From Propionibacteriales bacterium (GTDB lineage: Bacteria; Actinomycetota; Actinomycetes; Propionibacteriales; Nocardioidaceae), in the NCBI GenBank assembly GCA_026392415.1, contig JAPLCC010000016.1, forward strand, positions 2,503 through 66,502: 64,000 nt of DNA. The letters are read 5' to 3'. Both the position numbers and the translations under genes were made by a program. Within the stretch, counting starts at the first letter, position 1. The number at the start of each line of letters is the position of its first letter. Shown piece after piece: positions 1-64,000 of the stretch. The notes under the pieces were generated by a model that did not search any database, had not been told where the DNA came from, and was given only the letters and a program-made list of their open reading frames with translations.

Positions 1-2
1 GC

Positions 3-1409
3 CGCGGGCGTCGTACGGCGCGGGAGAACATCGCCGACCTGATCGACGACGGGTCCTTCGTCGAGTACGGCCGTTTCGTCACCGCCGCCCAAGAGTCCCG
101 CCGTCCGCTCGCGGACCTGGTCGTCGAGGCGCCTGCTGACGGGATCATCGGCGGCACCGCGACCATCGACGGGCACCCGTGCGGGGTGCTGTCCTACGAC
201 TACCTGGTCATGGCCGGCACCCAGGGCATGCGCGGACACCGCAAGTCCGACCGGTTGATCGAACTGATCGGCCGGATGGGACTGCCGACAGTGTTCTTCA
301 CCGAGGGCGGCGGTGGTCGCCCCGGCGACACCGACCTGCCGCTCGTGTCAGCCCTCGACGTCGGCTCGTTCGCACTGTGGGGCGAGCTCCAGGGGGTGGT
401 CCCCCGGATCGCCGTCGTGTCCGGCCGGTGCTTCGCCGGCAACGCCGTGATCGCCGGGTGCGCGGACCTGCGGATCGCCACCCCGGACGCGAACCTCGGC
501 ATGGCCGGCCCGGCGATGATCGCCGGCGGCGGCCTGGGACAGTTCGCTGCCGAGGAGATCGGCCCGGTCGACGAACAGTCCGCCAACGGGGTGCTGGACG
601 TGGTCGTCGAGGACGAGGCCGAGGCCGTCGCCGTCGTACGCCGCCTGCTCTCCTGCCTGCGCGGTCACACCGCAAGCGGGGAGGCCCCTGACCAGGAGGC
701 CCTGCGCACCCTCCTTCCGGAGAACGACCGCGAAGGCTTCGACGTCCGGCCGGTGATCGAGACCCTTGCCGATGCGGACACGCTGACCTGGTTGCGCGAG
801 GGGTGGGCGCCCGAGCTGGTGACCGCGATCGGTCGCATCGGCGGCATGCCCACCGGATTCGTGGCCAACCAGTCGACCCAGCTGGCGGGCGCCCTGACCG
901 CTGACGCATCCGCGAAGGCCGCCGACTTCCTGGAGCTGTGCGAGCGCTGGAAGCTGCCGGTGGTGTCCCTGGTCGACACCCCGGGCTTCATGGTCGGCCC
1001 CGAGGCGGAGCGCACCGGCCTGGTCCGGCACGCGTCGCGGATGGTCACGGCGGGTGCCGTGCTGACCGTTCCGCTGATCGGTGTCGTCCTGCGCCGCGGC
1101 TACGGACTCGGTGCGCAGGCGATGCTCGGCGGCAGCACGCACCGGCCGCTGCTCACCGTTGCCTGGCCCGGCGCCCACCTCGGCGCGATGGGCCTCGAGG
1201 GCGCCGTCCGCCTGGCGCTGGCGAAGGAGCTGGCGGCGATGCCCGAGCAGGAGCGCGAGGCCGCGGTGGCCGAGCACACCGCCCAGCTCCGCGAGCACGC
1301 CAAGGCGCTGAACGCGGCCCGGATGTTCGAGATCGACGACGTCATCGACCCCGCCGAGACCCGCGCCGTCATCGTCGCGACCTTGCAGCGGGCCAGCTCG
1401 CGCCGCTGA
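3..1409 (+). CDS. Acyl-CoA carboxylase carboxyltransferase domain protein (5'-truncated by window edge)
   Basis: Frame of ORF 186..1409 is open from position 3 (RGRRTARENIADLIDDGSFVEYG). Tandem carboxyltransferase motifs: YDYLVMAGTQG, FFTEGGGGRPGD, SLVDTPGFMVGPEAE, IDDVIDPAETR. Confidence 0.9.
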   Translation, partial: RGRRTARENIADLIDDGSFVEYGRFVTAAQESRRPLADLVVEAPADGIIGGTATIDGHPCGVLSYDYLVMAGTQGMRGHRKSDRLIELIGRMGLPTVFFTEGGGGRPGDTDLPLVSALDVGSFALWGELQGVVPRIAVVSGRCFAGNAVIAGCADLRIATPDANLGMAGPAMIAGGGLGQFAAEEIGPVDEQSANGVLDVVVEDEAEAVAVVRRLLSCLRGHTASGEAPDQEALRTLLPENDREGFDVRPVIETLADADTLTWLREGWAPELVTAIGRIGGMPTGFVANQSTQLAGALTADASAKAADFLELCERWKLPVVSLVDTPGFMVGPEAERTGLVRHASRMVTAGAVLTVPLIGVVLRRGYGLGAQAMLGGSTHRPLLTVAWPGAHLGAMGLEGAVRLALAKELAAMPEQEREAAVAEHTAQLREHAKALNAARMFEIDDVIDPAETRAVIVATLQRASSRR

Positions 1410-1418
1410 GGTGCAGTC

Positions 1419-2150
1419 CTACTTGTCGAGCTTCTTCTTGATGAGCCAGGCACCCAGACCCAGCGCCGCCGCACCGGCGGCGATCGTGCCGGGCCGGTTC
1501 TGCCAACGCGTGTACTCCTCGGCCACCTGCGGCCAGGCCTCGCCGATGACTGCGGCGGCGTCCTCCGGGGTCGCCTGGAGGCCCTCCACGGAGACCGGCG
1601 TCCCGAAGACCATCCGCACCTTGCGCGGCAGCGGCCAGCGGCGCTTCTCGGTGCCGGTGATCGTGGTCGGGATGAGTGGCGCACCGGCCTCGATCGCGAG
1701 TCGGGCGGCGCCGCGCTTCGGCGCACCGAGCCCCTCCTCACGGACCCGGGTGCCCTCCGGGAACAGGGCCAGCGCATCCCCGCGGGCAAGGATCGCCCGC
1801 GCCGTCTCGAGGGCGTCCTCGTCGGAGGCGCCGCGGCGTACGGGGAAGGCGCCCAGGCGCAGGAAGATGCCAGCCAGCGGGCCCTCGAAGTGCTCGGCCT
1901 TGCCCATGAAGTGCACCGGACGGCGCAGCACGATGGCGACGAAGAACGGGTCCCAGAAGCTCTTGTGGTTGGGCACGATGACGACGGTCCCCTTCTTGGG
2001 GACGTTCTCCTTGCCCGTCGCGGTGAACCCGCACACGATCCGCAGGATCAGCGCCGCGGTGTACTTCACGACCAGGTAGAGCGGTCCGCTCACACCCTTC
2101 TCGCGCGCGATCCGGTGGGCTTCTTCGTTCGTCGTCGGCACGACAGACAT
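1419..2150 (-). CDS. 1-acyl-sn-glycerol-3-phosphate acyltransferase (PlsC/LPLAT family)
   Basis: NHKSFWD (HX4D), FMGKAE, FPVRRG and FPEGTR blocks. Confidence 0.9.
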   Translation of the reverse strand: MSVVPTTNEEAHRIAREKGVSGPLYLVVKYTAALILRIVCGFTATGKENVPKKGTVVIVPNHKSFWDPFFVAIVLRRPVHFMGKAEHFEGPLAGIFLRLGAFPVRRGASDEDALETARAILARGDALALFPEGTRVREEGLGAPKRGAARLAIEAGAPLIPTTITGTEKRRWPLPRKVRMVFGTPVSVEGLQATPEDAAAVIGEAWPQVAEEYTRWQNRPGTIAAGAAALGLGAWLIKKKLDK

Positions 2151-2190
2151 CTTGGCGCGAGCGACCCGATCCGGCCAGTGGCTCGCCGTA

Positions 2191-2335
2191 GGTTCGTCGA
2201 GTAGCGGCGAGCGCCAGCGGGCCGCGTATCGAGACGCGGTGAGCCGGTTGCGGGCGTCTCGATATGCCCTCGCCTGGCGGCTCGGGCTACTCGACGAACC
2301 TGGGCTGCCTGGCGGCTCGGGCTACTCGACGAACC
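2191..2335. repeat. REP/REPIN-like cluster (GTAG family): inverted pair plus a partial third copy
   Basis: Unit 2191-2237 (ggttcgtcgaGTAG-hairpin-gtatcgagacgc) and inverted unit 2254-2300. The last 29 nt of the second unit are duplicated at 2307-2335. Confidence 0.85.
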
Positions 2336-2342
2336 TACTGGC

Positions 2343-2696
2343 TCAGTGGATGAGGTCGCGCCAGTTCGTTGGTACGGCGCCGCGCGGGCCGGGCGCGGGC
2401 TGGTCCTCGGGATGCGCGGTCGGTGCCGCGAGCTGCGGGCCGTCGTAATAGGTCTGGGCGGCGTAGTCCCAGAACCAGTCCTCCCCCGGCTCGAACGTCT
2501 GCACCAGCGAGTGGCCGGACTGATGGAAGTGCGCCGTCGCATGCTGCTCGGGCGAGCTGTCGCAGCAGCCGACGTGGCCGCACCCGGCGCAACGGCGCAG
2601 GTGCACCCACCAGCCGCCCGCAGCCGAGCACTCCTGGCAGCCCACGCCCGAAGGCGGTGCGTCGACATCGATGGCCGGGTTCTGGTCACTGTCCAC
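2343..2696 (-). CDS. UBP-type zinc finger domain protein
   Basis: CQEC...HLRRCAGCGHVGCCDSSPEQHATAH Cys/His pattern. Confidence 0.9.
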   Translation of the reverse strand: MDSDQNPAIDVDAPPSGVGCQECSAAGGWWVHLRRCAGCGHVGCCDSSPEQHATAHFHQSGHSLVQTFEPGEDWFWDYAAQTYYDGPQLAAPTAHPEDQPAPGPRGAVPTNWRDLIH

Positions 2697-2718
2697 GTCG
2701 CGACCCTACGCTCGTCAC

Positions 2719-3639
2719 GTGGAGCCCCTCGGCCAATACCCCGACCCGACCCACGTCGTCGCGCACATCAGCGACCCACACCTGCTCGCCAGCTCGCTGC
2801 TGTACGGCGTCGTGGACACCGCCGCGCACCTCGAGCGCGCGCTGCAGCGACTCGCCCGCCTGCCGATGCCGCCCCAGGCACTCGTCTTCACGGGCGACCT
2901 CGCGGACCGGGCCGAGCCGGCGGCGTACACGAGGCTGCGCAGGATCGTGGAGCCTGCGGCCGAGGCGCTGGGTGCCGAGGTGGTGTGGGTGATGGGCAAC
3001 CACGACGAGCGGGCGGCGTACGCGCGCGGGCTGTTCGACCACGACATCGGGGAGAGCGAGGCTCCGCAGGACCGCGTTCACGACGTCGCCGGCCTGCGCA
3101 TCGTCGCGCTCGACACGAGCGTCCCGGGTTGGCACCACGGCGAGCTCACCGACGACCAGCTCGCCTGGCTGGCCGACGTCCTCGCCGAACCAGCGCCCCA
3201 CGGCACCCTGCTCGCCCTGCACCACGCGCCCATCCCGGTGCCGATGCTGCGACTGGCCGAGCTCATCGAACTGCACGACCAGGAGCGGCTCGCGGCCGTC
3301 GTCGCGGGGACCGACGTCCGCGGCATCCTCGGCGGCCACTTCCACTTCACGTCGTTCTCGACGTTCGCAGGTGTCCCGGTCTCGGTCGCCTCGGCCACCT
3401 GCTACACGTCCGAGGTCGCACCTGACCAGCGGCTGCTGTCGGGGGTCGACGCGAACCAGGCCTTCACGATGCTGCACCTCTACGAGGACCGGGTCGTGCA
3501 CTCCGTCGTGCCGGCCATGGACGGCCCGGAGGTCAGCGGCCACGGGCTGGAGATGCTGGAGCCGTTCCGTTCACTGACCCCGGAGCAGCGCTTCGACATG
3601 GTCTCGCGCAAGGACTCGTTGCTGAACAAGCCGGGCTAG
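2719..3639 (+). CDS. Metallophosphoesterase, CpdA-like cyclic nucleotide phosphodiesterase
   Basis: All five calcineurin-like motifs present: HISDPH, TGDLAD, GNHD, LHH, GHFH. GTG start at 2719. Confidence 0.9.
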   Translation: MEPLGQYPDPTHVVAHISDPHLLASSLLYGVVDTAAHLERALQRLARLPMPPQALVFTGDLADRAEPAAYTRLRRIVEPAAEALGAEVVWVMGNHDERAAYARGLFDHDIGESEAPQDRVHDVAGLRIVALDTSVPGWHHGELTDDQLAWLADVLAEPAPHGTLLALHHAPIPVPMLRLAELIELHDQERLAAVVAGTDVRGILGGHFHFTSFSTFAGVPVSVASATCYTSEVAPDQRLLSGVDANQAFTMLHLYEDRVVHSVVPAMDGPEVSGHGLEMLEPFRSLTPEQRFDMVSRKDSLLNKPG

Positions 3640-3670
3640 GCATCACCGCTGGCGGAGCCCGATCGGCGCA

Positions 3671-4117
3671 TCAGCGCCAGGCGCGGCGCACCGGCAGGGA
3701 CGCGTCACGATCCCAGCCGGCGCCGAGCTGGCGACCTGACAGGGACTTCCACCGGAGCCGGATCCACAGGTCGTCCTCGTGCCGCAGCCAGCGGGGTGGG
3801 CCGGGGACGTGGCGCTCGGTCTCGGTGCGTTCCGAGTCCGGGCATCGCTCACCGGTGCCGCGGGCGACCACCGACCAGCCGTGGCCGCGCTCGTAGTCGA
3901 CCTGGTCGACCTCGAACAACATGGCCGCGCCGTCGGCGTACCGGTCGAGCAGGGTTCCGGCGGCGATCCGCACCAGGATGGCGTCCTCGACGACGACGTA
4001 GTTGACCGGCAGGATGTCCATTCCTCGCGGCCCACCGAGCAGGACGAGACGGCCGTAGACGCCGGCGCGCAACAGGTCCTCGCACTCGGAGGTCGTGAGT
4101 TCGATCAGACTCGACAT
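3671..4117 (-). CDS. Pyridoxamine 5'-phosphate oxidase-like (FMN split-barrel) protein
   Basis: ELTTSECEDLL...GRL...ILPVNYVV...FEVDQVD...GWSVVARG. ATG at 4117. Confidence 0.85.
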   Translation of the reverse strand: MSSLIELTTSECEDLLRAGVYGRLVLLGGPRGMDILPVNYVVVEDAILVRIAAGTLLDRYADGAAMLFEVDQVDYERGHGWSVVARGTGERCPDSERTETERHVPGPPRWLRHEDDLWIRLRWKSLSGRQLGAGWDRDASLPVRRAWR

Positions 4118-4128
4118 GTACCGATCCT

Positions 4129-4677
4129 TCAGTTCGGGTGGACGGCGCTCACGCCCGTGACACAGGCCGCGATGGCGGCAGCAGCGGGCAGGTCCGGGTG
4201 GCTGTCGACACCCGCCGGGCTCAGCTCGACGACACCGTGGTGCACCTGGACCCGACAACTCAGCACACCCGCCCGCACGAGGGCGTCCATCACACCTTCC
4301 TGCAGCTCCTCGTCGTCGCGCGCCAGCGCACGGACCACGTCACTGCGACTGACGACACCGACGACCTGGTCGGACGCGTCCACCACCGGAACACTCTTGG
4401 CAACGGTGCGCATGAGGATGCGCTGGAGCTCGGCGACATCGGTCTCGGGGTGCACGACGACCAGCTGCCGGCTCATGACGTCGGCGGTCAGGTCTGCCGG
4501 ACGGGCCCGATCCCCGAGGAGGTCCGCCTCGCTGAGCACTCCGATCAGGCGTGACTGTGCATCGACGACAGGCACCGCGGTCACCTGGTGCCGCGCGAGC
4601 AACCGCGCGGCGGTTCCGACCGTGCTGTCCGAACGCACCGTGATCGGCCGGTTGCTCATGATGTCGCGAACCCGCAT
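4129..4677 (-). CDS. CBS-pair plus BON-like domain protein
   Basis: MRVRDIMS...VPVVD...IGVLSEADLL...VPVVD...VGVVSRSDVVR, followed by a BON-like tail. 7 nt downstream of the ppdK stop. Confidence 0.85.
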   Translation of the reverse strand: MRVRDIMSNRPITVRSDSTVGTAARLLARHQVTAVPVVDAQSRLIGVLSEADLLGDRARPADLTADVMSRQLVVVHPETDVAELQRILMRTVAKSVPVVDASDQVVGVVSRSDVVRALARDDEELQEGVMDALVRAGVLSCRVQVHHGVVELSPAGVDSHPDLPAAAAIAACVTGVSAVHPN

Positions 4678-4684
4678 CGCCAGA

Positions 4685-7405
4685 TCACCTCGCCCCGACG
4701 AGGCCGTCGCGGACCGCATCGCTGCGGCCGGGAGGTTCGGCGGTGGCCGGGTGCAGGAGTGCTGCCCGACCCGCCTCGAGCCGTGCGACCGGGATCCGGA
4801 ACGGCGAGCAGGAGACGTAGTCCACGCCCAGCTCCTCGAAGACGTGGATGGAGGTCGGGTCGCCGGCGTGCTCCCCGCAGACACCCACCGGGACCCGGTG
4901 TCCGGTGCCGCGGGCGCCGGACACGGTCATCGCGACGAGTGCGCCCACCCCTTCACGGTCGATCGACTCGAACGGCGAGGTGCGCAGCACACCGACTTCG
5001 CGGTACTGCGAGAGGAAGGCTCGTTCGGCATCGTCACGGGAGATGCCCCAGGTGAGCTGGGTCAGGTCGTTGGTGCCGAGGGAGAGGAACTCGGCGCGCT
5101 CCGCCAGTCGTCCGGCGACCACGGCGGCTCGCGGTGTCTCGACCATCGTGCCGAGGCGGTAGGGCACCCGGCCCCGGCGCTCGGCGACCTCGTCGGCGAC
5201 CTCCCCGACCAGTCGCGCGACCAGGTCGAGCTCCTCCACGGCGCTGACGAGCGGCACCATCAGCTCGAGGTCGAAGGGGCGCCCGCGCTCGCGCAGGTCT
5301 GCGGCCGCCTCGAAGGCGGCGCTCACCTGGGCGCGCGCCAGCTCGGGGCGGAGGATCGCGAGCCGAACCCCGCGCAGGCCGGTCATCGGGTTCTCCTCGT
5401 GGATCCGCCGCACCGCTGCGAGCCGACGAACCGCAGCGTCGGTCAGCGAACCCTGCTGGCGAGCCATCGCGACCCGAACCGAGAGCTCGGTGAGGTCCGG
5501 CAAGAACTCGTGCAAGGGGGCGTCGAGGAGCCGGATCGTCACCGATCGACCATCCGCCGCGTCGAGAATCGCAGCGAAGCCCTCTCGCTGGAGAGCGGTG
5601 AGCTCGTGCAGCGCCTGGTCCCGTTCGACCTCGTCACCGAGGAGCACGCGCTCGACGAAGGTGCGGCGATCGCCGAGGAACATGTGCTCGGTGCGACACA
5701 GGCCGATGCCCTCGGCGCCGAACCGCATCGCACGGGAGACGTCGGCGGCGGAGTCCGCATTGGCGCGCACACCGAGGCGTCGAACGGAGTCCGCGTGGGC
5801 CAGGAGCCGGGCGACCGCGGGAGCAACCGACCCGCCGTCCACGCCCTCGTCGAGCCACCGCGTCACCTCGGACGCGATGGTGCGGTGCCGCCCGCGAAAG
5901 ACCTGTCCGCTGGCACCGTCGAGGGAGATCAGGTCACCCTCTGCGAAGACAGGTCGCCCGGAAAGGGACACCTGCCGGCGGTCGGTGTCGATCTCGAGAG
6001 CATCGACGCCACACACGGCCGGAAGGCCCATTCCGCGCGCGACCACTGCAGCGTGCGAGGTGCGCCCGCCGCGGCCCGTCAGGACACCTTTCGCCGCGAC
6101 CATGCCCGGAAGGTCTTCGGGCCGGGTCTCGCTGCGGACCAGGATCACGTCCTCGCCGCGGCCAGCCATCGTGACGGCGGTGGCGGAGTCGAGCGCGATC
6201 CGGCCGACGGCCGCACCCGGGGAGGCGCCGAGCCCCACCACGACCTCCCGTCCGGCCGACGTGAGGTCGAGCTGGGGGACGAGCAGCTGCGTGAGCTGTT
6301 CGCCGGTGACCATGAGGAGTGCCTCGTCCTCGGTGATCCATCCCTCGTCGACCAGGTCGACCGCGATGCGGAAGGCCGCGGTGGGGCTCCGCTGTCCGAC
6401 CCTGGTCTGCAGAATCCAGAGTCGGCCGTCCTCGACGGTGAACTCGATGTCACACATGTCGCGGTAGTGGCGCTCGAGGGTGCCCATGATCGAGCGCAGT
6501 CGCCGGTACGACGCGGGGTCGACGTCGCGCAACTGGCTCAACGGCATCGCGGTGCGGACGCCGGACACGACGTCCTCGCCCTGTGCGGTCATCAGGAAGT
6601 CGCCGTAGTCGCCCGGCTCCCCGGTCGCCGGGTCGCGGGTGAACGCGACACCGGAACCGGACGCCGTACCGCGGTTTCCGTAGACCATCGCCTGCACGTT
6701 GACCGCCGTACCGAGGTCGTCGGCGATGCCGTGCTGTCGTCGGTACAGACCGGCACGCTGCGTGGTCCAGGACGCAAGCACGGCCTCGATGGCCAGGTCG
6801 AGCTGCTCGCGGGGGTCCTCGGGCACCTCACGTCCTGCGATCTCGGCGCACAACGCCTTGTTCCGCTCGGCCACCTCTCGCAGGTCGGCCGCATCCAGGT
6901 CGAGATCGTCCTCGACGCCCCGCGCGGCCTTGACTGCCGCGAGCTCGTCGGCGAACCGCGCTGCTGGAACACCGAACACGGTCTCGCCGAACATCTGGAG
7001 CATCCGGCGGTAGCAGTCGTGGGCGAAACGTTCGTCGCCGGTCGCGGCCGCCAGCCCGCGGACGCTCCGATCGTTGAGGCCGAGGTCGAGAATCGTGTCC
7101 ATCATTCCGGGCATCGACGTGGCGGCACCGGAGCGCACGGCGAGGAGCAGTGGATCCTCCGGGTCGCCGAACCGGCGACCGGCCTCCGCCTCCAGCAGCT
7201 GCAGCTCACGATCGAGCTCGCTCGCCAGTCCCGGCGGAGTGCTGGCCTGCGCCAGGAAGTACCGGCACGCCTGCGTCGTGATCGTGAAGCCCGGCGGCAC
7301 CGGCAGGCCGAGCTGCACCATCTGGGCGAGGTCGGCGCCCTTGCCGCCGAGCAGCGCGCGATCGGGTGTGCCGGGGCAGCTGAAGGAGTACACGTATCGG
7401 GTCAC
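4685..7405 (-). CDS. ppdK: Pyruvate, phosphate dikinase
   Basis: LLGGKGA, VRSGA..SMPGMMDT, phospho-His motif TSHAAVVARG, GIGLCRTEHMF, GTNDLTQ, catalytic Cys in CGEHAGDP. Confidence 0.97.
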   Translation of the reverse strand: MTRYVYSFSCPGTPDRALLGGKGADLAQMVQLGLPVPPGFTITTQACRYFLAQASTPPGLASELDRELQLLEAEAGRRFGDPEDPLLLAVRSGAATSMPGMMDTILDLGLNDRSVRGLAAATGDERFAHDCYRRMLQMFGETVFGVPAARFADELAAVKAARGVEDDLDLDAADLREVAERNKALCAEIAGREVPEDPREQLDLAIEAVLASWTTQRAGLYRRQHGIADDLGTAVNVQAMVYGNRGTASGSGVAFTRDPATGEPGDYGDFLMTAQGEDVVSGVRTAMPLSQLRDVDPASYRRLRSIMGTLERHYRDMCDIEFTVEDGRLWILQTRVGQRSPTAAFRIAVDLVDEGWITEDEALLMVTGEQLTQLLVPQLDLTSAGREVVVGLGASPGAAVGRIALDSATAVTMAGRGEDVILVRSETRPEDLPGMVAAKGVLTGRGGRTSHAAVVARGMGLPAVCGVDALEIDTDRRQVSLSGRPVFAEGDLISLDGASGQVFRGRHRTIASEVTRWLDEGVDGGSVAPAVARLLAHADSVRRLGVRANADSAADVSRAMRFGAEGIGLCRTEHMFLGDRRTFVERVLLGDEVERDQALHELTALQREGFAAILDAADGRSVTIRLLDAPLHEFLPDLTELSVRVAMARQQGSLTDAAVRRLAAVRRIHEENPMTGLRGVRLAILRPELARAQVSAAFEAAADLRERGRPFDLELMVPLVSAVEELDLVARLVGEVADEVAERRGRVPYRLGTMVETPRAAVVAGRLAERAEFLSLGTNDLTQLTWGISRDDAERAFLSQYREVGVLRTSPFESIDREGVGALVAMTVSGARGTGHRVPVGVCGEHAGDPTSIHVFEELGVDYVSCSPFRIPVARLEAGRAALLHPATAEPPGRSDAVRDGLVGAR

Positions 7406-8762
7406 GATCCGATCGTGTCCCGGCGGGCCGACGACCTGCAGGGCCGAAGGTCCCGCGCCGTCGGGACCGTCTTCCCCCGCTGCCCGCCAGGGTCGGCCAG
7501 GCCCCCAGGAGCACCGGGCCGGCCATGACGACGACCGGGAGATACCAGCGCACCCCGTCCCCGTCGATCAACCAACCCGCGGCGAGCAGGGCGAGGCCGG
7601 CGGTGGTCCAGCCTGCGACACACAGCGCCGGCACCGGACTGCGGCTGAGCTCGGTGGACCTCGGCACGTGCTCGAAGGAACCGAGGAGGCCGACGAGCAC
7701 GGCCGTGACAACGAGCAGCACAGCGAACCAGGCGGGCCGCTGCCACCACCATGCCGCGGTGTCCGGACGCGCGTGGAGACCGAGCCCGCCGAACCACAGG
7801 GCTCCCGCGGTCACCAGCCCCATCGCGGTGAGGTGCCACAGGTAGACCGTCATCATCCGGACGCCGAGGGTGAGCGTCACCAGACCACCGGCACGACGGG
7901 AGGCGAAACCGGCCAGGACCGGCCGCAGGGCGACCGTGACTCCGACCTGGAGCACGCCCAGCAGGAGCAGGGTGACCCGCGGCGGTTGGGCGTTGTCGAC
8001 GCCGAAGCCACTCACCCCGACCATCGAGACGCCGTACGGCCCGAGCACGACGAGAGCAACCAACGCGCAGCCACCGCCCACGGCGACCCGACGCGAGCGG
8101 TGGTCCAGCCAGCCGTCCTGCCAGGCGACGCCCCACTGGTGGACCGCCAGCCAGACCACGAGAACGTTCAGGCCCCCGACGCCCGCCCAGGGCGTCGCCA
8201 GGCTGACCAGGTCGACGAGGCCGGCCGTCAGCAGGCCGACGAGGAGCGTCCAGGCTCCCCAGCGGTCCCAGGCCCGGACGAGGCCGGGGGCGGTGGCCGT
8301 GACCACCAGGTACACCGCGAGGAACCAGGTCGGCACGAGTGACGCGCGGCTCGCCACCCCGACCCACCCCCGGTCGAGTCCGACGTGCGGAGCCATCGCG
8401 GCGGCGACCGCCCAGAACACGAGCAACGGCACGACGGGACCGGTGAGACGCAGCACCCGGACATGCAGCCAGGCACCGTAGTTCTGCCCCCGGGCGCGCG
8501 CACGACGCCAGGACCGGGCGTTGGCATACCCACCCACGGCGAACACGAGCGGCATGACCTGGGCGAGCCAGGTGAGCGGATGCGTCCACGGCGCGAGACC
8601 CAGCAGACCGTCGCGGTGGAGGTAGCCGCTCGCGTCGACGTACAGGCCCTGCATGACCCAGTGTCCGAGGACGACGATGACCAACGCAGACGCGCGGACG
8701 AGGTCGACGACGGCGTCGTGGTCGGAGGGGCCTGGCTCCTCAACGGACCTTGCTGGCGTCAC
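7206..8762 (-). CDS. Membrane acyltransferase family 3 protein
   Basis: VDLVRASALVIVVLGHW, QVMPLVFAVGG, WFLAVY and about 10 hydrophobic segments. Hydrophobic core ends near 7500, but the frame runs on to 7206, inside ppdK. Confidence 0.8.
   Translation of the reverse strand: MTPARSVEEPGPSDHDAVVDLVRASALVIVVLGHWVMQGLYVDASGYLHRDGLLGLAPWTHPLTWLAQVMPLVFAVGGYANARSWRRARARGQNYGAWLHVRVLRLTGPVVPLLVFWAVAAAMAPHVGLDRGWVGVASRASLVPTWFLAVYLVVTATAPGLVRAWDRWGAWTLLVGLLTAGLVDLVSLATPWAGVGGLNVLVVWLAVHQWGVAWQDGWLDHRSRRVAVGGGCALVALVVLGPYGVSMVGVSGFGVDNAQPPRVTLLLLGVLQVGVTVALRPVLAGFASRRAGGLVTLTLGVRMMTVYLWHLTAMGLVTAGALWFGGLGLHARPDTAAWWWQRPAWFAVLLVVTAVLVGLLGSFEHVPRSTELSRSPVPALCVAGWTTAGLALLAAGWLIDGDGVRWYLPVVVMAGPVLLGAWPTLAGSGGRRSRRRGTFGPAGRRPAGTRSDRDPIRVLLQLPRHTRSRAARRQGRRPRPDGAARPAGAAGLHDHDAGVPVLPGAGQHSAGTGERARS
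7425..7476. promoter_or_regulatory. DosR-like tandem boxes upstream of ppdK
   Basis: gggccgaaggtccc 7441-7454 and gggaccgtcttccc 7463-7476 (22-bp spacing), weaker site 7425-7438. A -10-like CACGAT sits 6 nt before the GTG (possible leaderless mRNA). Confidence 0.75.
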
Positions 8763-8797
8763 GCAACCGACGCTCCCGGCGATTCGCGCAATGGAAC

Positions 8798-8834
8798 AGG
8801 ACCGAAACGCCTGTCCCCGCGGGACCAAGTGCCC
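8798..8834. promoter_or_regulatory. DosR-like tandem boxes upstream of the acyltransferase
   Basis: aggaccgaaacgcc 8798-8811 and gggaccaagtgccc 8821-8834 (23-bp spacing). Confidence 0.55.
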
Positions 8835-8842
8835 CCGATCGG

Positions 8843-10474
8843 TCAGCCGGCAGATCCACGTCCGGTCGGAGGACCGGGTCCGTCGCCTTCCCGACGACGT
8901 GGAACGCGCCACCGGAGCGTGGTGCCCTGTCCGGGGGCCGACTCCACGGCGAGGACTCCCCCGCGCTGTTCGGCGCGGACCCGGATGTTGGCCAGGCCGC
9001 TCTCCGAGCCGGTGCCCGAGATGCCGCGGCCGTTGTCAGCCACCGTGAGCACCACGTCGTTGCCGCCGACATCGACGACCACGTCGATCGCCGTCGCGTT
9101 CGCGTGCCGGGTGGCGTTCGACAGTGCCTCGGCGAGGACTGCGAGCAGGTCAGGGGTCAGGTCGGCCGTCACCAGGGTCCGGACCGGCCCCTTGAACTCC
9201 AGCGAGGGCCGGAACGTCAACGTCGACGCAGCCCGATCGACCAGACGCGTCACCTCGGCCTGGACGTCTCCGACAGTGTCGAGCGAGCTGAGTCCGAAGA
9301 TCGCTCGCCGGATGTCCTTGATGGTGGCGTCGAGGTCGTCGACCGCCTGGTCCAGGCGGGCCGCGACCTCCGGGCGGTCGACGAGCCGGGTCGCGCCCTG
9401 CAGGCCCAGCCCGACGGCGAACAACCGCTGGATGACCAGGTCATGGAGATCCCGACCGATCCGGTCGCGATCCTCGAAGATCGCGAGCCGGCGCTGGTCC
9501 TCACGGGCCTCGGTCAGTTGGAGTGACAGGGCAGCCTGCTCGGCGTACGCCGTGACGAGCTGGTGGTCCAGGGCGTGGTAACGGTCCTCCTGCTGCCAGG
9601 ACCAGCCCAGCGACAAGGTGGCCTTCGACTCCGAGGAGGCATTGAGGGGCACGGCGAGCACGGGGCCCAGGTCCGGGGAGCCCTCTTGACCCGCGAGCAC
9701 CTCGAGGTCCTCGCCGACGATCCAGACCGCATCGGCACCCGAGATCTTGTGGGCACGTGCGGCCACGACCTCCAGGGGATCGGGGCAGGCCGGGTCCGAG
9801 ATCTGCGCCGCGACCTCGGCGGTGGCCCGGGCCCACGTCTCGCGGGTGGTGGTCTCCTCGTAGAGCCGCGCGTTCTCGATCGCCACACCGGCGGCGGCCG
9901 CGAGGGCGACCACGATCTCCTCGTCCTCGGCGGTGAAGTCTCCGTCACCGATCTTCTCCGTGAGGTAGAGGTTCCCGAAGATCCGGTCGCGGATCCGGAC
10001 CGGCACACCGAGGAACGAGCTCATCGGCGGGTGGTTCGCAGGGAAGCCGTACGACGCCGGGTGCTGGGCGATGTCGTGGAGACGCAGCGGCTCGGGTCGG
10101 TCGATGATCAGACCCAGCAGGCCGTGCCCGGTCGGCAGCTCGCCGATCTGCACCGCGAGCTCGTCGGAGATGCCGTGGTGGATGAAGGTGCGCAGTCGGC
10201 GCTGGTTGCCGGCGCTGAGGACGCCGAGCGCGGCGTACTGCGCCCCGGCCAGCCGGCTCGCGATGGCAACGATCCGCGAGAGGACGCCGTCCAGGCTCAG
10301 GTCGGCGGAGATCGCCACGACGGCGTCCAGCAGCAGCTGGAGCCGCGCCTGCTGGTCGATCGCACCGTGCATGCGGTCGAGCACGGCACGGACGAGATCC
10401 TCGAAGTCGACCTCGTCGAGGTCGGTCCGGTCAGGGAGCTCTCCCCGGCCCTCTTCGGTCTCATCCATCGACAC
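8843..10474 (-). CDS. DosS/DosT-like GAF sensor histidine kinase
   Basis: GAF-A with GFPANHPPMSSFLGVPV (heme-ligand His region of DosS, recalled). H-box RIGRDLHDLVIQRLFA, EALSNATRHA, DNGRG, G..GLANIRVRA. Confidence 0.92.
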   Translation of the reverse strand: MSMDETEEGRGELPDRTDLDEVDFEDLVRAVLDRMHGAIDQQARLQLLLDAVVAISADLSLDGVLSRIVAIASRLAGAQYAALGVLSAGNQRRLRTFIHHGISDELAVQIGELPTGHGLLGLIIDRPEPLRLHDIAQHPASYGFPANHPPMSSFLGVPVRIRDRIFGNLYLTEKIGDGDFTAEDEEIVVALAAAAGVAIENARLYEETTTRETWARATAEVAAQISDPACPDPLEVVAARAHKISGADAVWIVGEDLEVLAGQEGSPDLGPVLAVPLNASSESKATLSLGWSWQQEDRYHALDHQLVTAYAEQAALSLQLTEAREDQRRLAIFEDRDRIGRDLHDLVIQRLFAVGLGLQGATRLVDRPEVAARLDQAVDDLDATIKDIRRAIFGLSSLDTVGDVQAEVTRLVDRAASTLTFRPSLEFKGPVRTLVTADLTPDLLAVLAEALSNATRHANATAIDVVVDVGGNDVVLTVADNGRGISGTGSESGLANIRVRAEQRGGVLAVESAPGQGTTLRWRVPRRREGDGPGPPTGRGSAG

Positions 10475-10530
10475 TGCTCCCGTCCATGCTCCCCAGCCCT
10501 TGCACGCTAGCAGCGGGACAGCCCGCGAGG

Positions 10531-10566
10531 GGCCGAAAGACCCAGAGCACCGGGCCTGGTGACCCT
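10531..10566. promoter_or_regulatory. DosR-like tandem boxes in the divergent kinase / PNPOx promoter
   Basis: gggccgaaagaccc 10531-10544 and gggcctggtgaccc 10553-10566 (22-bp spacing). TAGCGT -10 on the minus strand at 10504-10509. Confidence 0.75.
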
Positions 10567-10620
10567 GCCGGCCCGGAGACGATGCGGCGAGGATCGGAGC
10601 ATTCCCAGGAGGTGGTCCCC

Positions 10621-11028
10621 ATGCCGATGTCCGACCTGAACCCCGGACGGCTGGTCGTTCTCAGCGAGAAGGAGTGCTGGGACCTGGTCCGCAGCCGACC
10701 CGTCGGCCGGATCGCCTGGTCCGGCACCGAGGGCGTGTCCGTGACTCCGGTGAACTACACCGTCGCGCACGGCGTGATCCTGGTCCGCACCACGCCGTAC
10801 TCCTTGCTGGCCCGCGACTGCCCCGAGCGGGAGGTCGCGTTCGAGGTCGATGACCTCGACGAGAACGTGCACGGCGGCTGGAGCGTCGTGCTCCATGGGC
10901 GGTGTCGGCGGGAGGAGCGGTCGTCCGAGGGCAACGCGACCTGGGTCACCGGCCCGCGGGTCCTCGGTCTGCGCATCGACGTCCGGTCGGTGTCCGGGAG
11001 GCGCGTGGAGCCCGCGCCCGGACACTGA
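10621..11028 (+). CDS. Pyridoxamine 5'-phosphate oxidase-like protein
   Basis: LSEKECWDLV...VGRIA...PVNY...FEVDDLD...GWSVVLHG. Preceded by a ggagg RBS. Confidence 0.88.
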   Translation: MPMSDLNPGRLVVLSEKECWDLVRSRPVGRIAWSGTEGVSVTPVNYTVAHGVILVRTTPYSLLARDCPEREVAFEVDDLDENVHGGWSVVLHGRCRREERSSEGNATWVTGPRVLGLRIDVRSVSGRRVEPAPGH

Positions 11029-11040
11029 CCGGCACCCGGA

Positions 11041-11709
11041 TCAGTCGGAGTTGGTGTTCTTCACGGCGTAGATGGCCGCCTGGGTGCGACTCGACATGCC
11101 GAGCTTGGCCAGCACGGACGAGACGTAGTTCTTCACCGTCTTCTCGGCGAGATGGATCTCGCGGGCGATCTGCCGGTTGGTCAGTCCCGCACCGATCAGG
11201 TCGAGGATCCGGCCCTCCTGCTCGGTCAGTGACTCGAGCTGCTTGTTGACCGGCGGACCGGACCGGATCCGCTCCAGCACCTGCGCCGTCACCGACGGGT
11301 CGAGGGTGGACTGACCGGCCGCGACCCGGCGCACGATGTCCAGCAGGTCGTTGCCGCGCACCTGCTTCAGGACGTAGCCCGCCGCGCCCGCCATGATCGC
11401 GGAGAACAGCGCGTCGTCATCGTCGTACGACGTCAGGATCAGGGCCGCGATGGACGGATCCAGGGACCGGACGTCGCGGCACACGTCGATGCCCGAACCG
11501 TCGGGCAGGCGGTTGTCGAGGATCGCCACGTCGGGTCGCAGCGCAGGAATCCGGCTGGTCGCCTCGACCGCGGAATCGGACTCGCCGACCACCACGATGT
11601 CGCCCTCGCTCTCCAGGAGTCCCCGGATGCCGCGCCGGATCATCTCGTGGTCGTCCAGGAGGTAGACGCGGATCTGCTGGGGCTCCGAAGTCGCTTCTTC
11701 ATCACTCAC
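11041..11709 (-). CDS. dosR: DosR/DevR-like NarL-family response regulator
   Basis: VYLLDDHEMIRRG, DVAILDNRLPDGSG, LTSYDDDDAL, LuxR HTH GLTNRQIA...LAEKTVKNYVSSVLAKLG. Start at 11709 or 11730. Confidence 0.9.
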   Translation of the reverse strand: MSDEEATSEPQQIRVYLLDDHEMIRRGIRGLLESEGDIVVVGESDSAVEATSRIPALRPDVAILDNRLPDGSGIDVCRDVRSLDPSIAALILTSYDDDDALFSAIMAGAAGYVLKQVRGNDLLDIVRRVAAGQSTLDPSVTAQVLERIRSGPPVNKQLESLTEQEGRILDLIGAGLTNRQIAREIHLAEKTVKNYVSSVLAKLGMSSRTQAAIYAVKNTNSD

Positions 11710-11746
11710 GTCCACCACGGTAGCCCCCATCGGGCGCTGTGGGCGG

Positions 11747-11784
11747 AGGACCGAACACCCCGAGGAGCGGAGGACCTTCGGCCC
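11747..11784. promoter_or_regulatory. DosR-like tandem boxes in the divergent dosR / acg promoter
   Basis: aggaccgaacaccc 11747-11760 and aggaccttcggccc 11771-11784. Confidence 0.75.
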
Positions 11785-11839
11785 TGCCGCGTGCGCCACG
11801 CACCGGGAATCGTGAGAAGTCCATCAGGAAGGACGCACC

Positions 11840-12835
11840 ATGCACCAGGAACGGACCAGGCGTGCCGAACACGCACCGGCCAGCGTGATCGAACGACTCG
11901 TCGCGCTCGCCAGCCTGGCCCCGAGCGTCCACAACACCCAGCCCTGGCTGTGGCAGTACGACGACGACCTGCTCACCCTCCACGCCGATCACCGACGCCG
12001 GCTGGTCTCCGAGGACCGGTGCGGCCGGAACCTGACGATCAGCTGCGGGGCCGCGCTCCACCACCTGCAGTTCGCTGCCGACGCGCTCGGCTGGGAGACG
12101 ACGGTCCGGCACCTCCCCGTGCCGACGGACCTGTCCGAGCTCGCCCACGTCGTGGTCGAGCGCCACCACTTGAATCCGGTCGATCCCGCCGACATCGACC
12201 TGCTCCGCGACCGGTGCACCGATCGGCGCCGGTTCACGGCGTGGCCGGTGCCCGGTGACCGCCTCGACGCCCTCTGCCGGGCCGCCACGCCGTGGGGCGT
12301 GGAGGCATGCGCAGTGACCGACACCGCGTCCCGATTCCGCCTGGAGCTCCTGGTCAACCAGGCCCTCACCTCCCTGGAATTCGACGAACGCAGCCAGTCC
12401 GAGCAGGCCCGGTGGATCGATCGCGGCAACGCGGAGGGCATCCCGCGCGAGCTGCTGCCGAACGAGTCCGACCCCTTGCGCGCACGCTCCCGGTTCCAAC
12501 CCGGGATGCTCGAGGACACCCGCCTGGCCCTGCAGGGCGGCGACCGGGTGATCGCGCTGGGCACCGCGACCGACGACGTCGGAGACTGGCTGCGCACGGG
12601 CGAAGCGCTGAGCGCAGCCTGGCTGGAAGCTGTTAGACAGGGCTTGTCGGTGGTGCCGCTGACCCTGCCGGTCGAGATCGACCGGGTGCGGGACGAGATC
12701 ACCCATGACGTCCTCGGCGGCACGTTCCGTCCGCACATCCTGTTGCGGGTGGGCTGGCAGGCGATGGGTCGTCGCGAGCTCCCCCGTACCCCGCGACGCC
12801 CGCTGCCCGACGTACTGCGTCGGCGCTCGGCGTAG
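11840..12835 (+). CDS. Acg-family FMN-binding nitroreductase-like protein
   Basis: LAPSVHNTQPW, ISCGAALHHL, RCTDRRRF, WLRTGEALS, LLRVGW, TPRRPL. Confidence 0.92.
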   Translation: MHQERTRRAEHAPASVIERLVALASLAPSVHNTQPWLWQYDDDLLTLHADHRRRLVSEDRCGRNLTISCGAALHHLQFAADALGWETTVRHLPVPTDLSELAHVVVERHHLNPVDPADIDLLRDRCTDRRRFTAWPVPGDRLDALCRAATPWGVEACAVTDTASRFRLELLVNQALTSLEFDERSQSEQARWIDRGNAEGIPRELLPNESDPLRARSRFQPGMLEDTRLALQGGDRVIALGTATDDVGDWLRTGEALSAAWLEAVRQGLSVVPLTLPVEIDRVRDEITHDVLGGTFRPHILLRVGWQAMGRRELPRTPRRPLPDVLRRRSA

Positions 12836-12836
12836 G

Positions 12837-12872
12837 GGGCCGAAGGTCCCCACCGCGCGGGGACTCCGGCCA
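12837..12872. promoter_or_regulatory. DosR-like tandem boxes upstream of cydA
   Basis: gggccgaaggtccc 12837-12850 and gggactccggccat 12859-12872 (22-bp spacing). TAGCGT -10 at 12896-12901. Confidence 0.78.
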
Positions 12873-12936
12873 TGTCCGCGGCCGACGCGGATTCCTAGCG
12901 TGGACATGTCAGCCCCACCTGCGCCAGGAGATCTCC

Positions 12937-14373
12937 GTGGACCCGACCGACATCGCCCGATGGCAGTTCGCCATCACGACCGTCTATCACTTCCTCTTCG
13001 TCCCGATCACCATCGGACTGTCGGCGATCATCGCCGGCTACGAGATCACCTGGCTGCGCACGGGCAACGAGCAGTGGCTGCGGCTGACGAAGTTCTTCGG
13101 GAAGCTGTTCCTGATCAACGTCGCGATCGGCATCGTCACGGGCATCGTCCAGGAGTTCCAGTTCGGGATGAACTGGAGCGACTACTCCCGCTTCGTCGGT
13201 GACGTCTTCGGAGCACCCCTCGCCATCGAGGGCCTGCTCGCGTTCTTCCTCGAGTCCACGTTCCTCGGACTGTGGATCTTCGGATGGGACCGGCTCTCGC
13301 CAAAGCTGCATGCCGCGTGCATGGTGCTCGTCCACGTCGGCACGCTCTTCTCGTCGTACTTCATCCTGGCGGCGAACTCGTGGATGCAGAATCCCGTCGG
13401 CTTCGCCTACAACCCCGACACCGGGCGCGCCGAGATGAACGACTTCGCGGCCGTGATGTTCAACAAGGTCCAGCTGGTGACCTTCCCCCACGTCGTGCTG
13501 TCGGCCTACATGACCGGCGCCGCGTTCGTCGTCGGGATCGCCCTGTGGCACCTTCGGCGCGCGACGACGGACGTCGACCGTGTGCTGTACCGGGCCGCCG
13601 TCCGGACCGGCGCGGGTGTCGTGCTCGTCGCCGCCCTCGGCGTCGCGATCAGCGGCGACTTCCAGGGCAAGATCATGACCGAGGTCCAGCCCATGAAGAT
13701 GGCGGCCGCCGAGGGCCTGTACGAGACCGAGGATCCCGCGGACTTCTCGCTCTTCCAGCTGGGCACCCTCGACGGCGAGGAGGAGACCTTCTCGATCAAG
13801 ATCCCCGGCCTGCTCTCCTACCTCGCCACCGGGGCACCGAGCGGCGAGGTGGAGGGGATCAACGACCTGCGCGAGCGCTACCGCGCCGAGTACGGCTCCG
13901 ACCCGGGCGCGGCGTACTACTCCCCCGGCGACTACACCCCCGTCATCCCGCTGACCTACTGGACCTTCCGGCTGATGATCGGACTCGGCGTCGCCGCCGC
14001 TGTCATCGCGATGTGGATCCTGTGGCTCACCCGGGCCGGCCGGACGCCGCAGGGCCGCGGGGTCCTCACGGCTGCCGTCGCCCTGCCCTTCCTGCCGCTG
14101 CTGGCCAACTCCTTCGGCTGGATCTTCACCGAGATGGGCCGTCAGCCGTGGGCCGTCTTCGGCCTGATGACGACCGAACACTCGGTCTCCCCGGGGCTGA
14201 GCACGGGCGAGGCCTGGACGTCGCTCATCGCCCTCACGGCCGTGTACGCCGTCCTGGCGGTCATCGAGGTCCGGCTGCTGCTCACCTGGATCGCCAAGGG
14301 CGCCGACCAGCTCCCGGTGCCCGACGATCCGGACCGCGCCGACGACGACCGTCCACTCGCGTTCGCCTACTGA
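12937..14373 (+). CDS. cydA: Cytochrome bd ubiquinol oxidase subunit I
   Basis: ARWQFAITTVYHFLFVP, QEFQFGMNWS, LAANSWMQNP, QPMKMAAAE, EMGRQPW. Confidence 0.98.
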   Translation: MDPTDIARWQFAITTVYHFLFVPITIGLSAIIAGYEITWLRTGNEQWLRLTKFFGKLFLINVAIGIVTGIVQEFQFGMNWSDYSRFVGDVFGAPLAIEGLLAFFLESTFLGLWIFGWDRLSPKLHAACMVLVHVGTLFSSYFILAANSWMQNPVGFAYNPDTGRAEMNDFAAVMFNKVQLVTFPHVVLSAYMTGAAFVVGIALWHLRRATTDVDRVLYRAAVRTGAGVVLVAALGVAISGDFQGKIMTEVQPMKMAAAEGLYETEDPADFSLFQLGTLDGEEETFSIKIPGLLSYLATGAPSGEVEGINDLRERYRAEYGSDPGAAYYSPGDYTPVIPLTYWTFRLMIGLGVAAAVIAMWILWLTRAGRTPQGRGVLTAAVALPFLPLLANSFGWIFTEMGRQPWAVFGLMTTEHSVSPGLSTGEAWTSLIALTAVYAVLAVIEVRLLLTWIAKGADQLPVPDDPDRADDDRPLAFAY

Positions 14374-14386
14374 CCGGGACATCACC

Positions 14387-15412
14387 ATGGAACTCACCAC
14401 TGTCTGGTTCATCCTGATCGCCGTCCTGTGGATCGGCTACTTCACTCTCGAGGGATTCGACTTCGGCGTCGGGATGCTGATGCCCGTCCTTGCCCGCAAC
14501 GACACCGAGCGCCGGGTCATGATCAACACGATCGGCCCGGTCTGGGACGGCAACGAGGTCTGGTTGCTCGTCGCGGGCGGTGCGACCTTCGCAGCGTTCC
14601 CGGAGTGGTACGCCACGCTCTTCAGCGGCTTCTACCTGCCGCTGCTGCTGATCCTGATCGCCCTGATCGTCCGCGGCCTGGCCTTCGAGTACCGCGCGAA
14701 GCGGGACGACGACCGGTGGCGCGCCCGCTGGGACCTGGCCATCGTCATCGGCTCGTTCGTCCCGGCCCTGCTGTGGGGTGTGGCGTTCGCGAACATCCTG
14801 CGGGGCGTCCCCATCGATGCCGACCTCGAGTACGTCGGCGGGTTCTTCAACCTGCTCAACCCGTACGCACTGCTGGGCGGACTGACCACGCTCGGTCTGT
14901 TCGTCACGCACGGCGCCCTGTTCATCGCGTTGAAGACAGACGGTGAGATCCGGCACCGGGCCCGTCACCTCGCCGTGCCGTGCGTGGCCGTCACCGCAGC
15001 GCTCGCGGTGGTCTTCCTGGCCTGGACCCAACAGCAGACCGGCACGGCCGGCTCCGCTGTCGCGTTCGTCGCCGCAGCTGTCGGCCTGGTCAGCGCCGGT
15101 CTCTTCGCCCGTGCCGGGCGGGAGGGACGGGCCTTCGCCGGCACGTTCCTCGCCATCGCGCTCGCGGTCGGCGGGCTCTTCCTGGCCCTGTTCCCGGACG
15201 TGATGCCGACGACCCTGGGCGACGGCACCGGCCTGACCACGACCAATGCCGCCGCGACGGCGTACACGCTCCGGATCATGACGGTGGTGGCCGTGCTCTT
15301 CACGCCGGTCGTGCTCCTCTACCAGGGATGGACCTACTGGGTCTTCCGCAAGCGGATCGCCGTCCACCACATCCCGACCACCGCGCCCGCGGCTGCCCCG
15401 ACCGGCCGATGA
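14387..15412 (+). CDS. cydB: Cytochrome bd ubiquinol oxidase subunit II
   Basis: LEGFDFGVG, IGPVWDGNEVWL, FAAFPEWYA, YQGWTYWVFRKRI. Confidence 0.98.
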   Translation: MELTTVWFILIAVLWIGYFTLEGFDFGVGMLMPVLARNDTERRVMINTIGPVWDGNEVWLLVAGGATFAAFPEWYATLFSGFYLPLLLILIALIVRGLAFEYRAKRDDDRWRARWDLAIVIGSFVPALLWGVAFANILRGVPIDADLEYVGGFFNLLNPYALLGGLTTLGLFVTHGALFIALKTDGEIRHRARHLAVPCVAVTAALAVVFLAWTQQQTGTAGSAVAFVAAAVGLVSAGLFARAGREGRAFAGTFLAIALAVGGLFLALFPDVMPTTLGDGTGLTTTNAAATAYTLRIMTVVAVLFTPVVLLYQGWTYWVFRKRIAVHHIPTTAPAAAPTGR

Positions 15413-18400
15413 AACCGTCCGACCCGCGGGTGCGTGAGTTCCTCGCCCCCGCGCGCACGAGCCTTGCGGGCGTCGTCGCGGGCGGTGTGCTGTCCGGTGC
15501 CCTCGTCATTGCCCAGGCCTGGGTGGTCACCGGACTCGTGATCGCCGTCCTCCACGGCGACGAGCTGCTGGGATGGGGGCTCGCCACCGTGGCGGTCCTG
15601 GCCCTGCGCGGCGTCGCCGGGACACTCGGCGACCTGTGCGCCGCTCGCGCCGCTTCCGTCGTCGGCACGATCCTGCGCCACCGACTGGTCCGGGCCGTGG
15701 TGGAACGTTCGTCCGGGTCTTTCGACGAGACGAGCGGCAACGAGGTGGCCGTCCTGGCGACGCGGGGAGTCGCCGCTGCCGAGCCCTACCTGACGCGCTA
15801 CGTCCCCGCGCTGGTCGTGGCGGCGGTGCTGCCTCCCCTGACGGTGGTGGTCATCGCCACCCAGGACCTGCTCAGCGCGTTCATCGTCGTGTGCACACTG
15901 CCTCTCGTACCCGTCTTCGGTGCGCTCGTCGGCCTCGCCACCCGCGACCGCGCGGAGGAGCAGTGGCGAGCGATGGCCTCACTGTCCGGCCACTTCCTCG
16001 ACGTCGTCCAGGGCCTGCCGACCCTGGTCGCCCATCGCCGGGCGCGCGCCCAGTCGGCGCGGATCGGCGAGATCACCGACCGCTACCGCGTGGCCTCGCT
16101 GCGCACGCTCCGGATCGCCTTCGCTTCCTCGGCCGTGCTCGAGCTGGTCGCCACACTGTCCGTCGCGCTGGTCGCGGTGACCGTCGGGGTGCGCCTTGCC
16201 TCGGGCTCGCTGGGCCTGCACACCGCGCTCGTCGTCCTGCTCCTGACGCCCGAGGCCTACTGGCCCCTGCGCCGCGTCGGTGCGGAGTTCCACGCCGCTG
16301 CCGAGGGCGCCGCCACCTTCACGGCTGCGCATCAACTGCTCGCCGGTCACGAGGTGCCGGCGATCGACCAAGCGGCGCCCGCCGGGGTCCCGCTCCTGCT
16401 CGACGGTGTCACCGTCACCTACCCGGGCCGCACCACACCGGCGGTGCAGGACGTCAGCGCCCTCATCCCCGCGCGCGGTGTCACCGCCCTGGTCGGACCG
16501 TCCGGCTGCGGGAAGTCCACCCTGCTGTCCGCGATGGCCGGCCTGCGACCGGTCACCTCCGGCGTCCTGGCGTCGGGCGGTCGGGCGATCGGGGGGCCGC
16601 TCTGGCAGGCCCAGGTCGCGTGGCTGCCCCAGCAGCCCCGGTTCATCACCGGCAGCATCGCCGACAACCTCCGCCTGGCCCGGCCGGACGCCAGCGACTC
16701 GGACCTGTGGGCAGCCCTGCGCGAGGTCGCCCTCGAGGTCCGGGTCGACGACCTCCCGGACGGACTCGCGACTCCGCTGGGCGAGGACGGACTGAGCCTG
16801 TCGGCCGGCGAGCGGGCCCGGTTGGCCCTCGCGCGCGTGGTGCTGGCCGACCGGCCGTGGGTGCTGCTGGACGAGCCGACCGCCCACCTCGACGACCTCA
16901 CCGAACAGGTCATCGCGGACACGATCGTCGAGCTGGGGCGACGCAGCAGCGTCATCGTGGTGGCGCACCGGCCCCGACTGGTCGACCTCGCCGACCGGCG
17001 GATCGTCCTTCCGGCGACGACCTCACCAGCACCGAAGGTGTCTCACGCGGAAAAGATCGTCGTCCGGCGCGCCTCGCCGTCGCACGCCGATGCCGTCCAG
17101 CCCGAGCCGGTCCGGACGCCGACGCACGACGGGCGCGCCTTCGCGGGCGCGGCGGTTCTCGGCGCACTCGCTTCGGCCTCCGGAGTCGCCCTCACCGCCA
17201 CCGCGGGATGGCTCATCGTGCAGGCCTCTTCCCGACCGGCCGTCCTGACGCTCCTGGTCGCGGTGGTCGGCGTCCGTGCCTTCGGGCTCGCGCGCCCGGT
17301 CCTGCGTTACGTCGAACGACTGCGCGCCCATGACGTCGCCCTGCGGCTGCTGGCCCGCCGGCGGGTCGAGGTTTACGACGCCCTGGTGCCGCTCGTGCCG
17401 GCGGGACTCGGGCGGCGACGCGGCGACCTGCTGAGCTCGATCGTCGACGACGTCGACAGCGTCGTCGATCGGCAGCTGCGGGTCCGCATGCCCCTGCTCC
17501 AGTTCGCCCTGGTCGCCGTTCTCACCACCGCCATCGCCTCGTTCCTGCACCCGGCGAGCGGACTCGTCGTCGGCTCCTTCGTCCTGCTCGCAGGTGCGGC
17601 CCACCTGCTCGCCCGGCACGGCGCGCGCCGTGCCGAACGGGACCTGGTCAGGCAGCGGGCGACGTTGTCGCGCCAGGTCGTCGAGGCGGTTCAGGTCGCG
17701 GACGAGCTCCTGATGTGGCAGCGCAGCCTCGACACGGCCGACCGGATCGCTGCGACCAGTGCCCGCATGGGGTCGGTCGCCACGGCCGCGGCAGGCTGGC
17801 TCACCACGGCGCGCGGGCTGGTGGTCGTGGGCAGTGGCGTGGCAGCGGCAGCCGTTGCGCTCGTGACCGCCGCGGACACGGCCGCCGGTCGGCTCTCCGG
17901 CCCGGTGATGGCGCTGCTCGTGCTGCTCCCGCTGGCCCTGGCCGACGTCGCCCTCCCCTGCGCCGACGCGGGCGTGCTCGCCGCCCGCACCGCTGCGGCC
18001 GACGAGCGCCTCCGCGCCCTCGAACAGGCACAGCCGGCCGTCGCCGACGTCCCGAGCCTGGCGTCCCCTGTCGGCAGCGACGTGACCCTGCGTGAGGTCC
18101 GTGCACGCTGGGACCTGCGCGCACCCCTCACCGCACCCGTGACGCTCGACCTGGCACCGGGTGACCGGATTGCCGTGGTCGGCCCTTCGGGGTCGGGCAA
18201 GAGCACCCTGGCCGCGGTCCTGCTGCGGTTCCTCGATCCGGCCCGCGGCGAGGCGCGCCTGGGCGGTGCCTCGCTGACCTCCGTCGCACCGGACGCCGTA
18301 CGACGTCGCGTGGGCCTGGTCGACGACCACCCCCATGTGTTCGCCACGACGCTCGTCGAGAACGTCCGCCTGGCTCGGCCAGGTGCCACGGACGCCGAGG

Positions 18401-18840
18401 TCGAGGTGGCGTTGCGACAGGCCTGCCTCGGCCCCTGGCTCGACACCTTGCCGGACGGCATCGAGACGTGGTTGGGCGCGGGCCATGCGGCCGTCTCCGG
18501 CGGTGAGCGGGCCCGGATCGGCATCGCGCGTTCGCTGCTGGCCGATCAACCCGTGCTGGTCCTCGACGAACCGACTGCGCACCTCGATCACGCGACCGCA
18601 ACGGCGCTGGCCACCGAGGTCCTCGCGGGTCACCGCAGCCGGACGGTGCTCTGGATCACTCATGCGAACGCGGGTCTGGAGCTCGTCGACCGCACGGTCA
18701 CGCTCACGTCCGCAGTCGCTCCGGGGGCCAAAGGTCCTGACGATTCGGGGGCCACGGCCCATGTTGCGCGAGGCACCTCCGAAGGAGGCTGGAGCCATGG
18801 AGACCACCCTGAACCCCAACACCATCGTCGTCGCGACTGA
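15409..18840 (+). CDS. cydDC: Fused CydD-CydC thiol reductant ABC exporter
   Basis: ATGA overlap with cydB. Two TMD-NBD halves in one frame: GPSGCGKST / LSAGERAR / LLDEPTAHLD and GPSGSGKST / SGGERAR / VLDEPTAHLD, plus RYVERLRAHD. Confidence 0.92.
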   Translation: MKPSDPRVREFLAPARTSLAGVVAGGVLSGALVIAQAWVVTGLVIAVLHGDELLGWGLATVAVLALRGVAGTLGDLCAARAASVVGTILRHRLVRAVVERSSGSFDETSGNEVAVLATRGVAAAEPYLTRYVPALVVAAVLPPLTVVVIATQDLLSAFIVVCTLPLVPVFGALVGLATRDRAEEQWRAMASLSGHFLDVVQGLPTLVAHRRARAQSARIGEITDRYRVASLRTLRIAFASSAVLELVATLSVALVAVTVGVRLASGSLGLHTALVVLLLTPEAYWPLRRVGAEFHAAAEGAATFTAAHQLLAGHEVPAIDQAAPAGVPLLLDGVTVTYPGRTTPAVQDVSALIPARGVTALVGPSGCGKSTLLSAMAGLRPVTSGVLASGGRAIGGPLWQAQVAWLPQQPRFITGSIADNLRLARPDASDSDLWAALREVALEVRVDDLPDGLATPLGEDGLSLSAGERARLALARVVLADRPWVLLDEPTAHLDDLTEQVIADTIVELGRRSSVIVVAHRPRLVDLADRRIVLPATTSPAPKVSHAEKIVVRRASPSHADAVQPEPVRTPTHDGRAFAGAAVLGALASASGVALTATAGWLIVQASSRPAVLTLLVAVVGVRAFGLARPVLRYVERLRAHDVALRLLARRRVEVYDALVPLVPAGLGRRRGDLLSSIVDDVDSVVDRQLRVRMPLLQFALVAVLTTAIASFLHPASGLVVGSFVLLAGAAHLLARHGARRAERDLVRQRATLSRQVVEAVQVADELLMWQRSLDTADRIAATSARMGSVATAAAGWLTTARGLVVVGSGVAAAAVALVTAADTAAGRLSGPVMALLVLLPLALADVALPCADAGVLAARTAAADERLRALEQAQPAVADVPSLASPVGSDVTLREVRARWDLRAPLTAPVTLDLAPGDRIAVVGPSGSGKSTLAAVLLRFLDPARGEARLGGASLTSVAPDAVRRRVGLVDDHPHVFATTLVENVRLARPGATDAEVEVALRQACLGPWLDTLPDGIETWLGAGHAAVSGGERARIGIARSLLADQPVLVLDEPTAHLDHATATALATEVLAGHRSRTVLWITHANAGLELVDRTVTLTSAVAPGAKGPDDSGATAHVARGTSEGGWSHGDHPEPQHHRRRD
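18725..18760. promoter_or_regulatory. DosR-like tandem boxes upstream of the USP operon (inside the cydDC tail)
   Basis: gggccaaaggtcct 18725-18738 and a weaker gggggccacggccc 18747-18760 (22-bp spacing). aggagg RBS follows. Confidence 0.7.
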
Positions 18841-19708
18841 CGGTTCTGACGACGCCCACCGCGCCGTCCAGTGGGCCGCCGAACAGGCCTACCTGGAGCG
18901 CCGTCCGTTGACCGTGGTGACCGCGGTCGGGACGTCCGAGGTCCCGGCCATCGCGTGGGCCGGCATCGGTGCGGCCTACGTCTACAAGCCCGAGGAGATG
19001 CTCGACCACGGTCGTGCCGTGGCCGACGAGGGCGTCGCCATCGCCCTCCACCTGCGCCCCGGTCTGCAGGCCGAGACCATGGTGCTCGTCGGCGACCCGC
19101 GCCGGGCCCTCGTCGACCTCTCCCGCCATGCCCACCTGCTGGTGCTGGGTTCCCGAGGCCGCGGTGCGGTGCTGAGCAAGGTGCTCGGCTCGGTCAGTGC
19201 CGCAGTCAGCCGCGACGCCGCGTGCCCGGTCGTCGTCTGTCGGCCACGGGAACACCGCGACACGGCCACCCTCGGCGTCCTCGTGGGCGCCGACGGGACG
19301 CTCGAGTCGCTGCCCGTGATCGAGTTCGCCTTCCACCAGGCGTCGATGCTCGGGCTCCCGCTCACCGTCGTGCACTGCGTGTGGGACGAGATCGCCGCAG
19401 CCCATGGCCCGGTCGCGGCCGGCGAGCAGGAGAGCGGTCTGGAGGAACAGCGCCTGCTCCTGGGGGAGAGCGTTGCCGGCATGGCCACGAAGTTCCCCGA
19501 AGTGACCGTCAACCTCCGCCTCGCGCATGGCATCGCTGAGGACTGTCTGTCCGAACGCAGTGGCCGGTGGGACCTCATCGTCGTCGGACGCCACCCGGTC
19601 GAGACCTGGTTCCAACTGATGACCGGGGCCGTCGCCACCGTGGTCATCGAGCGTGCCAGGGCCACCGTCGTCATGGTCCCCCAGTCCGCGCCCGAACCCG
19701 AGAACTGA
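18797..19708 (+). CDS. Universal stress protein (two USP domains)
   Basis: IVVATDGS, LLVLGSRGRG..LGSVS, VLVGADG, IVVGRH..GAVATVV. Confidence 0.95.
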   Translation: METTLNPNTIVVATDGSDDAHRAVQWAAEQAYLERRPLTVVTAVGTSEVPAIAWAGIGAAYVYKPEEMLDHGRAVADEGVAIALHLRPGLQAETMVLVGDPRRALVDLSRHAHLLVLGSRGRGAVLSKVLGSVSAAVSRDAACPVVVCRPREHRDTATLGVLVGADGTLESLPVIEFAFHQASMLGLPLTVVHCVWDEIAAAHGPVAAGEQESGLEEQRLLLGESVAGMATKFPEVTVNLRLAHGIAEDCLSERSGRWDLIVVGRHPVETWFQLMTGAVATVVIERARATVVMVPQSAPEPEN

Positions 19709-19717
19709 GGGATCGAC

Positions 19718-20563
19718 ATGACAGGGATCATCCCGGCCGGCAGCATCGTCGTCGGCGCCGACGGTTCCAAGCACGCCAACCGGGCGGTCGTCTGGGGCGC
19801 CGAGCAGGCCGGGCTCGAACGGCGCGCGCTGGTCGTCCTCACCGCCGACGGGAACCACCTCCACCGGATCAACCAGGACGCCGTCCAGCTCGCGGCCGAA
19901 ACGGCACCGGACATCGACGTGATCCCTCTGACGGCCGCAGGCGATCCGAGATCCATCCTCGTCGAGCTGTCCCGCGACGCCCACCTGGTGGTCCTCGGAT
20001 CGCGAGGTCACGGCACCGTCCAGAGCATGCTGCTCGGCTCCGTGAGTGCCGCAGTCAGCCGCCTGGCATGGTGCCCGGTGATCGTCTGCCGCCCCCGGGC
20101 CGACGGCCACCGGGGCCGCGGGGTCCTGGTCGGCGCAGACGGCACCCCCGATTCCCTGGCCGTGATCGAGTTCGCCTTCATCCAGGCGTCCATGCGCGGC
20201 ATGGCGCTCACCGTGGTCCACTGCATCTGGGACGTCGTGGCCGCCGTGACCGGCGAACGGAACGTCTCCCTCGACGGAGTCGAGCTCGGCAAGGGCGACG
20301 ACGTCCACCGGCTGCTCGCCGAGTCGATCGCCGGCTTCAGCGAGCAGTACCCCGATGTCCCCGTCTCGCTCCGCGTGACCCACGGGCTCGTGGACGACGT
20401 CATCGGCGGCCGCACCGGTGCGTGGGACCTCGTCGTGGTCGGGCGCCATCCGATCGACACCGTCGGCCGTCTGGTCAAGGGCTCGATCGCCACTGCCGTG
20501 GTCGAACGTGCCCACACCGTCGTGGGCGTCGTACCGGAGGAACGGGTGGCCACCCCGCGATGA
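19718..20563 (+). CDS. Universal stress protein (two USP domains)
   Basis: IVVGADGS, VVLGSRGHG..LGSVS, VVVGRH..GSIATAV. Paralog of the upstream USP. Confidence 0.95.
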   Translation: MTGIIPAGSIVVGADGSKHANRAVVWGAEQAGLERRALVVLTADGNHLHRINQDAVQLAAETAPDIDVIPLTAAGDPRSILVELSRDAHLVVLGSRGHGTVQSMLLGSVSAAVSRLAWCPVIVCRPRADGHRGRGVLVGADGTPDSLAVIEFAFIQASMRGMALTVVHCIWDVVAAVTGERNVSLDGVELGKGDDVHRLLAESIAGFSEQYPDVPVSLRVTHGLVDDVIGGRTGAWDLVVVGRHPIDTVGRLVKGSIATAVVERAHTVVGVVPEERVATPR

Positions 20564-21114
20564 ACGCCGACGCCGAGCACAGCGCACTGGTGGTCTACGA
20601 GTCGATGTTCGACAACACCGCACACGTGGCTGAGGCCGTGGCCCGGGGGCTGGAGCGCGCCGGTTTCGAAGCGCTCGCCGTCCCCGTCACCTCGCTCGCT
20701 GCCTCCGGACCGATCCGGGTCGACCTGCTCGCGGTGGGTGCGCCGACGCACGCATTCACGCTCAGCCGTCGCCAGTCCCGGGCCGACGCCGCGCGCCAGG
20801 GCGCGCCCGCGGGCAGGGTGGCCATCGGTCTCCGGGACTGGATCGCCGGGGTCACCCCGCCGCGCTTCGGCACCGACCGCCTCGTGGTCTTCGACACCCG
20901 CGTCACCCGCGTCCGTCGCCTGCCGCTGGCCGCCGGCGTCACTGCAGCGCGCCTGCTGCGCCGCCGCGGCTTCCGCCTGCTGCGCAAGCCCGTGGCCTTC
21001 CTGGTCGAGGAGACGGCCGGCCCGCTGTCCGAGGGTGAGGTGGCGCGAGCCGAGCGCTGGGGTCAGATGATGGGCGCGGCCTGCCGCGACGACCTCGCCG
21101 CATCGGTCGCCTAG
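20560..21114 (+). CDS. Flavodoxin-like protein
   Basis: LVVYESMFDNTAHVAEAV FMN-binding loop, LLAVGAPTHAF, FDTR. ATGA overlap with the USP. Confidence 0.85.
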   Translation: MNADAEHSALVVYESMFDNTAHVAEAVARGLERAGFEALAVPVTSLAASGPIRVDLLAVGAPTHAFTLSRRQSRADAARQGAPAGRVAIGLRDWIAGVTPPRFGTDRLVVFDTRVTRVRRLPLAAGVTAARLLRRRGFRLLRKPVAFLVEETAGPLSEGEVARAERWGQMMGAACRDDLAASVA

Positions 21115-21126
21115 GTGCAGCGTCGC

Positions 21127-21879
21127 TCAGCACCATCTCCGGGGCCCGTCAGGTTTCAGGGCCCGGTCCCGCAACACCACACCCAGGCGCGTTCCCCATG
21201 CCGCGCAGGTCCGTCGGAAGTCCGTTGCGCGGTACTCCACCACCAGCACCCGGGAGCCGTACGACGCCACGTAGTCCCCGCACTCGTCGTACCGTCCGCA
21301 CTCCTCGGCCACCGCGAAGTCGAAGCCGAGTGTCCGGCCGTTGAGCTCGGCCCAGTTCTTCTGACCGGCGGCGAGGCCGCGTTCGTGTGCACGTCGGATC
21401 AGGTGCCGGGCGAACTGGCGGGCCTCCGCGCGGGTGATCAGCCCATGGCTGCGTGACCAGGAATCGAGGTTGTCGAACTCGACGGCGTCGAACCCGTCCC
21501 GAGCACACCGGTCAATCCAACGGCCGACCACGCGGGACAGGGCGACGCGCTTCGCCGGCGTACGGATGTCGAGGAGCCACTCGCCCCAGGCCTCGTCGAC
21601 GACCGGTTTCCCGCCCCGTTTGAGCACCAGGTTCCAGCGGTCGCGCCAGAAACGGGACTCTCCCGGCTGTGTCTGGAACCCGTTGACGTAGCAGATGTTG
21701 TAACGGCCGGCGGCGGGCTTCGCCTCGCGATCCCGCACCACGACCTCGACGTTCGACGCCGGTCGACTCGTCCCGCCGAGTTGGTAGTCGACATCCGCGC
21801 CGCCCGGTGGCGGCGTCACCCCCGATCCGGCGACGGGCAGGAGCGTCAGCACGACGGAGAGCGCCAGGCCGGCGAACAT
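21127..21879 (-). CDS. Secreted endo-alpha-1,4-polygalactosaminidase-like glycoside hydrolase (GH114)
   Basis: Signal peptide, DYQLGG, ICYVNGFQTQPGE, GFDAVEFDNLDSW, GQKN, FAVAEEC..YDEC. Confidence 0.85.
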   Translation of the reverse strand: MFAGLALSVVLTLLPVAGSGVTPPPGGADVDYQLGGTSRPASNVEVVVRDREAKPAAGRYNICYVNGFQTQPGESRFWRDRWNLVLKRGGKPVVDEAWGEWLLDIRTPAKRVALSRVVGRWIDRCARDGFDAVEFDNLDSWSRSHGLITRAEARQFARHLIRRAHERGLAAGQKNWAELNGRTLGFDFAVAEECGRYDECGDYVASYGSRVLVVEYRATDFRRTCAAWGTRLGVVLRDRALKPDGPRRWC

Positions 21880-21881
21880 TG

Positions 21882-22361
21882 TCAGAGGTACATTCCGTCG
21901 CCCGCTGCCGGCTCAGCAGACGGGTCGGTCGCGTCGCCGTCCGGGACCATCTCGACGACGAGCTTGCCGCCGAACTTGTCCTTCAGCTGCTGGGCGAAGA
22001 AGTTGCTGGCCTCGAGCACGTCGGTCAGGGACGACTCGAGGGTGCCCTTGTTCAGGGCGAGACCGGTGACGGCGTCCTCGAAGACGACGGCCTTCTCGGT
22101 CCAGTACACGCGTGCGTGCAGCAGTCGCTGATTGATCTGGTTGAGGAAGTCGAGCAGATCCGGCGTCTTCTCGACCTCGGTCACGGTGACCGACCAGACC
22201 CGCACGGCCGGGCGGTCCTCGGGACCGACGACGCGCACGGTGTAGGCGCAGTCCTTGTAGCGGAACGGGAAACCACCCTGGTCGTCCCGGCTGAGGGTCT
22301 CGTTGCCGGTGAACTCCTCCAGCAGGCGCTCGACGTACGCGTCGACCATGTCGCGGCTCAT
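21882..22361 (-). CDS. YbjN / T3SS-chaperone-like fold protein
   Basis: 159-aa acidic protein: YTVRV...VRVWS...LLDFLNQINQRLLHARVYW...LESSLTDV..ASNFF..QLKDKFGG. Fold inferred from the pattern. Confidence 0.65.
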   Translation of the reverse strand: MSRDMVDAYVERLLEEFTGNETLSRDDQGGFPFRYKDCAYTVRVVGPEDRPAVRVWSVTVTEVEKTPDLLDFLNQINQRLLHARVYWTEKAVVFEDAVTGLALNKGTLESSLTDVLEASNFFAQQLKDKFGGKLVVEMVPDGDATDPSAEPAAGDGMYL

Positions 22362-22374
22362 GCAGGGACCCTAC

Positions 22375-23865
22375 TCACCAAGGTGAGGGCTCGTAGTCCT
22401 TCACGAAGCAGCCGAACAGGTCCTCGCCGGCCTCGCCGCGCACGATCGGGTCGTAGACCCGGGCGGCGCCATCGACCAGGTCGAGCGGCGCGTGCCAGCC
22501 CTCGGCGGCGATCCGCAGCTTCTCCTGGTGAGGGCGCTCGTCGGTGATCCAGCCGGTGTCCACGGCGGTCATCAGGATCTGGTCGGTCTCGAACATCTCC
22601 CCGGCGCTGGTGCGGGTCATCATGTTGAGCGCAGCCTTGGCCATGTTGGTGTGGGGATGGCCGGGACCCTTGTAGCGACGGGAGAACTGACCCTCCATCG
22701 CCGACACGTTGACGACGTAGGCGCGCCGGGCACCGGCAGCGACGGCAGCGCGCATCGACGGTCGCAGTCGCGACACCAGCAGGAACGGCGCGATCGAGTT
22801 GCAGAACTGCACCTCGAGCAGCTCCAGCGGGTCGACCTCGTCGACGACCTGGGTCCACGAGTTGTTGGTCTGGGTGTCCGGCAGCAGCCCGCCCGCGTCG
22901 ACCGCCGTGCCGGCGAGGTGTCGCTCGAGCGAGGCGTGGCCCGCCGACAGGGCCAGCGAGGTGAGCGACGCGGCGTTCTGTGCGGCCAACGCGGCCTCGA
23001 CCGACTCACCCTCGTGGTGGGCGACGGCATGCGCCTCCAGGGCGCCGGCGATCGCGGCCGGGTGGGCCTCGGAGATCCGGTCGAAGGTCACCATCTCGGG
23101 CAAGGTGCGGCCCGGCGGTGCCTGCACCGGGGCCAGCTCCCCCTCGACCAGGTGCGAGTACGAACCCGGCGAACGCCGGACCGTCTGGCAGGCGTTGTTG
23201 ATCAGGATGTCGAGCGGCCCGTCGGCCGCGACGTCCTCGGTCAGCGCGATCACCTGGGTGGGGTCGCGCAGGTCGATGCCGACGACCTTGAGCCGGTGCA
23301 GCCAGTCGTCGGCGTCCTCCATCGAGGCGAACCGGCGTACGGCGTCCTTCGGGAACCGGGTGGTGATCGTGGTGTGCGCTCCGTCGCGGAGCAGGCGTAG
23401 AGCGATGTACATGCCGATCTTGGCGCGTCCACCGGTCAGCAGGGCGCGCTTGCCGGTGAGATCGGTGCGCTGGTCCCGCTTGGCGTGGCTCATCGCGGCG
23501 CAGCGCGGGCACAGCCAGTGGTAGAACGCGTCGACGAGCGTGAAGTCCTGCTTGCAGATGTAGCAGCCGCGGGCCTTCAGGAGCTCTCCGGCGAAGGCCC
23601 CCTTGGCGGTGGACACCAGCGGGATGCCGGCCGTCTCGTCGTCGATCCGCATGGCCGAACCGGTCGCCGTGGCCTCGATGACGGCCCGGTCCGCTGCCGC
23701 TTCGGCTTCACGCTTGAGGAGGCGACGGGTCTGCTTCAGGGCCTTGTACATGTGCGACGCCGCGCGCTTGACCGTCGTCACGTCCTCGTGCTCCGGCGGC
23801 AGCTGGTGGAGCTGCTTGAGCACCTTGACGGTGATGGCGAGTTCGTCGGGGTCGATCCGTTCCAC
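22375..23865 (-). CDS. SDR oxidoreductase with N-terminal Cys/His (zinc-finger-like) region
   Basis: LLTGGRAKIG, LINNACQ, VNVSAMEG, HTNMAKAALNM, VDTGWITDE. N-terminal CYICK...HWLCPRC. Confidence 0.88.
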   Translation of the reverse strand: MERIDPDELAITVKVLKQLHQLPPEHEDVTTVKRAASHMYKALKQTRRLLKREAEAAADRAVIEATATGSAMRIDDETAGIPLVSTAKGAFAGELLKARGCYICKQDFTLVDAFYHWLCPRCAAMSHAKRDQRTDLTGKRALLTGGRAKIGMYIALRLLRDGAHTTITTRFPKDAVRRFASMEDADDWLHRLKVVGIDLRDPTQVIALTEDVAADGPLDILINNACQTVRRSPGSYSHLVEGELAPVQAPPGRTLPEMVTFDRISEAHPAAIAGALEAHAVAHHEGESVEAALAAQNAASLTSLALSAGHASLERHLAGTAVDAGGLLPDTQTNNSWTQVVDEVDPLELLEVQFCNSIAPFLLVSRLRPSMRAAVAAGARRAYVVNVSAMEGQFSRRYKGPGHPHTNMAKAALNMMTRTSAGEMFETDQILMTAVDTGWITDERPHQEKLRIAAEGWHAPLDLVDGAARVYDPIVRGEAGEDLFGCFVKDYEPSPW

Positions 23866-23924
23866 CGCCGAATCGTACGGGCGCGACTGTCTCAGCCCAT
23901 CATCTCGGCAGGGAGACCGGGTCG

Positions 23925-25451
23925 ATGCCACAAATCCCTCCCATCGGCGCCGCAGGTGCCGATGACCATGTACATCCGTCGACAGAAGTGGAGCGGACCG
24001 TGGCTCGACGCCTCGTCCGAGCGGCAGGGCCCACCCTGGGGTTCGTCGTCGCCTACGTGCTGGCCGTCCAGGTCGGCCGTGCGTCCCTCGTCGAAGGCAG
24101 CGAGATCGCGCTCGCCTGGCCAGCCGCTGCCGTCGAGGTGTTGTGGGCGTTGTACGCCAGCGCCCGCTCCAGGCGTACCGCCGCCCTGCACGCCGCGGCG
24201 TTCTTCGTCCTCACCATCGGGGTCAGCGTCAGCGTCGGGGTCGACGTCGCGACCTCGCTCTGGTTCTCCGGCGTCCATCTGACCTTTGCCGTGGTCACCA
24301 CCTTCATCCTCCGGTACGGCGGCCGTCCGGTGGCCCTGCGTCAGCCGCCCGACCTCACCCGGTTGTTCGTTGCCGTGAGCGTGGGAGCACTCGTCGCGTC
24401 CACGCTGGCCGTGGCCTTCCTCTCCTACCAGGGCGACGACGACCCGGGCCAGACCTTCACCCTCTTCGCCGTGCGCAACGGCGTCACCGCCCTGGCAGGC
24501 GTGGCCGTGGCGCTCCGCGTCAGGGACTTCCGGTGGCGAACCCCGTCGTTGCAGGAACCGCGAACCCTCGAGGCCATTGCCTGCGCCGCGGTCACGACGC
24601 TCGTCTTCGCCCGAATCTTCTGGTTCAACATCGGCCTGCCCACCGGATTCGTGATGGTGCTTCCGGCCATCTGGATCGCACTGCGCTTCTCCACCGCTGC
24701 CAGCACCGTCTTCGTCACCGTCACCGGCACGTTCATCGTCTGGTCGACGCTGCTGGACCACGGACCGCTCCACGGCCTGCCCGCCCAACAGCAGGCATTC
24801 CTCGCCCAGGGCACCGTGCTCACCCTGACCCTTGTCGCCCTCACGCTGGCGTTGTTCCGGGACTCCCGAAACGAGTTGATCGCCGAGCTCCGCCATCTGG
24901 CCCTCCACGACCCGCTCACCGGGCTCGCCAACCGGACACTGTTCATCCAGCAGCTGGACGTCCATCTCGACAGCCAACGTGCGGTCGACGCACCGGTGGG
25001 CGTGATCTTCCTCGACCTGGACGGCTTCAAGCTGGTCAACGACGCATGGGGCCACCGTGAGGGCGACCTGCTCCTGCACGAGATGGCCCGCCGGATCAAG
25101 GCCGCCATCCGGCCGGCCGACCTGGCCGCCCGCCTCGGTGGCGACGAGTTCGTCGTCGCCTGCACGGGCCTCTCCAGCACCGACGAGCTCCACGAGATCG
25201 CCGAGCGGATCCGGCTCCAGATCGCGGCTCCGTACGGCACCGCTGCGGACGCCCCGTTCGACCGGATCACGGCCAGCATCGGCTACGCCCTGTCGGACCG
25301 GAAGAGCACCTCGAAGGCACTCCTCAGTGCCGCTGACCGCGCGATGTACCAGGCCAAGCGAGCCGGGAGAAATCAGACGGCAGTGCTTTCTCAGCCGCTG
25401 AGTGCGTTGGACACCATGGCGACCGAGCCGGCCGGGATTCCCGGGCTGTAG
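23925..25451 (+). CDS. MASE1-like membrane domain plus GGDEF diguanylate cyclase
   Basis: About 9 hydrophobic segments, then HDPLTGLANR, FLDLDGFKLVND, RPAD I-site, RLGGDEF. Start may be further downstream. Confidence 0.92.
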   Translation: MPQIPPIGAAGADDHVHPSTEVERTVARRLVRAAGPTLGFVVAYVLAVQVGRASLVEGSEIALAWPAAAVEVLWALYASARSRRTAALHAAAFFVLTIGVSVSVGVDVATSLWFSGVHLTFAVVTTFILRYGGRPVALRQPPDLTRLFVAVSVGALVASTLAVAFLSYQGDDDPGQTFTLFAVRNGVTALAGVAVALRVRDFRWRTPSLQEPRTLEAIACAAVTTLVFARIFWFNIGLPTGFVMVLPAIWIALRFSTAASTVFVTVTGTFIVWSTLLDHGPLHGLPAQQQAFLAQGTVLTLTLVALTLALFRDSRNELIAELRHLALHDPLTGLANRTLFIQQLDVHLDSQRAVDAPVGVIFLDLDGFKLVNDAWGHREGDLLLHEMARRIKAAIRPADLAARLGGDEFVVACTGLSSTDELHEIAERIRLQIAAPYGTAADAPFDRITASIGYALSDRKSTSKALLSAADRAMYQAKRAGRNQTAVLSQPLSALDTMATEPAGIPGL

Positions 25452-27496
25452 CGGTATCCCTGGACCTCGTCGCAACCCCGCTCGCGCAGGTAGCGTTCCT
25501 GCGCCTCGGTCTCCACCCCTTCGGCCACCACGGTCATCCCGAGCGCGTGGGCCATCACGATGATGGCGTCGACGATCGCCGCGTTGTGGTCGACGCTGAT
25601 GATCTCCTGGACGAATGACCGGTCGATCTTGATCTTGTCGATGGGGAACTTCGTCAGGTAGGCGAGACTGCTGTAGCCGCAACCGAAGTCGTCGACGACG
25701 ATCGTGACACCGAGCGCCCGCAAGGACTGGAGCATGGCGACGGCGTCACCGTGGTCGTCGATCAGCAGGCCCTCGGTGATCTCCACCTCGAGCTGTTCCG
25801 GGGCGATGCCTGCCTCCTCGATCGCCTCGGCGATCTCGTCGAGCCACGCGGTTCCCCGCATCTGGCGGGGCGACACGTTGACGGCCAGGCGCAACGGGCG
25901 TCCCAGCTGGACCTGAAGGGCGGCCAGGGCGTCGCACGACGTACGCAGGACCCAACTGCCCAGCTGCGTGATCATGCCGCCGTCCTCGGCGACCGGGATG
26001 AACCGGTCGGGCGGCACCGGGCCGAGCGCAGGGCTGTGCCACCGGGCCAGGGCCTCGACACCCACCACCTGGCCGGAGGCGAGGTCCAGCTGGGGCTGGT
26101 AGACGAGCGACAGCTCGCTCTGGTCAGGCTGGTCGAGGGCCTGGCGCAATGCGGCGGAGAGGGCGAGCCGTTCGCTGTTCTCCTCGAGCATGCGCGGCTC
26201 GAACCACTGCACGTTGTTCCGGCCCGCAGCCTTGGCCCGGTACATCGCGATGTCGGCGTTCTTGAGCAGGCCGCCGGGGTCGGCGGCGTCGACGGGGAAC
26301 CGGGTGCCACCGATGCTGCCGGTGACGGCCAGCTCATAGCCGTGCACGACCACGGGTGCCAGGACGTCGGCCATCAGGTCGTCGAGACGATGGGTCAGGT
26401 CAGCCCCGGGGGCGATGTCATGGAAGACGATCACGAACTCGTCTCCCCCGAGCCGTGCGACGAGGTCGTCGGCCCGGGTCCACGCCCGGAGCCGCTCGGA
26501 GACGACGAGCAGGAGCTCGTCCCCGATGTGGTGCCCCAACGAGTCGTTGATCCGCTTGAAGTGGTCGAGGTCCAGCAGCAACAGCACGATCTGGAGGGAC
26601 GAACGGGCAGCCTTCTCCAGGGCCGTCTCGAGGTGCCGGACCAGCAGCGAACGGTTGGCGAGGTTGGTGAGGCCGTCGTGGGTCGCCATGTGCTCCATGC
26701 GCTGGCGATCCTCGACCCGATGGGTGATGTCGTAGGCCACGACGAGGAAGCCGGAGTCCTCCCCCTCGTCGGACTCCAGCGGGACGATCGCCTCCTGGAC
26801 AGGAATCATCCGGTCGTCCTTGTGGCGATAGACCCACTCGCTGTCGTCACCTTGCGCGTCGCCCAGGACAGGCGTCCCGTCGCCGTACGTCTGCCGGCCC
26901 GCACCGTCGATCTCGGTGAGCAAGGTGTCGATGAGCTCGTCGGCGCGGTAGCCGAGCAACGACTCCGCGGCCGGGTTCGCGGTGACGATCCGACCGTGCC
27001 GATCGGTCGCGATGATGCTGAAGGGGATGGTGTCGAGGATCGAGCGCCGGAGCACGTCGTCGCGCGCGGCAGCCTCGGCTGCCTGTCCACGGAGCCGCTC
27101 GGTGATGTCGATGACCGAGGCCAGCACGAACCGTTCGCCGTCGATGACGATCGGATTGAGACCGATCTCGACCCGCATTTCGGTGCCGTCCTTGCGCAGG
27201 CCGAACAGCTCGCGACCCACGCCCATGCCTCGACGATCCGGGTGCACGAAGTAGGCCTCGCGTTCCACGTCGTGGTGGCTCCGGAAGCGGGTCGGAATCA
27301 GGTCCTCGACCCGCAGCAGGAGCAGTTCCTCCCGCGAGTAGCCGAACGACCGCTCGGCCTCGGAGTTGACCAGGACCAGTCGACCGGCCGCGTTGACCAC
27401 GATCATGGCGCTGGGCGCCGCTTCGATGACCAGCCGCAGCCGGTCATCGGCGTCGATCCCGGCCTTCACGGCGGTGTCATCCGCTCGGGACTCCAT
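25391..27496 (-). CDS. PAS-PAS-GGDEF-EAL c-di-GMP cyclase/phosphodiesterase
   Basis: Two PAS domains, HDGLTNLANR, RADD I-site, RLGGDEF, YQPQ, VEALARW, DDFGCGYSS, KIKIDRSFV, VVAEGVET. Confidence 0.95.
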   Translation of the reverse strand: MESRADDTAVKAGIDADDRLRLVIEAAPSAMIVVNAAGRLVLVNSEAERSFGYSREELLLLRVEDLIPTRFRSHHDVEREAYFVHPDRRGMGVGRELFGLRKDGTEMRVEIGLNPIVIDGERFVLASVIDITERLRGQAAEAAARDDVLRRSILDTIPFSIIATDRHGRIVTANPAAESLLGYRADELIDTLLTEIDGAGRQTYGDGTPVLGDAQGDDSEWVYRHKDDRMIPVQEAIVPLESDEGEDSGFLVVAYDITHRVEDRQRMEHMATHDGLTNLANRSLLVRHLETALEKAARSSLQIVLLLLDLDHFKRINDSLGHHIGDELLLVVSERLRAWTRADDLVARLGGDEFVIVFHDIAPGADLTHRLDDLMADVLAPVVVHGYELAVTGSIGGTRFPVDAADPGGLLKNADIAMYRAKAAGRNNVQWFEPRMLEENSERLALSAALRQALDQPDQSELSLVYQPQLDLASGQVVGVEALARWHSPALGPVPPDRFIPVAEDGGMITQLGSWVLRTSCDALAALQVQLGRPLRLAVNVSPRQMRGTAWLDEIAEAIEEAGIAPEQLEVEITEGLLIDDHGDAVAMLQSLRALGVTIVVDDFGCGYSSLAYLTKFPIDKIKIDRSFVQEIISVDHNAAIVDAIIVMAHALGMTVVAEGVETEAQERYLRERGCDEVQGYRYSPGIPAGSVAMVSNALSG

Positions 27497-27586
27497 CGCT
27501 CCTCCGTCTCGTCCGTGCGGACGGTCATCCTTGGTCCTACCAGTGTGTTTCCAGTTCGGCCCCGGCGCCACCCAGGAAAGGAAGTC

Positions 27587-27600
27587 GGGACCTAGGTCCT
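27587..27600. promoter_or_regulatory. DosR-like palindrome in the divergent PAS-GGDEF-EAL / GT2 promoter
   Basis: gggacctaggtcct: 13/14 match to GGGACC-NN-GGTCCC, with a perfect 12-bp palindrome ggacctaggtcc. Confidence 0.5.
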
Positions 27601-27674
27601 TTCTTCGTCCCCGATCGGCCATCGCTTCGTCGAAGGCCGCCGGCGGACGCCCGACAGTGCTTATCGTCGGCCGC

Positions 27675-29114
27675 ATGGAGGGAACGGACAGGCACAGACT
27701 TCAACGAGCAGTGGGCATCCTCATCTTCGGCACAGCTGCCGCAGGTGCCGGTCTGCTGGTGTGGTCGGTCTCGGACACGGCGAGCAGCGCCGCCGCACCG
27801 AAGGACGGCATCATCCTCGGCGCCTGGCACGTGCTCTACGACGCCCAGGCCCCCAGCCTCGCCACCCTGGCCGCGGCCGCCGGACTCGCGCTCCTGTTCG
27901 CCTCCGGAGTCGCGCTCCTCGAACGCCGGATCTCCAACCGGGCGCGTCGCAGCGACGACGGCCTGCGTCTCCCCCTGTCGCCGCGTCACGTCATGGCCGA
28001 CACCCGCGGGGTGTTCCACGGCGAGGTCACGTTGACCGTGCTGGTGCCCGCCCACAACGAGGAGGAGGCGATCGCCGCCACCCTGGCCTCGCTGTTCGCG
28101 CAGTCCTACCGGCCCCAGCGCGTCGTCGTCGTGGCCGACAATTGCACCGACGACACGGCCGCGATCGCCCGCCGATCGGGGGCCGAGGTCATCGAGAGCC
28201 GGGACAACGTCCACAAGAAGGCCGGCGCTCTCAACCAGGCGCTGGCCCGCATCCTGCCCGAGCTGGGCGAGAACGACCTCGTGATGGTGATGGACGCCGA
28301 CACCTCCCTGGACGAGGGTTTCCTCGCGGCGGCCGCACGTCGGATGACACAGGACCGTGGGTTGATGGCCATCGGCGGGCTGTTCTACGGCGAGTCCGGC
28401 AAGGGGCTGATCGGCCAGTTCCAGCGCAACGAGTACACGCGCTACGGCCGTGACCTCCGGCGTCGCCGGGGCCGGGTCTTCGTGCTCACCGGCACCGCCA
28501 CCGTGTTCCGGCCCCGGGCCCTGCGCACGGTTGCCGGGGAGCGCGGTCGGATGCTCCCGGGCGTTCCCGGAGACGTCTACGACACGCTCGTCCTCACCGA
28601 GGACAACGAGATCACCCTCGCGCTCAAGAGCCTCGGCGGTCTCGTCATCTCGCCGGCCGAATGCACCGTCGTCACCGAGGTGATGCCCACCTGGCGCGCG
28701 CTGTGGGTCCAGCGCCTGCGCTGGCAGCGCGGCGCCCTGGAGAACCTCGGCGCCTATGGCATGCGCCCGGCGACCTTCCGCTACTGGGCCCAGCAGCTCG
28801 GCATCGGCTACGGCGTCATCGCGTTGATGTCCTACCTGCTGATGATGGTGCTGATGTCGCTGTCCTTCGACGCCTGGGTGTGGTTCCCGTTCTGGCTCGG
28901 CACCGGCCTGGTCTTCACTGCCGAACGGGTCCTCACCGTCTGGCGTGGTGGCTGGCGGGCCCGCCTGCTGGCCGCGACCCTCTTCCCGGAGCTCTGCTAC
29001 GCACTCTTCCTCGACCTCGTCTACCTCAAGGGCATCCTCGACCTGTCGCTCGGCCGGACACCGAGCTGGCACTACGTCACCAAGGCGCCCACGAACCTGA
29101 AGGCGGCCGCCTGA
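27675..29114 (+). CDS. Processive GT2 glycosyltransferase (IcaA/PgaC/NodC-like)
   Basis: VLVPAHNEE, VVADNCTD, KAGALN, MDADT, LTED, QRLRW, C-terminal TMs. TATCGT lies 7 nt before the ATG (possible leaderless mRNA). Confidence 0.92.
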   Translation: MEGTDRHRLQRAVGILIFGTAAAGAGLLVWSVSDTASSAAAPKDGIILGAWHVLYDAQAPSLATLAAAAGLALLFASGVALLERRISNRARRSDDGLRLPLSPRHVMADTRGVFHGEVTLTVLVPAHNEEEAIAATLASLFAQSYRPQRVVVVADNCTDDTAAIARRSGAEVIESRDNVHKKAGALNQALARILPELGENDLVMVMDADTSLDEGFLAAAARRMTQDRGLMAIGGLFYGESGKGLIGQFQRNEYTRYGRDLRRRRGRVFVLTGTATVFRPRALRTVAGERGRMLPGVPGDVYDTLVLTEDNEITLALKSLGGLVISPAECTVVTEVMPTWRALWVQRLRWQRGALENLGAYGMRPATFRYWAQQLGIGYGVIALMSYLLMMVLMSLSFDAWVWFPFWLGTGLVFTAERVLTVWRGGWRARLLAATLFPELCYALFLDLVYLKGILDLSLGRTPSWHYVTKAPTNLKAAA

Positions 29115-29332
29115 TGACCACCCTGCTGTCGTCGCTCGGGATCCTGTTCCCCGAGACCCTCGTGCGGTCCCAACCGTTCGCGATCCTTGCAGCCTTCGTC
29201 GCGATCAACACCGTCATCTACGTCGCGCTCACCGTCGCCAAGGCGATGCCGAAGATCTACTTCGGTGACTACCTGCCCCGCAAGTACGAGCGTTCGGAGA
29301 CCCGGAGCATCCACCCCGACGGATCGCGCTAG
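29114..29332 (+). CDS. Small membrane protein (72 aa) coupled to GT2
   Basis: TGATG overlap with the GT2 stop. One long hydrophobic segment (FAILAAFVAINTVIYVALTVA) and a charged tail. Confidence 0.75.
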   Translation: MTTLLSSLGILFPETLVRSQPFAILAAFVAINTVIYVALTVAKAMPKIYFGDYLPRKYERSETRSIHPDGSR

Positions 29333-29519
29333 GTCTCGAGACGGGCCGCGAGACGGCCCTCCTCGACCAACGCCGGACCGCACGTTGGTCGAGGAGGTTG
29401 CGAAGCAACCGTCTCGAGACCCCAGCACGCACGTTGGTCGAGGAGGTTGCGAAGCAACCGTCTCGAGACCCCGGCACGCACGTTGGTCGAGGAGGTTGCG
29501 TAGCAACCGTCTCGAGACC
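29332..29519. repeat. REP-like array (GGAG family): one unit plus three inverted tandem copies
   Basis: Unit 29332-29372, then the 39-nt cgttggtcgaGGAGgttgc-gNa-gcaaccgtctcgagacc at 29383, 29432 and 29481 (49-bp period, near-identical 10-nt linkers). Confidence 0.9.
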
Positions 29520-29531
29520 CCCGGCACGTGC

Positions 29532-30569
29532 CTACTTGCTCGAGGCCTCCGCAAGCAGCTTGATCAGTTCCGGCATGCCGCCGGACCACTTGAAGCTGAG
29601 GGCGGTCGGCGGCGAGACCGCCGAGATCCGCGTCCGGCCGACGACCTGGGCGACACCGCCGTCCTTGACGGCAGGGATGGCCAATGCCTTCTGGTCCTTC
29701 AGGAAGGCGCCGGCCTGCTTGTCGTCGTCGAAGTACGTGACCACGACGTCGGCGTCGATCTTGTCGGCCTGCTCCCAGCTGAGCTCGTAGTAGAAACCAC
29801 CGTCGGAGGTGTCCAGCTCCGCGACACTCGGCGCCACGTCGAAGCCGAGCTTGGTCAGGATCGCCAGTCGCGGGTCGAGCTCGGTGTACGGCGAGATCGT
29901 GCTCGGCCCCGGGTAGAGCGCCGCGATCGTCTTGTCGGCGAACTCCGGGTGCTTCTCCGCCTCGTCGGCGAGGAAGCTGTCGATGTCGGCGAGGATCTTG
30001 TCACCGTGGGCGCTTCGTCCCAGCGCCTTCGCGGTGATCTTGATCGTGTCCTGCCACGTCGTCGTCCAGGCGGCGTCGGGGTACGCGACCGTCGGGGCGA
30101 TCTCGTTGAGCTGCTTGAACTGGTCCTCGGTGATGCCGGAGTACGGCGCGAGGATCAGGTCGGGCTTGGCGGCGATGAACTCGTCGTAGGGCACGGTCGC
30201 GCCGGAGCCGTCGTCGGGGAGCAGCGCCGGGTGCTCGACGCCCTTGGCGTCATACGCCTCCTCGACCCACGGGAGGAGGTTGCCCTTGCCGACGGTCCAC
30301 AGCTGCTCAGCGATCGCGACCGGGTAGACCCCGGAGGCGATGGCGGCCTCGGTCGATCCCCAGCCCCAGGTCGCCACCCGCTGGGGCTCTTCGGTGATCT
30401 CGGTCGTGCCGAAGGCGTGCTCGATGGTGATCGGGAACGTGTCGGTGACGTCCAGCGTGGTGGTGCCGGAGTCCTTGTCGTCGCTCTCCTGGCCGCAGGC
30501 AGCCAGGGTCAGCACGGTCGCCATGCCTGCGACGAGCGCAGTGGTCCGGCGGAAGGCACGTGTACGCAC
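29532..30569 (-). CDS. Iron-siderophore ABC transporter substrate-binding lipoprotein
   Basis: Lipobox LAAC, TIEHAFGTTEI...PQRVAT, KPDLIL, LNEIAPTVAY. Confidence 0.93.
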   Translation of the reverse strand: MRTRAFRRTTALVAGMATVLTLAACGQESDDKDSGTTTLDVTDTFPITIEHAFGTTEITEEPQRVATWGWGSTEAAIASGVYPVAIAEQLWTVGKGNLLPWVEEAYDAKGVEHPALLPDDGSGATVPYDEFIAAKPDLILAPYSGITEDQFKQLNEIAPTVAYPDAAWTTTWQDTIKITAKALGRSAHGDKILADIDSFLADEAEKHPEFADKTIAALYPGPSTISPYTELDPRLAILTKLGFDVAPSVAELDTSDGGFYYELSWEQADKIDADVVVTYFDDDKQAGAFLKDQKALAIPAVKDGGVAQVVGRTRISAVSPPTALSFKWSGGMPELIKLLAEASSK

Positions 30570-30599
30570 GTGTCTCTCCTCATTCTCTCGGGATTGGAA

Positions 30600-30618
30600 T
30601 AAGGAAAGCCTAACCTAA
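30600..30618. promoter_or_regulatory. IdeR/DtxR (DmdR1) iron box upstream of the binding-protein gene
   Basis: taaggaaagcctaacctaa: 18/19 to TWAGGTWAGSCTWACCTWA. Confidence 0.85.
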
Positions 30619-31422
30619 CTAGACACCCACTCCACGGCGGGTCCGCCCCTTGGGCACGACGAGGGGTCCGCCGGTCACGGGGTCGGCGATCACCTCGGCG
30701 TCGAGGCCGAATGCCTCGCGCACCGAGCCGACCGTCAGGACGTCGGCCGGAGCACCCTGCGCGGCGATCCGCCCACCGGACATCACGACCATGTGGTCGG
30801 CGTACCGGGCGGCGTGGTTGAGCTCGTGCAGCACCATCACCACGGTCGTGCCGCGCTCGGCATTGAGGTCGCTGAGCAGGTCGAGCAGCTCGAGCTGATG
30901 GGTCACGTCGAGGTAGGTCGTCGGTTCGTCGAGCAGCACCGCGTCGGTCTCCTGGGCGAGCACCATCGCGATCCACACACGCTGGCGCTGTCCGCCCGAA
31001 AGCTCCTCGAGCCGTCGCTCGGCCAGGTCTGCCACACCCGTGGCCTGCAGTGAGCGCATCACGACGGCGTCGTCATTGCTGCTGTGGCGGCCGAACCAGC
31101 CCTGGTGCGGGAACCGGCCGCGGCCGACGAGCTCCGCGACCCGTACGCCGTCGGGTGCGATCGAGGCCTGCGGCAGCACACCGACCAGCCGGGCGAGATC
31201 ACGGCGCGACAGCGCGCCGATGTCCTTGCCGTCGATGCGCACGGCGCCGCCGCTCAGCGGATGCAGTCGGGCCAGGCCACGCAGCAGCGTCGACTTGCCA
31301 CAGGCATTGGGACCGACGATCGCCGTCACCTTCCCCGGCGGGAGCTCGAGGTCGAGGTTCTTGATGACGGGGTGCCCCTTGTAGCCGAGGGACACGCCCT
31401 CGGCGGTGATGGCCGTGCTCAT
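30619..31422 (-). CDS. Iron-siderophore ABC transporter ATPase (FepC/FhuC-like)
   Basis: GPNACGKST, GRFPHQGWF, LSGGQRQRVWIAMVLAQET, LLDEPTTYLD. ATG at 31422. Confidence 0.95.
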   Translation of the reverse strand: MSTAITAEGVSLGYKGHPVIKNLDLELPPGKVTAIVGPNACGKSTLLRGLARLHPLSGGAVRIDGKDIGALSRRDLARLVGVLPQASIAPDGVRVAELVGRGRFPHQGWFGRHSSNDDAVVMRSLQATGVADLAERRLEELSGGQRQRVWIAMVLAQETDAVLLDEPTTYLDVTHQLELLDLLSDLNAERGTTVVMVLHELNHAARYADHMVVMSGGRIAAQGAPADVLTVGSVREAFGLDAEVIADPVTGGPLVVPKGRTRRGVGV

Positions 31423-32456
31423 GGCGTCGCCTTTCGTTCGCTTCGGGCCAGCAGCCACAACAGGTAGGGCGCGCCGACGAGCCCGGTCACGATGCCGACC
31501 GGGGCGGTGATTCCTCCGGGGAGTGCGTACTGGCCCACGACGTCGGAGAGCATCGTGAGCGCGCCGCCGACCACGCAGGACGCGACCAGCGCCGGTCCTC
31601 CGTCGTCGACCAGTCGCCGGGCGATCGCCGGCGCGACGAGCGCCACGAACGCGATCGGTCCTGCCACCGCAGTGGCCAGCGCCACCAGGCCGACGCCGAT
31701 CAGCAGGGCCAGCACCCGTGAGCGGGTCGGCCCGAGCCCGAGCCCCTGCGCATGGTCGTCGCCCAGTGCCAGGGCTCGCTGCTGCCGGGCGATCGGAACC
31801 GTCAGCAGCACCAGGGCGGTGACCCCGAACGCGAGGATGCCGAGCGTCCCTTCGCGGATGTCGGCCACACTGCCCACGGTCCACAGCAGCACGGTCCCGC
31901 CCTCGCGCTCGTCGGCCTCGGAGAGCCGCCAGGAGATCAGGGAGCCGCACAGGTAGGCGATGCCGACGCCGACGAGGACGAACCGGATGCCGTGCAGGCC
32001 GTTGCGCCAGGCCAGCGCCCAGACCGCCACGGCCGCCGCGAGCGCCCCCGCTCCGGCGGCGAGGTTCACCGTGGTGCCGGCGGCGCCGTACCCGACGACC
32101 GCGGTGACCGCCCCCAGCGACGCGCCTCCGGAGATGCCGAGGATGTCGGGGCTGGCGAGGTTGTTGCGCAGCGTCGACTGGAAGAGTGCACCCGCCAGAC
32201 CGAAGGCCACGCCCGCGAGGATCGCGGCCAGGCCGCGCGGCAGCCGCAGGTCCCGGACGACGAGCAGGTCGAACCGGTCCCCCACTCCGAACAGCGCCGG
32301 GAAGGAACGTGCGGGAGGTACGCCGGCGGCGCCGAGGCCGAACGTCATCAACAACAGGACCACACACAGGGCCGCGCCGACCGCGACGACGCCCAGCGTG
32401 CGGAGGCGATGCCGGCGGCGGATCCGGGCGATCGTGCTCAGCTCGAGGGTGCTCAC
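31419..32456 (-). CDS. Iron-siderophore ABC permease (FepG/FecD-like)
   Basis: LRLPRGLAAIL, RNNLASPDILGISGGA, LALGDDHAQGLG, GPIAFVAL. GTGA overlap with the upstream permease. Confidence 0.93.
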   Translation of the reverse strand: MSTLELSTIARIRRRHRLRTLGVVAVGAALCVVLLLMTFGLGAAGVPPARSFPALFGVGDRFDLLVVRDLRLPRGLAAILAGVAFGLAGALFQSTLRNNLASPDILGISGGASLGAVTAVVGYGAAGTTVNLAAGAGALAAAVAVWALAWRNGLHGIRFVLVGVGIAYLCGSLISWRLSEADEREGGTVLLWTVGSVADIREGTLGILAFGVTALVLLTVPIARQQRALALGDDHAQGLGLGPTRSRVLALLIGVGLVALATAVAGPIAFVALVAPAIARRLVDDGGPALVASCVVGGALTMLSDVVGQYALPGGITAPVGIVTGLVGAPYLLWLLARSERKATP

Positions 32457-33484
32457 AGGCCGGCCACCCGTCGTCCGCGGGCAACGGCGATCAGCACCGG
32501 GGCGCCGATGATGGCGGCCACGACTCCCGCTTCGAGCTCGTCGGACTTCACGAGGCGTCCGATGATGTCGGCGGCCAGCAGCATGACCGGGCCGAGCAGT
32601 GCACACAGCGGGACGATCCAGCGGTAGTCCGTGCCGACCAGGCGACGGGCAGCGTGCGGGACCGCGAGGCCGACGAGCGCGATCGGCCCGGCAAGTGCGG
32701 TCGCCGTACCGGCGAGGCAGATGATGGCCAGTCCGGCGACCGCGCGTGTGGTGCCGACGCTCTGTCCGAGCGCGGCAGCGACGTCGTCTCCGAGTGCCAG
32801 GCCGTTGAGCCGGTGCGCCGTGAACAGGCTGATGACAGCACCCACGACGATGAAGGGCCAGAGCACCTCGACGGCGGCGATGTCGCGACCGTTCAGCGCT
32901 CCGACGGCCCAGAACCGGAGCTGGTTGAAGGCGTCGATGTCCCGGAAGAGCACCAGGTTGGAGATCGGGGTGAGCAGCGCCGTCAGTGTGGCTCCCGCGA
33001 GAGCCAGCTGGACCGGACGGCCGTGGCCGATGGCGAAGACCGTGACGGCGGCGAGCGCGGCACCGAGGAAGGCGAACCACACGGCACCGACCGGCGAGAT
33101 GACCCCGAACGCTGTCGCTGCGACCACGATCCCGAGCGCAGCCCCCGCGTTGAGACCGAGCAGTCCGGGGTCGGCCAGCGGGTTGCGGGTGATCCCCTGG
33201 GCCAGGACGCCGGCCAGGCCCAAAGCGACGCCGGCGAGCAGGGCGATGATCGTGCGGGGAACCCGCTGCCCGCGGATCACTGCATGGTCGACGTTGCCGA
33301 CGACCGGATCGGTCAGCGCGCGCCAGGACTCTCCGACGGCGACCTCGCGCACGCCCAGCGCGAGGCTCAGCACGACACCCACCAGGACCAGCACCAGCGC
33401 CGCCACGAGGACTGCGACGCGGCGCGAGGCGCCGGACGTGACGATGGCAGGCGCGCGCACCGGCGCCTCAACCAAGGTATGCAT
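32453..33484 (-). CDS. Iron-siderophore ABC permease (FepD/FecC-like)
   Basis: RVPRTIIALLAG, TRNPLADPGLLGLNAGA, LALGDDVAAALG, GPIALVGLAVPH. Confidence 0.93.
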   Translation of the reverse strand: MHTLVEAPVRAPAIVTSGASRRVAVLVAALVLVLVGVVLSLALGVREVAVGESWRALTDPVVGNVDHAVIRGQRVPRTIIALLAGVALGLAGVLAQGITRNPLADPGLLGLNAGAALGIVVAATAFGVISPVGAVWFAFLGAALAAVTVFAIGHGRPVQLALAGATLTALLTPISNLVLFRDIDAFNQLRFWAVGALNGRDIAAVEVLWPFIVVGAVISLFTAHRLNGLALGDDVAAALGQSVGTTRAVAGLAIICLAGTATALAGPIALVGLAVPHAARRLVGTDYRWIVPLCALLGPVMLLAADIIGRLVKSDELEAGVVAAIIGAPVLIAVARGRRVAGL

Positions 33485-33491
33485 AACCTAA
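33473..33491. promoter_or_regulatory. IdeR/DtxR iron box at the start of the ABC operon
   Basis: caaggtatgcataacctaa: 16/19 to consensus. Overlaps a TAGGTT -10-like hexamer and the first in-frame ATG on the minus strand. Confidence 0.75.
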
Positions 33492-33511
33492 CAATCGCAC
33501 AGGGGGTGCGA

Positions 33512-33550
33512 CGTTGGTCGAGGAGGTTGCGCAGCAACCGTCTCGAGACC
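33512..33550. repeat. Single REP-like unit (GGAG family)
   Basis: cgttggtcgaggaggttgcgcagcaaccgtctcgagacc: 38/39 identical to the copies at 29383-29519, same orientation. Confidence 0.9.
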
Positions 33551-33551
33551 G

Positions 33552-35597
33552 CTACGAAGCCGGCGTCGTCTCCTTCTTCGCAGACACTCCCGACGCGCCC
33601 GCCGCCGAAGCGAACAGCCAGCCGTAGAAGGCCAGCAACGCAAGCCAGGACGCGATCACCACGCCGTACATCGTGGTCCACAGCCAGACCGGCACGTCCG
33701 GCTTGCGCTCACGCTGCAACAGGAAGGGTTCGTGGACGAAGGCGACCGAGGTGTTGTTGTCGGCCAGCACCAGTCCCGATGCGGGGCCGTCGATGGCGGG
33801 GTCCTCCGGCATGTGCACCGGGATCGAGACCATCGTGGTCGGTGCGAGGTGCAGCCGGACCAGCACCTTCCAGCCTCCGTAGATCGGCAGCGGCTCGGAG
33901 CTGCGGAACTCGCCACGGCGACCCGTCGGGTCCATGGCGACGCTGAGCACCCCGTTGCCGGGCACGTTCGGGTCGTCCTCCCGCTCCCCCTGGTAGGCGA
34001 GCGCGGAGAGCCACACGGCGTCGTCGGCCGCATCGACCGGATCGGTCAGGACGGTCACCACGGTCGTGCAGCCGTCGGTCCCGGCGCACTCGTCCGCGTA
34101 GGTCACCCGACCGGTGATCACGTCGGTACCTGCGACGGGCTCGTAGGTCGTACGGCAACCATCGCCGTCGCAGTCCTTGACCACGTCGACCTCTCCCGCG
34201 CTCGTCGGTGGCGCGAAGATCGCCATCAGGACGACGAACGCGAGGGTGCCGGCCGTTCCTGCCCACCGTCCCCGCGCATCCATGCCCTCCCGCAGCGGAG
34301 CGGACTCCACCGGCAGGTCGGCGATCTGCTCCAGGTGACGGGCGAAGGACCAGCCGAGCAGGCCGCCACCGAGAGCCGCGACCCCTCCGACGGCGAGCAT
34401 CAGCGGCATCTGCTGGGTGTCCGGCGGCAGGGGGTACGGCAGGAACAGGTCCATCCACCACCACTCCGTCGCCAGCCCCACGGTGCCGGCCAGCAGGCCG
34501 CCGGTCGCTGCGAACAGCGGGCCGCGGTTGCGCACGACCAGGGCCAGTGCCTCGATGCTCAACGCGGCGCCGAGGAACAACAGCCAGTGGGCACGGTGGA
34601 TGTCCGGCACGGGCAGCGTGATCGCGTAGATCAGGAGGCGGACGCCGGTGTAGGTGAGCCAGGCGACCAGGGCGCCGCCGGGACCGAAGAGCAGGCGGCC
34701 GGCAGTGAAGATCCAGGCCGTCAGGAAGCCGGAGATGATGAACATGGTCGCGGCCGGGAACTGCGGGATCCCGAGGTCGAACTCCATCAGGAAACCGACC
34801 GGGATGATGCACAGACCGACGACGATCGTCAGGAAGAGGCGTGTCGCCCAGGCGCTACGGTCCGCGAGCACGCTCGGCGGCGCCTCGCGTCGTACGGGCG
34901 GCAGGATCCGGCCGAACAGTCGCAGCCCACCGGTCGCCAGGGCACCGAACGGCAACCATCGAACGGCCGGCGCGCGGCCGACCTGGGCACCCTCGGCGTA
35001 CAGCAGGGGCAGGGCCAGGATGCAGGTGACGGCACCGCCGATCATCATCACGTGCGTGGGACCCCACTCGGTGACGTCCTGGCCGAAGAGGCGGTGCCAG
35101 ACGTCGTCGGCGGGGAATCCCGCGGCGGCGATCAGGCCGGCACCGAGCAGGACGAGCGTGCCCATCGGAACCCGCCACTGCGGCGTGAGCCGGACGGTAC
35201 GCCGCGGCAGGGGCGCCTTGGCCAGGCCGGCGGAGATCACGCCGGCGGCCAGGAAGCCGAAGATGCCGAGCATGATCGGGAAGTGCGACGGGTTGGCCAG
35301 GGGGCCTTCGTCGCGCCCGACCTGCATGTGGATCGGGACGTCCCAGTAGACGCCGAAGGCACACGAGATGAGCGAGACCAGGGCGAGGTAGCTCGGCAGC
35401 CCGGCCCACCGCGGCAGTCCGTCGACGGCGGCGACCCGGTCGGCGAGGCGACCGAGGAAGGTGGTCTTCCCGTCGCGCTCACGCATCAGGAAGATCCCGA
35501 TCGGGATGTAGATGACGGCGAAGGCCGCGGCCGCGATCAGGACCTGATCGAAGGCGGCTCCACCGGTCGGTGGCGACTGTTCCACTGCAAGCACCAT
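33552..35597 (-). CDS. Uncharacterised polytopic membrane protein with two DxxxH...P[ST]H motifs and an extracytoplasmic domain
   Basis: 681 aa, GGAGG RBS, about 12 hydrophobic segments, a ~170-aa acidic soluble domain with two Cys pairs, final TM helix. Confidence 0.85.
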   Translation of the reverse strand: MVLAVEQSPPTGGAAFDQVLIAAAAFAVIYIPIGIFLMRERDGKTTFLGRLADRVAAVDGLPRWAGLPSYLALVSLISCAFGVYWDVPIHMQVGRDEGPLANPSHFPIMLGIFGFLAAGVISAGLAKAPLPRRTVRLTPQWRVPMGTLVLLGAGLIAAAGFPADDVWHRLFGQDVTEWGPTHVMMIGGAVTCILALPLLYAEGAQVGRAPAVRWLPFGALATGGLRLFGRILPPVRREAPPSVLADRSAWATRLFLTIVVGLCIIPVGFLMEFDLGIPQFPAATMFIISGFLTAWIFTAGRLLFGPGGALVAWLTYTGVRLLIYAITLPVPDIHRAHWLLFLGAALSIEALALVVRNRGPLFAATGGLLAGTVGLATEWWWMDLFLPYPLPPDTQQMPLMLAVGGVAALGGGLLGWSFARHLEQIADLPVESAPLREGMDARGRWAGTAGTLAFVVLMAIFAPPTSAGEVDVVKDCDGDGCRTTYEPVAGTDVITGRVTYADECAGTDGCTTVVTVLTDPVDAADDAVWLSALAYQGEREDDPNVPGNGVLSVAMDPTGRRGEFRSSEPLPIYGGWKVLVRLHLAPTTMVSIPVHMPEDPAIDGPASGLVLADNNTSVAFVHEPFLLQRERKPDVPVWLWTTMYGVVIASWLALLAFYGWLFASAAGASGVSAKKETTPAS

Positions 35598-35670
35598 TGC
35601 CTCACACCTCCACTGGGGTGAGCTGAACGCTACCGGGCGTAACAGGTAGTTGGACAGCGAATCGCGAGGG

Positions 35671-36219
35671 TCAGGACAGCAGGATCCGCAGCCCGATCGC
35701 GATGAGGATCAGGCCGCCGACGAGGGTCGCCCAGCGACCGAGTCGCTCCCCCACCCGGCTGCCGATGAAGACCGCGGCCAGCGAGAGCGCGAAGGTCACG
35801 ACACCGATGATCGCGCCGCCCGGCGCCACGTCCACCTCCAGGACGCCGAACGTGACGCCCACGGCCGCCGCATCGATCGAGGTGGCGATCGCCAGCGGGA
35901 GCACGGACCGGACGGTCACCGTGCGCACGGTGTGCTCGTCGCCGTCGTCACCGAACGAGTCCCACACCATCTTCGCGCCGATCAGGCCCAGCAGTCCGAA
36001 TGCGATCCACGGGGTGGCCGTCTCGACCGCGTCCGCGAACCAGAACGCGAGCACCCAGCCGAGCACCGGCATCAGCCCCTGGAACAGGCCGAACATGCCG
36101 GCCATCAGGAGGGCATCGCGCCAGCGCGGGCGCCGCAACTGGAGTCCCTCGGCGAGAGAGACAGCCACCGCGTCCATCGCCAGCGCGAACGCGAGGACGA
36201 CGAGTTCGAGGGTGGTCAC
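35671..36219 (-). CDS. mntP: Manganese efflux pump MntP
   Basis: LALAMDAVAVS-type motif (FALAMDAVAVS), FQGLMPVLGW, AIATSIDAAAVG, GGLILIAIG. Confidence 0.93.
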   Translation of the reverse strand: MTTLELVVLAFALAMDAVAVSLAEGLQLRRPRWRDALLMAGMFGLFQGLMPVLGWVLAFWFADAVETATPWIAFGLLGLIGAKMVWDSFGDDGDEHTVRTVTVRSVLPLAIATSIDAAAVGVTFGVLEVDVAPGGAIIGVVTFALSLAAVFIGSRVGERLGRWATLVGGLILIAIGLRILLS

Positions 36220-36257
36220 GACGCTTTCCGTTTCGTGCGAGTGGGGCCGGTGAGGCC

Positions 36258-36308
36258 AAAAAGAAGGGGTCGGGCTGCGACCTCTGGGGGGGTCGGTCGC
36301 AGCCCGAC
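36258..36308 (-). terminator. Intrinsic terminator between glnE and mntP
   Basis: Perfect 14-bp stem (36269-36282 / 36295-36308), 12-nt loop, followed on the minus strand by cccttcttttt. Confidence 0.85.
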
Positions 36309-36376
36309 GGCGTCCATCATGACATACCGATGGCTCTCGCGGGCGACCCGGGGCCGGACCCTCGAAGCCTTGCCGG

Positions 36377-39370
36377 TCAGCCCCAGAAGACCCGATCCAC
36401 GACCGCGCGAGCCCGTCGCGTGATCCGCAGGTAGTCGTCCATCAGCCGGTCCGTCTCGACCAGTTGGTAACCGAGGATGCCTGCCACGGCACGCCTTTCG
36501 AGCGTCGCACGCGGGAACTGGTCACCGGCGCGACCGCGGGCCAGGAGCAGGCCGTTGCGCACCCGCGACGCCATCCGCCACGACGCGGCGAGCGTCTCCG
36601 CGTCCTCATGGGTGAGCAGGTCGGCGTCCGCCGCCGCGCTGAGCGCGGCAAGCGTCTGGGCCGTCCGCAGACCCGCCACTCGGGCGCCGAAGCGCAGTTG
36701 CAGCAACTGCACGGTCCACTCGATGTCGGCGAGTCCGCCGCGCCCGAGCTTGAAGTGCAGGGTCGGGTCGGCCCCGCGCGGGAGTCGCTCCTTGTCGACG
36801 CGTCCCTTGATCCGGCGGACCTCGAGGACGTCGTCGTCGCTGAGTCCGCCCTCGGGGTAACGCAACGGGTCGATCAGGGCGGTGAACCGCGACCGCAGAT
36901 CCGGGTCACCCACGACCGCGTCGGCCCGCAGCAGGGCCTGGGCCTCCCACACGTGGGACCACTTCGCGTAGTAGGCCGCGTAGGCGTCGAGTGTGCGCAC
37001 CAGCGGCCCCTGACGTCCTTCGGGGCGGAGGTCGGCATCGACCACGAGCGACGGGTCGGGACCCGGCGCACCCAGCGCGCGTCGTACCTCCTCGGCCACG
37101 GCACGGGCGTAGTTCCCGGCCTCCTGGGCATCGGCACCCTCGACCGGGTCGTGCACGAACAGGACATCGGCGTCGCTGCCGTAGGACAGCTCGAAGCCGC
37201 CATAGCGCCCCATCGCGACGATCGCCATCCTGGTGGGCGCCTCGTCGAGACGGCGCTGGCCGCGCACGGTCTGGCCGGCGACCTCGAGAGTCGCCTCCAG
37301 CGTGGCGTCGGTCAGTCTGGAGAGCGCGAAACCGACCTCGTCGACGGTGACCATGCCGAGCACGTCACCGGCCGAGATCCGCAGCAGCTCGCGACGTCGT
37401 ACGGCACGCACGGCACGGACCGCCTTGTCGCCCTCCTGTCGGCGGGCCGAGGCAAGCATCTCCTCGGTCAGGGCGTCGGAGCCCAACGGTCGGAGGTCGC
37501 CGGCCAGCAGCCGCACACCCGCCGGCTCGCGCTCGAGCAGGTCCGTGCAGTAGCGGGACGTTGCCAGCAGGTGCGCCAGCCGCTCGGCGACCTCACCCTC
37601 GTCGCGGAGCGTGGAGAGGTACCAGGGGGTGCGGCCGAGCGCCTCGCTGATCCGGCGGAAGCCGAACAGGCCACCGTCGGGATCGGGGCACTCGGCGAAC
37701 CACTGGAGCATGGCCGGCAGCAGGGTGCGCTGGATCGCGGCGGTCCGGCTGACTCCTGTCGTCAGCGCCTCCAGGTTGCGCAGCGCGGCCTTGGGGTCGG
37801 CGTACCCGAGCGCAGAGAGACGCGCCCCGGCCGCCTCCGACGACAGCCGCACCTCGTCGGAGCCGATCTTGGCGACCGCGCTCAACAGCGGGCGGTAGAA
37901 GATCTTCTGGTGGAGCCGGCTGACCTCGCGGCGATGGTCCTGCCAGGTGTCGTCGAGCCGCTTCTCCGACTCCTTGAGCAGGCCCAGGCTGCGACCGAGC
38001 CGGCGCATCGACGGCGCGTCCGACGGTACGACGTGCGTGCGTTGCAGCCGGTGGAGCTGGATCCGGTGCTCGAGCTGCCGGAGGAAGGCATAGGCGCGGT
38101 GGAGTGCCTCACCGTCCTCCCGCCCGATGTAGCCACCACGGGTCAGCCGCGCGAGCGCGCTCAACGTGGTCGGCGGCCGGATGCTCTCGTCGGAGCGACC
38201 GTGGACGAGCTGCAACAGCTGCACCGCGAACTCGACGTCGCGCAGGCCGCCGGCACCGAGCTTCAGCTCCCGATCCGCCTCCTTGGCGGGGATGTGGTCG
38301 ATGACCCGGCGTCGCATCGCCCGCGCAGCATCGACGAAACCGTCGCGATCGGCAGCCGACCAGACCATCGGCGAGACCATCTCGACGAAGTCCCGCCCCA
38401 GGCCGAGGTCACCCGCCACCGGGCGCGCCTTGAGCAGCGCCTGGAACTCCCACGGCTCGGCCCAGCGCTCGTAGTAGCTCTGGTGACTGGCGAGGGTGCG
38501 GCTCAACGGACCGGCCTTGCCTTCTGGTCGCAGCGCCGCGTCGACGGGCCAGATGGTTCCCTCGGCCGTGTGGTCGGAGCAGACCTGCATGAGCTGGGCG
38601 GCGAGCTTCGCGGCGATCCGGCCCGCGTTCGCGCTGGCCGTGTCGTCGGCCGCCGGATCGGCAGCCCGGTGCACGAAGATGACGTCGACGTCCGAGACGT
38701 AGTTCAGCTCGTGGCCGCCGCACTTGCCCATCGCGATCACGGCGAGCGCGACCGCGGCGGAGTCCGGACCGACCCGCTGGCGGGCCACCGCGAGGGCGGC
38801 GTCGAGCGTGCCGGCAGCGAGGTCGGAGAGCTCGGCGGCGACGTCGTCCACACCGAGGTGGTGGGTCAGGTCGCGCGCGGCGAGGCGCAGCAGCTGACGG
38901 CGGTACTCGACGCGCAGGGCGTCGACGGCCTCACGGTCCGGCGCGGTGGCCACGGGAGAGGCGTCGGCAGGGTCGGCTCCGACGACGGCCAGCAGCGCGG
39001 CGCGCATCGCCCACGCCGCGGGCCGGGTCGACCCCAGGGCCGGGTCGGTGAGCTCGTGCCACTGCTCGGGGTGCGAGCACAGGTGATCCGCCAGTGCGCT
39101 GCTCGCTCCGAGCACGCACAGCACGCGCATCGCCGTACCCTCGTCGTCGCGGAGGGCGGTGAGCAGGGTGTCCCGGTCATCGACCGAGGCGGCGAGTCTG
39201 ACCAGTGCCGTGAGCGCCGCGTCCGGGTCGGCCGTCTGGCCCAGGAAGGCCAGCAGGTCCCCGGCGTCCGGGCCGAGTTCGCCGAGCTCCGCGATGGCGC
39301 GGTCGAGATCGACGAAACCCAGCCGCAGCAGGTCGCTGCGGTTGGTACGTCGGAGGTCGGCCCGCGTCAC
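36377..39370 (-). CDS. glnE: Glutamine synthetase adenylyltransferase / deadenylase
   Basis: Two NTase domains (MGKCGGHELNYVSDVDVIF; MGRYGGFELSYGSDADVLF), VDAALRPEGKAGPL, KLGAGGLRDVEF. Confidence 0.97.
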   Translation of the reverse strand: MTRADLRRTNRSDLLRLGFVDLDRAIAELGELGPDAGDLLAFLGQTADPDAALTALVRLAASVDDRDTLLTALRDDEGTAMRVLCVLGASSALADHLCSHPEQWHELTDPALGSTRPAAWAMRAALLAVVGADPADASPVATAPDREAVDALRVEYRRQLLRLAARDLTHHLGVDDVAAELSDLAAGTLDAALAVARQRVGPDSAAVALAVIAMGKCGGHELNYVSDVDVIFVHRAADPAADDTASANAGRIAAKLAAQLMQVCSDHTAEGTIWPVDAALRPEGKAGPLSRTLASHQSYYERWAEPWEFQALLKARPVAGDLGLGRDFVEMVSPMVWSAADRDGFVDAARAMRRRVIDHIPAKEADRELKLGAGGLRDVEFAVQLLQLVHGRSDESIRPPTTLSALARLTRGGYIGREDGEALHRAYAFLRQLEHRIQLHRLQRTHVVPSDAPSMRRLGRSLGLLKESEKRLDDTWQDHRREVSRLHQKIFYRPLLSAVAKIGSDEVRLSSEAAGARLSALGYADPKAALRNLEALTTGVSRTAAIQRTLLPAMLQWFAECPDPDGGLFGFRRISEALGRTPWYLSTLRDEGEVAERLAHLLATSRYCTDLLEREPAGVRLLAGDLRPLGSDALTEEMLASARRQEGDKAVRAVRAVRRRELLRISAGDVLGMVTVDEVGFALSRLTDATLEATLEVAGQTVRGQRRLDEAPTRMAIVAMGRYGGFELSYGSDADVLFVHDPVEGADAQEAGNYARAVAEEVRRALGAPGPDPSLVVDADLRPEGRQGPLVRTLDAYAAYYAKWSHVWEAQALLRADAVVGDPDLRSRFTALIDPLRYPEGGLSDDDVLEVRRIKGRVDKERLPRGADPTLHFKLGRGGLADIEWTVQLLQLRFGARVAGLRTAQTLAALSAAADADLLTHEDAETLAASWRMASRVRNGLLLARGRAGDQFPRATLERRAVAGILGYQLVETDRLMDDYLRITRRARAVVDRVFWG

Positions 39371-39380
39371 GAGACCATTC

Positions 39381-40721
39381 TCAGAGAACGGGGAGCATCC
39401 GGTCGCGCTCGAAGGCAGAGACCTGTCCGCGGTACTCGTCCCACTCGGCGCGCTTGTTGCGGAGGAAGAAGTCGAAGACCTGCTCCCCCAACGTCTCGGC
39501 GAGCAGCTCGGAGTTCTCGGCGATCGTGATCGCTTCGTTGAGGTTGCGCGGCAGCGGCTGGATGCCCAGGTTGCGGCGCTCCTTCTCCGTCAGGGCCCAG
39601 ACGTCGTCCTCGGCCTCGCGGGGCAGCTCGTAGCCGTTCTCGATGCCCTTGAGACCGGCCGCCAGCACCACGGCGTAGGCGAGGTAGGGGTTGCAGGCCG
39701 AGTCGATGCTGCGCAGCTCGATCCGGGTCGACTGACCCTTGAGCGGCTTGTACATCGGCACCCGGATCATCGCGGAGCGGTTGTTGTGACCCCAGCAGAT
39801 GTACGACGGAGCCTCGCCCCCGAACATCATCCGCTTGTAGGAGTTGACCCACTGGTTGGTGACGACGCTGATCTCGCTGGCGTGGTGCAGGATGCCGGCG
39901 ATGAACTGGCGCCCGGTCTTCGACAGCTGGTACTCGGCGCCCGCTTCGTAGAAGGCGTTCTGGTCGCCCTCGAACAGCGAGAGGTGCGTGTGCATGCCCG
40001 AGCCGGGGTGCTCGGTGAACGGCTTCGGCATGAACGTCGCCCAGAGGCCCTGGCTGAGCGCCACCTCACGGATGACGGTGCGGAAGGTCATGATGTTGTC
40101 AGCGGTGCTCAGCGCGTCGGCGTACCGCAGGTCGATCTCCTGCTGGCCCGGGCCGGCCTCGTGGTGGCTGAACTCCACCGAGATGCCCATCGCCTCGAGC
40201 ATGGTGATCGCCTCGCGACGGAAGTCCGATCCGTGCGAGTGGGCCGCGTGGTCGAAGTAACCACTGCGGTCCATCGGGATTGGGTCCTCGCCGGTCTTCG
40301 GCTCATCCTTGAAGAGGTAGAACTCGATCTCGGGGTGCGTGTAGAACGTGAATCCCTGCTCGGCAGCCCTGCCGAGCGTCCGCTTGAGGACGTTGCGGGG
40401 ATCGGCGTAGGACGCCGAGCCGTCCGGCATCACGATGTCGCAGAACATGCGAGCGGTCGACGGACCCTCGCTGCTGCGCCACGGCAGGATCTGGAACGTC
40501 GTCGGGTCGGGCAGCGCGAGCATGTCCGCCTCGTAGACCCGGGCGAAGCCCTCGATCGCCGAGCCGTCGAACCCGATGCCCTCGGAGAAGGCGCCTTCGA
40601 GCTCGGCGGGCGCCACGGCGACCGACTTGAGGAAGCCCAGGACGTCGGTGAACCACAACCGCACGAACCGGACGTCACGCTCTTCAAGAGCCCGGAGAAC
40701 GAAGTCTTCCTGCTTACCCAT
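39381..40721 (-). CDS. glnA: Glutamine synthetase type I (GlnA2-like)
   Basis: VRLWFTDVLG, FDGSAIEGF, HPEIEF, HHEAGPGQQE, MPKPF..HPGSGMH, IELRSIDSACNPYL. Confidence 0.96.
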   Translation of the reverse strand: MGKQEDFVLRALEERDVRFVRLWFTDVLGFLKSVAVAPAELEGAFSEGIGFDGSAIEGFARVYEADMLALPDPTTFQILPWRSSEGPSTARMFCDIVMPDGSASYADPRNVLKRTLGRAAEQGFTFYTHPEIEFYLFKDEPKTGEDPIPMDRSGYFDHAAHSHGSDFRREAITMLEAMGISVEFSHHEAGPGQQEIDLRYADALSTADNIMTFRTVIREVALSQGLWATFMPKPFTEHPGSGMHTHLSLFEGDQNAFYEAGAEYQLSKTGRQFIAGILHHASEISVVTNQWVNSYKRMMFGGEAPSYICWGHNNRSAMIRVPMYKPLKGQSTRIELRSIDSACNPYLAYAVVLAAGLKGIENGYELPREAEDDVWALTEKERRNLGIQPLPRNLNEAITIAENSELLAETLGEQVFDFFLRNKRAEWDEYRGQVSAFERDRMLPVL

Positions 40722-40893
40722 GCGGTCAGCCTAGGGGTTGGCGGACGAAGGCGTCGCCGAGGCTCGATCCCGACACTTCGGACCTGTTTTGGTGATTCCT
40801 CTGCAATCTGTCGGACCCTCTGCGCAAGATGGCATCGGCCGGCCTCGGGCCGGCTGTTTGCATTCACGGGAAGAACCAACAGTGGGGAATGAA

Positions 40894-41607
40894 ATGTCCA
40901 TCTTGAAGAACCGCACCATCGCCGTCGTCGCCGGTGCCGCCGTACTCGTGGGACTCGGCGCCACCGGCGCCACCGCAGCCCGCCTGATCACCTCGGCGGA
41001 CATCAAGAACAGCACCATCCAGTCCGTCGACGTCGCCTACAACAGCCTCAAGGGCACCGACATCGCCAACAGCTCGCTGACCGGCGTCGACCTGGCCAAC
41101 GGCACCGTCGGCCTGATCGACCTGTCCGCCGACGCGAAGAGCGCCCTTGCCCCGGGCGACGGCATCCTCGGTGTCGAAGCCGACTCGATCGCTGCCCCGA
41201 AGGCCATCACCAACATCGGTGGTCCGATCAACGCCAACTACACGAACCTCGACACCGGCTTCACGCTGCCGGCCGGCAAGTACCTCATCACCGTGGACGG
41301 CTCGTTCGAGAGCGCCTCGGTCGGCGACCCGGCCGTCAGTGTCTACCCGCAGCTCTCGCTGTGGCTCGACAAGTCGGGCGACGACGCCTTCCAGTGGCAG
41401 CAGGGCGAGGGCAACATCAGCCCCAACGCCTTGATGCCCACCGCCAAGGACCGGCACATCTCGGTCAGCGGCACCAGCGTCGTCGTGCTCGACGACGACA
41501 CCTACGTCGGCCTGCTGGCCTTCGGCTACGCGAGCGACCAGAGCGCGGCGCGCAGCGGGGAAATCAACGTCACCGGCGCCACGATCACGGCGACGCCGCT
41601 CAACTGA
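40894..41607 (+). CDS. Secreted hypothetical protein with decapeptide repeats
   Basis: Signal peptide (MSILKNRTIAVVAGAAVLVGLGATGATA), four 10-aa repeats, then a beta-rich domain. Confidence 0.8.
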   Translation: MSILKNRTIAVVAGAAVLVGLGATGATAARLITSADIKNSTIQSVDVAYNSLKGTDIANSSLTGVDLANGTVGLIDLSADAKSALAPGDGILGVEADSIAAPKAITNIGGPINANYTNLDTGFTLPAGKYLITVDGSFESASVGDPAVSVYPQLSLWLDKSGDDAFQWQQGEGNISPNALMPTAKDRHISVSGTSVVVLDDDTYVGLLAFGYASDQSAARSGEINVTGATITATPLN

Positions 41608-41613
41608 CCCCCA

Positions 41614-41645
41614 CCTGGTCACCGGCCTTCGGGCCGGTGATCAGG
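41614..41645. terminator. Hairpin terminator between convergent genes
   Basis: cctggtcaccggcc-TTCG-ggccggtgatcagg (14-bp stem with one G-U, UUCG loop), overlapping the nadE stop. Confidence 0.8.
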
Positions 41646-43719
41646 CCTCGGGCACGTTCTCCAGTTCGGCCAGCCAGGCAACCGCACTCGCGTCGGACGG
41701 CATCCGCCAGTCACCGCGCGGTGACATGGTGCCGCCCGCGCTGACCTTCGGACCGTTCGGCAACGCCGACCTCTTGAACTGGCTGCTGAAGAAGCGCTGG
41801 GTGAAGACCACGAGCCACCGGCGCACCGTCGCCAGGTCGTAGGACGCCCGCCGCTCCTCCGGGAATCCAGGCGGCCACTCCCCAGCGGACTGGTCGTGCC
41901 ACGCGTGCCACGCGAGGAAGGCGATCTTGCTCGGCCGGTAGCCACGCCGGATCACGTGGTAGAGCGTGAAGTCCTGGAGCGCGTACGGACCGACGGAGTC
42001 CTCGGTCGCCTGGGGCTTCTCACCGGCCGTCGCCGGGATCAGCTCGGGGGTGATCTCCTGGTCGAGGATCTCCTGCAGGACCTTGTCCGCGTCGTCGTCG
42101 TAGTGCCCGTCGTGCAGCTGGTCGGTGTCGATCACCCACCGGATCAGGTGCTGGATCAGGGTCTTCGGGACACCGGCGTTGACGTTGTAGTGCGACATCT
42201 GGTCACCGACGCCGTAGGTGCACCACCCGAGTGCGAGCTCGGACAGGTCGCCGGTGCCGAGCACGATGCCGCCGCGGTGGTTGGCCAGGCGGAACAGGTA
42301 GTCGGTGCGCAGTCCGGCCTGGACGTTCTCGAAGGTGATGTCGTAGGTCGGCTGCCCGTCGCTGTAGGGGTGATCGAGGTCGGCCAGCATCTGGGTCGCC
42401 GCCGGCTTGATGTCGAGCTCGGCGAACGTGCAGCCCAGCGCAGTCGCGAGCCGGGTCGCGTAGGACTTCGTGGTCTCGCCCGTTGCGAAGCCCGGCATGG
42501 TGAAGGCGTGGATGTCGCTGCGCGGGCGCCCCAGCCGGTCCATCGCCTTCGCGGCGACGATCAGCGCGTGGGTCGAGTCGAGACCACCGCTGACCCCGAT
42601 CACGATCTTCGGCTGCCCGATGGCCCTGAGGCGCTGCTCGAGGCCGGACACCTGGATGTTGTAGGCCTCGTAGCAGTCGAGCGCGAGCCGCTCCGCGTTG
42701 TCGGGGACGAACGGGAACCGGTCGACCTTGCGAAGCAGGCCGATGTTGCCGGCGGGCGGGTCGAGGGTGAACTCGATGGTCCGATGGCCCAGGTTGGTCG
42801 AGTAGTCCTGCGAGGAACGAGCGGGGCGTATCGAGACCCGGTTGTCGTCGAACGTCCCCTGGCGCTGGCGTTCCTGGCGCAGCCGGTCGAGGTCGACGTC
42901 GACCACCGTCCGTCGAGGGCCCTCGGGGAATCGCTCCGACTCCCCCAGCAGGTCGCCCATCTCGTAGACCATCGTCTGGCCGTCCCACGACAAGTCCGTG
43001 GTCGACTCACCCTGGCCGGCGGCCGCGTAGATGTAGGCGGCATTGCAGCGTGCGCTGGCGCTGCGAGCCAGCAGGTGCCGGTCCTCGGCGCGCGCGATGG
43101 TGATCGGACTTCCGGAGAGGTTGGCCAACAGGGTCGCGCCGGCGAGGGCCGCGTTGGCGCTCGGCGGGATCGGGACCCACATGTCCTCGCAGATCTCGAC
43201 GTGCAGCGCGAATCCCGGCACGTCGGTCGCGCGGAAGATCAGATCGTTGCCGAAGGGCACGTCCTGGCCGATCACCTCGATGACACCGTCCGACTGGGTC
43301 GCGCCCGACGCGAACCAGCGGGCCTCGTAGAACTCCCGGTAGGTCGGCAGGAACGACTTCGGAGCCACACCGAGGATCTCGCCGCGATGGATGACCACCG
43401 CACAGTTGTAGATGCGGTTGAGGCTCGAGAGCGGCGCACCCACCACGATCACCGGCAACAGGTCCCGACTCGCCTCGACGATGTCACCGATGGCCACCTG
43501 CACCGCGTCGAGGAGCACGTCCTGCAGGAACAGGTCGTCGACGGCGTACCCGGTCAGGCCCAACTCGGGGAACACCGCCACCGCCACGCCCTCGTCGTGG
43601 CAGGCCCGGGCCTGCTCGATCGTGCGGGCAGCGTTGGACGCGGGGTCGGCAAGGGCCACCGGCAGGGTGACCGCGGCAACCCGGGCGAACCCGTGGGCAT
43701 AGGCCGAGTAGAAGTCCAC
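41641..43719 (-). CDS. nadE: Glutamine-dependent NAD+ synthetase
   Basis: Nitrilase domain ([34 protein letters not shown]) and synthetase domain ([37 protein letters not shown]). Confidence 0.97.
42792..42838. repeat. REP-like unit (GTAG family) inside nadE
   Basis: ggttggtcgaGTAG-tcctgcgaggaacgagcggggc-gtatcgagacc. Translated as [17 protein letters not shown]. Confidence 0.85.
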
Positions 43720-43780
43720 GAGACGAGTCTAGGGATCGCCGCGCCGATGAGTCGGCGGACCGGCTCCGGTCTGTCCCCGC

Positions 43781-44287
43781 ATGAGCATCACCAGCAGCCA
43801 CATCCAGCCGTGCCTGTGGTTCGACGACACCCTCGAGGAGGCTGCACGTTTCTACACCGGCATCTTCCCCAACTCCTCGATCGGCCATCTGAGCCGGTAC
43901 GCCGAGGGCGGCCCGGGCGAGCCCGGGAGCGTGATGGCGGGCGAGTTCACCCTCGACGGGATGACGTTCCGCGGCATCAACGGCGGGCCGGCGTTCCCCT
44001 TCACCGAAGCGGTGTCGTTCTCGGTGACCTGTCGCGACCAGTCCGAGGTCGACTACTACTGGGACTCGCTGGTCGACGGCGGGCAGGAGTCGGTCTGCGG
44101 CTGGCTCAAGGACCGCTACGGCCTGTCCTGGCAGATCGTCCCCGCCCGGCTCTACGAGCTGGTGACCGACCCCGACCCTGTCCGCGCGGGCGCCGCGACG
44201 AAGGCGATGCTCGGCATGCGCCGGATCATCGTGGCCGAGCTCGAGGCCGCCGCGGACGCTGCCGGACGGCCCCACACCCCGGGGTGA
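43781..44287 (+). CDS. VOC family protein (PhnB / 3-demethylubiquinone-9 3-methyltransferase-like)
   Basis: IQPCLWFDD, INGGPAFPFTEAVSF, CGWLKDRYGLSWQIVP. Confidence 0.92.
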   Translation: MSITSSHIQPCLWFDDTLEEAARFYTGIFPNSSIGHLSRYAEGGPGEPGSVMAGEFTLDGMTFRGINGGPAFPFTEAVSFSVTCRDQSEVDYYWDSLVDGGQESVCGWLKDRYGLSWQIVPARLYELVTDPDPVRAGAATKAMLGMRRIIVAELEAAADAAGRPHTPG

Positions 44288-44396
44288 TCCAACACACAGC
44301 GCGCAGACGGACTCGACGCGACTAGCCTCATCGTTGTCCTTCACGAACGTGGACCCACACCGGTGGGCCGCGAGTCAGAAGAAACGGAGCTCGACG

Positions 44397-45239
44397 ATGA
44401 GCAGCACCCCCGAAGAGACCGCGCCGTACGGCGGGCCCGCGCCGATCAAGCGGATCCGCACCCATCACGTCCGCGAGATGAAGCAGCGTGGCGAGCGGAT
44501 CTCCATGCTGACCAGCTACGACCAGCTGACGGCCCAGATCTTCGACGAGGCCGGCATCGAGCTCCTGCTCGTCGGGGACAGCGCATCCAACAACGTCCTG
44601 GGCAACTCGACCTCGTTGCCGATCACGGTCGACGAGCTGATTCCACTGACCCGCGCCGTCAGCCGTTCGGTCAACCGCGCCATGGTCGTCGGCGACCTCC
44701 CGTTCGGCTCCTACCAGGCATCGCCCGAGCAGGCCTACCTCACCGCCGTCCGGTTCATGAAGGAGGGCGGCGCCCACTGCGTCAAGCTCGAGGGCGGTGT
44801 CGAGATGGCGCCGCAGATCGACCGGATGGTCAAGGGCGGCATCCCGGTGATGGCGCACATCGGTTTCACGCCGCAGTCCGAGCACACCCTCGGCGGCTAC
44901 CGCGTCCAGGGACGCGGCGAGGCGGCCGAGCGGGTCATGCGCGACGCCCTCGCGGTCCAGGAGGCCGGCGCGTTCGCCGTCGTCATGGAGATGGTGCCCG
45001 GCGACGTGGCTGCCGAGATCACCCAGAAGCTCGAGATCTCCACGATCGGCATCGGTGCCGGCAACCAGTGCGACGGCCAGGTGCTGGTGTGGCAGGACGC
45101 CTTCGGTCTTCGCACCGGCAGGCTCCCCCGCTTCGTCAAGCAGTACGCCGACGTCCGCTCGGTGCTCCTCGACGCCGCCCGCGCCTACGACTCCGAGGTC
45201 AAGGGCGGATCCTTCCCCGGAGCCGAACACACCTTCTGA
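44397..45239 (+). CDS. panB: 3-methyl-2-oxobutanoate hydroxymethyltransferase
   Basis: MLTSYD, LLVGDSA, VVGDLPFGSY, VKLEGG, AHIGFTPQS, IGIGAG...DGQVLV. Confidence 0.97.
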   Translation: MSSTPEETAPYGGPAPIKRIRTHHVREMKQRGERISMLTSYDQLTAQIFDEAGIELLLVGDSASNNVLGNSTSLPITVDELIPLTRAVSRSVNRAMVVGDLPFGSYQASPEQAYLTAVRFMKEGGAHCVKLEGGVEMAPQIDRMVKGGIPVMAHIGFTPQSEHTLGGYRVQGRGEAAERVMRDALAVQEAGAFAVVMEMVPGDVAAEITQKLEISTIGIGAGNQCDGQVLVWQDAFGLRTGRLPRFVKQYADVRSVLLDAARAYDSEVKGGSFPGAEHTF

Positions 45240-45267
45240 CCTTGCCGGGAGGCGTACCGTCGCAGGC

Positions 45268-46422
45268 ATGCGACCACGCATCGTCGTCCTGCCCTGTCTG
45301 GCCCTCCTCGTCGCCCTGATCAGCCCGCTCGGGCCCTCGGGGTCCGCCCTGGCGCCGGAGGCCGCGCCAGCGGCCGCGTTCCGGGTCGACGTGATCGCGA
45401 CCGGGCTCGACCATCCGTGGGAGGTCCAGCAGTTGCCGAGCGGGCACCTGCTGGTGACGCAGCGGAGCCGGCGGACACTCACCGTCGTCAACGTGTCGAA
45501 CGGCAACAAGCGCGACCTGACCTTCCCCAGCAGCAGCGTCTGGGCGTCCGGGGAGACCGGGCTGCTCGGGCTGGCGATCGATCCCGACTTCACCCGCAAC
45601 CGACGGATCTACACCTGTTCCGGCTGGCAGAAGTCAGACGGCTCCCATGACATCCGCGTGATCGCGTGGCGAATCGACACGGCGCTGACCACGGCCACCT
45701 TCGACGAGGTCCTGGTGTCGGACATCCCCTCGATCACCGGCCGGCACGGCGGCTGCCGACTGCTGATCGCACCCAGCGGACTGATCATCGGCACCGGCGA
45801 CGCGGCCGTCGGCACCAAGCCCCAGAGCCTCAACTCGTTCGGCGGCAAGATCTTGCGGGTCAACCGGTTCACCGGTCAGCCCGCGTCGGCCAACCGCTGG
45901 TACTCCCGCACCGGCAAGGCCCGATCGATCCTCACCTACGGCCACCGCAACGTGCAGGGTCTTGCCCTGCGCTCCAACGGTGAGCTGTGGGCGGTCGAGC
46001 ACGGCACCTATCGCGACGACGAGATCAACCGGATCGCCAGCGGCCGCAACTACGGCTGGAACCCCGTTCCCGGTTACGACGAGTCCCGCCCGATGACCGA
46101 TCACTCGCTGCCCGGCACGCAGTACGGCGCCCGCTGGAGCTCCGGCAACCCGACGATCGCCCCGTCCGGGGCGGACTTCGTGACCGGTGCCGCATGGGGC
46201 AGCTACCGCAACACGCTCGCCGTGTCGGTGCTCAAGGGCCAGCGACTCATGTTCGTGAAGTTCGACTCCGCCGGCCACCTGGTGTGGACCCGCTCCCCCA
46301 CCGAGCTCCGCCAGTACGGTCGCCTCCGCGACGTGACCACCACCGCGGCCCACTCCCTGCTCGTGACCACCGACAACGGCGACGGCCAGGACGTCATCCT
46401 CCGGGTCCGACCGCCGGGCTGA
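45268..46422 (+). CDS. Secreted PQQ-dependent sugar dehydrogenase (glucose/sorbosone dehydrogenase family)
   Basis: Signal peptide, [49 protein letters not shown]. Confidence 0.9.
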
Positions 46423-46453
46423 GCAGCGGGCGCCCTGTGACAGCATCGACCCC

Positions 46454-47212
46454 ATGTCCGCGGGAGACGATCACGTCAAGGGCCGCAAGAACCTGAAGCA
46501 CCAGCGGGTCTCGGAGGTCGAGATCGAGGGCCCGGTGTGGTTCATGGCGCCGACGATCTCGAAGACCGCATTGCGGATCGGGGCCTTCAGCTACTTCGTC
46601 GGCGGCGTGATCGACAGTTGCAGCACCATCGGCCGCTACTGCTCGTTCGCCGCCGGGGTGCGCATCGGCGAGCCCGACCACCCGACCGACTGGCTCGCCA
46701 CCTCGCCCTTCCAGTACGACGTCGGGCGCTTCGGCTGGCACCCCTCGGCGGCCGAAGGCACCGCCGTCGAGCCGCACGGATTCCCACGGGGTCCGTCCTC
46801 GATCGGCAACGACGTCTGGATCGGCGCGAACGCAGTCGTCCTGCGCGGCGTGCACATCGGTGACGGCGCCGTGGTGGCCGCGGGGGCCGTGGTGACGAGG
46901 GACGTGCCGCCGTACGCGATCGTGGGCGGCGTGCCGGCTCGCGTGATCCGCGCGCGCTTCGACGATGACCTGGTGGCGGACCTGCTCGACGTGCAGTGGT
47001 GGCGGTTCAGCCCGAACCAGCTCGCCGGCGTGCCCTTCGACGACCCCCGGGCAGCAGTGAGCCAGGTGCGCCAACGCATCGAGGCCGGCATGACGCCGTA
47101 CGTCGGCGAGTGGCGAACCTACGACCGCGGGACGCCGGCCACTGCGACGCCGGACAGTGCGGCACCGGACAGCGCGGCCAAGCCGGCGCGGAAGCGCTGG
47201 GGCCGGGCCTGA
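46454..47212 (+). CDS. CatB/Vat-related O-acetyltransferase (hexapeptide repeat)
   Basis: [65 protein letters not shown]. Confidence 0.9.
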
Positions 47213-47221
47213 CCCGACGGC

Positions 47222-49249
47222 TCAGGCGAGTCCGCGGCGGGCGAGCAGCGGCTCGATCGGAGCCGGCCGGCCCCGCCATTCCTCATAGGCGTCGAGCGGG
47301 TCGCGGGTGCCACCGATGCCGATGACGTAGCGGCGGTAGAGGTCGCCGTTCTCACGGGTCAGGCCGCCGTTGTCCTTGAACCACGCGACCGTGTCGGCGT
47401 CGAGCAGCTCGCTCCAGATGTAGGAGTAGTACGCCGAGGCGTAGCCGGAGCTGAAGCTGTGGGCGAAGTACGACGTCGCGTAGCGCGGCGGCACGGCGAC
47501 GTTGTCCAGCCCGACGGCCGCCAACGCCTGCTTCTCGAAGGAGAGCACGGCTGAGGGATCGCTCGGCACCTCCTCGGGCCCGAGCTCGTGCCAGGTGAGG
47601 TCGAGCAGTGCTGCAGCGAGGTACTCGCTGGTCCCGAAGCCCTCGTTGAAGGTCTCCGCGGCCTTGATCCGCTCGACGACGTCGGCCGGGATCGGTTCAC
47701 CGGTCTCGTGGTGCACGGCGTAGTTGGCGAGCACCTCGGGCCACAGGATCCACATCTCGTTGACCTGCGAGGGGTACTCGACGAAGTCGCGGAACACGGC
47801 CGTGCCCGAGAACTTCGGATACGTCGCCCGGGCCAGCAGGCCGTGCAGGGCGTGACCGAACTCGTGGAACAGGGTTCGGGTCTCGTCCCAGGTCAGGAGC
47901 GTGGCCTCGCCCCCGGCCGGCTTCGGCACGTTCAGGTTGTTGACCACCACCGCAGTCTCGATCCCCAGGAGCTCGGACTGGCTCACGAAGCTGCTCATCC
48001 AGGCACCGCCGCGCTTCGAGTCGCGGGTGTAGAGGTCCAGCAGGTAGAGGCCGATGGACGCACCGTCCTGGCTGACCTCGAAGACTCGCACGTCGGGGTG
48101 GTAGCCCTGCAGGTCGGTGCGCTCGGCGAAGGTCAGTCCGTAGAGCCGCTCGGCCGCGAAGAAGACCCCGTCGCGCAGCACCCGTTCGGCCTCGAACCAC
48201 GGACGCAGCGCGGCCAGGTCGACGTCGTACTGGGCGGCGCGGACCTTCTCCGCGTAGTACGCCCAGTCCGCCGCCTCGACCTCGAACCCGGCCTGCGCGG
48301 AGAGGGCCTGCTGCTCGCTGCGCGCGTTGCGGGCGGCGGGTGCGGCCAGTCGCTCGAGGAGCGATCGGACGGCCTTGGGTGTACCGGCGGTGTTGTCGGC
48401 CGTGACGACCGCGGCGTGGTTGTCGAACCCGAGCAGGCGGGCGCGCTCGGCACGCAGGCGGAGGATGTCGAGGGCGGTCGAGCGGGTGTCGTGCGGGCCG
48501 CCTCGGCTGCCCCGCGCGCGCTGCGCCTCCGACAGCCGGCGTCGTACGGCGCGATCGGTGAGCGCGGCAAGGTGCGGGTGAGCGGTCGGCAGCACGAGGG
48601 TGAGCAGGTACTTCCCCGCCAGCCCGCGGGCAACGGCTGCAGCGGCCGCTGCGGAGATCTCGCCCGGGGTCAGCCCGTCGAGGTCGGCCGCGTCGTCGAT
48701 GACGACCGCGAGGTCGTTGCTGTCGGCCTGCAACGCGAGCTCGAACGCCGTCTCCTTGCTGGAGATCTCCTCATTGAGCGCGCGCAACCGCTGCTTCTCG
48801 TCGTCACCCAGGGCCGCACCCGCCAGGCGGAACTCCGTGACGTACCGCTCGACGAGGTACGACGCCTCCGGCGCGAGCGTGCTTCGCTGCCGGTCGACGA
48901 CCTGCAACCGTGCCCACAGTTCGGGATCGAGCAGGATCGCGTCGCTGTGCGCCGCCAGCCGCGGGGCGAACTCCGCACGGACCGCGTCGACCGCTGGGGT
49001 GGAGTCCGCGCTCGCCTTGTTCGAGAAGACCCGGAGGACCTGGGTCAGCTCGATGCCGCTGCGCTCCAGGGGCACCAGGGTGTTGTCGAACGTGGCTGGC
49101 TCCGCGTTGCCCGTGATCGCCGCGATGGCGTCGATCTGGGCAGCCATCGCTACCTCGAGCGCTGGCCCGTAGTCGTCGTCCGCGATGTCCGCGAAGCGCG
49201 GCAGCTGGTGCGGCAGGTCACTGGTTCCAAGAAGTGCGTCCGAGGTCAC
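47222..49249 (-). CDS. dcp: M3 family metallopeptidase (peptidyl-dipeptidase Dcp-like)
   Basis: FHEFGHALH, RDSKRGGAWM, DFVEYPSQVNE, GYASAYYSYIWSE. GTG at 49249. Confidence 0.93.
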   Translation of the reverse strand: MTSDALLGTSDLPHQLPRFADIADDDYGPALEVAMAAQIDAIAAITGNAEPATFDNTLVPLERSGIELTQVLRVFSNKASADSTPAVDAVRAEFAPRLAAHSDAILLDPELWARLQVVDRQRSTLAPEASYLVERYVTEFRLAGAALGDDEKQRLRALNEEISSKETAFELALQADSNDLAVVIDDAADLDGLTPGEISAAAAAAVARGLAGKYLLTLVLPTAHPHLAALTDRAVRRRLSEAQRARGSRGGPHDTRSTALDILRLRAERARLLGFDNHAAVVTADNTAGTPKAVRSLLERLAAPAARNARSEQQALSAQAGFEVEAADWAYYAEKVRAAQYDVDLAALRPWFEAERVLRDGVFFAAERLYGLTFAERTDLQGYHPDVRVFEVSQDGASIGLYLLDLYTRDSKRGGAWMSSFVSQSELLGIETAVVVNNLNVPKPAGGEATLLTWDETRTLFHEFGHALHGLLARATYPKFSGTAVFRDFVEYPSQVNEMWILWPEVLANYAVHHETGEPIPADVVERIKAAETFNEGFGTSEYLAAALLDLTWHELGPEEVPSDPSAVLSFEKQALAAVGLDNVAVPPRYATSYFAHSFSSGYASAYYSYIWSELLDADTVAWFKDNGGLTRENGDLYRRYVIGIGGTRDPLDAYEEWRGRPAPIEPLLARRGLA

Positions 49250-49289
49250 GGATCCCACTCTAGGACCCCTGGCGAGCGCCGAGCCTGCG

Positions 49290-50495
49290 TCAGCCCGCGG
49301 TTGCCGGGTCGGGCTCCGGCTCGCTCGGCGGATCCACCGGGGCCGGCTCGGGCTCGGGCTCGGGATCGGCCTCGGTCGCCGGAGGCGGCTCCACCGGGTC
49401 GGGTTCCGGCTCCACCGGCTCCACCGGGTCGGCCGGCGGGTCGGCCGGCGGGTCGACCGGATCGCCCCCGGCGCCGGGCCCGCCGGAGTCACCGGGACCG
49501 GGACCGCCCGGGTCGGCCGGCGGAGGCGCTCCCCCGCTCGAGGGACCACTGTCCGCCGAGGCGTGCAGCTTGCCGCCCTTCTTCGATTCACGGGCGCAGT
49601 CGCAGATCTCGGCCAGGTCGTCGGGGATGGGGAGGAGACCGGGGGCCGCCATGAAGACCGGCACCGCGTCCATCTCCTCCGCGTAGAGAGCAGTCAGCTG
49701 CACGACCGTCGCCGCGAACCCTCGCGTGCGGTGGTACGCCGTCAACGCCTTGCGCAACGCCTTCGCGTCGGCCATGTCCTTGCCCCCGGCGCAGAGCACC
49801 ACGGCAGCGGCGAGCGACGCGTCGTCGACGTCCTGGGGGTCGCGGACGTCGTCGCCGTCAGCATCGACCGCGACCGTCGCCCAGGTGGCGGGCAGCAGGC
49901 CGAACGGACCCACCGGGGCGTCCCAGCGCTTGTTGCCGTCGACCTTGCCGGCATCGGTGTCGTCGACCTCGCCACGGCCGGCCCTGCCGTTGAGCGGCTT
50001 GCCCACGAACGCGGGAGTGACCACGCCATCGTCGTTGAGGTCATGTGAGCCCGTCGGCCCACGTCCGTGGTTGGACTCGATGCGGGCGATCGCGGCGAGC
50101 GTCATCCAGTCCAGGTGACAGTCGGCGGTGGCGTTGATGATTGCCGCCGCGCGTTGGTAGGCACCGAGGGTGCCGTCCGGCGCGTCCAGCAGCGCACCCG
50201 GATAACGACCGGCGAGCGGGGCCCTGCGCACGACGGCGACCGGCTCGACGACGGCAGGTGCGGGCGCAGGTGCGACGACCGCAGGGATCCGGGTCTCGGC
50301 CGCAGGGGCCGAGGTCGCCGGACCGGCGGGCCCAGCGACGGGCGCGGTGACGTCGGGCTCGCCCTGTCGCACGATGCCCGTCGTGGCCAGCACGACAGCG
50401 ACGAGTGCGATCACGGTGACTGCGGCCGTCGTACGACCCCACCATTGCTGGACGAGGCTTCGGTCGCGTCGGTGAAGGCTGGTGATGACCCCCAT
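49290..50495 (-). CDS. Membrane-anchored lytic transglycosylase-like protein with Pro/Glu/Asp-rich tail
   Basis: N-terminal TM, YQRAA..C.LDW..LAAIARIESNHG, DGDDVRDPQDVDDASLAAA..LCAGG, (DP/EP)n tail. aggagg RBS. Confidence 0.82.
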   Translation of the reverse strand: MGVITSLHRRDRSLVQQWWGRTTAAVTVIALVAVVLATTGIVRQGEPDVTAPVAGPAGPATSAPAAETRIPAVVAPAPAPAVVEPVAVVRRAPLAGRYPGALLDAPDGTLGAYQRAAAIINATADCHLDWMTLAAIARIESNHGRGPTGSHDLNDDGVVTPAFVGKPLNGRAGRGEVDDTDAGKVDGNKRWDAPVGPFGLLPATWATVAVDADGDDVRDPQDVDDASLAAAVVLCAGGKDMADAKALRKALTAYHRTRGFAATVVQLTALYAEEMDAVPVFMAAPGLLPIPDDLAEICDCARESKKGGKLHASADSGPSSGGAPPPADPGGPGPGDSGGPGAGGDPVDPPADPPADPVEPVEPEPDPVEPPPATEADPEPEPEPAPVDPPSEPEPDPATAG

Positions 50496-50621
50496 GGTCA
50501 CCCTCCTTGTTCCGATCGAAGTGATGGCCAGTGTTCGCCTGAAATCGGCGCAGCGCAGCCGATTGACCACATCGGCCAACGCACCCGAGGTTCTTTACCT
50601 TCCGGGTGAGAAGATGCGCGG

Positions 50622-51287
50622 GTGGCTGAGCTGACCTTCCGCACCGGGACCATGGACGCGGGAAAGTCGACCCTCGCCCTGCAGACCAACCACAACCACG
50701 CGGCTCGCGGCCGGGTGGGCCGGCTCTTCACCTCGCACGACCGGGCCGGCGCGGCGAAGGTTTCCTCGCGCCTGGGGTTGACCGCCGATGCGCTCGAGGT
50801 CGAGCCATCCTTCAATTTCTGGCGCTTCACCGTCGACGCCCTCACCCAGGGCGCCCGGATCGACTACTTCATCTGTGACGAAGCGCAGTTCTACACCTCC
50901 GAACAGGTCGACCAGCTCGCGATGATCGTCGACGAGCTGCAGATCGACGTCTTCTGCTTCGGGATCCTCACCGACTTCCGGACCCGGCTGTTCCCCGGCT
51001 CCGCGCGGCTCGTCGAGATCGCCGACCGCACCGAGGTGCTCCAGGTCGAAGCCCTGTGCTGGTGCGGCAGGCGCGCGACCCACAACGCCCGCACGGAGAA
51101 CGGCGTCATGGTCACCGAGGGCGAGGTGATCGTCGTCGGCGACGTCGAGGGCGACGCCCCGACCCATGCCGACGACGACGTCGATGTCGCCTACGAGGTG
51201 CTCTGCCGCCAGCACCATCGCCGCGGTCTCACCGCCGCGCGTGCCCGCGCCGTCAGCCTGTCGCCCGAGCCGCTGCCCTTCGCCTGA
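50622..51287 (+). CDS. tdk: Thymidine kinase
   Basis: GTMDAGKST, CDEAQF, FGILTDFR..LFPGS, LCWCG, YEVLCRQHH. Confidence 0.95.
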   Translation: MAELTFRTGTMDAGKSTLALQTNHNHAARGRVGRLFTSHDRAGAAKVSSRLGLTADALEVEPSFNFWRFTVDALTQGARIDYFICDEAQFYTSEQVDQLAMIVDELQIDVFCFGILTDFRTRLFPGSARLVEIADRTEVLQVEALCWCGRRATHNARTENGVMVTEGEVIVVGDVEGDAPTHADDDVDVAYEVLCRQHHRRGLTAARARAVSLSPEPLPFA

Positions 51288-51300
51288 CGGCCGAAGGTCG

Positions 51301-52398
51301 TCAGCCGAAGCCGTAGAACCCCGACGAACCGGGCACCACGAGGTCGCCGTCCCCGACAGGCACGCCCTCAGCCACCACGGCGCACTCCCCTGTCTCGACC
51401 TCGCAGGTGAGCAGGTCCACCGCATCGCCGTCCTCGCGGAAGGCGGCCACGGTGTCGCGGTCCAGCCACTCGTAGGCCAGCGCGTCCGTCCCCTGGATCT
51501 GCAGCGGGAAGCTCTTGCCGCTGGCCAGCTCGACGACCACGGGGCCGTCACTGGTCACCCACCGGCCGCTGGGCGAGACGGCACCGAAGTACCGGCCCTT
51601 CTCGAACGGCAGAACGACCTTCCCGTCCCGGTCGACCACCTCGCTCCCGAGGTCGCCTCCGGACGCCGTCTCGACCAGGCGCACCAGCAGTCCGTCCTTG
51701 ACACCACTGACCCAGCGCTTCGCGCCGGGGCCCGACAACACTGTCGTCGCTCCGGACTCGAGGTCCACGGCGACCGTGCCCCGGAGATCGCTCCAGTACG
51801 CCGTGCCGCCGTCGATCCCGACGAACCAGGCGACGTCGGTGATCGACTCGTCCTCCTCACCACGTGCGTCGGCCTGCACGTCCTGGCGGGTGGTCCTGCC
51901 TGATACGAGGTCGTGGGCCACGAAGGCGGGCGTCGCTCCCGACTCGTCGATCCAGCCGACCCAGCTGTCCTCGGCGTCGGAGACCAGGAAGGTCTGCCCG
52001 GCGCCCTCGCCGACACGGCGCACCTGACCGTCGACGTAGGAGTAGACCTCGCCGTCCGGCGTCAGCACGGCGTACCCGCCGTCGACGCGGACATAGGCCT
52101 GCACCCGGTGGCCCAGATCGAACGATGCGGTCGCGGTGTACAGCGTGTCGCCCACCACCCAGGTGAGCCCGGCCGGAGCACCGTCGGGCAGATCGACGAC
52201 CTGGTCGTCGTCACCTCGACCCGCCACGAGTGCGGTGGCAGCGCACGCCAGCACGAGCGCCACGACGGCTCCGGCGAACACTCCGCGGCGTCGGCCGCGA
52301 ATCCGCCGGTCGCCGGCCAGGGTGATCGCGTCGAGGTCGATGGCGGCGAAATCGCGATCGGCCACGCGCTCCAGCTGGGTCCTGAGCATCTCGGTCAT
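51301..52398 (-). CDS. Putative anti-sigma / ECF partner: single TM plus extracytoplasmic repeat domain
   Basis: ATGA overlap with the sigma gene. Short N-terminus, RRRG-TM, then a propeller-like beta-rich region (inferred). Confidence 0.7.
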   Translation of the reverse strand: MTEMLRTQLERVADRDFAAIDLDAITLAGDRRIRGRRRGVFAGAVVALVLACAATALVAGRGDDDQVVDLPDGAPAGLTWVVGDTLYTATASFDLGHRVQAYVRVDGGYAVLTPDGEVYSYVDGQVRRVGEGAGQTFLVSDAEDSWVGWIDESGATPAFVAHDLVSGRTTRQDVQADARGEEDESITDVAWFVGIDGGTAYWSDLRGTVAVDLESGATTVLSGPGAKRWVSGVKDGLLVRLVETASGGDLGSEVVDRDGKVVLPFEKGRYFGAVSPSGRWVTSDGPVVVELASGKSFPLQIQGTDALAYEWLDRDTVAAFREDGDAVDLLTCEVETGECAVVAEGVPVGDGDLVVPGSSGFYGFG

Positions 52399-52922
52399 GC
52401 CGGCACTCCTCCGGTCGCGAGGTCGTTGAGGTCGAAGTCATCACCGGTCAGCGCGCGCAGCTTGACCAGCGCCGCGGACGTCTGGCTCTTCACCGTGCCG
52501 ACGGCACAGCCGAGCGCGGCCGCCGTCTGGTGCTCGGTGAGGTCCTCGTAGAAGCGCAGCACGATGACCGCGCGCTGGCGAGGTGGCAATTGGCCGAGCG
52601 CCGCCATCAGCGACTGTCGTAAGACGACCGTGTCGGCATGACCGTTGGTGGCCCGGTCCGGCAGCGCGCCGGTGGCCCGTTCGCCGGTCCAGCTCCGCCT
52701 GCGGAACCAGGTGATGGCCGTGGTCGTGATCGCCTTGCGGGTGTACGCCTCGGCGTTCGCGGGATCGCGGAGCCGCGGCCACGCGACGTACGTCCTGGTC
52801 AATGCCTCCTGCACGAGGTCCTGGGCCAGGCCGACATCGCCCACCATCAGGTAGGCCGCACGCTGCAGCGCCGGCGAGCGTGCGGCGACGAACTCCGCGA
52901 AGGCTGCTCGATCGCGTGGCAT
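52395..52922 (-). CDS. SigE-family ECF RNA polymerase sigma factor
   Basis: FAEFVAAR...AYLMVGD...AQDLVQEAL, LPPRQRAVIVLRFYEDLTE..TAAALGCAVGTVKSQTS. Confidence 0.95.
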   Translation of the reverse strand: MPRDRAAFAEFVAARSPALQRAAYLMVGDVGLAQDLVQEALTRTYVAWPRLRDPANAEAYTRKAITTTAITWFRRRSWTGERATGALPDRATNGHADTVVLRQSLMAALGQLPPRQRAVIVLRFYEDLTEHQTAAALGCAVGTVKSQTSAALVKLRALTGDDFDLNDLATGGVPA

Positions 52923-52971
52923 GGGATGACTCCGGTTCTTCAGGGCGCGGTTTCGCGCCGGTCAACCTCCC

Positions 52972-52997
52972 AGACGAGCCGAGCGACGAAAAGGTTC
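52972..52997 (-). promoter_or_regulatory. Candidate ECF-type (autoregulatory) promoter
   Basis: Minus strand GAACC-N16-CGTCT, about 50 nt upstream of the sigma ATG. Confidence 0.55.
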
Positions 52998-52999
52998 GT

Positions 53000-54148
53000 T
53001 CAGTCCAGCAGGACCGGGATCAGCATCTCGTCGGGCGTGAGCGAGCCGTGCATGCCGATCAGCTGTGACTCGTAGGGGAAGCCCTCGGTCGACAGCACCG
53101 CGAAGTCGCCCCGACAGGCGACGACGACGTCACCGATCCGCGGCAGGACCGACGGGTCGACGGGACCGAACCAGCCGCGGGTGATGGCCTCGCCGCGCGT
53201 CATCACCTCGGCTCGATCACCGAGCACCGAACGCCAGGTGGCGACGACGTCGGGGACGGCACCGCCGGTGCAGTAGAGATGCCGGAAGCGTGCCTCGCCA
53301 CCGACGAGGGCGACGCCGTCGCGGAGGTCGTCGTCGCGGTTCACGTCGACCCGGGAGTCGGCGGGGACGTCGACCATGCCGTGGTCGGCGATGACCAGCA
53401 GCCGCCGGTCGCGCGGCAGGGCGTCGCGCAGCTGCTCGGCCTCGTGGTCGATCATCGCCAGCTGCTGGAGCCACTGCGAGGACGCGACGCCCCAGCGGTG
53501 TCCGGTCCAGTCGAGGTCGCCGTCGTAGACGTAGGTCAGTGCGGGTTGGCGCGGAGCCGGTCGCGATGCCGCCACCACGGCAGCGATCCGCTCACCGACC
53601 CGGTCGACCCCGACGTAGTCGGCGCCGCGGTGCGCGGCGACGGTCAGGCCGCTGCCGTTGAACTCACGCTTGTTGACGACCGTGACCCGCACGCCGGCGT
53701 ACTGCAGCGACGCGAAGGCGGTCTGGTGCGGCTGCCACTGCGTCGGCTCGACGTCGCCGTCCCAGGTCAAGGCGTTCAACAGCTCGCTGGTGCCGGGGAT
53801 CCGCGTCGTGAAGCCGATCAGGCCGTGCGCACCCGGGACCAGCCCGGTGCCGAGGGAGGTCAGCGAGGTCGAGGTCGTGGACGGCACTCCGGCCGTCATC
53901 GGCGAGGACGCCGCCAGCAACGAGGAGAGGTACGGCGCAGCGTGCGCGTACCGCTCCAGGAGCCGGGCACCGAGGCCGTCGATGAGGAACACCACGTAGG
54001 AGGCGGCATCGGGAAGCGTGAGACCGGTCGGCGCCGGTCCGAGCGGACTGCCGAGCGCGTGCGCAGCGGCTGGTACGACGTCGCCGAGCGAGCGCACGCC
54101 GTACGCCGGTTCGCAGAACCCCTCGACCCCCGTCTGTTCCACCGTCAC
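53000..54148 (-). CDS. Alkaline phosphatase superfamily nucleotide pyrophosphatase / phosphodiesterase
   Basis: FLIDGLG, PSTTSTSLTSLGTG, DLDWTGH, IADHG, GMHGS. Confidence 0.9.
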   Translation of the reverse strand: MTVEQTGVEGFCEPAYGVRSLGDVVPAAAHALGSPLGPAPTGLTLPDAASYVVFLIDGLGARLLERYAHAAPYLSSLLAASSPMTAGVPSTTSTSLTSLGTGLVPGAHGLIGFTTRIPGTSELLNALTWDGDVEPTQWQPHQTAFASLQYAGVRVTVVNKREFNGSGLTVAAHRGADYVGVDRVGERIAAVVAASRPAPRQPALTYVYDGDLDWTGHRWGVASSQWLQQLAMIDHEAEQLRDALPRDRRLLVIADHGMVDVPADSRVDVNRDDDLRDGVALVGGEARFRHLYCTGGAVPDVVATWRSVLGDRAEVMTRGEAITRGWFGPVDPSVLPRIGDVVVACRGDFAVLSTEGFPYESQLIGMHGSLTPDEMLIPVLLD

Positions 54149-54155
54149 GCCGACC

Positions 54156-54749
54156 TCAGCCCCGGGTCAACGCAGAGAGCGATGCGGCGAATGACAGCAG
54201 TCCCCCGACCGCGTCCTTGCCATCGGCGGCGGCCGACACACGCAGCGAGAAGTCGTCCGACGAGAGGCTCCCGGTGAAGCCGTGGTCGGCGTCGCACTGC
54301 GGGTCGTTGCAACCGGCGGGCTCGAGGTCGAGGCGACTGACGGCACCCCATCCGATGGTGAGCACGGCTTCAGCCGGCGGGGTGGGCCCGGCGGTCGGGT
54401 TGGTCGTCATCCGGGTCACGACGACCGACGCGACGGCCCTCAGGCTCACCGCCTCGGTGGAGGTGGAGGTGTAGGGCTCGGGGAGCAGGTCGTCGCCGGC
54501 GTGCTCGTCGGTGTGGGCCAGGATCAGCCGGCTCGGCGTGAGCACGATGACGGTCTGGTGGCGGCGGACCTCGTCACGTTCGAAGGTCGGCTCGTGGTGC
54601 ACGTAGAAGGACACCACCGCCTCGCCGCCCAGGGCGCCCGTCACCGCGTCCGCGACGACCTCCGGGTAGTAACCCGTGCGGTCGATCGCAGTCTGGAGGT
54701 CGGTGATCCGGTCCTTCTCGTCGCCACCGCGAAGACGTGCATTCGGCAT
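54156..54749 (-). CDS. DUF5998-like conserved actinobacterial protein
   Basis: IDRTGYYPEVV, HHEPTFERDEVRRH, TIGWGAVSRLDLEPAGCNDPQCDADHG. Confidence 0.85.
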   Translation of the reverse strand: MPNARLRGGDEKDRITDLQTAIDRTGYYPEVVADAVTGALGGEAVVSFYVHHEPTFERDEVRRHQTVIVLTPSRLILAHTDEHAGDDLLPEPYTSTSTEAVSLRAVASVVVTRMTTNPTAGPTPPAEAVLTIGWGAVSRLDLEPAGCNDPQCDADHGFTGSLSSDDFSLRVSAAADGKDAVGGLLSFAASLSALTRG

Positions 54750-54808
54750 GGGCGCATCTTCGCACGGCCCCCGGAACCCGCCTCCGGCAGCGCTCGGTCG
54801 GGCGGCGC

Positions 54809-57532
54809 TCAGTCGGGCAGGGTGGTGACGAGATCCGGCATCCTGCGCACGAGGGAGTCCGGACGCGGGTCCTTGATCGTCGCGACCCGAGCCGTGGCCG
54901 TCAGCGTCTGGGCACCGTCGACCCCGGCGAGGACGAGCGTGAGCTCCAGCGAGCTGACGTTGGGCAGGTCGTTCTTGAGTGCGGCGACCCGGGTGATCAG
55001 GTCCTCGACGGCAACCACGTCGACAGCGTCCGCACCCCGGTAGCCGAACAGCAGCGGCGAGCTCTTGACCTCGCGCACCATCGAGGACACCTCGTTCTGC
55101 CCCAGCGGCGGGATCCGGTAGGACCAGTCGCCCAGGAGCTCGATGACCGGGCCGGAGATGCCGAACGAGACGACGGGACCGAACAGCGGATCCTCGAACG
55201 AACGGATCGCGACCGGGACACCCGGCGGCGCACTGCGCTGGACCACGAAGCGGCCCATCGCCGGGTCGATCAGATGGGTCAGCGTCTCCCACGCATCGAG
55301 CATGTCGTCGGCGTCACTGATGTTGCGCCACACGTGGGTCTGGTCCGGGCGCTCGCGCAGGGAGTCCAGCGTGGACTTGAGGACGACGTCCCAGCCGAGT
55401 TCCGCACCGGCGGCGACCGCGGCCTCGGGGTCGGCGACAGCGCGGGTCGGCCAGAGCTCGATGCCGTAGTGGGCGAGGAGTTCGGTGACGCGCGCCTGGT
55501 CGAGCTCCAGCTCGCGGTCCCCCGCGGCGACCTCCGGATCGGCGAGCACCTCGTCGACCAGCTTGCGGGCTGCGCGGACGTCGACCTCGCCCGCATCGGC
55601 GGCCGGACCGTCCGGGGCGTGCAACCACACGGCGTACTCGACGACGCGGGCCAGGGCCCGCACGGCCGCCTCGACCGCGGGATACGACGGAACCGAGCCA
55701 CGTCCGGCGGAGGACCCCGCCACGTCGGGCACCCGCAGCAGCTCAGGGATGCCCTCGGCACCGAGGAACGAGGAGACCAGCGGCTTGTCGGACTGTTCAC
55801 CGACGGCGGCGAGGACGTTCGCGACCTCTTCGCCGGTGACGTCGAGCGGCGGGATGTAGACCGCGATCACCGAGTCGACGTCGGGGTCGTCGATCGCGTT
55901 GTCGAGGGCGTCCTCGAAGTCCTCGGCCGTCGCGTCGGCACCGAGCGCGACCGAGCGATTGACCACCAGTCCGACAGCGGACGCGGCGTCGGCGGCGAGC
56001 AGGCCGAGGGCATCGGAGTTGCCGACGATGGCGACCCGGCGACCGCGCGGCAGCGGCTGGTGCGCGAGCAGCTGCGCGACGTCGAACATGTCGTCCAGGG
56101 TGTCGACCTGGATCACGCCGGCCTGTCGGAACATGGCGTCCACGGCGGCCTGCGGAGCACCGATCCGGCGTACGGCGTGGCCCATCGGGACACCCTGGGT
56201 GGTGCGTCCGGACCGGACCGCCACGATCGGCTTGCGCTGCGAGACACGGCGCGCGATCCGCGAGAACTTGCGCGGGTTACCGATCGACTCGAGGTACATC
56301 ATCACGACCTCGGTGGCGTCGTCCTCCTCCCAGTACTGCAGGAGGTCGTTGCCCGAGACGTCAGCACGGTTGCCGGCACTGACGAACGTCGAGATGCCGA
56401 GCCCACGGTTCTTGACCTTCTCCAGGATCGCCGAGCCCAGCGCACCGGACTGGCAGAAGAAGCCGGCACGGCCGCGGGTCGGCATCACCGACGACAGCGA
56501 TGCGTTGACCTGGACGGTCGGGTCGGTGTTGATGACGCCGAGGCAGTTGGGGCCGATCAGCCGCAGGCCGTAGGACCGGCAGAGGCCGGCCAGGTGGCGC
56601 TGGCGCTTGCGGCCCTCCTCCCCTGTCTCGGCGAAGCCGGAGGAGATCACGATCAGTCCGTGCACGCCCTTGTTGGCGCAGTCGAGCACGACGTCGGTGA
56701 CCGCGTCCGCCGGCACGGCGACGATCGCCACGTCGACGTCGTCGGGGATGTCGTTGACGTTCTTGTACGCCGGCATGCCCGACACCGCGGGCGCGCTCGG
56801 GTTGACGACATAGACGCGCCCCGTGAAGTCGGCGGTCACGAGGTTGCGGACGAGAACCTGTCCGATCGTGTCCTGACGACGACTGGCGCCGATGATGGCG
56901 ACCGACTTGGGGTGGAAGAAGCGCTGGATGGACGCTGCCTCCGCGGCGTGCTCCCGGTCGCGCATCACACCGATGGCCGTGTCGGTCGGGTCGATCGGGA
57001 ACTCCAGGGTGATCACACCGTCGTGATAGCCGCTGGCCACCCGGTATCCGGCATCCCGGAAGGTGTGGATCATCCGGCTGTTGTCGGGCAGCACCTCGGC
57101 GGTGAAGCGTTCGACGCCACGCTCGCGTCCGGCCTGGGCCAGGTGCTCGAGCAGCAGTTGCGCGATGCCGCGGCCCTGGTGCCCGTCCTCGACGAGGAAG
57201 GCCACCTCCGCCTCGTTGTCCGCCACGACGTCGTACCGACCGACGGCGATCATCCGCTCCTGCAGGACCATCACCAGTGCGACGCGGTCGCGGTGGTCGA
57301 CGTGGGTGAACCGGCGGACGTCACGGTCCGAGAGCACCGGCATCGGCGAGAAGAACCGGTAGTACTTCGACTCGTCGGAGACGCGCGCATAGAACTCGAC
57401 CATGAGCTCTTCGTCGTCCGGACGGATCGGCCGGATGTGCGCCGTACGCCCGTCCCGCAGCAGGACGTCGCCCTCCCAGTGCGCGGGCGGTGCCTTGATC
57501 TCCTCGGTCGGGGTCGGGTCGCCAGCGCTCAC
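54809..57532 (-). CDS. Pat-type protein lysine acetyltransferase (GNAT + CoA-binding / acyl-CoA synthetase-like + ATP-grasp)
   Basis: N-terminal GNAT (EVAFLVEDGHQGRGIA), CoA-binding domain (VAIIGASR, RLIGPNCLG, SAGNRADVSGND), DPLFGPVVSFG. Confidence 0.9.
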   Translation of the reverse strand: MSAGDPTPTEEIKAPPAHWEGDVLLRDGRTAHIRPIRPDDEELMVEFYARVSDESKYYRFFSPMPVLSDRDVRRFTHVDHRDRVALVMVLQERMIAVGRYDVVADNEAEVAFLVEDGHQGRGIAQLLLEHLAQAGRERGVERFTAEVLPDNSRMIHTFRDAGYRVASGYHDGVITLEFPIDPTDTAIGVMRDREHAAEAASIQRFFHPKSVAIIGASRRQDTIGQVLVRNLVTADFTGRVYVVNPSAPAVSGMPAYKNVNDIPDDVDVAIVAVPADAVTDVVLDCANKGVHGLIVISSGFAETGEEGRKRQRHLAGLCRSYGLRLIGPNCLGVINTDPTVQVNASLSSVMPTRGRAGFFCQSGALGSAILEKVKNRGLGISTFVSAGNRADVSGNDLLQYWEEDDATEVVMMYLESIGNPRKFSRIARRVSQRKPIVAVRSGRTTQGVPMGHAVRRIGAPQAAVDAMFRQAGVIQVDTLDDMFDVAQLLAHQPLPRGRRVAIVGNSDALGLLAADAASAVGLVVNRSVALGADATAEDFEDALDNAIDDPDVDSVIAVYIPPLDVTGEEVANVLAAVGEQSDKPLVSSFLGAEGIPELLRVPDVAGSSAGRGSVPSYPAVEAAVRALARVVEYAVWLHAPDGPAADAGEVDVRAARKLVDEVLADPEVAAGDRELELDQARVTELLAHYGIELWPTRAVADPEAAVAAGAELGWDVVLKSTLDSLRERPDQTHVWRNISDADDMLDAWETLTHLIDPAMGRFVVQRSAPPGVPVAIRSFEDPLFGPVVSFGISGPVIELLGDWSYRIPPLGQNEVSSMVREVKSSPLLFGYRGADAVDVVAVEDLITRVAALKNDLPNVSSLELTLVLAGVDGAQTLTATARVATIKDPRPDSLVRRMPDLVTTLPD

Positions 57533-57615
57533 GAGGGCAAATCTATCGGTCCTGGCCGCATCCGTCCGGCGTGGCCGGTGAACGATGGTCGGTGCCGACC
57601 GGGACAATGACGCCC

Positions 57616-60096
57616 ATGGCACGTCGTACGAAGCAGGAACCACTCCCGGAGGACTTCGAGGAGCACATCCTCGACACCGACATCGGTGACGAGATGCAGT
57701 CCTCCTTCCTGGAGTACGCCTACTCCGTCATCTACTCCCGGGCCCTGCCCGACGCGCGCGACGGACTCAAGCCGGTCCAGCGACGGATCCTCTACACGAT
57801 GAACGACATGGGCCTGCGGCCCGACCGCGGCCACTCCAAGTGCGCACGCATCGTCGGTGAAGTGATGGGTCGCCTGCACCCGCACGGCGACACGGCCATC
57901 TACGACGCCCTCGTCCGTACGGCGCAACCGTGGTCGATGCGGTTGCCGATGGTCGACGGCCACGGAAACTTCGGTTCGCCCGGCGGCGAGGACCCGCCGG
58001 CCGCCATGAGGTACACCGAGGCCCGGATGGCGCCGCCCGCGGTCGCGATGACCGACTCGATCGACGAGGACACCGTCGACTTCAAGCCCAACTACGACAG
58101 CCGCGAGTGGGAGCCGACCGTTCTCCCGTCGGCCATCCCGAACCTCGTCGTGAACGGCACCACCGGCATCGCGGTCGGCATGGCGACCAACATGGCCCCG
58201 CACAACCTGATCGAGGTCGTCCAGGCGCTGCGCCACCTGATCCAGCACCCGAAGACCGACCTCGACGGGATCATGCGGTTCATCCCGGGCCCCGACCTCC
58301 CGACCGGCGGCAAGATCGTCGGGCTCGACGGCGTGCGCGACGCCTACGAGACCGGCCGCGGCGTCTTCAAGATGCGCGCGACCGCCCGGATCGAGACGGT
58401 CGGTCGCCGCAAGGGGATCGTGGTGACCGAGCTGCCCTTCAACATCGGCACCGAGAAGGTCATGGAGCGGATCAAGGTCCTCGTCCAGACCAAGAAGATC
58501 CAGGGCATCGCCGACATGAAGGACCTCACCGACCGGTCGCACGGCCTGCGCCTGGTCATCGAGGTCAAGAACGGCTTCGTCCCCGAGGCCCTGCTCGAGC
58601 AGCTCTACAAGCAGACGCCGATGGAGGAGTCCTTCGGCATCAACAACGTCGCCCTCGTCGACGGCCAGCCGCGCACGCTGGGTCTCAAGGAGCTGCTCGA
58701 GGTCTTCCTCCAGCACCGCTACGAGGTCGTCCGGCGACGCTCGCAGTTCCGTCGCAACAAGAAGGCCGCGCGCCTGCACCTGGTCGACGGACTGCTGATC
58801 GCACTGATCGACATCGACGAGGTCATCCAGCTGATCCGCACCAGCGACGACGCGGCCGCCGCCCGCGAGCGCCTGATGAGCGTCTTCGACCTCTCCGAGG
58901 AGCAGGCCGAGTACATCCTCGGCATGGCGCTGCGCCAGCTCACCCGCTTCTCCCGGATCAACCTGGAGAAGGAGCAGGAGGAGTTGCGCAAGGAGATCGA
59001 GGAGCTGGACGCGATCCTGGCCGACGAAGGCCTGCTGAAGAAGGTGGTCTCCAACGAGCTGGCGGAGATCGCCAAGACCTTCGGTACGCCGCGTCGTACG
59101 GTCCTGCTCGAGTCGGCAGGCTCGACCGCGATCACTGCCGCCGCCGCACCGCTCGAGATCGCCGACGAGCCCTGCTTCGCGCTCCTCTCCTCGACCGGCC
59201 TGCTCGCCCGCACCACCAACGCCGAGGACATCGGCACCGGTGGTGGTCGTGCCAACCATGACGTCGTGGTCTCGGCCATCCGCACGACGGCCCGCGCCGA
59301 CATCGGCGTCCTCACCTCGACCGGGCGCCTGCTCCGGCTCGGCGTCCTGGACCTGCCGGCCATCCCGCCGTCGGCCAACGAGCCCAACCTCTCGGGCGGG
59401 CTGCCGCTCACCGAGGTGCTCGACCTCGCCCCCGGCGAGCGGGCCCTGGCGCTGACGTCGCTGGCCACCGAGGGCCCGGGACTGGCTCTCGGCACCAAGC
59501 TCGGTGTCGTGAAACGGGTCAACCCCGAGGTCATCAGCAAGGACGAGTGGGACGTCATCCGGCTCGGCGACGGTGACGAGGTCATCGGCGCCGTCGAGCT
59601 CGTCACCGGCACCGAGGAACTGTGCTTCATCACGACCGACGCACAGCTCCTGCACTACGGCGCCGCAGGCGTCCGGCCACAGGGACGCTCCGGTGGCGGC
59701 ATGGCGGGCGTCAAGCTCACCGCCGGTGAGAGCGTTGCGTGGTTCGGTGTCCTCGACCTCGCCTCCCCTGCCGTCGTGGTGACCTCCTCCGGTTCCTCGA
59801 CTGCGCTGCCCGGCACCGAGCCGGGTGCGGTGAAGGTGACCGACTTCGCCGAGTACCCCGCCAAGGGACGCGCGACCGGCGGTGTGCGCTGCCACCGGTT
59901 CCTCAAGGGCGAGGATACCCTCGTCTTCGCCTGGGCCGGTACGTCCCCGGCGCGGGCCGCTGCCGCCAGTGGAGCGCCGATCGACCTCCCTGCCGCCACC
60001 GGTCGCCGCGACGGATCCGGAGTCCCCGGCAGCCAGGCGATCGCCGCTGCTGCGGGCCCTCTCGCCGCCGTGCTGACCGATGATGTGTCAGGGTGA
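57616..60096 (+). CDS. parC: Type IIA topoisomerase A subunit, actinobacterial topoisomerase IV (ParC-like)
   Basis: RALPDARDGLKPVQRR, HPHGDTAIYD, catalytic AAMRYTEAR, GIAVGMATN, C-terminal pinwheel repeats. No adjacent B subunit, not in oriC context. Confidence 0.85.
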   Translation: MARRTKQEPLPEDFEEHILDTDIGDEMQSSFLEYAYSVIYSRALPDARDGLKPVQRRILYTMNDMGLRPDRGHSKCARIVGEVMGRLHPHGDTAIYDALVRTAQPWSMRLPMVDGHGNFGSPGGEDPPAAMRYTEARMAPPAVAMTDSIDEDTVDFKPNYDSREWEPTVLPSAIPNLVVNGTTGIAVGMATNMAPHNLIEVVQALRHLIQHPKTDLDGIMRFIPGPDLPTGGKIVGLDGVRDAYETGRGVFKMRATARIETVGRRKGIVVTELPFNIGTEKVMERIKVLVQTKKIQGIADMKDLTDRSHGLRLVIEVKNGFVPEALLEQLYKQTPMEESFGINNVALVDGQPRTLGLKELLEVFLQHRYEVVRRRSQFRRNKKAARLHLVDGLLIALIDIDEVIQLIRTSDDAAAARERLMSVFDLSEEQAEYILGMALRQLTRFSRINLEKEQEELRKEIEELDAILADEGLLKKVVSNELAEIAKTFGTPRRTVLLESAGSTAITAAAAPLEIADEPCFALLSSTGLLARTTNAEDIGTGGGRANHDVVVSAIRTTARADIGVLTSTGRLLRLGVLDLPAIPPSANEPNLSGGLPLTEVLDLAPGERALALTSLATEGPGLALGTKLGVVKRVNPEVISKDEWDVIRLGDGDEVIGAVELVTGTEELCFITTDAQLLHYGAAGVRPQGRSGGGMAGVKLTAGESVAWFGVLDLASPAVVVTSSGSSTALPGTEPGAVKVTDFAEYPAKGRATGGVRCHRFLKGEDTLVFAWAGTSPARAAAASGAPIDLPAATGRRDGSGVPGSQAIAAAAGPLAAVLTDDVSG

Positions 60097-60100
60097 TGTC

Positions 60101-60817
60101 ATGACGATCGGACGCACCCGAGTGGCTGCTGCACTGCTCACCGGCCTGTTCGCCGTGACCGGCCTCGCCGCCTGTTCGGGTGACGACGCCCCCCAGGGCG
60201 ACGACTGGAGCGACGCCGGGGTGAAGGCGAAGAAGTTCCTCGACGAGACCAGCGGCATCAGCGTGTCGATCTCGACGGGCGACGACCCCGGTGTCGACTA
60301 CCTCAAGGCAGCCACCGGCACGATCGTCGCCGACCCGCCGGCGTTCGAGGGCACGGCCGACGGCTCGGTCTCCGGCCTCCCCGTCGACGGCGTCCCGATC
60401 ATCTCGGTCGGCGGCACGATGTACATCAACCACCCGCTCCTCGGAGGCTGGAGCGACCGCTTCCAGCCCGAGGACCTCTGCGCCCCGGACCCCGCACTGC
60501 TCCTGGACCCCGACTCGGGAGTCTCCTCGGTGCTCACCAGCAGCGATGACGTCAAGGCGGGCAAGAGCGAGCGCGGCGGCAAGGACAACAAGGAGACCTT
60601 CCACACCTACACCGGAACGGCCTCCGGCGACTCGATCCGCGGGATCCTGCCGTGCGCCGAGGGCGACGACTTCGCCGCGACGTACCGCGTCGACGACGAC
60701 GGCCGTCTGCGCACCGCACGACTGACCGGGGTGTTCTTCCCCGACTCGGAGGAAGTCACCTACACCATCGACGTCACCGAGTACGACGTCGAGAAGGACA
60801 TCTCCGCACCGGAATGA
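60101..60817 (+). CDS. LppX/LprAFG-family lipoprotein
   Basis: Lipobox LAAC, LCAPDPALLLDPDSGVSSVL, coupled to a P55-like MFS gene. Confidence 0.8.
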   Translation: MTIGRTRVAAALLTGLFAVTGLAACSGDDAPQGDDWSDAGVKAKKFLDETSGISVSISTGDDPGVDYLKAATGTIVADPPAFEGTADGSVSGLPVDGVPIISVGGTMYINHPLLGGWSDRFQPEDLCAPDPALLLDPDSGVSSVLTSSDDVKAGKSERGGKDNKETFHTYTGTASGDSIRGILPCAEGDDFAATYRVDDDGRLRTARLTGVFFPDSEEVTYTIDVTEYDVEKDISAPE

Positions 60818-62601
60818 GCCGCGAACGGCTTCTCCTCGCCTTCTGCGCGGTCGCCGTCGCCTTCGCGGCGGTCGACACGTACGTCGTCGTGCTCGCCCTG
60901 CCCGACATGATGGGCGGCGTGGGCCTGGGAGGCGATCAACTCCAGCGAGCCGCACCGATCGTGTCCGGCTTCCTCCTGGGCTACGTCGCGATGCTGCCCC
61001 TCATGGGACGGATCGCCGACCTGCGGGGACAGGTGCCGGTGCTGGCGATGTCGCTGGTGCTGTTCTCCATCGGCTCGCTGGTCACGGCGGTGTCCTACGA
61101 CCTCCCGAGCATGGTGACCGGCCGCTTCCTGCAGGGCGTGGGCGGCGGCGGACTGGTGCCGGCGACGATGTCACTGGTCGCCGCTCTCTACCCGATCGAG
61201 CGCCGCGGACTCCCCCTCGGCATCGTGTCCGCAGTTCAGGAGTTCGGCAGCGTGCTGGGTCCGCTGTTCGGCGCCCTCGTGCTCTCCTTCACCTCGTGGC
61301 GCGGCATCTTCGCGATCAACCTGGCTGGCGGTGTCCTGCTCGTCGTGATCGTCGGCGCCCTGGCCCGGGGGCGCCTCGATACGTCCTCGCCTGGCGGCTC
61401 GGACTACTCGACGAACCTGGCCCTAGGCTCGTCGAGTGCCGGTCGCGAGGAACGAGCGACCGGTGTATCGAGACGCCCGCAACTCCCCGCCAGGCTCGTC
61501 ACCCTCGCCCTCCTCGCCACCACCCTCGCCGCCGGCCTGATCACCTTCCTCGAACCTGCCTCCATCCAGCGTGATCTGACCTGGGGCCAGGTCTTCATCC
61601 CGTACGTCGACGGTGGCAGCCGCTGGATCACGCCGATCGGCCTGGTCACGGTCGGGGCGTTCGTCGCCTTCCTGCTCTGCTGCTGGTTCCTGCCAAGGCC
61701 GCTGGTGGACCTCCGCGGGTGGTTCGACCACCTGCTCGCAGCCGACCTGCTCGGCGCCGGCCTGCTCGCCGCAGCGCTCGGCGGGATCGTGCTGGCGTTC
61801 GCGACCGCCGACCCGGAGGTGGCCGTCTTCTCCCCGCAGGGGCCGTGGTTCCTCACCGGGTCGGCCCTGGCCGTCGTACTCCTTCTCGTGCACCTGCGCC
61901 GCGCCGACGACCCGATCGTGCCGCGCGGTGCACTGCGGGCGATGCCGGCATGGGGTGCGCTGGTCGTCAGCTTCCTCGTCGGTTGGGCGCTGATCGCGGC
62001 GCTGGTCGACATCCCGTTGTTCGCCCGGACCACGACGCACCCGAACTCGCAGCTCGGGGCCGCGCTGGTGCTGTTGCGGTTCCTCGCCGCGCTGCCGGTC
62101 GGCGCGGTCGTCGGCGGCTGGCTGCTGCGACGGCTCAACGCCGGCGTCCTCACGGCGGTCGGCATGGCCACGGCTGGCGCCGCCTTCCTCGCCATGGCGC
62201 AGTGGGACAGGACCAGCCTCGACGGGTTCGCGTCGAACGTGCCGCTGGTGCTCGGCGGATTCGGCTTCGGCCTCGCCCTGGCGCCGGTCAACGCCGCCAT
62301 TCTCGCCAACACCGATGACGACGCCCACGGTCTTGCCAGCGCTCTTGTCGTCGTGGCCCGGATGGTCGGCATGCTGGTCGGCATCTCCGCGCTCACCACC
62401 ATCGGCCTGCGCCGCCTCTACGCCGCGCAGGCCGAGGACCCAACGCTCGACCCCCGCGATCTCGGCATTCTCCAGGAGCAGGCGGTGTTCATGGGCGCGG
62501 CGGTCGCGGCCTTCGCTGCCGCCGCCCTCGCGCTCGTGCTCTTCGCCCGAGCCGAGACCCGCGACGTGGACACTGCAGAGGTGCTTCGCAGCGCCGGATA
62601 G
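60814..62601 (+). CDS. MFS transporter, P55 / Rv1410c-like (DHA2)
   Basis: ATGA overlap with the lipoprotein gene. DTYVVVLALPDMM, QRAAPIVSGFLLGYVAMLPLMGRIADLRG, GRFLQGVGGGGLVPAT. Confidence 0.9.
   Translation: MSRERLLLAFCAVAVAFAAVDTYVVVLALPDMMGGVGLGGDQLQRAAPIVSGFLLGYVAMLPLMGRIADLRGQVPVLAMSLVLFSIGSLVTAVSYDLPSMVTGRFLQGVGGGGLVPATMSLVAALYPIERRGLPLGIVSAVQEFGSVLGPLFGALVLSFTSWRGIFAINLAGGVLLVVIVGALARGRLDTSSPGGSDYSTNLALGSSSAGREERATGVSRRPQLPARLVTLALLATTLAAGLITFLEPASIQRDLTWGQVFIPYVDGGSRWITPIGLVTVGAFVAFLLCCWFLPRPLVDLRGWFDHLLAADLLGAGLLAAALGGIVLAFATADPEVAVFSPQGPWFLTGSALAVVLLLVHLRRADDPIVPRGALRAMPAWGALVVSFLVGWALIAALVDIPLFARTTTHPNSQLGAALVLLRFLAALPVGAVVGGWLLRRLNAGVLTAVGMATAGAAFLAMAQWDRTSLDGFASNVPLVLGGFGFGLALAPVNAAILANTDDDAHGLASALVVVARMVGMLVGISALTTIGLRRLYAAQAEDPTLDPRDLGILQEQAVFMGAAVAAFAAAALALVLFARAETRDVDTAEVLRSAG
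61371..61476. repeat. Inverted REP pair (GTAG family) inside the MFS gene
   Basis: Unit 61371-61417 is 43/47 identical to intergenic unit 2254-2300. Inverted unit at 61426-61476. Frame is preserved. Confidence 0.9.
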
Positions 62602-62610
62602 GCTGGTCCC

Positions 62611-63105
62611 ATGGGCAATTTCGATGACCTCCTGAAGGCCAATCGCGAGTTCGCCGACCACTTCGAGTTCGGCGGCTTCGACGGCAAGGCGCACGCGGGC
62701 GTGGCGATCGTGACGTGCATGGATTCGCGGATCGACCCGCTCAAGATGCTGGGTCTCAAGCACGGCGACGCCAAGATCTTCCGCAACCCGGGTGGCCGCG
62801 TGACCGAGGCAGCCCTCGAGGCGCTGGTGCTGGGCGTGCACCTGCTCACCGTCGAGCGGATCCTGGTCATCCCGCACACCCGCTGCGCGATGGCCTCGGC
62901 CTCGGAGGCCGACATCCAGGCGAAGATCGGCGAGGCCACCGGCCAGGACGTCTCCTGGCACCGGTTCCACGTCATCGACAACCAGAGGACCGCCCTCGCT
63001 GAGGACGTCCGCAAGGTGCGCTCGCACCCGCTCATCCCCGACACGATCGAGGTCGGCGGCTTCATCTACGACGTCGACACCGGCCTGCTCGCCCACGAGG
63101 TCTGA
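62611..63105 (+). CDS. Beta-class carbonic anhydrase
   Basis: CMDSRIDP, RNPGGRV, HTRC zinc ligands. Confidence 0.93.
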   Translation: MGNFDDLLKANREFADHFEFGGFDGKAHAGVAIVTCMDSRIDPLKMLGLKHGDAKIFRNPGGRVTEAALEALVLGVHLLTVERILVIPHTRCAMASASEADIQAKIGEATGQDVSWHRFHVIDNQRTALAEDVRKVRSHPLIPDTIEVGGFIYDVDTGLLAHEV

Positions 63106-63109
63106 GGCG

Positions 63110-63586
63110 GTGCGCCGCTCCGCGCTGCCCGCACTGGCCCTGGTCGCCACCTCCCTTCTCACCGGCTGCGGCGACGACGGATCCGACGGCCAGGAGCCGA
63201 AGGACGATTCCACGTCGTCGGCGACGTCCGGCGAGACCTCCCCAGCTCCCGGCGATCCGACCGGTTCGTCATCCGACGACGCTTCGGAGTCGGCGTCCGA
63301 CACGACCACCGAGGCCGCCCTCGACGAGAAGGTCGCGGAGACGGCCGGCAAGCTCGACTGCACGGCGTCCGAGGGCACCGCAGGGTTCGAGGGCGAGACC
63401 GAGCACGAGTGCGGTCCGTTCCTGATCGTCGACTGGACCACGGCGGGCATCTCCGAGGAGGAGATGTTCACCGCGATCGACAACTGGGTCGACGAGGATC
63501 GTCCGCTGTGGCTCTACGCCGGCGACATGGTGCTGGTCTACGGCACCGTGGAAGACCTCGACGGCGTCAGCAGCGCGTTCGAGTAA
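63110..63586 (+). CDS. Hypothetical lipoprotein
   Basis: Lipobox LTGC, Ser/Asp/Thr-rich linker, small C-terminal domain with a Cys pair. Confidence 0.75.
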   Translation: MRRSALPALALVATSLLTGCGDDGSDGQEPKDDSTSSATSGETSPAPGDPTGSSSDDASESASDTTTEAALDEKVAETAGKLDCTASEGTAGFEGETEHECGPFLIVDWTTAGISEEEMFTAIDNWVDEDRPLWLYAGDMVLVYGTVEDLDGVSSAFE

Positions 63587-63590
63587 CCCT

Positions 63591-63962
63591 TCAGAGCAGC
63601 GCGCGCAACGACTTGTCGACCAGCACTCCCGGGAACGCGTCGAGTCGGACCCCCAGCTCGGCCAGGCTGCCGATCGGGCTGATCATTGCGAGCAGTTCCT
63701 CGACATCTGCGGCGGCATCGGCGACCGGCACGTCGAACAGCAGCGGGCAGTCCACCGCGCCACCGTCCGGCTCGGGCGGCAGGGCAGGCAACCAGCAGCC
63801 GACCTCGAGGGTCAGCGTGGCGTGCTGACCCACACCCGAAGCCCGCGGGTCGACGTACCAGAAGAGGTCGCCGACCTGGAGCCGCAAGTGGCCACGCCGG
63901 GCCTTGGCACCGCGCGCCTTCAGCGTCTTGATGACCACCGCACGCGTATCGGACACCGTCAT
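63591..63962 (-). CDS. Hypothetical protein
   Basis: 123-aa ATG ORF with protein-like composition, filling the gap convergent to the lipoprotein gene. Confidence 0.6.
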   Translation of the reverse strand: MTVSDTRAVVIKTLKARGAKARRGHLRLQVGDLFWYVDPRASGVGQHATLTLEVGCWLPALPPEPDGGAVDCPLLFDVPVADAAADVEELLAMISPIGSLAELGVRLDAFPGVLVDKSLRALL

Positions 63963-64000
63963 GGGGCCACTCTCACGCGTCGAGCGTTTCCATGTCGACC

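Follow-up and report, generated by a model that had tools for sequence, protein, structure and literature searches.

An in-frame palindromic repeat unit in the interdomain linker of a Nocardioides NAD+ synthetase, one of at least 35 translated copies in its genome

The gene for glutamine-dependent NAD+ synthetase (nadE), located in a 64,000-nt stretch of Nocardioides DNA (the whole of which is referred to here as the window), was found to harbor a 48-nt (16-codon) REP unit of a dispersed palindromic family, designated family B. The unit occupies window positions 42790-42837, in frame and antisense to nadE, and the segment that it encodes falls between the CN_hydrolase and NAD_synthase domains of the enzyme. 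In the same genome (G000; 4.19 Mb in 60 contigs, 69% GC, 98% complete), at least 35 copies of family B and of a sister family, family A, are translated within genes. The assignment to Nocardioides comes from the species names attached to the best homologues of the protein. We consider it very probable that the nadE unit represents an insertion that was tolerated in a permissive linker. The features of the nadE locus are as follows.

41641-43719, minus strand: nadE, glutamine-dependent NAD+ synthetase, 692 aa (from the ORF, its translation, PDB 3DLA and Pfam)
42778-42789, minus strand: leftover native linker codons GHRT, residues 311-314 (aligned with the conserved xFRT of relatives)
42790-42837, plus strand: family-B REP unit in canonical orientation (pattern and profile matches, codon register)
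42797-42805, plus strand: head motif GTCGAGTAG, with the GTAG tag at its end adjoining the stem (conserved in 77 strict copies)
42806-42826, plus strand: hairpin, with stem TCCTGC, loop GAGGAACGA and stem GCGGGG (from folding)
42827-42837, plus strand: tail motif CGTATCGAGAC (pattern, strict copies)

The nadE product was matched end to end by M. tuberculosis NadE (PDB 3DLA; E = 0, residues 2-688), and domains PF00795 (CN_hydrolase) and PF02540 (NAD_synthase) are both on record for the protein. The protein combines, as a glutamine-dependent NAD+ synthetase should, a nitrilase-type glutaminase with a Glu-Lys-Cys triad and a synthetase with an SGGxDS P-loop; E52, K121, C177 and the P-loop residues S377-S382 (SGGLDS) were invariant among 60 homologues. 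Moreover, the genome contains no second NAD synthetase gene: besides nadE, a PF02540 search gave just one weak PP-loop hit, in a 664-aa ORF that is unrelated. NadE is essential in M. tuberculosis (PMC6946656), and nadE is probably essential in the Nocardioides host as well. The first-pass annotation of this DNA had proposed that the repeat is tolerated even in a probably essential enzyme, and the single-copy status of nadE and its intact catalytic residues agree with that proposal, essentiality in this host being the probable part.

Codon register and the family consensus placed the unit at residues 295-310, with R294, the conserved R of the DDNR motif, lying outside it. The annotation had described a 47-nt unit at 42792-42838; its sequence, frame and family were as claimed, whereas the length and the boundaries needed correction to 48 nt and 42790-42837. 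The peptide that it had read at residues 294-310 was recovered by translation of the minus-strand ORF 41641-43719. On the plus strand, the DNA at the site reads CAGGTTG-GTCGAGTAG-TCCTGC-GAGGAACGA-GCGGGG-CGTA-TCGAGAC, and it fits the strict family-B pattern GTCGAGTAG-N(15-35)-TCGAGAC, which occurred three times in the window and in none of 100 shuffles. When a family-B profile built from 77 genomic copies was run against the whole genome (nhmmer), the nadE copy scored 46.6 bits (E = 9.5e-12), a score typical of the family. Among 30 loci (144 kb) fetched with a NadE query, the nadE linker of this genome gave the sole significant family-B match (E = 3.3e-13). The pattern and profile results thus bear out the view that the similarity is significant and not a chance match. 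An Rfam scan of the window matched no family.

In all 77 strict copies and in the nadE copy, GTCGAGTAG with its terminal GTAG directly precedes the stem; in the predicted fold of the nadE copy, the last G of GTAG is able to pair. The nadE copy is also a short GC-rich palindrome that forms a stem-loop, in the 20-40 bp range of the GTAG REP super-family. When the plus strand was folded, the nadE copy gave -16.9 kcal/mol (z = -2.6). The mRNA strand gave -5.4 kcal/mol (z = +0.55), no better than shuffled sequence; this hairpin is weak because two stem pairs that are G-U on the plus strand are A-C mismatches on the mRNA strand. A regulatory RNA structure at the nadE insert is without support.

Other copies of the two families in the window are listed below.

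2187-2339, no strand assigned: intergenic family-B inverted doublet (REPIN-like, 16-nt spacer; the doublet portion being 2187-2304) with a partial third unit (inverted repeat, profile)
29327-29525, no strand assigned: four intergenic family-A units, GTCGAGGAG-hairpin-CGTCTCGAGAC (repeat and profile search)
33508-33554, plus strand: single intergenic family-A unit (repeat and profile search)
61369-61483, plus strand: family-B inverted doublet, in frame within an MFS transporter gene, encoding RLDTSSPGGSDYSTNL then ALGSSSAGREERATGVSRRPQL (host ORF with an MFS_1 Pfam match)

As had been noticed in the first reading, the nadE insert and the in-frame MFS doublet at 61369-61483 have in common both the DYSTNL peptide and the GAGGAACGA loop. 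Across the genome, family B has the form GTCGAGTAG-hairpin-CGTATCGAGAC, and family A the form GTCGAGGAG-GTTGC-GCA-GCAAC-CGTCTCGAGAC. In about 100 copies of family A the consensus is GTCGAGGAG-GTTGC-GCA-GCAAC-CGTC-TCGAGAC, which places a CGTC tag directly after the stem, and the outer frame GTCGAG ... TCGAGAC is common to both tag types. Profile searches (E <1e-4) identified 236 non-overlapping copies, 98 of family B and 138 of family A; by strict pattern, the counts for the two families were 73 and 105. Family-B hairpins fall into three subtypes, GAGGAACGA being the loop of the nadE copy's subtype, and copies with this loop have stems that differ in sequence yet stay complementary. The copies are dispersed and mainly intergenic (85% are not in-frame intragenic), and they occur as singles, inverted dimers and arrays, with about half of the non-coding copies having a neighbour within 200 nt. 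In the genus, the families are patchy: strict family-B copies numbered 121, 43, 11, 11 and 8 in five genomes, and there were none in most others.

To place the nadE segment in context, NadE orthologues from 27 whole genomes of the same genus or order were aligned over the linker, and the best 120 homologues from a 5.8-billion protein set were compared over the same region. The REP peptide was absent from all 27 genome orthologues, from all 120 database homologues and from M. tuberculosis NadE (3DLA). From DDNR to the (V/I)EF strand, the linker is mostly 10-13 aa in relatives (usually RTHDERxxxFRT; in the nearest clade, DDNR-HQARVETGDYDV-IEF) versus 20 aa here. Measured after DDNR, it is 12 aa in M. 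tuberculosis versus 20 aa here, and the additional segment aligns as an insertion. From DDNR to RRIDF in 3DLA there are 10 aa, versus 18 aa from DDNR to RTIEF here; these lengths agree with those given in the first-pass annotation (about 10 versus 18). The shorter linkers and the missing peptide in 27 orthologues and 120 homologues also speak against a conserved linker of the same length in relatives that lack these repeats. The closest genome relative by NadE (G011; 83% identity, genome 99% complete) had no copies matching the strict pattern of either family. We infer an insertion event in nadE from these alignments rather than having seen one, because no empty site of the same or a sister species was present in the 5.8-billion protein set, in which the best non-self homologue was 88% identical over residues 200-420.

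Longer NadE linkers in other relatives were also searched. In ten of them (L003, L009, L011, L014, L024, L028, P0053, P0065, P0082 and P0032) no significant match to a family profile was obtained, and genome G006 contained no repeat family that matched its own NadE linker. A fuzzy head/tail pattern, too permissive at about 5 chance matches per 65 kb, matched within the linker at only one locus (L075). At their ends, other long linkers of the genus (GLEARLARTST, GFEARFARTSTT and others) resemble REPs, and significance was not reached. The linker of the closest relative (L002) gave a family-B match of E = 0.04 on the opposite strand relative to the gene; this match was read as chance and attributed to a native ...GTCGTCGAGTTC that resembles the REP head.

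An AlphaFold2 model of NadE, built on the 60-sequence alignment, gave pLDDT values <50 for residues 288-309. A helix at 277-286 immediately precedes this segment (mean pLDDT 62 for the block 281-290), and a strand at 313-317 immediately follows it (mean 91 for the block 311-320). In the model, residues 288-309 have the appearance of a disordered surface linker. The expectation that the insert would map to a surface linker is thus matched by a low-confidence, unstructured loop in the prediction, and its proposed location between the glutaminase and synthetase domains agrees with the Pfam positions and with the insertion in the 3DLA alignment.

The two in-frame copies of the window had been taken as a sign of many more genome-wide. 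Coding regions were identified without a gene caller, by a codon-usage log-odds score trained on 1260 long, high-GC3 ORFs; a copy was counted as in-frame intragenic when a frame was open through the copy and 120 nt on each side, and both flanks scored >0.25. By this test, 35 of 228 scorable copies (15.4%) lie in frame inside genes, 19 of family A and 16 of family B; this is a lower bound, as the presence of the second MFS unit in its flank caused the first one to be passed over. The flanks of the nadE copy scored 0.42 and 0.80. When random 48-nt windows were subjected to the same test, 61% passed versus 15.4% of the REPs (p = 4e-46); the REPs are about four-fold depleted in coding DNA.

The 35 in-frame copies are distributed over 34 ORFs. 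A Pfam scan covered 30 of these ORFs (L061-L063 being left out), and in 29 of the 30 a Pfam family was matched, with the copy in the same frame; L060 gave no Pfam match. In a thioredoxin ORF (L034) and a DUF4194 ORF (L036) the copy may lie upstream of the true start, so that 2 of the 35 are uncertain. By Pfam, the hosts include two biotin carboxylases, penicillin amidase, 2-oxoacid:ferredoxin oxidoreductase, NuoG, NAD-glutamate dehydrogenase, CysS, a Ser/Thr kinase, Nnr, two CobB/CobQ-type amidotransferases, two acyl-CoA dehydrogenases, an M13 peptidase, an SNF2 helicase, Mfd, class II ribonucleotide reductase, PurC, CcsA, an ABC transporter and an MFS transporter, among others. Many of the copies lie between Pfam domains or in stretches that exceed the profile length. 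The supposition of many in-frame events genome-wide therefore holds, with at least 35 found.

Both orientations were used, as was every stop-free frame, giving recurrent peptides such as LVEEVAQQPSRD, GSRDGRGATSST, GLETVAAQPPRP, GSSSAGREER..GVSRR and RLDTSSPGGSDYSTNL. The frame containing TAG was the only unused frame. The frame bias that the first-pass annotation had raised as a check was accordingly seen as avoidance of TAG, and beyond that no strong bias was evident (family A, chi-square p = 0.075, n = 18). Thirty-two of the 35 intragenic copies are solitary. Profile scores (p = 0.22 and 0.39) were no different for intragenic copies than for the rest, and hairpin fold energies (p = 0.19 to 0.96) no different for intragenic than for intergenic copies; the idea that they are older or have weakened hairpins was rejected on both grounds. 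Their equal hairpin stability could reflect recent age, or some constraint on structure.

Moreover, the same loops were found to be occupied in other species. NadE of N. donggukensis (P0104) has a 30-aa linker, and within its DNA a family-A unit runs antisense to nadE (GLDTVAARPARPP; E = 3.5e-11). That genome has 6 strict copies, and a second copy in it matches the linker unit at 31/33 positions. The REP peptides in the NadE linkers of the two species derive from different families and different frames and have no common sequence. Repeats have therefore settled in the NadE linker on no fewer than two occasions, from a different family in each of two species. A similar picture was obtained for two other hosts. 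The family-A peptide of CysS is missing from the orthologues of five relatives, and the family-B peptide of acyl-CoA dehydrogenase is missing from those of G011 and G016; in acyl-CoA dehydrogenase of another genome (G002), a family-A unit (…SRDGRCATSST…; nhmmer E = 8.7e-14) is located in the same loop. Such coincidence would be expected if random insertions were filtered by a few permissive loops.

The lengths of the occupied linkers bear on how the repeat arrived. In NadE, of the native linker only GHRT comes after the 16 residues encoded by the REP. For a 16-aa unit, the net gain is +8 to +10 aa, with about 7-8 native residues missing relative to relatives, and net gains were similar in CysS (+11) and acyl-CoA dehydrogenase (+9). 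Some native residues must have been lost, because the gain is only +8-10 aa and not +16. From these comparisons, the event was not a clean insertion into today's linker, and simple cut-and-paste alone does not account for the lengths. The missing residues may have been removed either by later deletions after insertion or by replacement in one step; the two routes are indistinguishable here because the comparators are no closer than about 83-88% identity.

As for the means of spread, no RAYT/IS200-type Y1 transposase (PF01797) was found in G000 or in the other REP-rich Nocardioides genomes sampled. PF01797 was present in 1 of 41 related genomes (G018), which itself has 0 strict copies of either family. 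The label REP in its strict, RAYT-mobilised sense, as applied in the first-pass annotation, is thus not supported, because a RAYT was not found in the PF01797 search.

In the course of events that we propose, a copy of a selfish or neutral GTAG-tagged palindromic repeat would have been incorporated into the coding region of nadE during the descent of this species. Its survival there may be ascribed to a length of 48 nt, that is, 16 codons, to an antisense reading frame without a stop codon, to the small, hydrophilic peptide that it encodes, and to its site in the linker that joins glutaminase and synthetase domains, which is unstructured and variable by nature. The insertion would have been followed or accompanied by the loss of about 7-8 native residues. 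The enzyme would remain functional and the repeat would have no role in NadE itself, the insert presumably being neutral. The nadE copy would then be one of at least 35 translated copies, the survivors of purifying selection against copies in coding DNA.

Several alternatives to this account were weighed. Given that the linker joins two catalytic domains, and that the coupling between these is under regulation in NadE of M. tuberculosis (PMC6946656), the insert might have been put to use, either as a loop that tunes the geometry or flexibility of the inter-domain linker (with regard to the ammonia tunnel in the octamer) or as a regulatory palindrome serving as a translational pause between the domains, an RNase site or a nucleoid-protein binding site. 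The REP in the NadE linker of a second species and the undiminished hairpins of intragenic copies are compatible with such a role. However, the REP peptides of the two species share neither family, frame nor sequence, most Nocardioides NadE proteins are without any insert, the mRNA-strand hairpin is no better than shuffled sequence, and the same units are spread over >30 unrelated proteins; we therefore regard a role of this kind as improbable. Still less conceivable is that the finding reflects chance resemblance, an assembly artefact or a decaying pseudogene. The genome is a 60-contig draft, in which repeats can be misassembled, but E values of about 1e-11 to 1e-13, the maintained frame, the strong coding scores of both flanks, the conservation of all catalytic and P-loop residues in the only NAD synthetase gene, and 34 further in-frame cases of the same pattern argue against this reading.

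A different origin for the insert was also considered, namely that a donor REP copy overwrote part of the linker through a repair or gene-conversion-like event, so that the repeats would spread by a host recombination/repair route with no dedicated transposase. In nadE, cysS and the acyl-CoA dehydrogenase gene alike, 14-17 REP-coded aa are accompanied by the loss of roughly 3-9 native residues for a net +8 to +11, and the REP-rich genomes are devoid of RAYT, as such templated replacement would have it. Nevertheless, the length of these loops differs from relative to relative in any case, later deletions fit the numbers equally given only about 80-88% identity to the nearest comparators, and neither microhomology nor a donor-recipient tract was demonstrated; we give this route little credence. 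Insertion followed by tolerance remains our preferred reading. A bolder extension of it would combine spread free of RAYT/Y1, repeated colonisation of the same essential-enzyme loops with partial overwriting, an unknown and possibly repair-templated mode of copying, and an origin of several other long NadE linkers of the genus as old, decayed REPs. We hold this combination to be unlikely, though worth stating: if true, it would provide a steady source of linker variation in free-living Actinobacteria.

Translated palindromic repeats are usually linked with Rickettsia and a few Proteobacteria. Here, translated repeats were found at scale in a free-living, high-GC actinobacterium, in at least 35 proteins that include NadE, CysS, NuoG, PurC and ribonucleotide reductase. 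For annotation, hydrophilic inserts such as ...DYSTNL, LVEEVAQQPSRD and GSRDGRGATSST in Nocardioides are to be viewed as repeat-derived, and neither as domain features nor as sequencing errors. For protein evolution, the copies offer natural 'linker-scanning' data on sites in essential enzymes that tolerate 15-20 extra residues; NadE of M. tuberculosis is itself a drug target under study. For mobile DNA, an abundant, recently amplified GTAG/CGTC-tagged family without a detectable RAYT raises the question of what moves it.

In-frame REPs in protein genes are a known kind of event from other bacteria; what is new is the Nocardioides (actinobacterial) host, the share of about 15% of copies that are coding, the absence of RAYT and the repeated use of the same loops. 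REPs of 8 phyla have been sorted into GTAG- and CGTC-tagged super-families (Di Nocera, De Gregorio and Rocco 2013, BMC Genomics 14:522, PMC3733652), in a survey that does not mention Actinobacteria. REPs inside known genes were reported there for several species, a minority of them in frame and housekeeping genes included; Xanthomonas recB was given as a case in which orthologues carry different REPs at roughly one position, CGTC REPs were described without a dedicated transposase, and REPtrons can be missing (PMC3733652). Like those REPs, the Nocardioides units are short GC-rich stem-loops with an unpaired tag adjoining the stem, multicopy and mostly intergenic, arranged as singles, inverted dimers and arrays, with a minority in frame in known proteins. 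Both tags of that survey are found here: family B has GTAG, and family A has CGTC on the opposite side of its stem. Unlike those REPs, however, the units have one outer frame for both tags and no RAYT, and about 15% of the copies are coding. The GTAG tag and the inverted doublets with a conserved spacer, for example at window 2187-2304, also resemble REPIN-RAYT systems (Nunvar 2010; Bertels and Rainey 2011, PMC3116915; Ton-Hoang 2012), whereas the single-copy RAYT gene (PF01797) that defines those systems and is usually flanked by REPs was not found in G000.

With regard to mode of action, and not homology, the in-frame copies resemble the Rickettsia palindromic elements (RPE) in that they lie in ORFs of unrelated function with the hosts intact (35 copies, 34 ORFs). 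RPE are in-frame palindromic repeats in many unrelated protein genes, essential ones included, where they encode surface peptides and function is kept; RPE-1 units are about 100-150 bp long, and Rickettsia is an obligate intracellular alphaproteobacterium with a reduced genome. These elements were reportedly described by Ogata et al. in 2000. In contrast to RPE (reviewed in PMC3184786 and PMC10969869), the Nocardioides units are shorter (48 nt in nadE), and the host is free-living. Finally, NadE of M. tuberculosis (PDB 3DLA, 3SYT and 6OFC) has the same two domains and the same catalytic residues as the enzyme described here, and the two differ in the linker, which is 12 aa in M. tuberculosis and 20 aa in this Nocardioides, where the extra residues are encoded by a REP.

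The inter-domain linker of NadE that carries a family-B REP unit in the genome under study (G000) was found to carry a REP of the sister family A in Nocardioides donggukensis (GCA_014842875.1), where a partial direct repeat of 12 nt, GACACGGTCGCT, comes after the unit (GLDTVAARPARPP).

L073:10001-12115, nadE of N. donggukensis
L073:10892-10935, antisense to nadE and in frame, family-A REP unit in the linker

The N. donggukensis REP is a separate, independent colonisation of the NadE linker in a second species.

Longer NadE linkers were also common to several Nocardioides clades, either of the GLEARLARTST type (database homologues P0053, P0087, P0094 and P0075, and fetched locus L024) or of a second, GFEARFARTSTT type (P0065 and L009). 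The DNA of both types starts with GG(T/C)(C/T)TCGAG and finishes with ACCTCGAC, thereby resembling the ends of family-A units, a likeness without statistical support. These linkers may be old, decayed REP insertions. In addition, arrays of family-A-like units adjoin nadE in two relatives, G016 and G010 (L004:1018-1481; L011:813-1430 and 4813-5046); the G016 array comprises at least seven tandem units spaced by ~50 nt.

REPs of both families also occupied one loop of orthologous acyl-CoA dehydrogenases, and a further family-A unit, encoding EVEEVAQQPSRD, was located in the linker of a fused ORF of G000.

C20:88689-88747 of G000, family-B REP in acyl-CoA dehydrogenase
L071:1845-1885 of relative G002, family-A REP in the orthologue
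C22:176307-178238 of G000 (locus L039), single ORF fusing nicotinate phosphoribosyltransferase to an isochorismatase-type (PncA-like) domain
C22:176896-176941 of G000, family-A REP in the fusion linker

In G011 (the closest relative by NadE) and G016, the dehydrogenase loop held neither a family-A nor a family-B REP. The G002 dehydrogenase gene appeared to be split by a TAG stop upstream of the REP loop. With respect to the fusion, G011 also possesses it, with a longer linker that is free of REPs, and the two domains are encoded by separate genes in four other relatives.

REP family composition differs sharply from species to species. When strict-pattern matches were counted in the relative G014, 121 family-B and 0 family-A copies were obtained, the former being mostly one 34-nt variant in long arrays with a spacing of ~105-210 nt. 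Within the window, units were present at 29327-29525 and 33508-33554, and their membership in family A was confirmed.

Finally, inverted doublets were frequent among family-B units (window 2187-2304 and many other G000 sites), with a conserved spacer of 16-20 nt (…GCAGTGAGCCGG / CCGGTTGCGGGC…). Although the REP-linked Y1 transposase RAYT was not found, these doublets are alike in architecture to REPINs.

Follow-up and report, generated by a model that had tools for sequence, protein, structure and literature searches.

The palindromic elements of Rickettsia (RPEs) are the textbook case of repeats residing inside genes, and they still hold this place in a 2024 review (PMC10969869), in which Actinobacteria go unmentioned. 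According to this review, RPEs are selfish palindromes found in frame in unrelated metabolic genes, 44 of them in R. conorii (Ogata et al. 2000, via PMC10969869). They are described there as tolerated where the protein fold allows, with no known transposase. RPEs measure about 100-150 bp, are comparatively AT-rich and occur in reduced intracellular genomes.

A sequence-only reading of the locus described here had set this precedent against REPs, which it took to be classically extragenic. The precedent stands, but intragenic palindromes are not limited to Rickettsia: GTAG/CGTC REPs within genes ('REP-decorated proteins') have been described in Opitutus, Thauera, Thioalkalivibrio and others (Di Nocera, De Gregorio & Rocco 2013, PMC3733652). 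These REPs occur as singletons, inverted dimers and clusters and are mostly intergenic; a minority is in frame, where dimers or groups add 20-30 residues to the product, and repair or helicase genes are numerous among the hosts of in-frame copies. Eight phyla are named in the survey, the text of which makes no mention of Actinobacteria or Nocardioides. In the REPIN-RAYT system of Pseudomonas and Enterobacteria, REPINs were described as extragenic (Bertels & Rainey 2011, PMC3116915).

Here, we describe a family of REPs in a free-living freshwater Nocardioides, represented by a metagenome-assembled genome of 4.19 Mb (69% GC, 98% complete) whose close protein matches point to this genus. It includes an inverted doublet in an MFS transporter gene of the window, by which we mean the whole stretch of 64,000 nucleotides under analysis (G000:C53:2503-66502). 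In behaviour, and in behaviour only, the repeats resemble RPEs, in that they frequently reside in frame in unrelated functional genes, here in at least 26 copies. They are set apart by size, GC content and lineage, being GC-rich units of 47-54 nt in a free-living 4.2-Mb actinobacterium, and we know of no sequence relationship between RPEs and the Nocardioides units. With the REPs surveyed by Di Nocera and colleagues, they share the GTAG tag by the stem, the singleton, dimer and cluster forms and an in-frame minority, and their hosts include Mfd, DinG and SNF2; unlike those REPs, they carry long conserved boxes on either side of a variable hairpin, come without a tyrosine transposase and are in frame at about 15-22% of loci. 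As in REPINs, two inverted REPs give one long hairpin, near-identical copies are present in each genome, and the occupancy of orthologous sites appears to persist, but no RAYT was found here and the two arms belong to different subtypes (A and B). Lastly, E. coli BIMEs are intergenic arrays of alternating REPs with IHF, gyrase and Pol I as partners. Arrays of two REP subtypes in alternating orientation also exist in a relative of our genome (G014), but while BIMEs are intergenic and have known partners, the Nocardioides repeats lie in genes as well.

A full-text literature search returned no relevant report joining REP terms with Nocardioides or Actinobacteria, and fixed-site cassette replacement between near-identical strains is not described for RPEs in the literature compared. 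Intragenic REPs themselves have already been described, as RPEs and in the survey of 2013. The novelty lies in the lineage, in an architecture of two conserved boxes round a hairpin that varies, in the absence of a RAYT gene, in the many in-gene copies and in the cassette swap between near-identical strains.

Anatomy of the doublet

At positions 61370-61477 of the window, two units of a GTAG-tagged REP family form an inverted doublet with a length of 108 nt, equal to 36 codons. The sequence-only reading had seen an inverted pair of about 106 nt here (61371-61476), and the identity it gave for 61371-61417 with a copy at 2254-2300 (43 of 47 nt) is exact. Each unit consists of a 5' box (GGCGTCTCGATAC), a variable GC hairpin and a 3' box (CTACTCGACGAMCYTG):

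61370..61419 (50 nt), + strand: left REP unit, subtype A; 5' box GGCGCCTCGATAC, hairpin GTCCTCGCC-TGGC-GGCTCGGAC, 3' box TACTCGACGAACCTG
61420..61423 (4 nt), + strand: spacer GCCC between the inverted units, loop of the inner stem
61424..61477 (54 nt), - strand: right REP unit, subtype B, inverted; TAGGCTCGTCGAG, hairpin TGCCGGTCGC-GAGGAACGA-GCGACCGGT, then GTATCGAGACGCC

The right unit repeats the architecture of the left one on the opposite strand, with another hairpin (CCGGTCGC-GAGGAACGA-GCGACCGG). The predicted translations are (G)RLDTSSPGGSDYSTNL for the left and LGSSSAGREERATGVSRR for the right unit. Taken as its reverse complement, the 3' box places TCGTCGAGTAG, and with it the GTAG tag, immediately ahead of the stem; this holds for the family consensus and the left unit, while the right unit has the variant GAGTGCC. 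The outer arms of the doublet, GGGCGCCTCGATAC and GTATCGAGACGCCC, are 93% complementary over 14 nt, the inner arms, ACTCGACGAACCT and AGGCTCGTCGAGT, 92% over 13 nt, and the doublet as a whole forms one long hairpin, as is typical of REPINs. The predicted RNA fold of the region has an energy of -72.7 kcal/mol (z = -4.3), and none of 200 shuffles was as stable. No Rfam family matched at the insert, even at a permissive threshold.

Both units have close relatives elsewhere in the genome. The left unit is identical over 45 of 45 nt to copies at G000:C22:32139 and C18:22654, and a near-identical copy of the right unit at C7:169359 lies in frame in a GT87 gene. Within the window, a 32-nt core pattern has three matches, with none expected from shuffles.

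The repeat family in the genome and the genus

A search with nhmmer, seeded from both arms of the doublet, found 77 loci on 32 contigs of this genome. The conserved boxes can also be written GTCTCGATAC / CTACTCGACGA, and the strict pattern GTCTCGATAC-N14-34-ACTCGACSA has 74-75 matches in the genome, the reversed control pattern none. Conservation reaches GGC before the strict pattern and MCYTG after it, and no further. The units, 47-54 nt long, fall into several hairpin subtypes, whose stems differ between copies yet remain self-complementary. About ten other doublets are present in the genome, and identical units are also found between genes and in arrays. Two further loci of the window are the following:

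2190..2336, mixed orientation: REP cluster of four units with a coding signal on its left flank only; holds the copy at 2254-2300 compared above
42790..42837, - strand: single unit in NadE, in the linker between CN_hydrolase and NAD_synthase, encoding a 16-residue peptide; second in-frame copy in the window

Across the genus, the strict pattern was found in 15 of 61 Nocardioides genomes sampled, at 0-206 copies per genome. In G014, the REP-richest relative, the arrays reach about 1.7 kb and combine two REP subtypes in alternating orientation; the 30 loci listed among its matches came from few large arrays.

In-frame copies in other genes

The frequency of in-frame residence was assessed with a codon-usage model self-trained on 1381 long ORFs of this genome, a copy being called in frame if both 180-nt flanks were coding on the same strand and in the same phase, with no stop between. 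By this measure, 16 of the 73 evaluable loci (22%) are in frame in long coding ORFs and 57 are not, a share far above the classical extragenic picture. Besides the MFS host, which matches MFS_1, 14 of the 15 other host ORFs have Pfam matches and one has none. A sibling family, recognized by GTCTCGAGAC, behaves alike: 17 of its 102 evaluable clusters are in frame, and all ten of the clusters checked lie in real genes according to Pfam. Together with the MFS copy, at least 25 others and thus at least 26 in-frame insertions reside in genes of this genome. The hosts, beyond MFS and NadE, were assigned by Pfam:

Mfd: first-family insert between UvrB_inter and the CarD-like domain
CobB: first-family insert between CbiA and GATase_3
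Other first-family hosts: CobI/J-type double methylase, amine oxidase-DUF1365, DinG, NuoG, TPP enzyme
Other first-family hosts, continued: chorismate-binding enzyme, two acyl-CoA dehydrogenases, M20 peptidase, GT87, AAA ATPase
Sibling-family hosts: M13 peptidase, SNF2 helicase, two biotin carboxylases, ABC transporter, penicillin amidase
Sibling-family hosts, continued: NAPRTase-isochorismatase, YjeF/Nnr, CobQ, CobN

First-family inserts mostly occupy interdomain linkers or loops, and several of the sibling family lie inside Pfam domains. Of the six frames in which a unit can be read, five are free of stops, and in-frame copies favour the polar frames (RLDT...YSTNL, GSSS...) over the Arg/Ala-rich ones. 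The recurrent first-family peptides, RLDTxSPGGSxYSTNL, GSSSAGREERAxGVSRR and GSSSSPRGTSGRIETP, are accordingly stop-free polar frames of the unit; those of the sibling family are LVEEVAQQPSRD and GSRDGRGATSST. In alignments to five congeners, the copies appear as insertions relative to REP-free orthologs, of about 26 aa in the amine oxidase-DUF1365 protein and about 10 aa in NadE, and likewise in Mfd. At the same linker position of Mfd, another species carries another REP variant. The NadE linker of one congener (G003) holds what is possibly a decayed unit.

The sequence-only reading had proposed that this REP family is colonising permissive protein loops. The 16 in-frame loci among 73, together with at least ten loci of the sibling family in Pfam-verified genes, bear this out.

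The host gene is intact

The doublet lies in the second of two adjacent genes:

60080..60817, + strand: LprG-like lipoprotein gene, upstream (Pfam LppX_LprAFG, E = 3e-22)
60814..62601, + strand: MFS transporter gene, 595 aa, Rv1410c/P55-like LprG partner (Pfam MFS_1, PF07690, E = 7e-38)

The stop of the lipoprotein gene overlaps the start of the MFS gene by 4 nt, and the gene order topoIV-A / LprG / MFS / carbonic anhydrase is also found in L045-L047. The MFS_1 match and the LppX_LprAFG protein upstream confirm the earlier assignment of the host as an LprG-partner MFS transporter. The best PDB match of the MFS protein is 8pnl_A ('putative triacylglyceride transporter', E = 5e-66), which we take to be a homolog of Rv1410.

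The ORF, which spans 60652-62601 with the annotated start at 60814, is open straight through the 108-nt doublet and yields exactly the peptide that had been read from the sequence before. This peptide forms residues ~186-221 of the MFS protein and separates TM6 from the first central linker helix. In an AlphaFold2 model based on 65 homologs (pLDDT 86.4, pTM 0.86), it comes after helix 162-190, which we take to be TM6; this agrees with the earlier claim that the insert directly follows a TM helix. The loop after TM6 that holds the insert is cytoplasmic. Residues 191-220 are the sole low-confidence internal segment of the model (block pLDDT 49-54), and the 36 residues encoded by the insert are predicted to be disordered.

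By its sequence, the MFS gene is intact. Relative to the closest ortholog found (P0002 = L045), dN/dS is 0.078 upstream and 0.138 downstream of the insert, at a dS of about 0.6, and both halves of the gene have therefore evolved under purifying selection in two REP-bearing lineages; for the loop, the value is 0.74. A scan of the insert region for intrinsic terminators and promoters returned no site. Termination of the product at the hairpin, as in a pseudogene, which the sequence-only reading had named as grounds for giving up its interpretation, thus finds no support, given the selection downstream and the lack of a terminator-like site.

The assembly calls for one reservation. In the source run, Logan k=31 unitigs end inside the 45-nt repeated left unit, where the word depth rises from about 10 to about 536; the unique flanks have equal depths of 10.4 and 10.5. 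Because the unitigs break inside the repeat, the exact join of the doublet rests on the original assembly, which is a caveat on that join and not evidence against the doublet. No RNA run contains the doublet sequence; the DNA comes from a freshwater metagenome.

Repeated occupancy of one loop across relatives

The loop that holds the doublet is minimal in outgroup families and comprises 25-69 residues over the same alignment columns in Nocardioides. About half of 65 orthologs have a REP-derived peptide in this loop, whereas 33 show none, and the REP-free loops are about 31 codons shorter. Conversely, orthologs with a similar loop length also carry repeats, so that loops of equal length lacking the repeat, which would have spoken against an insertion, are not what the comparison shows. 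In the DNA of the ortholog loops, REP box motifs are enriched about 10-fold or more, with 10 in 2.2 kb versus 7 in 38 kb of the rest of the gene. In-frame REP units at the same codon position are also present in independently assembled relatives (an NCBI MAG, one contig each from ENA and Logan, and complete genomes), and in a distant ortholog (L068) the subtype-A unit recurs with its orientation and frame unchanged.

The two units of the doublet appear to have different histories in these relatives. The right unit is identical to that of L045 in 49 of 49 nt, while the flanks are 82-85% identical; we estimate the chance of this identity at roughly 1e-4. As judged from these alignments, the conservation of the right unit exceeds the expectation for a neutral passenger unless the copies have been homogenised. 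In the left unit, L045 differs by a clean indel of 27 nt (9 codons), and a metagenomic relative from run X2 is without exactly 61371-61424, 54 nt being replaced by 3, which removes the left unit alone and keeps the frame. A clean indel of about 35 codons, which had been predicted for the orthologs, was therefore not what we found: one relative differs by nine codons, another lacks the left unit only, and about half of the 65 orthologs have a REP peptide themselves. The doublet looks like an old right unit with a recently added left unit, the former being older because it is common to two relatives, and the latter recent because other copies in the genome match it exactly and one relative lacks it.

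The loop can also change its content altogether. Between two N. aromaticivorans strains (L099 and L100), identity is 98-100% throughout the gene, 60-nt block by 60-nt block, apart from a cassette of about 100 nt, where it drops to 40%. The pair P0002 and P0003 behaves likewise, with a cassette identity of 31%, and part of the cassette of P0011 recurs elsewhere in the P0011 genome. The swapped cassettes are distinct REP elements: inversion of the palindrome or another frame of the same DNA does not account for the difference, as one sequence is not the reverse complement of the other, nor the same sequence shifted in frame. A single ancient origin of each loop type is likewise not supported, since a tree built on the protein without the loop, with rough peptide regexes as labels, needs at least 23 label changes and has sister tips that differ.

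No mobilising enzyme or transposition marks found

The sequence-only reading had suggested looking for a RAYT gene elsewhere in the genome. The Y1 HUH transposase family to which RAYTs belong (PF01797) has no match in this genome, which is 98% complete, while the positive controls matched; in the genus, it was found in 1 of 61 genomes, on a contig of 782 bp, so that neither the genome nor the genus offered a usable gene. Genes bracketed by REPs were considered as candidate 'REPtrons', but they encode a Ser/Thr kinase, an MBL-fold protein, SmpB and a DUF4194 protein, none of which is a transposase.

Marks of transposition were likewise sought. Direct repeats flanking the units are no commoner than in shuffled pairings for k = 2-8, and the empty allele in X2 shows no target-site duplication. 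Single units have no terminal inverted repeats, which sets them apart from MITEs. Given that neither a mobilising enzyme nor target-site duplications were detected, we infer mobility from the identity of copies and from their presence and absence.

Origin and persistence of the in-frame repeats

The insert is a REPIN/BIME-like inverted doublet of a Nocardioides REP family, and we consider it likely that it acts as an in-frame passenger linker and that its units are copied near, or in place of, existing units. The units would be non-autonomous repeats, selfish or neutral, which spread by their own copying or are copied by something else, with a preference for adjoining or replacing units already present. 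Inside genes, selection would spare only in-frame, stop-free copies in length-tolerant loops; as only such tolerated copies would survive, the peptide would be a passenger linker. Candidate movers are ectopic gene conversion, a switch of template from one hairpin to another, or a trans-acting protein that has escaped recognition. That the right unit is perfectly conserved, and that the same loops are occupied time and again, could reflect homogenisation by ectopic conversion or a function at the nucleic-acid level.

A broader reading, which we put forward tentatively, is that of a RAYT-less REP superfamily with fixed in-frame 'landing pads' in conserved genes, featuring an exchange of whole cassettes between otherwise near-identical strains that always keeps the frame, hypervariable disordered loops in housekeeping and transport proteins, and a new, REP-directed copy or replacement mechanism.

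The second of the two possibilities named for the right unit can be extended to the family as a whole, whose hairpins would then be kept as nucleic-acid elements, be it as ribosome-slowing mRNA structures, in mRNA processing or stabilisation, or as DNA sites for a protein of the nucleoid or topoisomerase type, with the peptide as a by-product. The perfect conservation of the right unit at a dS of about 0.6 and the strong fold (z = -4.3) fit this idea, as does the presence of different palindromes in the same loop or linker of different species, in MFS and in Mfd, where the structure recurs and the sequence changes. The location of most first-family inserts at domain boundaries fits it too, but purifying selection alone predicts this equally well, and several sibling-family inserts lie inside Pfam domains. 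Moreover, 33 of 65 orthologs have shorter loops without a REP-like peptide, so that the loop site needs no hairpin; identical units occur between genes and in arrays; and no Rfam family was matched. We regard a selected hairpin as unlikely.

Far less probable still is selection on the encoded peptide, according to which the repeat would spread because the peptide is of use, for instance as a flexible Ser/Thr/Gly/Pro-rich linker or as a module for phosphorylation. The peptides are indeed hydrophilic, with predicted disorder, and polar frames are favoured among in-frame copies. However, the same unit occurs in both orientations and several frames and thereby gives rise to unrelated peptides, which largely refutes this explanation; only a minority of the copies is in frame in a gene, near-identical strains have unrelated peptides in the same loop, and the loop dN/dS of 0.74 indicates little constraint at the protein level. 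That the doublet is an artefact of metagenome assembly (a collapsed repeat), or the gene a pseudogene interrupted by a repeat, is the least credible explanation: the genome is metagenome-assembled and its k=31 unitigs break in the repeat with a steep rise in depth, but a de Bruijn graph must break at an exact repeat of 45 nt, the flank depths are equal, independent assemblies of relatives have in-frame units at that codon position too, the length of the doublet is divisible by three and dN/dS is low on both sides.

Implications

The repeats have practical consequences. Gene callers and aligners will take the inserts for lineage-specific protein sequence, and within genes, short-read assemblies break at the hairpins. 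The combination of clean cassette swaps with the lack of a RAYT offers a tractable system for studying REP movement without the usual transposase, and N. aromaticivorans is in culture. In-frame palindromic repeats are usually presented as an oddity of Rickettsia; here, at least 26 of them reside in the genes of a free-living, high-GC actinobacterium, among them nadE, mfd, nuoG and genes of the cobalamin pathway. This points to REP-type elements as a source from which proteins in general gain insertions in loops and linkers.

The central region of the transporter

Compared with its solved homolog 8pnl, a putative triacylglyceride transporter and its closest PDB match, the LprG-partner MFS transporter of the window has ~115 additional central residues. 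In the AF2 model, these are predicted to form a further pair of long helices that flank a conserved RDLTWGQ segment; the first helix of the pair is directly preceded by the REP peptide.

Window 61478-61740: central extra region of the transporter (residues ~222-309)

At window 61332-61493, k-mer depth in contigs of the source sample rises from ~10 to ~536 across the REP, and unitigs terminate inside it, which shows that REPs break up short-read assemblies within genes.

Further genes carrying REPs

Other reading frames of the same genome (G000) also carry these repeats:

C40:36328-38523: amine oxidase and DUF1365 in a single open frame
C35:75383-78355: TPP-enzyme ORF, read here as MenD-like
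C35:76457-76558: REP doublet, in frame in the TPP-enzyme ORF
C35:75769-75778: sibling-family unit, in frame in the same ORF
C22:31197-32362: DUF4194 ORF, coding score weak (0.19)

The REP doublet of the first lies exactly at the amine oxidase/DUF1365 junction and adds ~26 residues; the single open frame is also present in two other Nocardioides genomes, G014 and G003. The TPP-enzyme ORF has two separate in-frame inserts. DUF4194 is a domain known from Wadjet/JetB-type proteins; in the DUF4194 ORF, REP units lie in the N-terminal part, in the C-terminal part and just past the end.

A sibling repeat family

A sibling repeat family of G000 is built on GTCTCGAGAC and CTCCTCGACCA. Its 10-mer occurs at 122 sites, against ~4 per strand expected by chance according to our own estimate.

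Examples of sibling-family sites in G000: C14:58476, C14:70232, C14:78266, C16:43261, C57:7050, C57:11456, C7:7676, C22:176901, C47:33637

Translated in frame, it reads GSRDGRGATSST or LVEEVAQQPSRD, in hosts that include an M13 peptidase, an SNF2 helicase, biotin carboxylases, CobN, CobQ and YjeF. In many other Nocardioides, the loop of the MFS transporter is filled by a peptide of this type.

Arrays and interrupted frames

BIME-like REP arrays of up to ~1.7 kb, made up of two REP subtypes that switch orientation from one to the next at a regular period, are found in G014 and in a further Nocardioides genome, G048:

G014, C2:483357-485039
G014, C1:53847-54528
G048, C26:231341-232045

At two REP loci of G000, both flanks score as coding in the same frame and an in-frame stop lies within or beside the repeat:

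C14:50113-50160
C59:189146-189239

These may be genes that were truncated or split by a REP.
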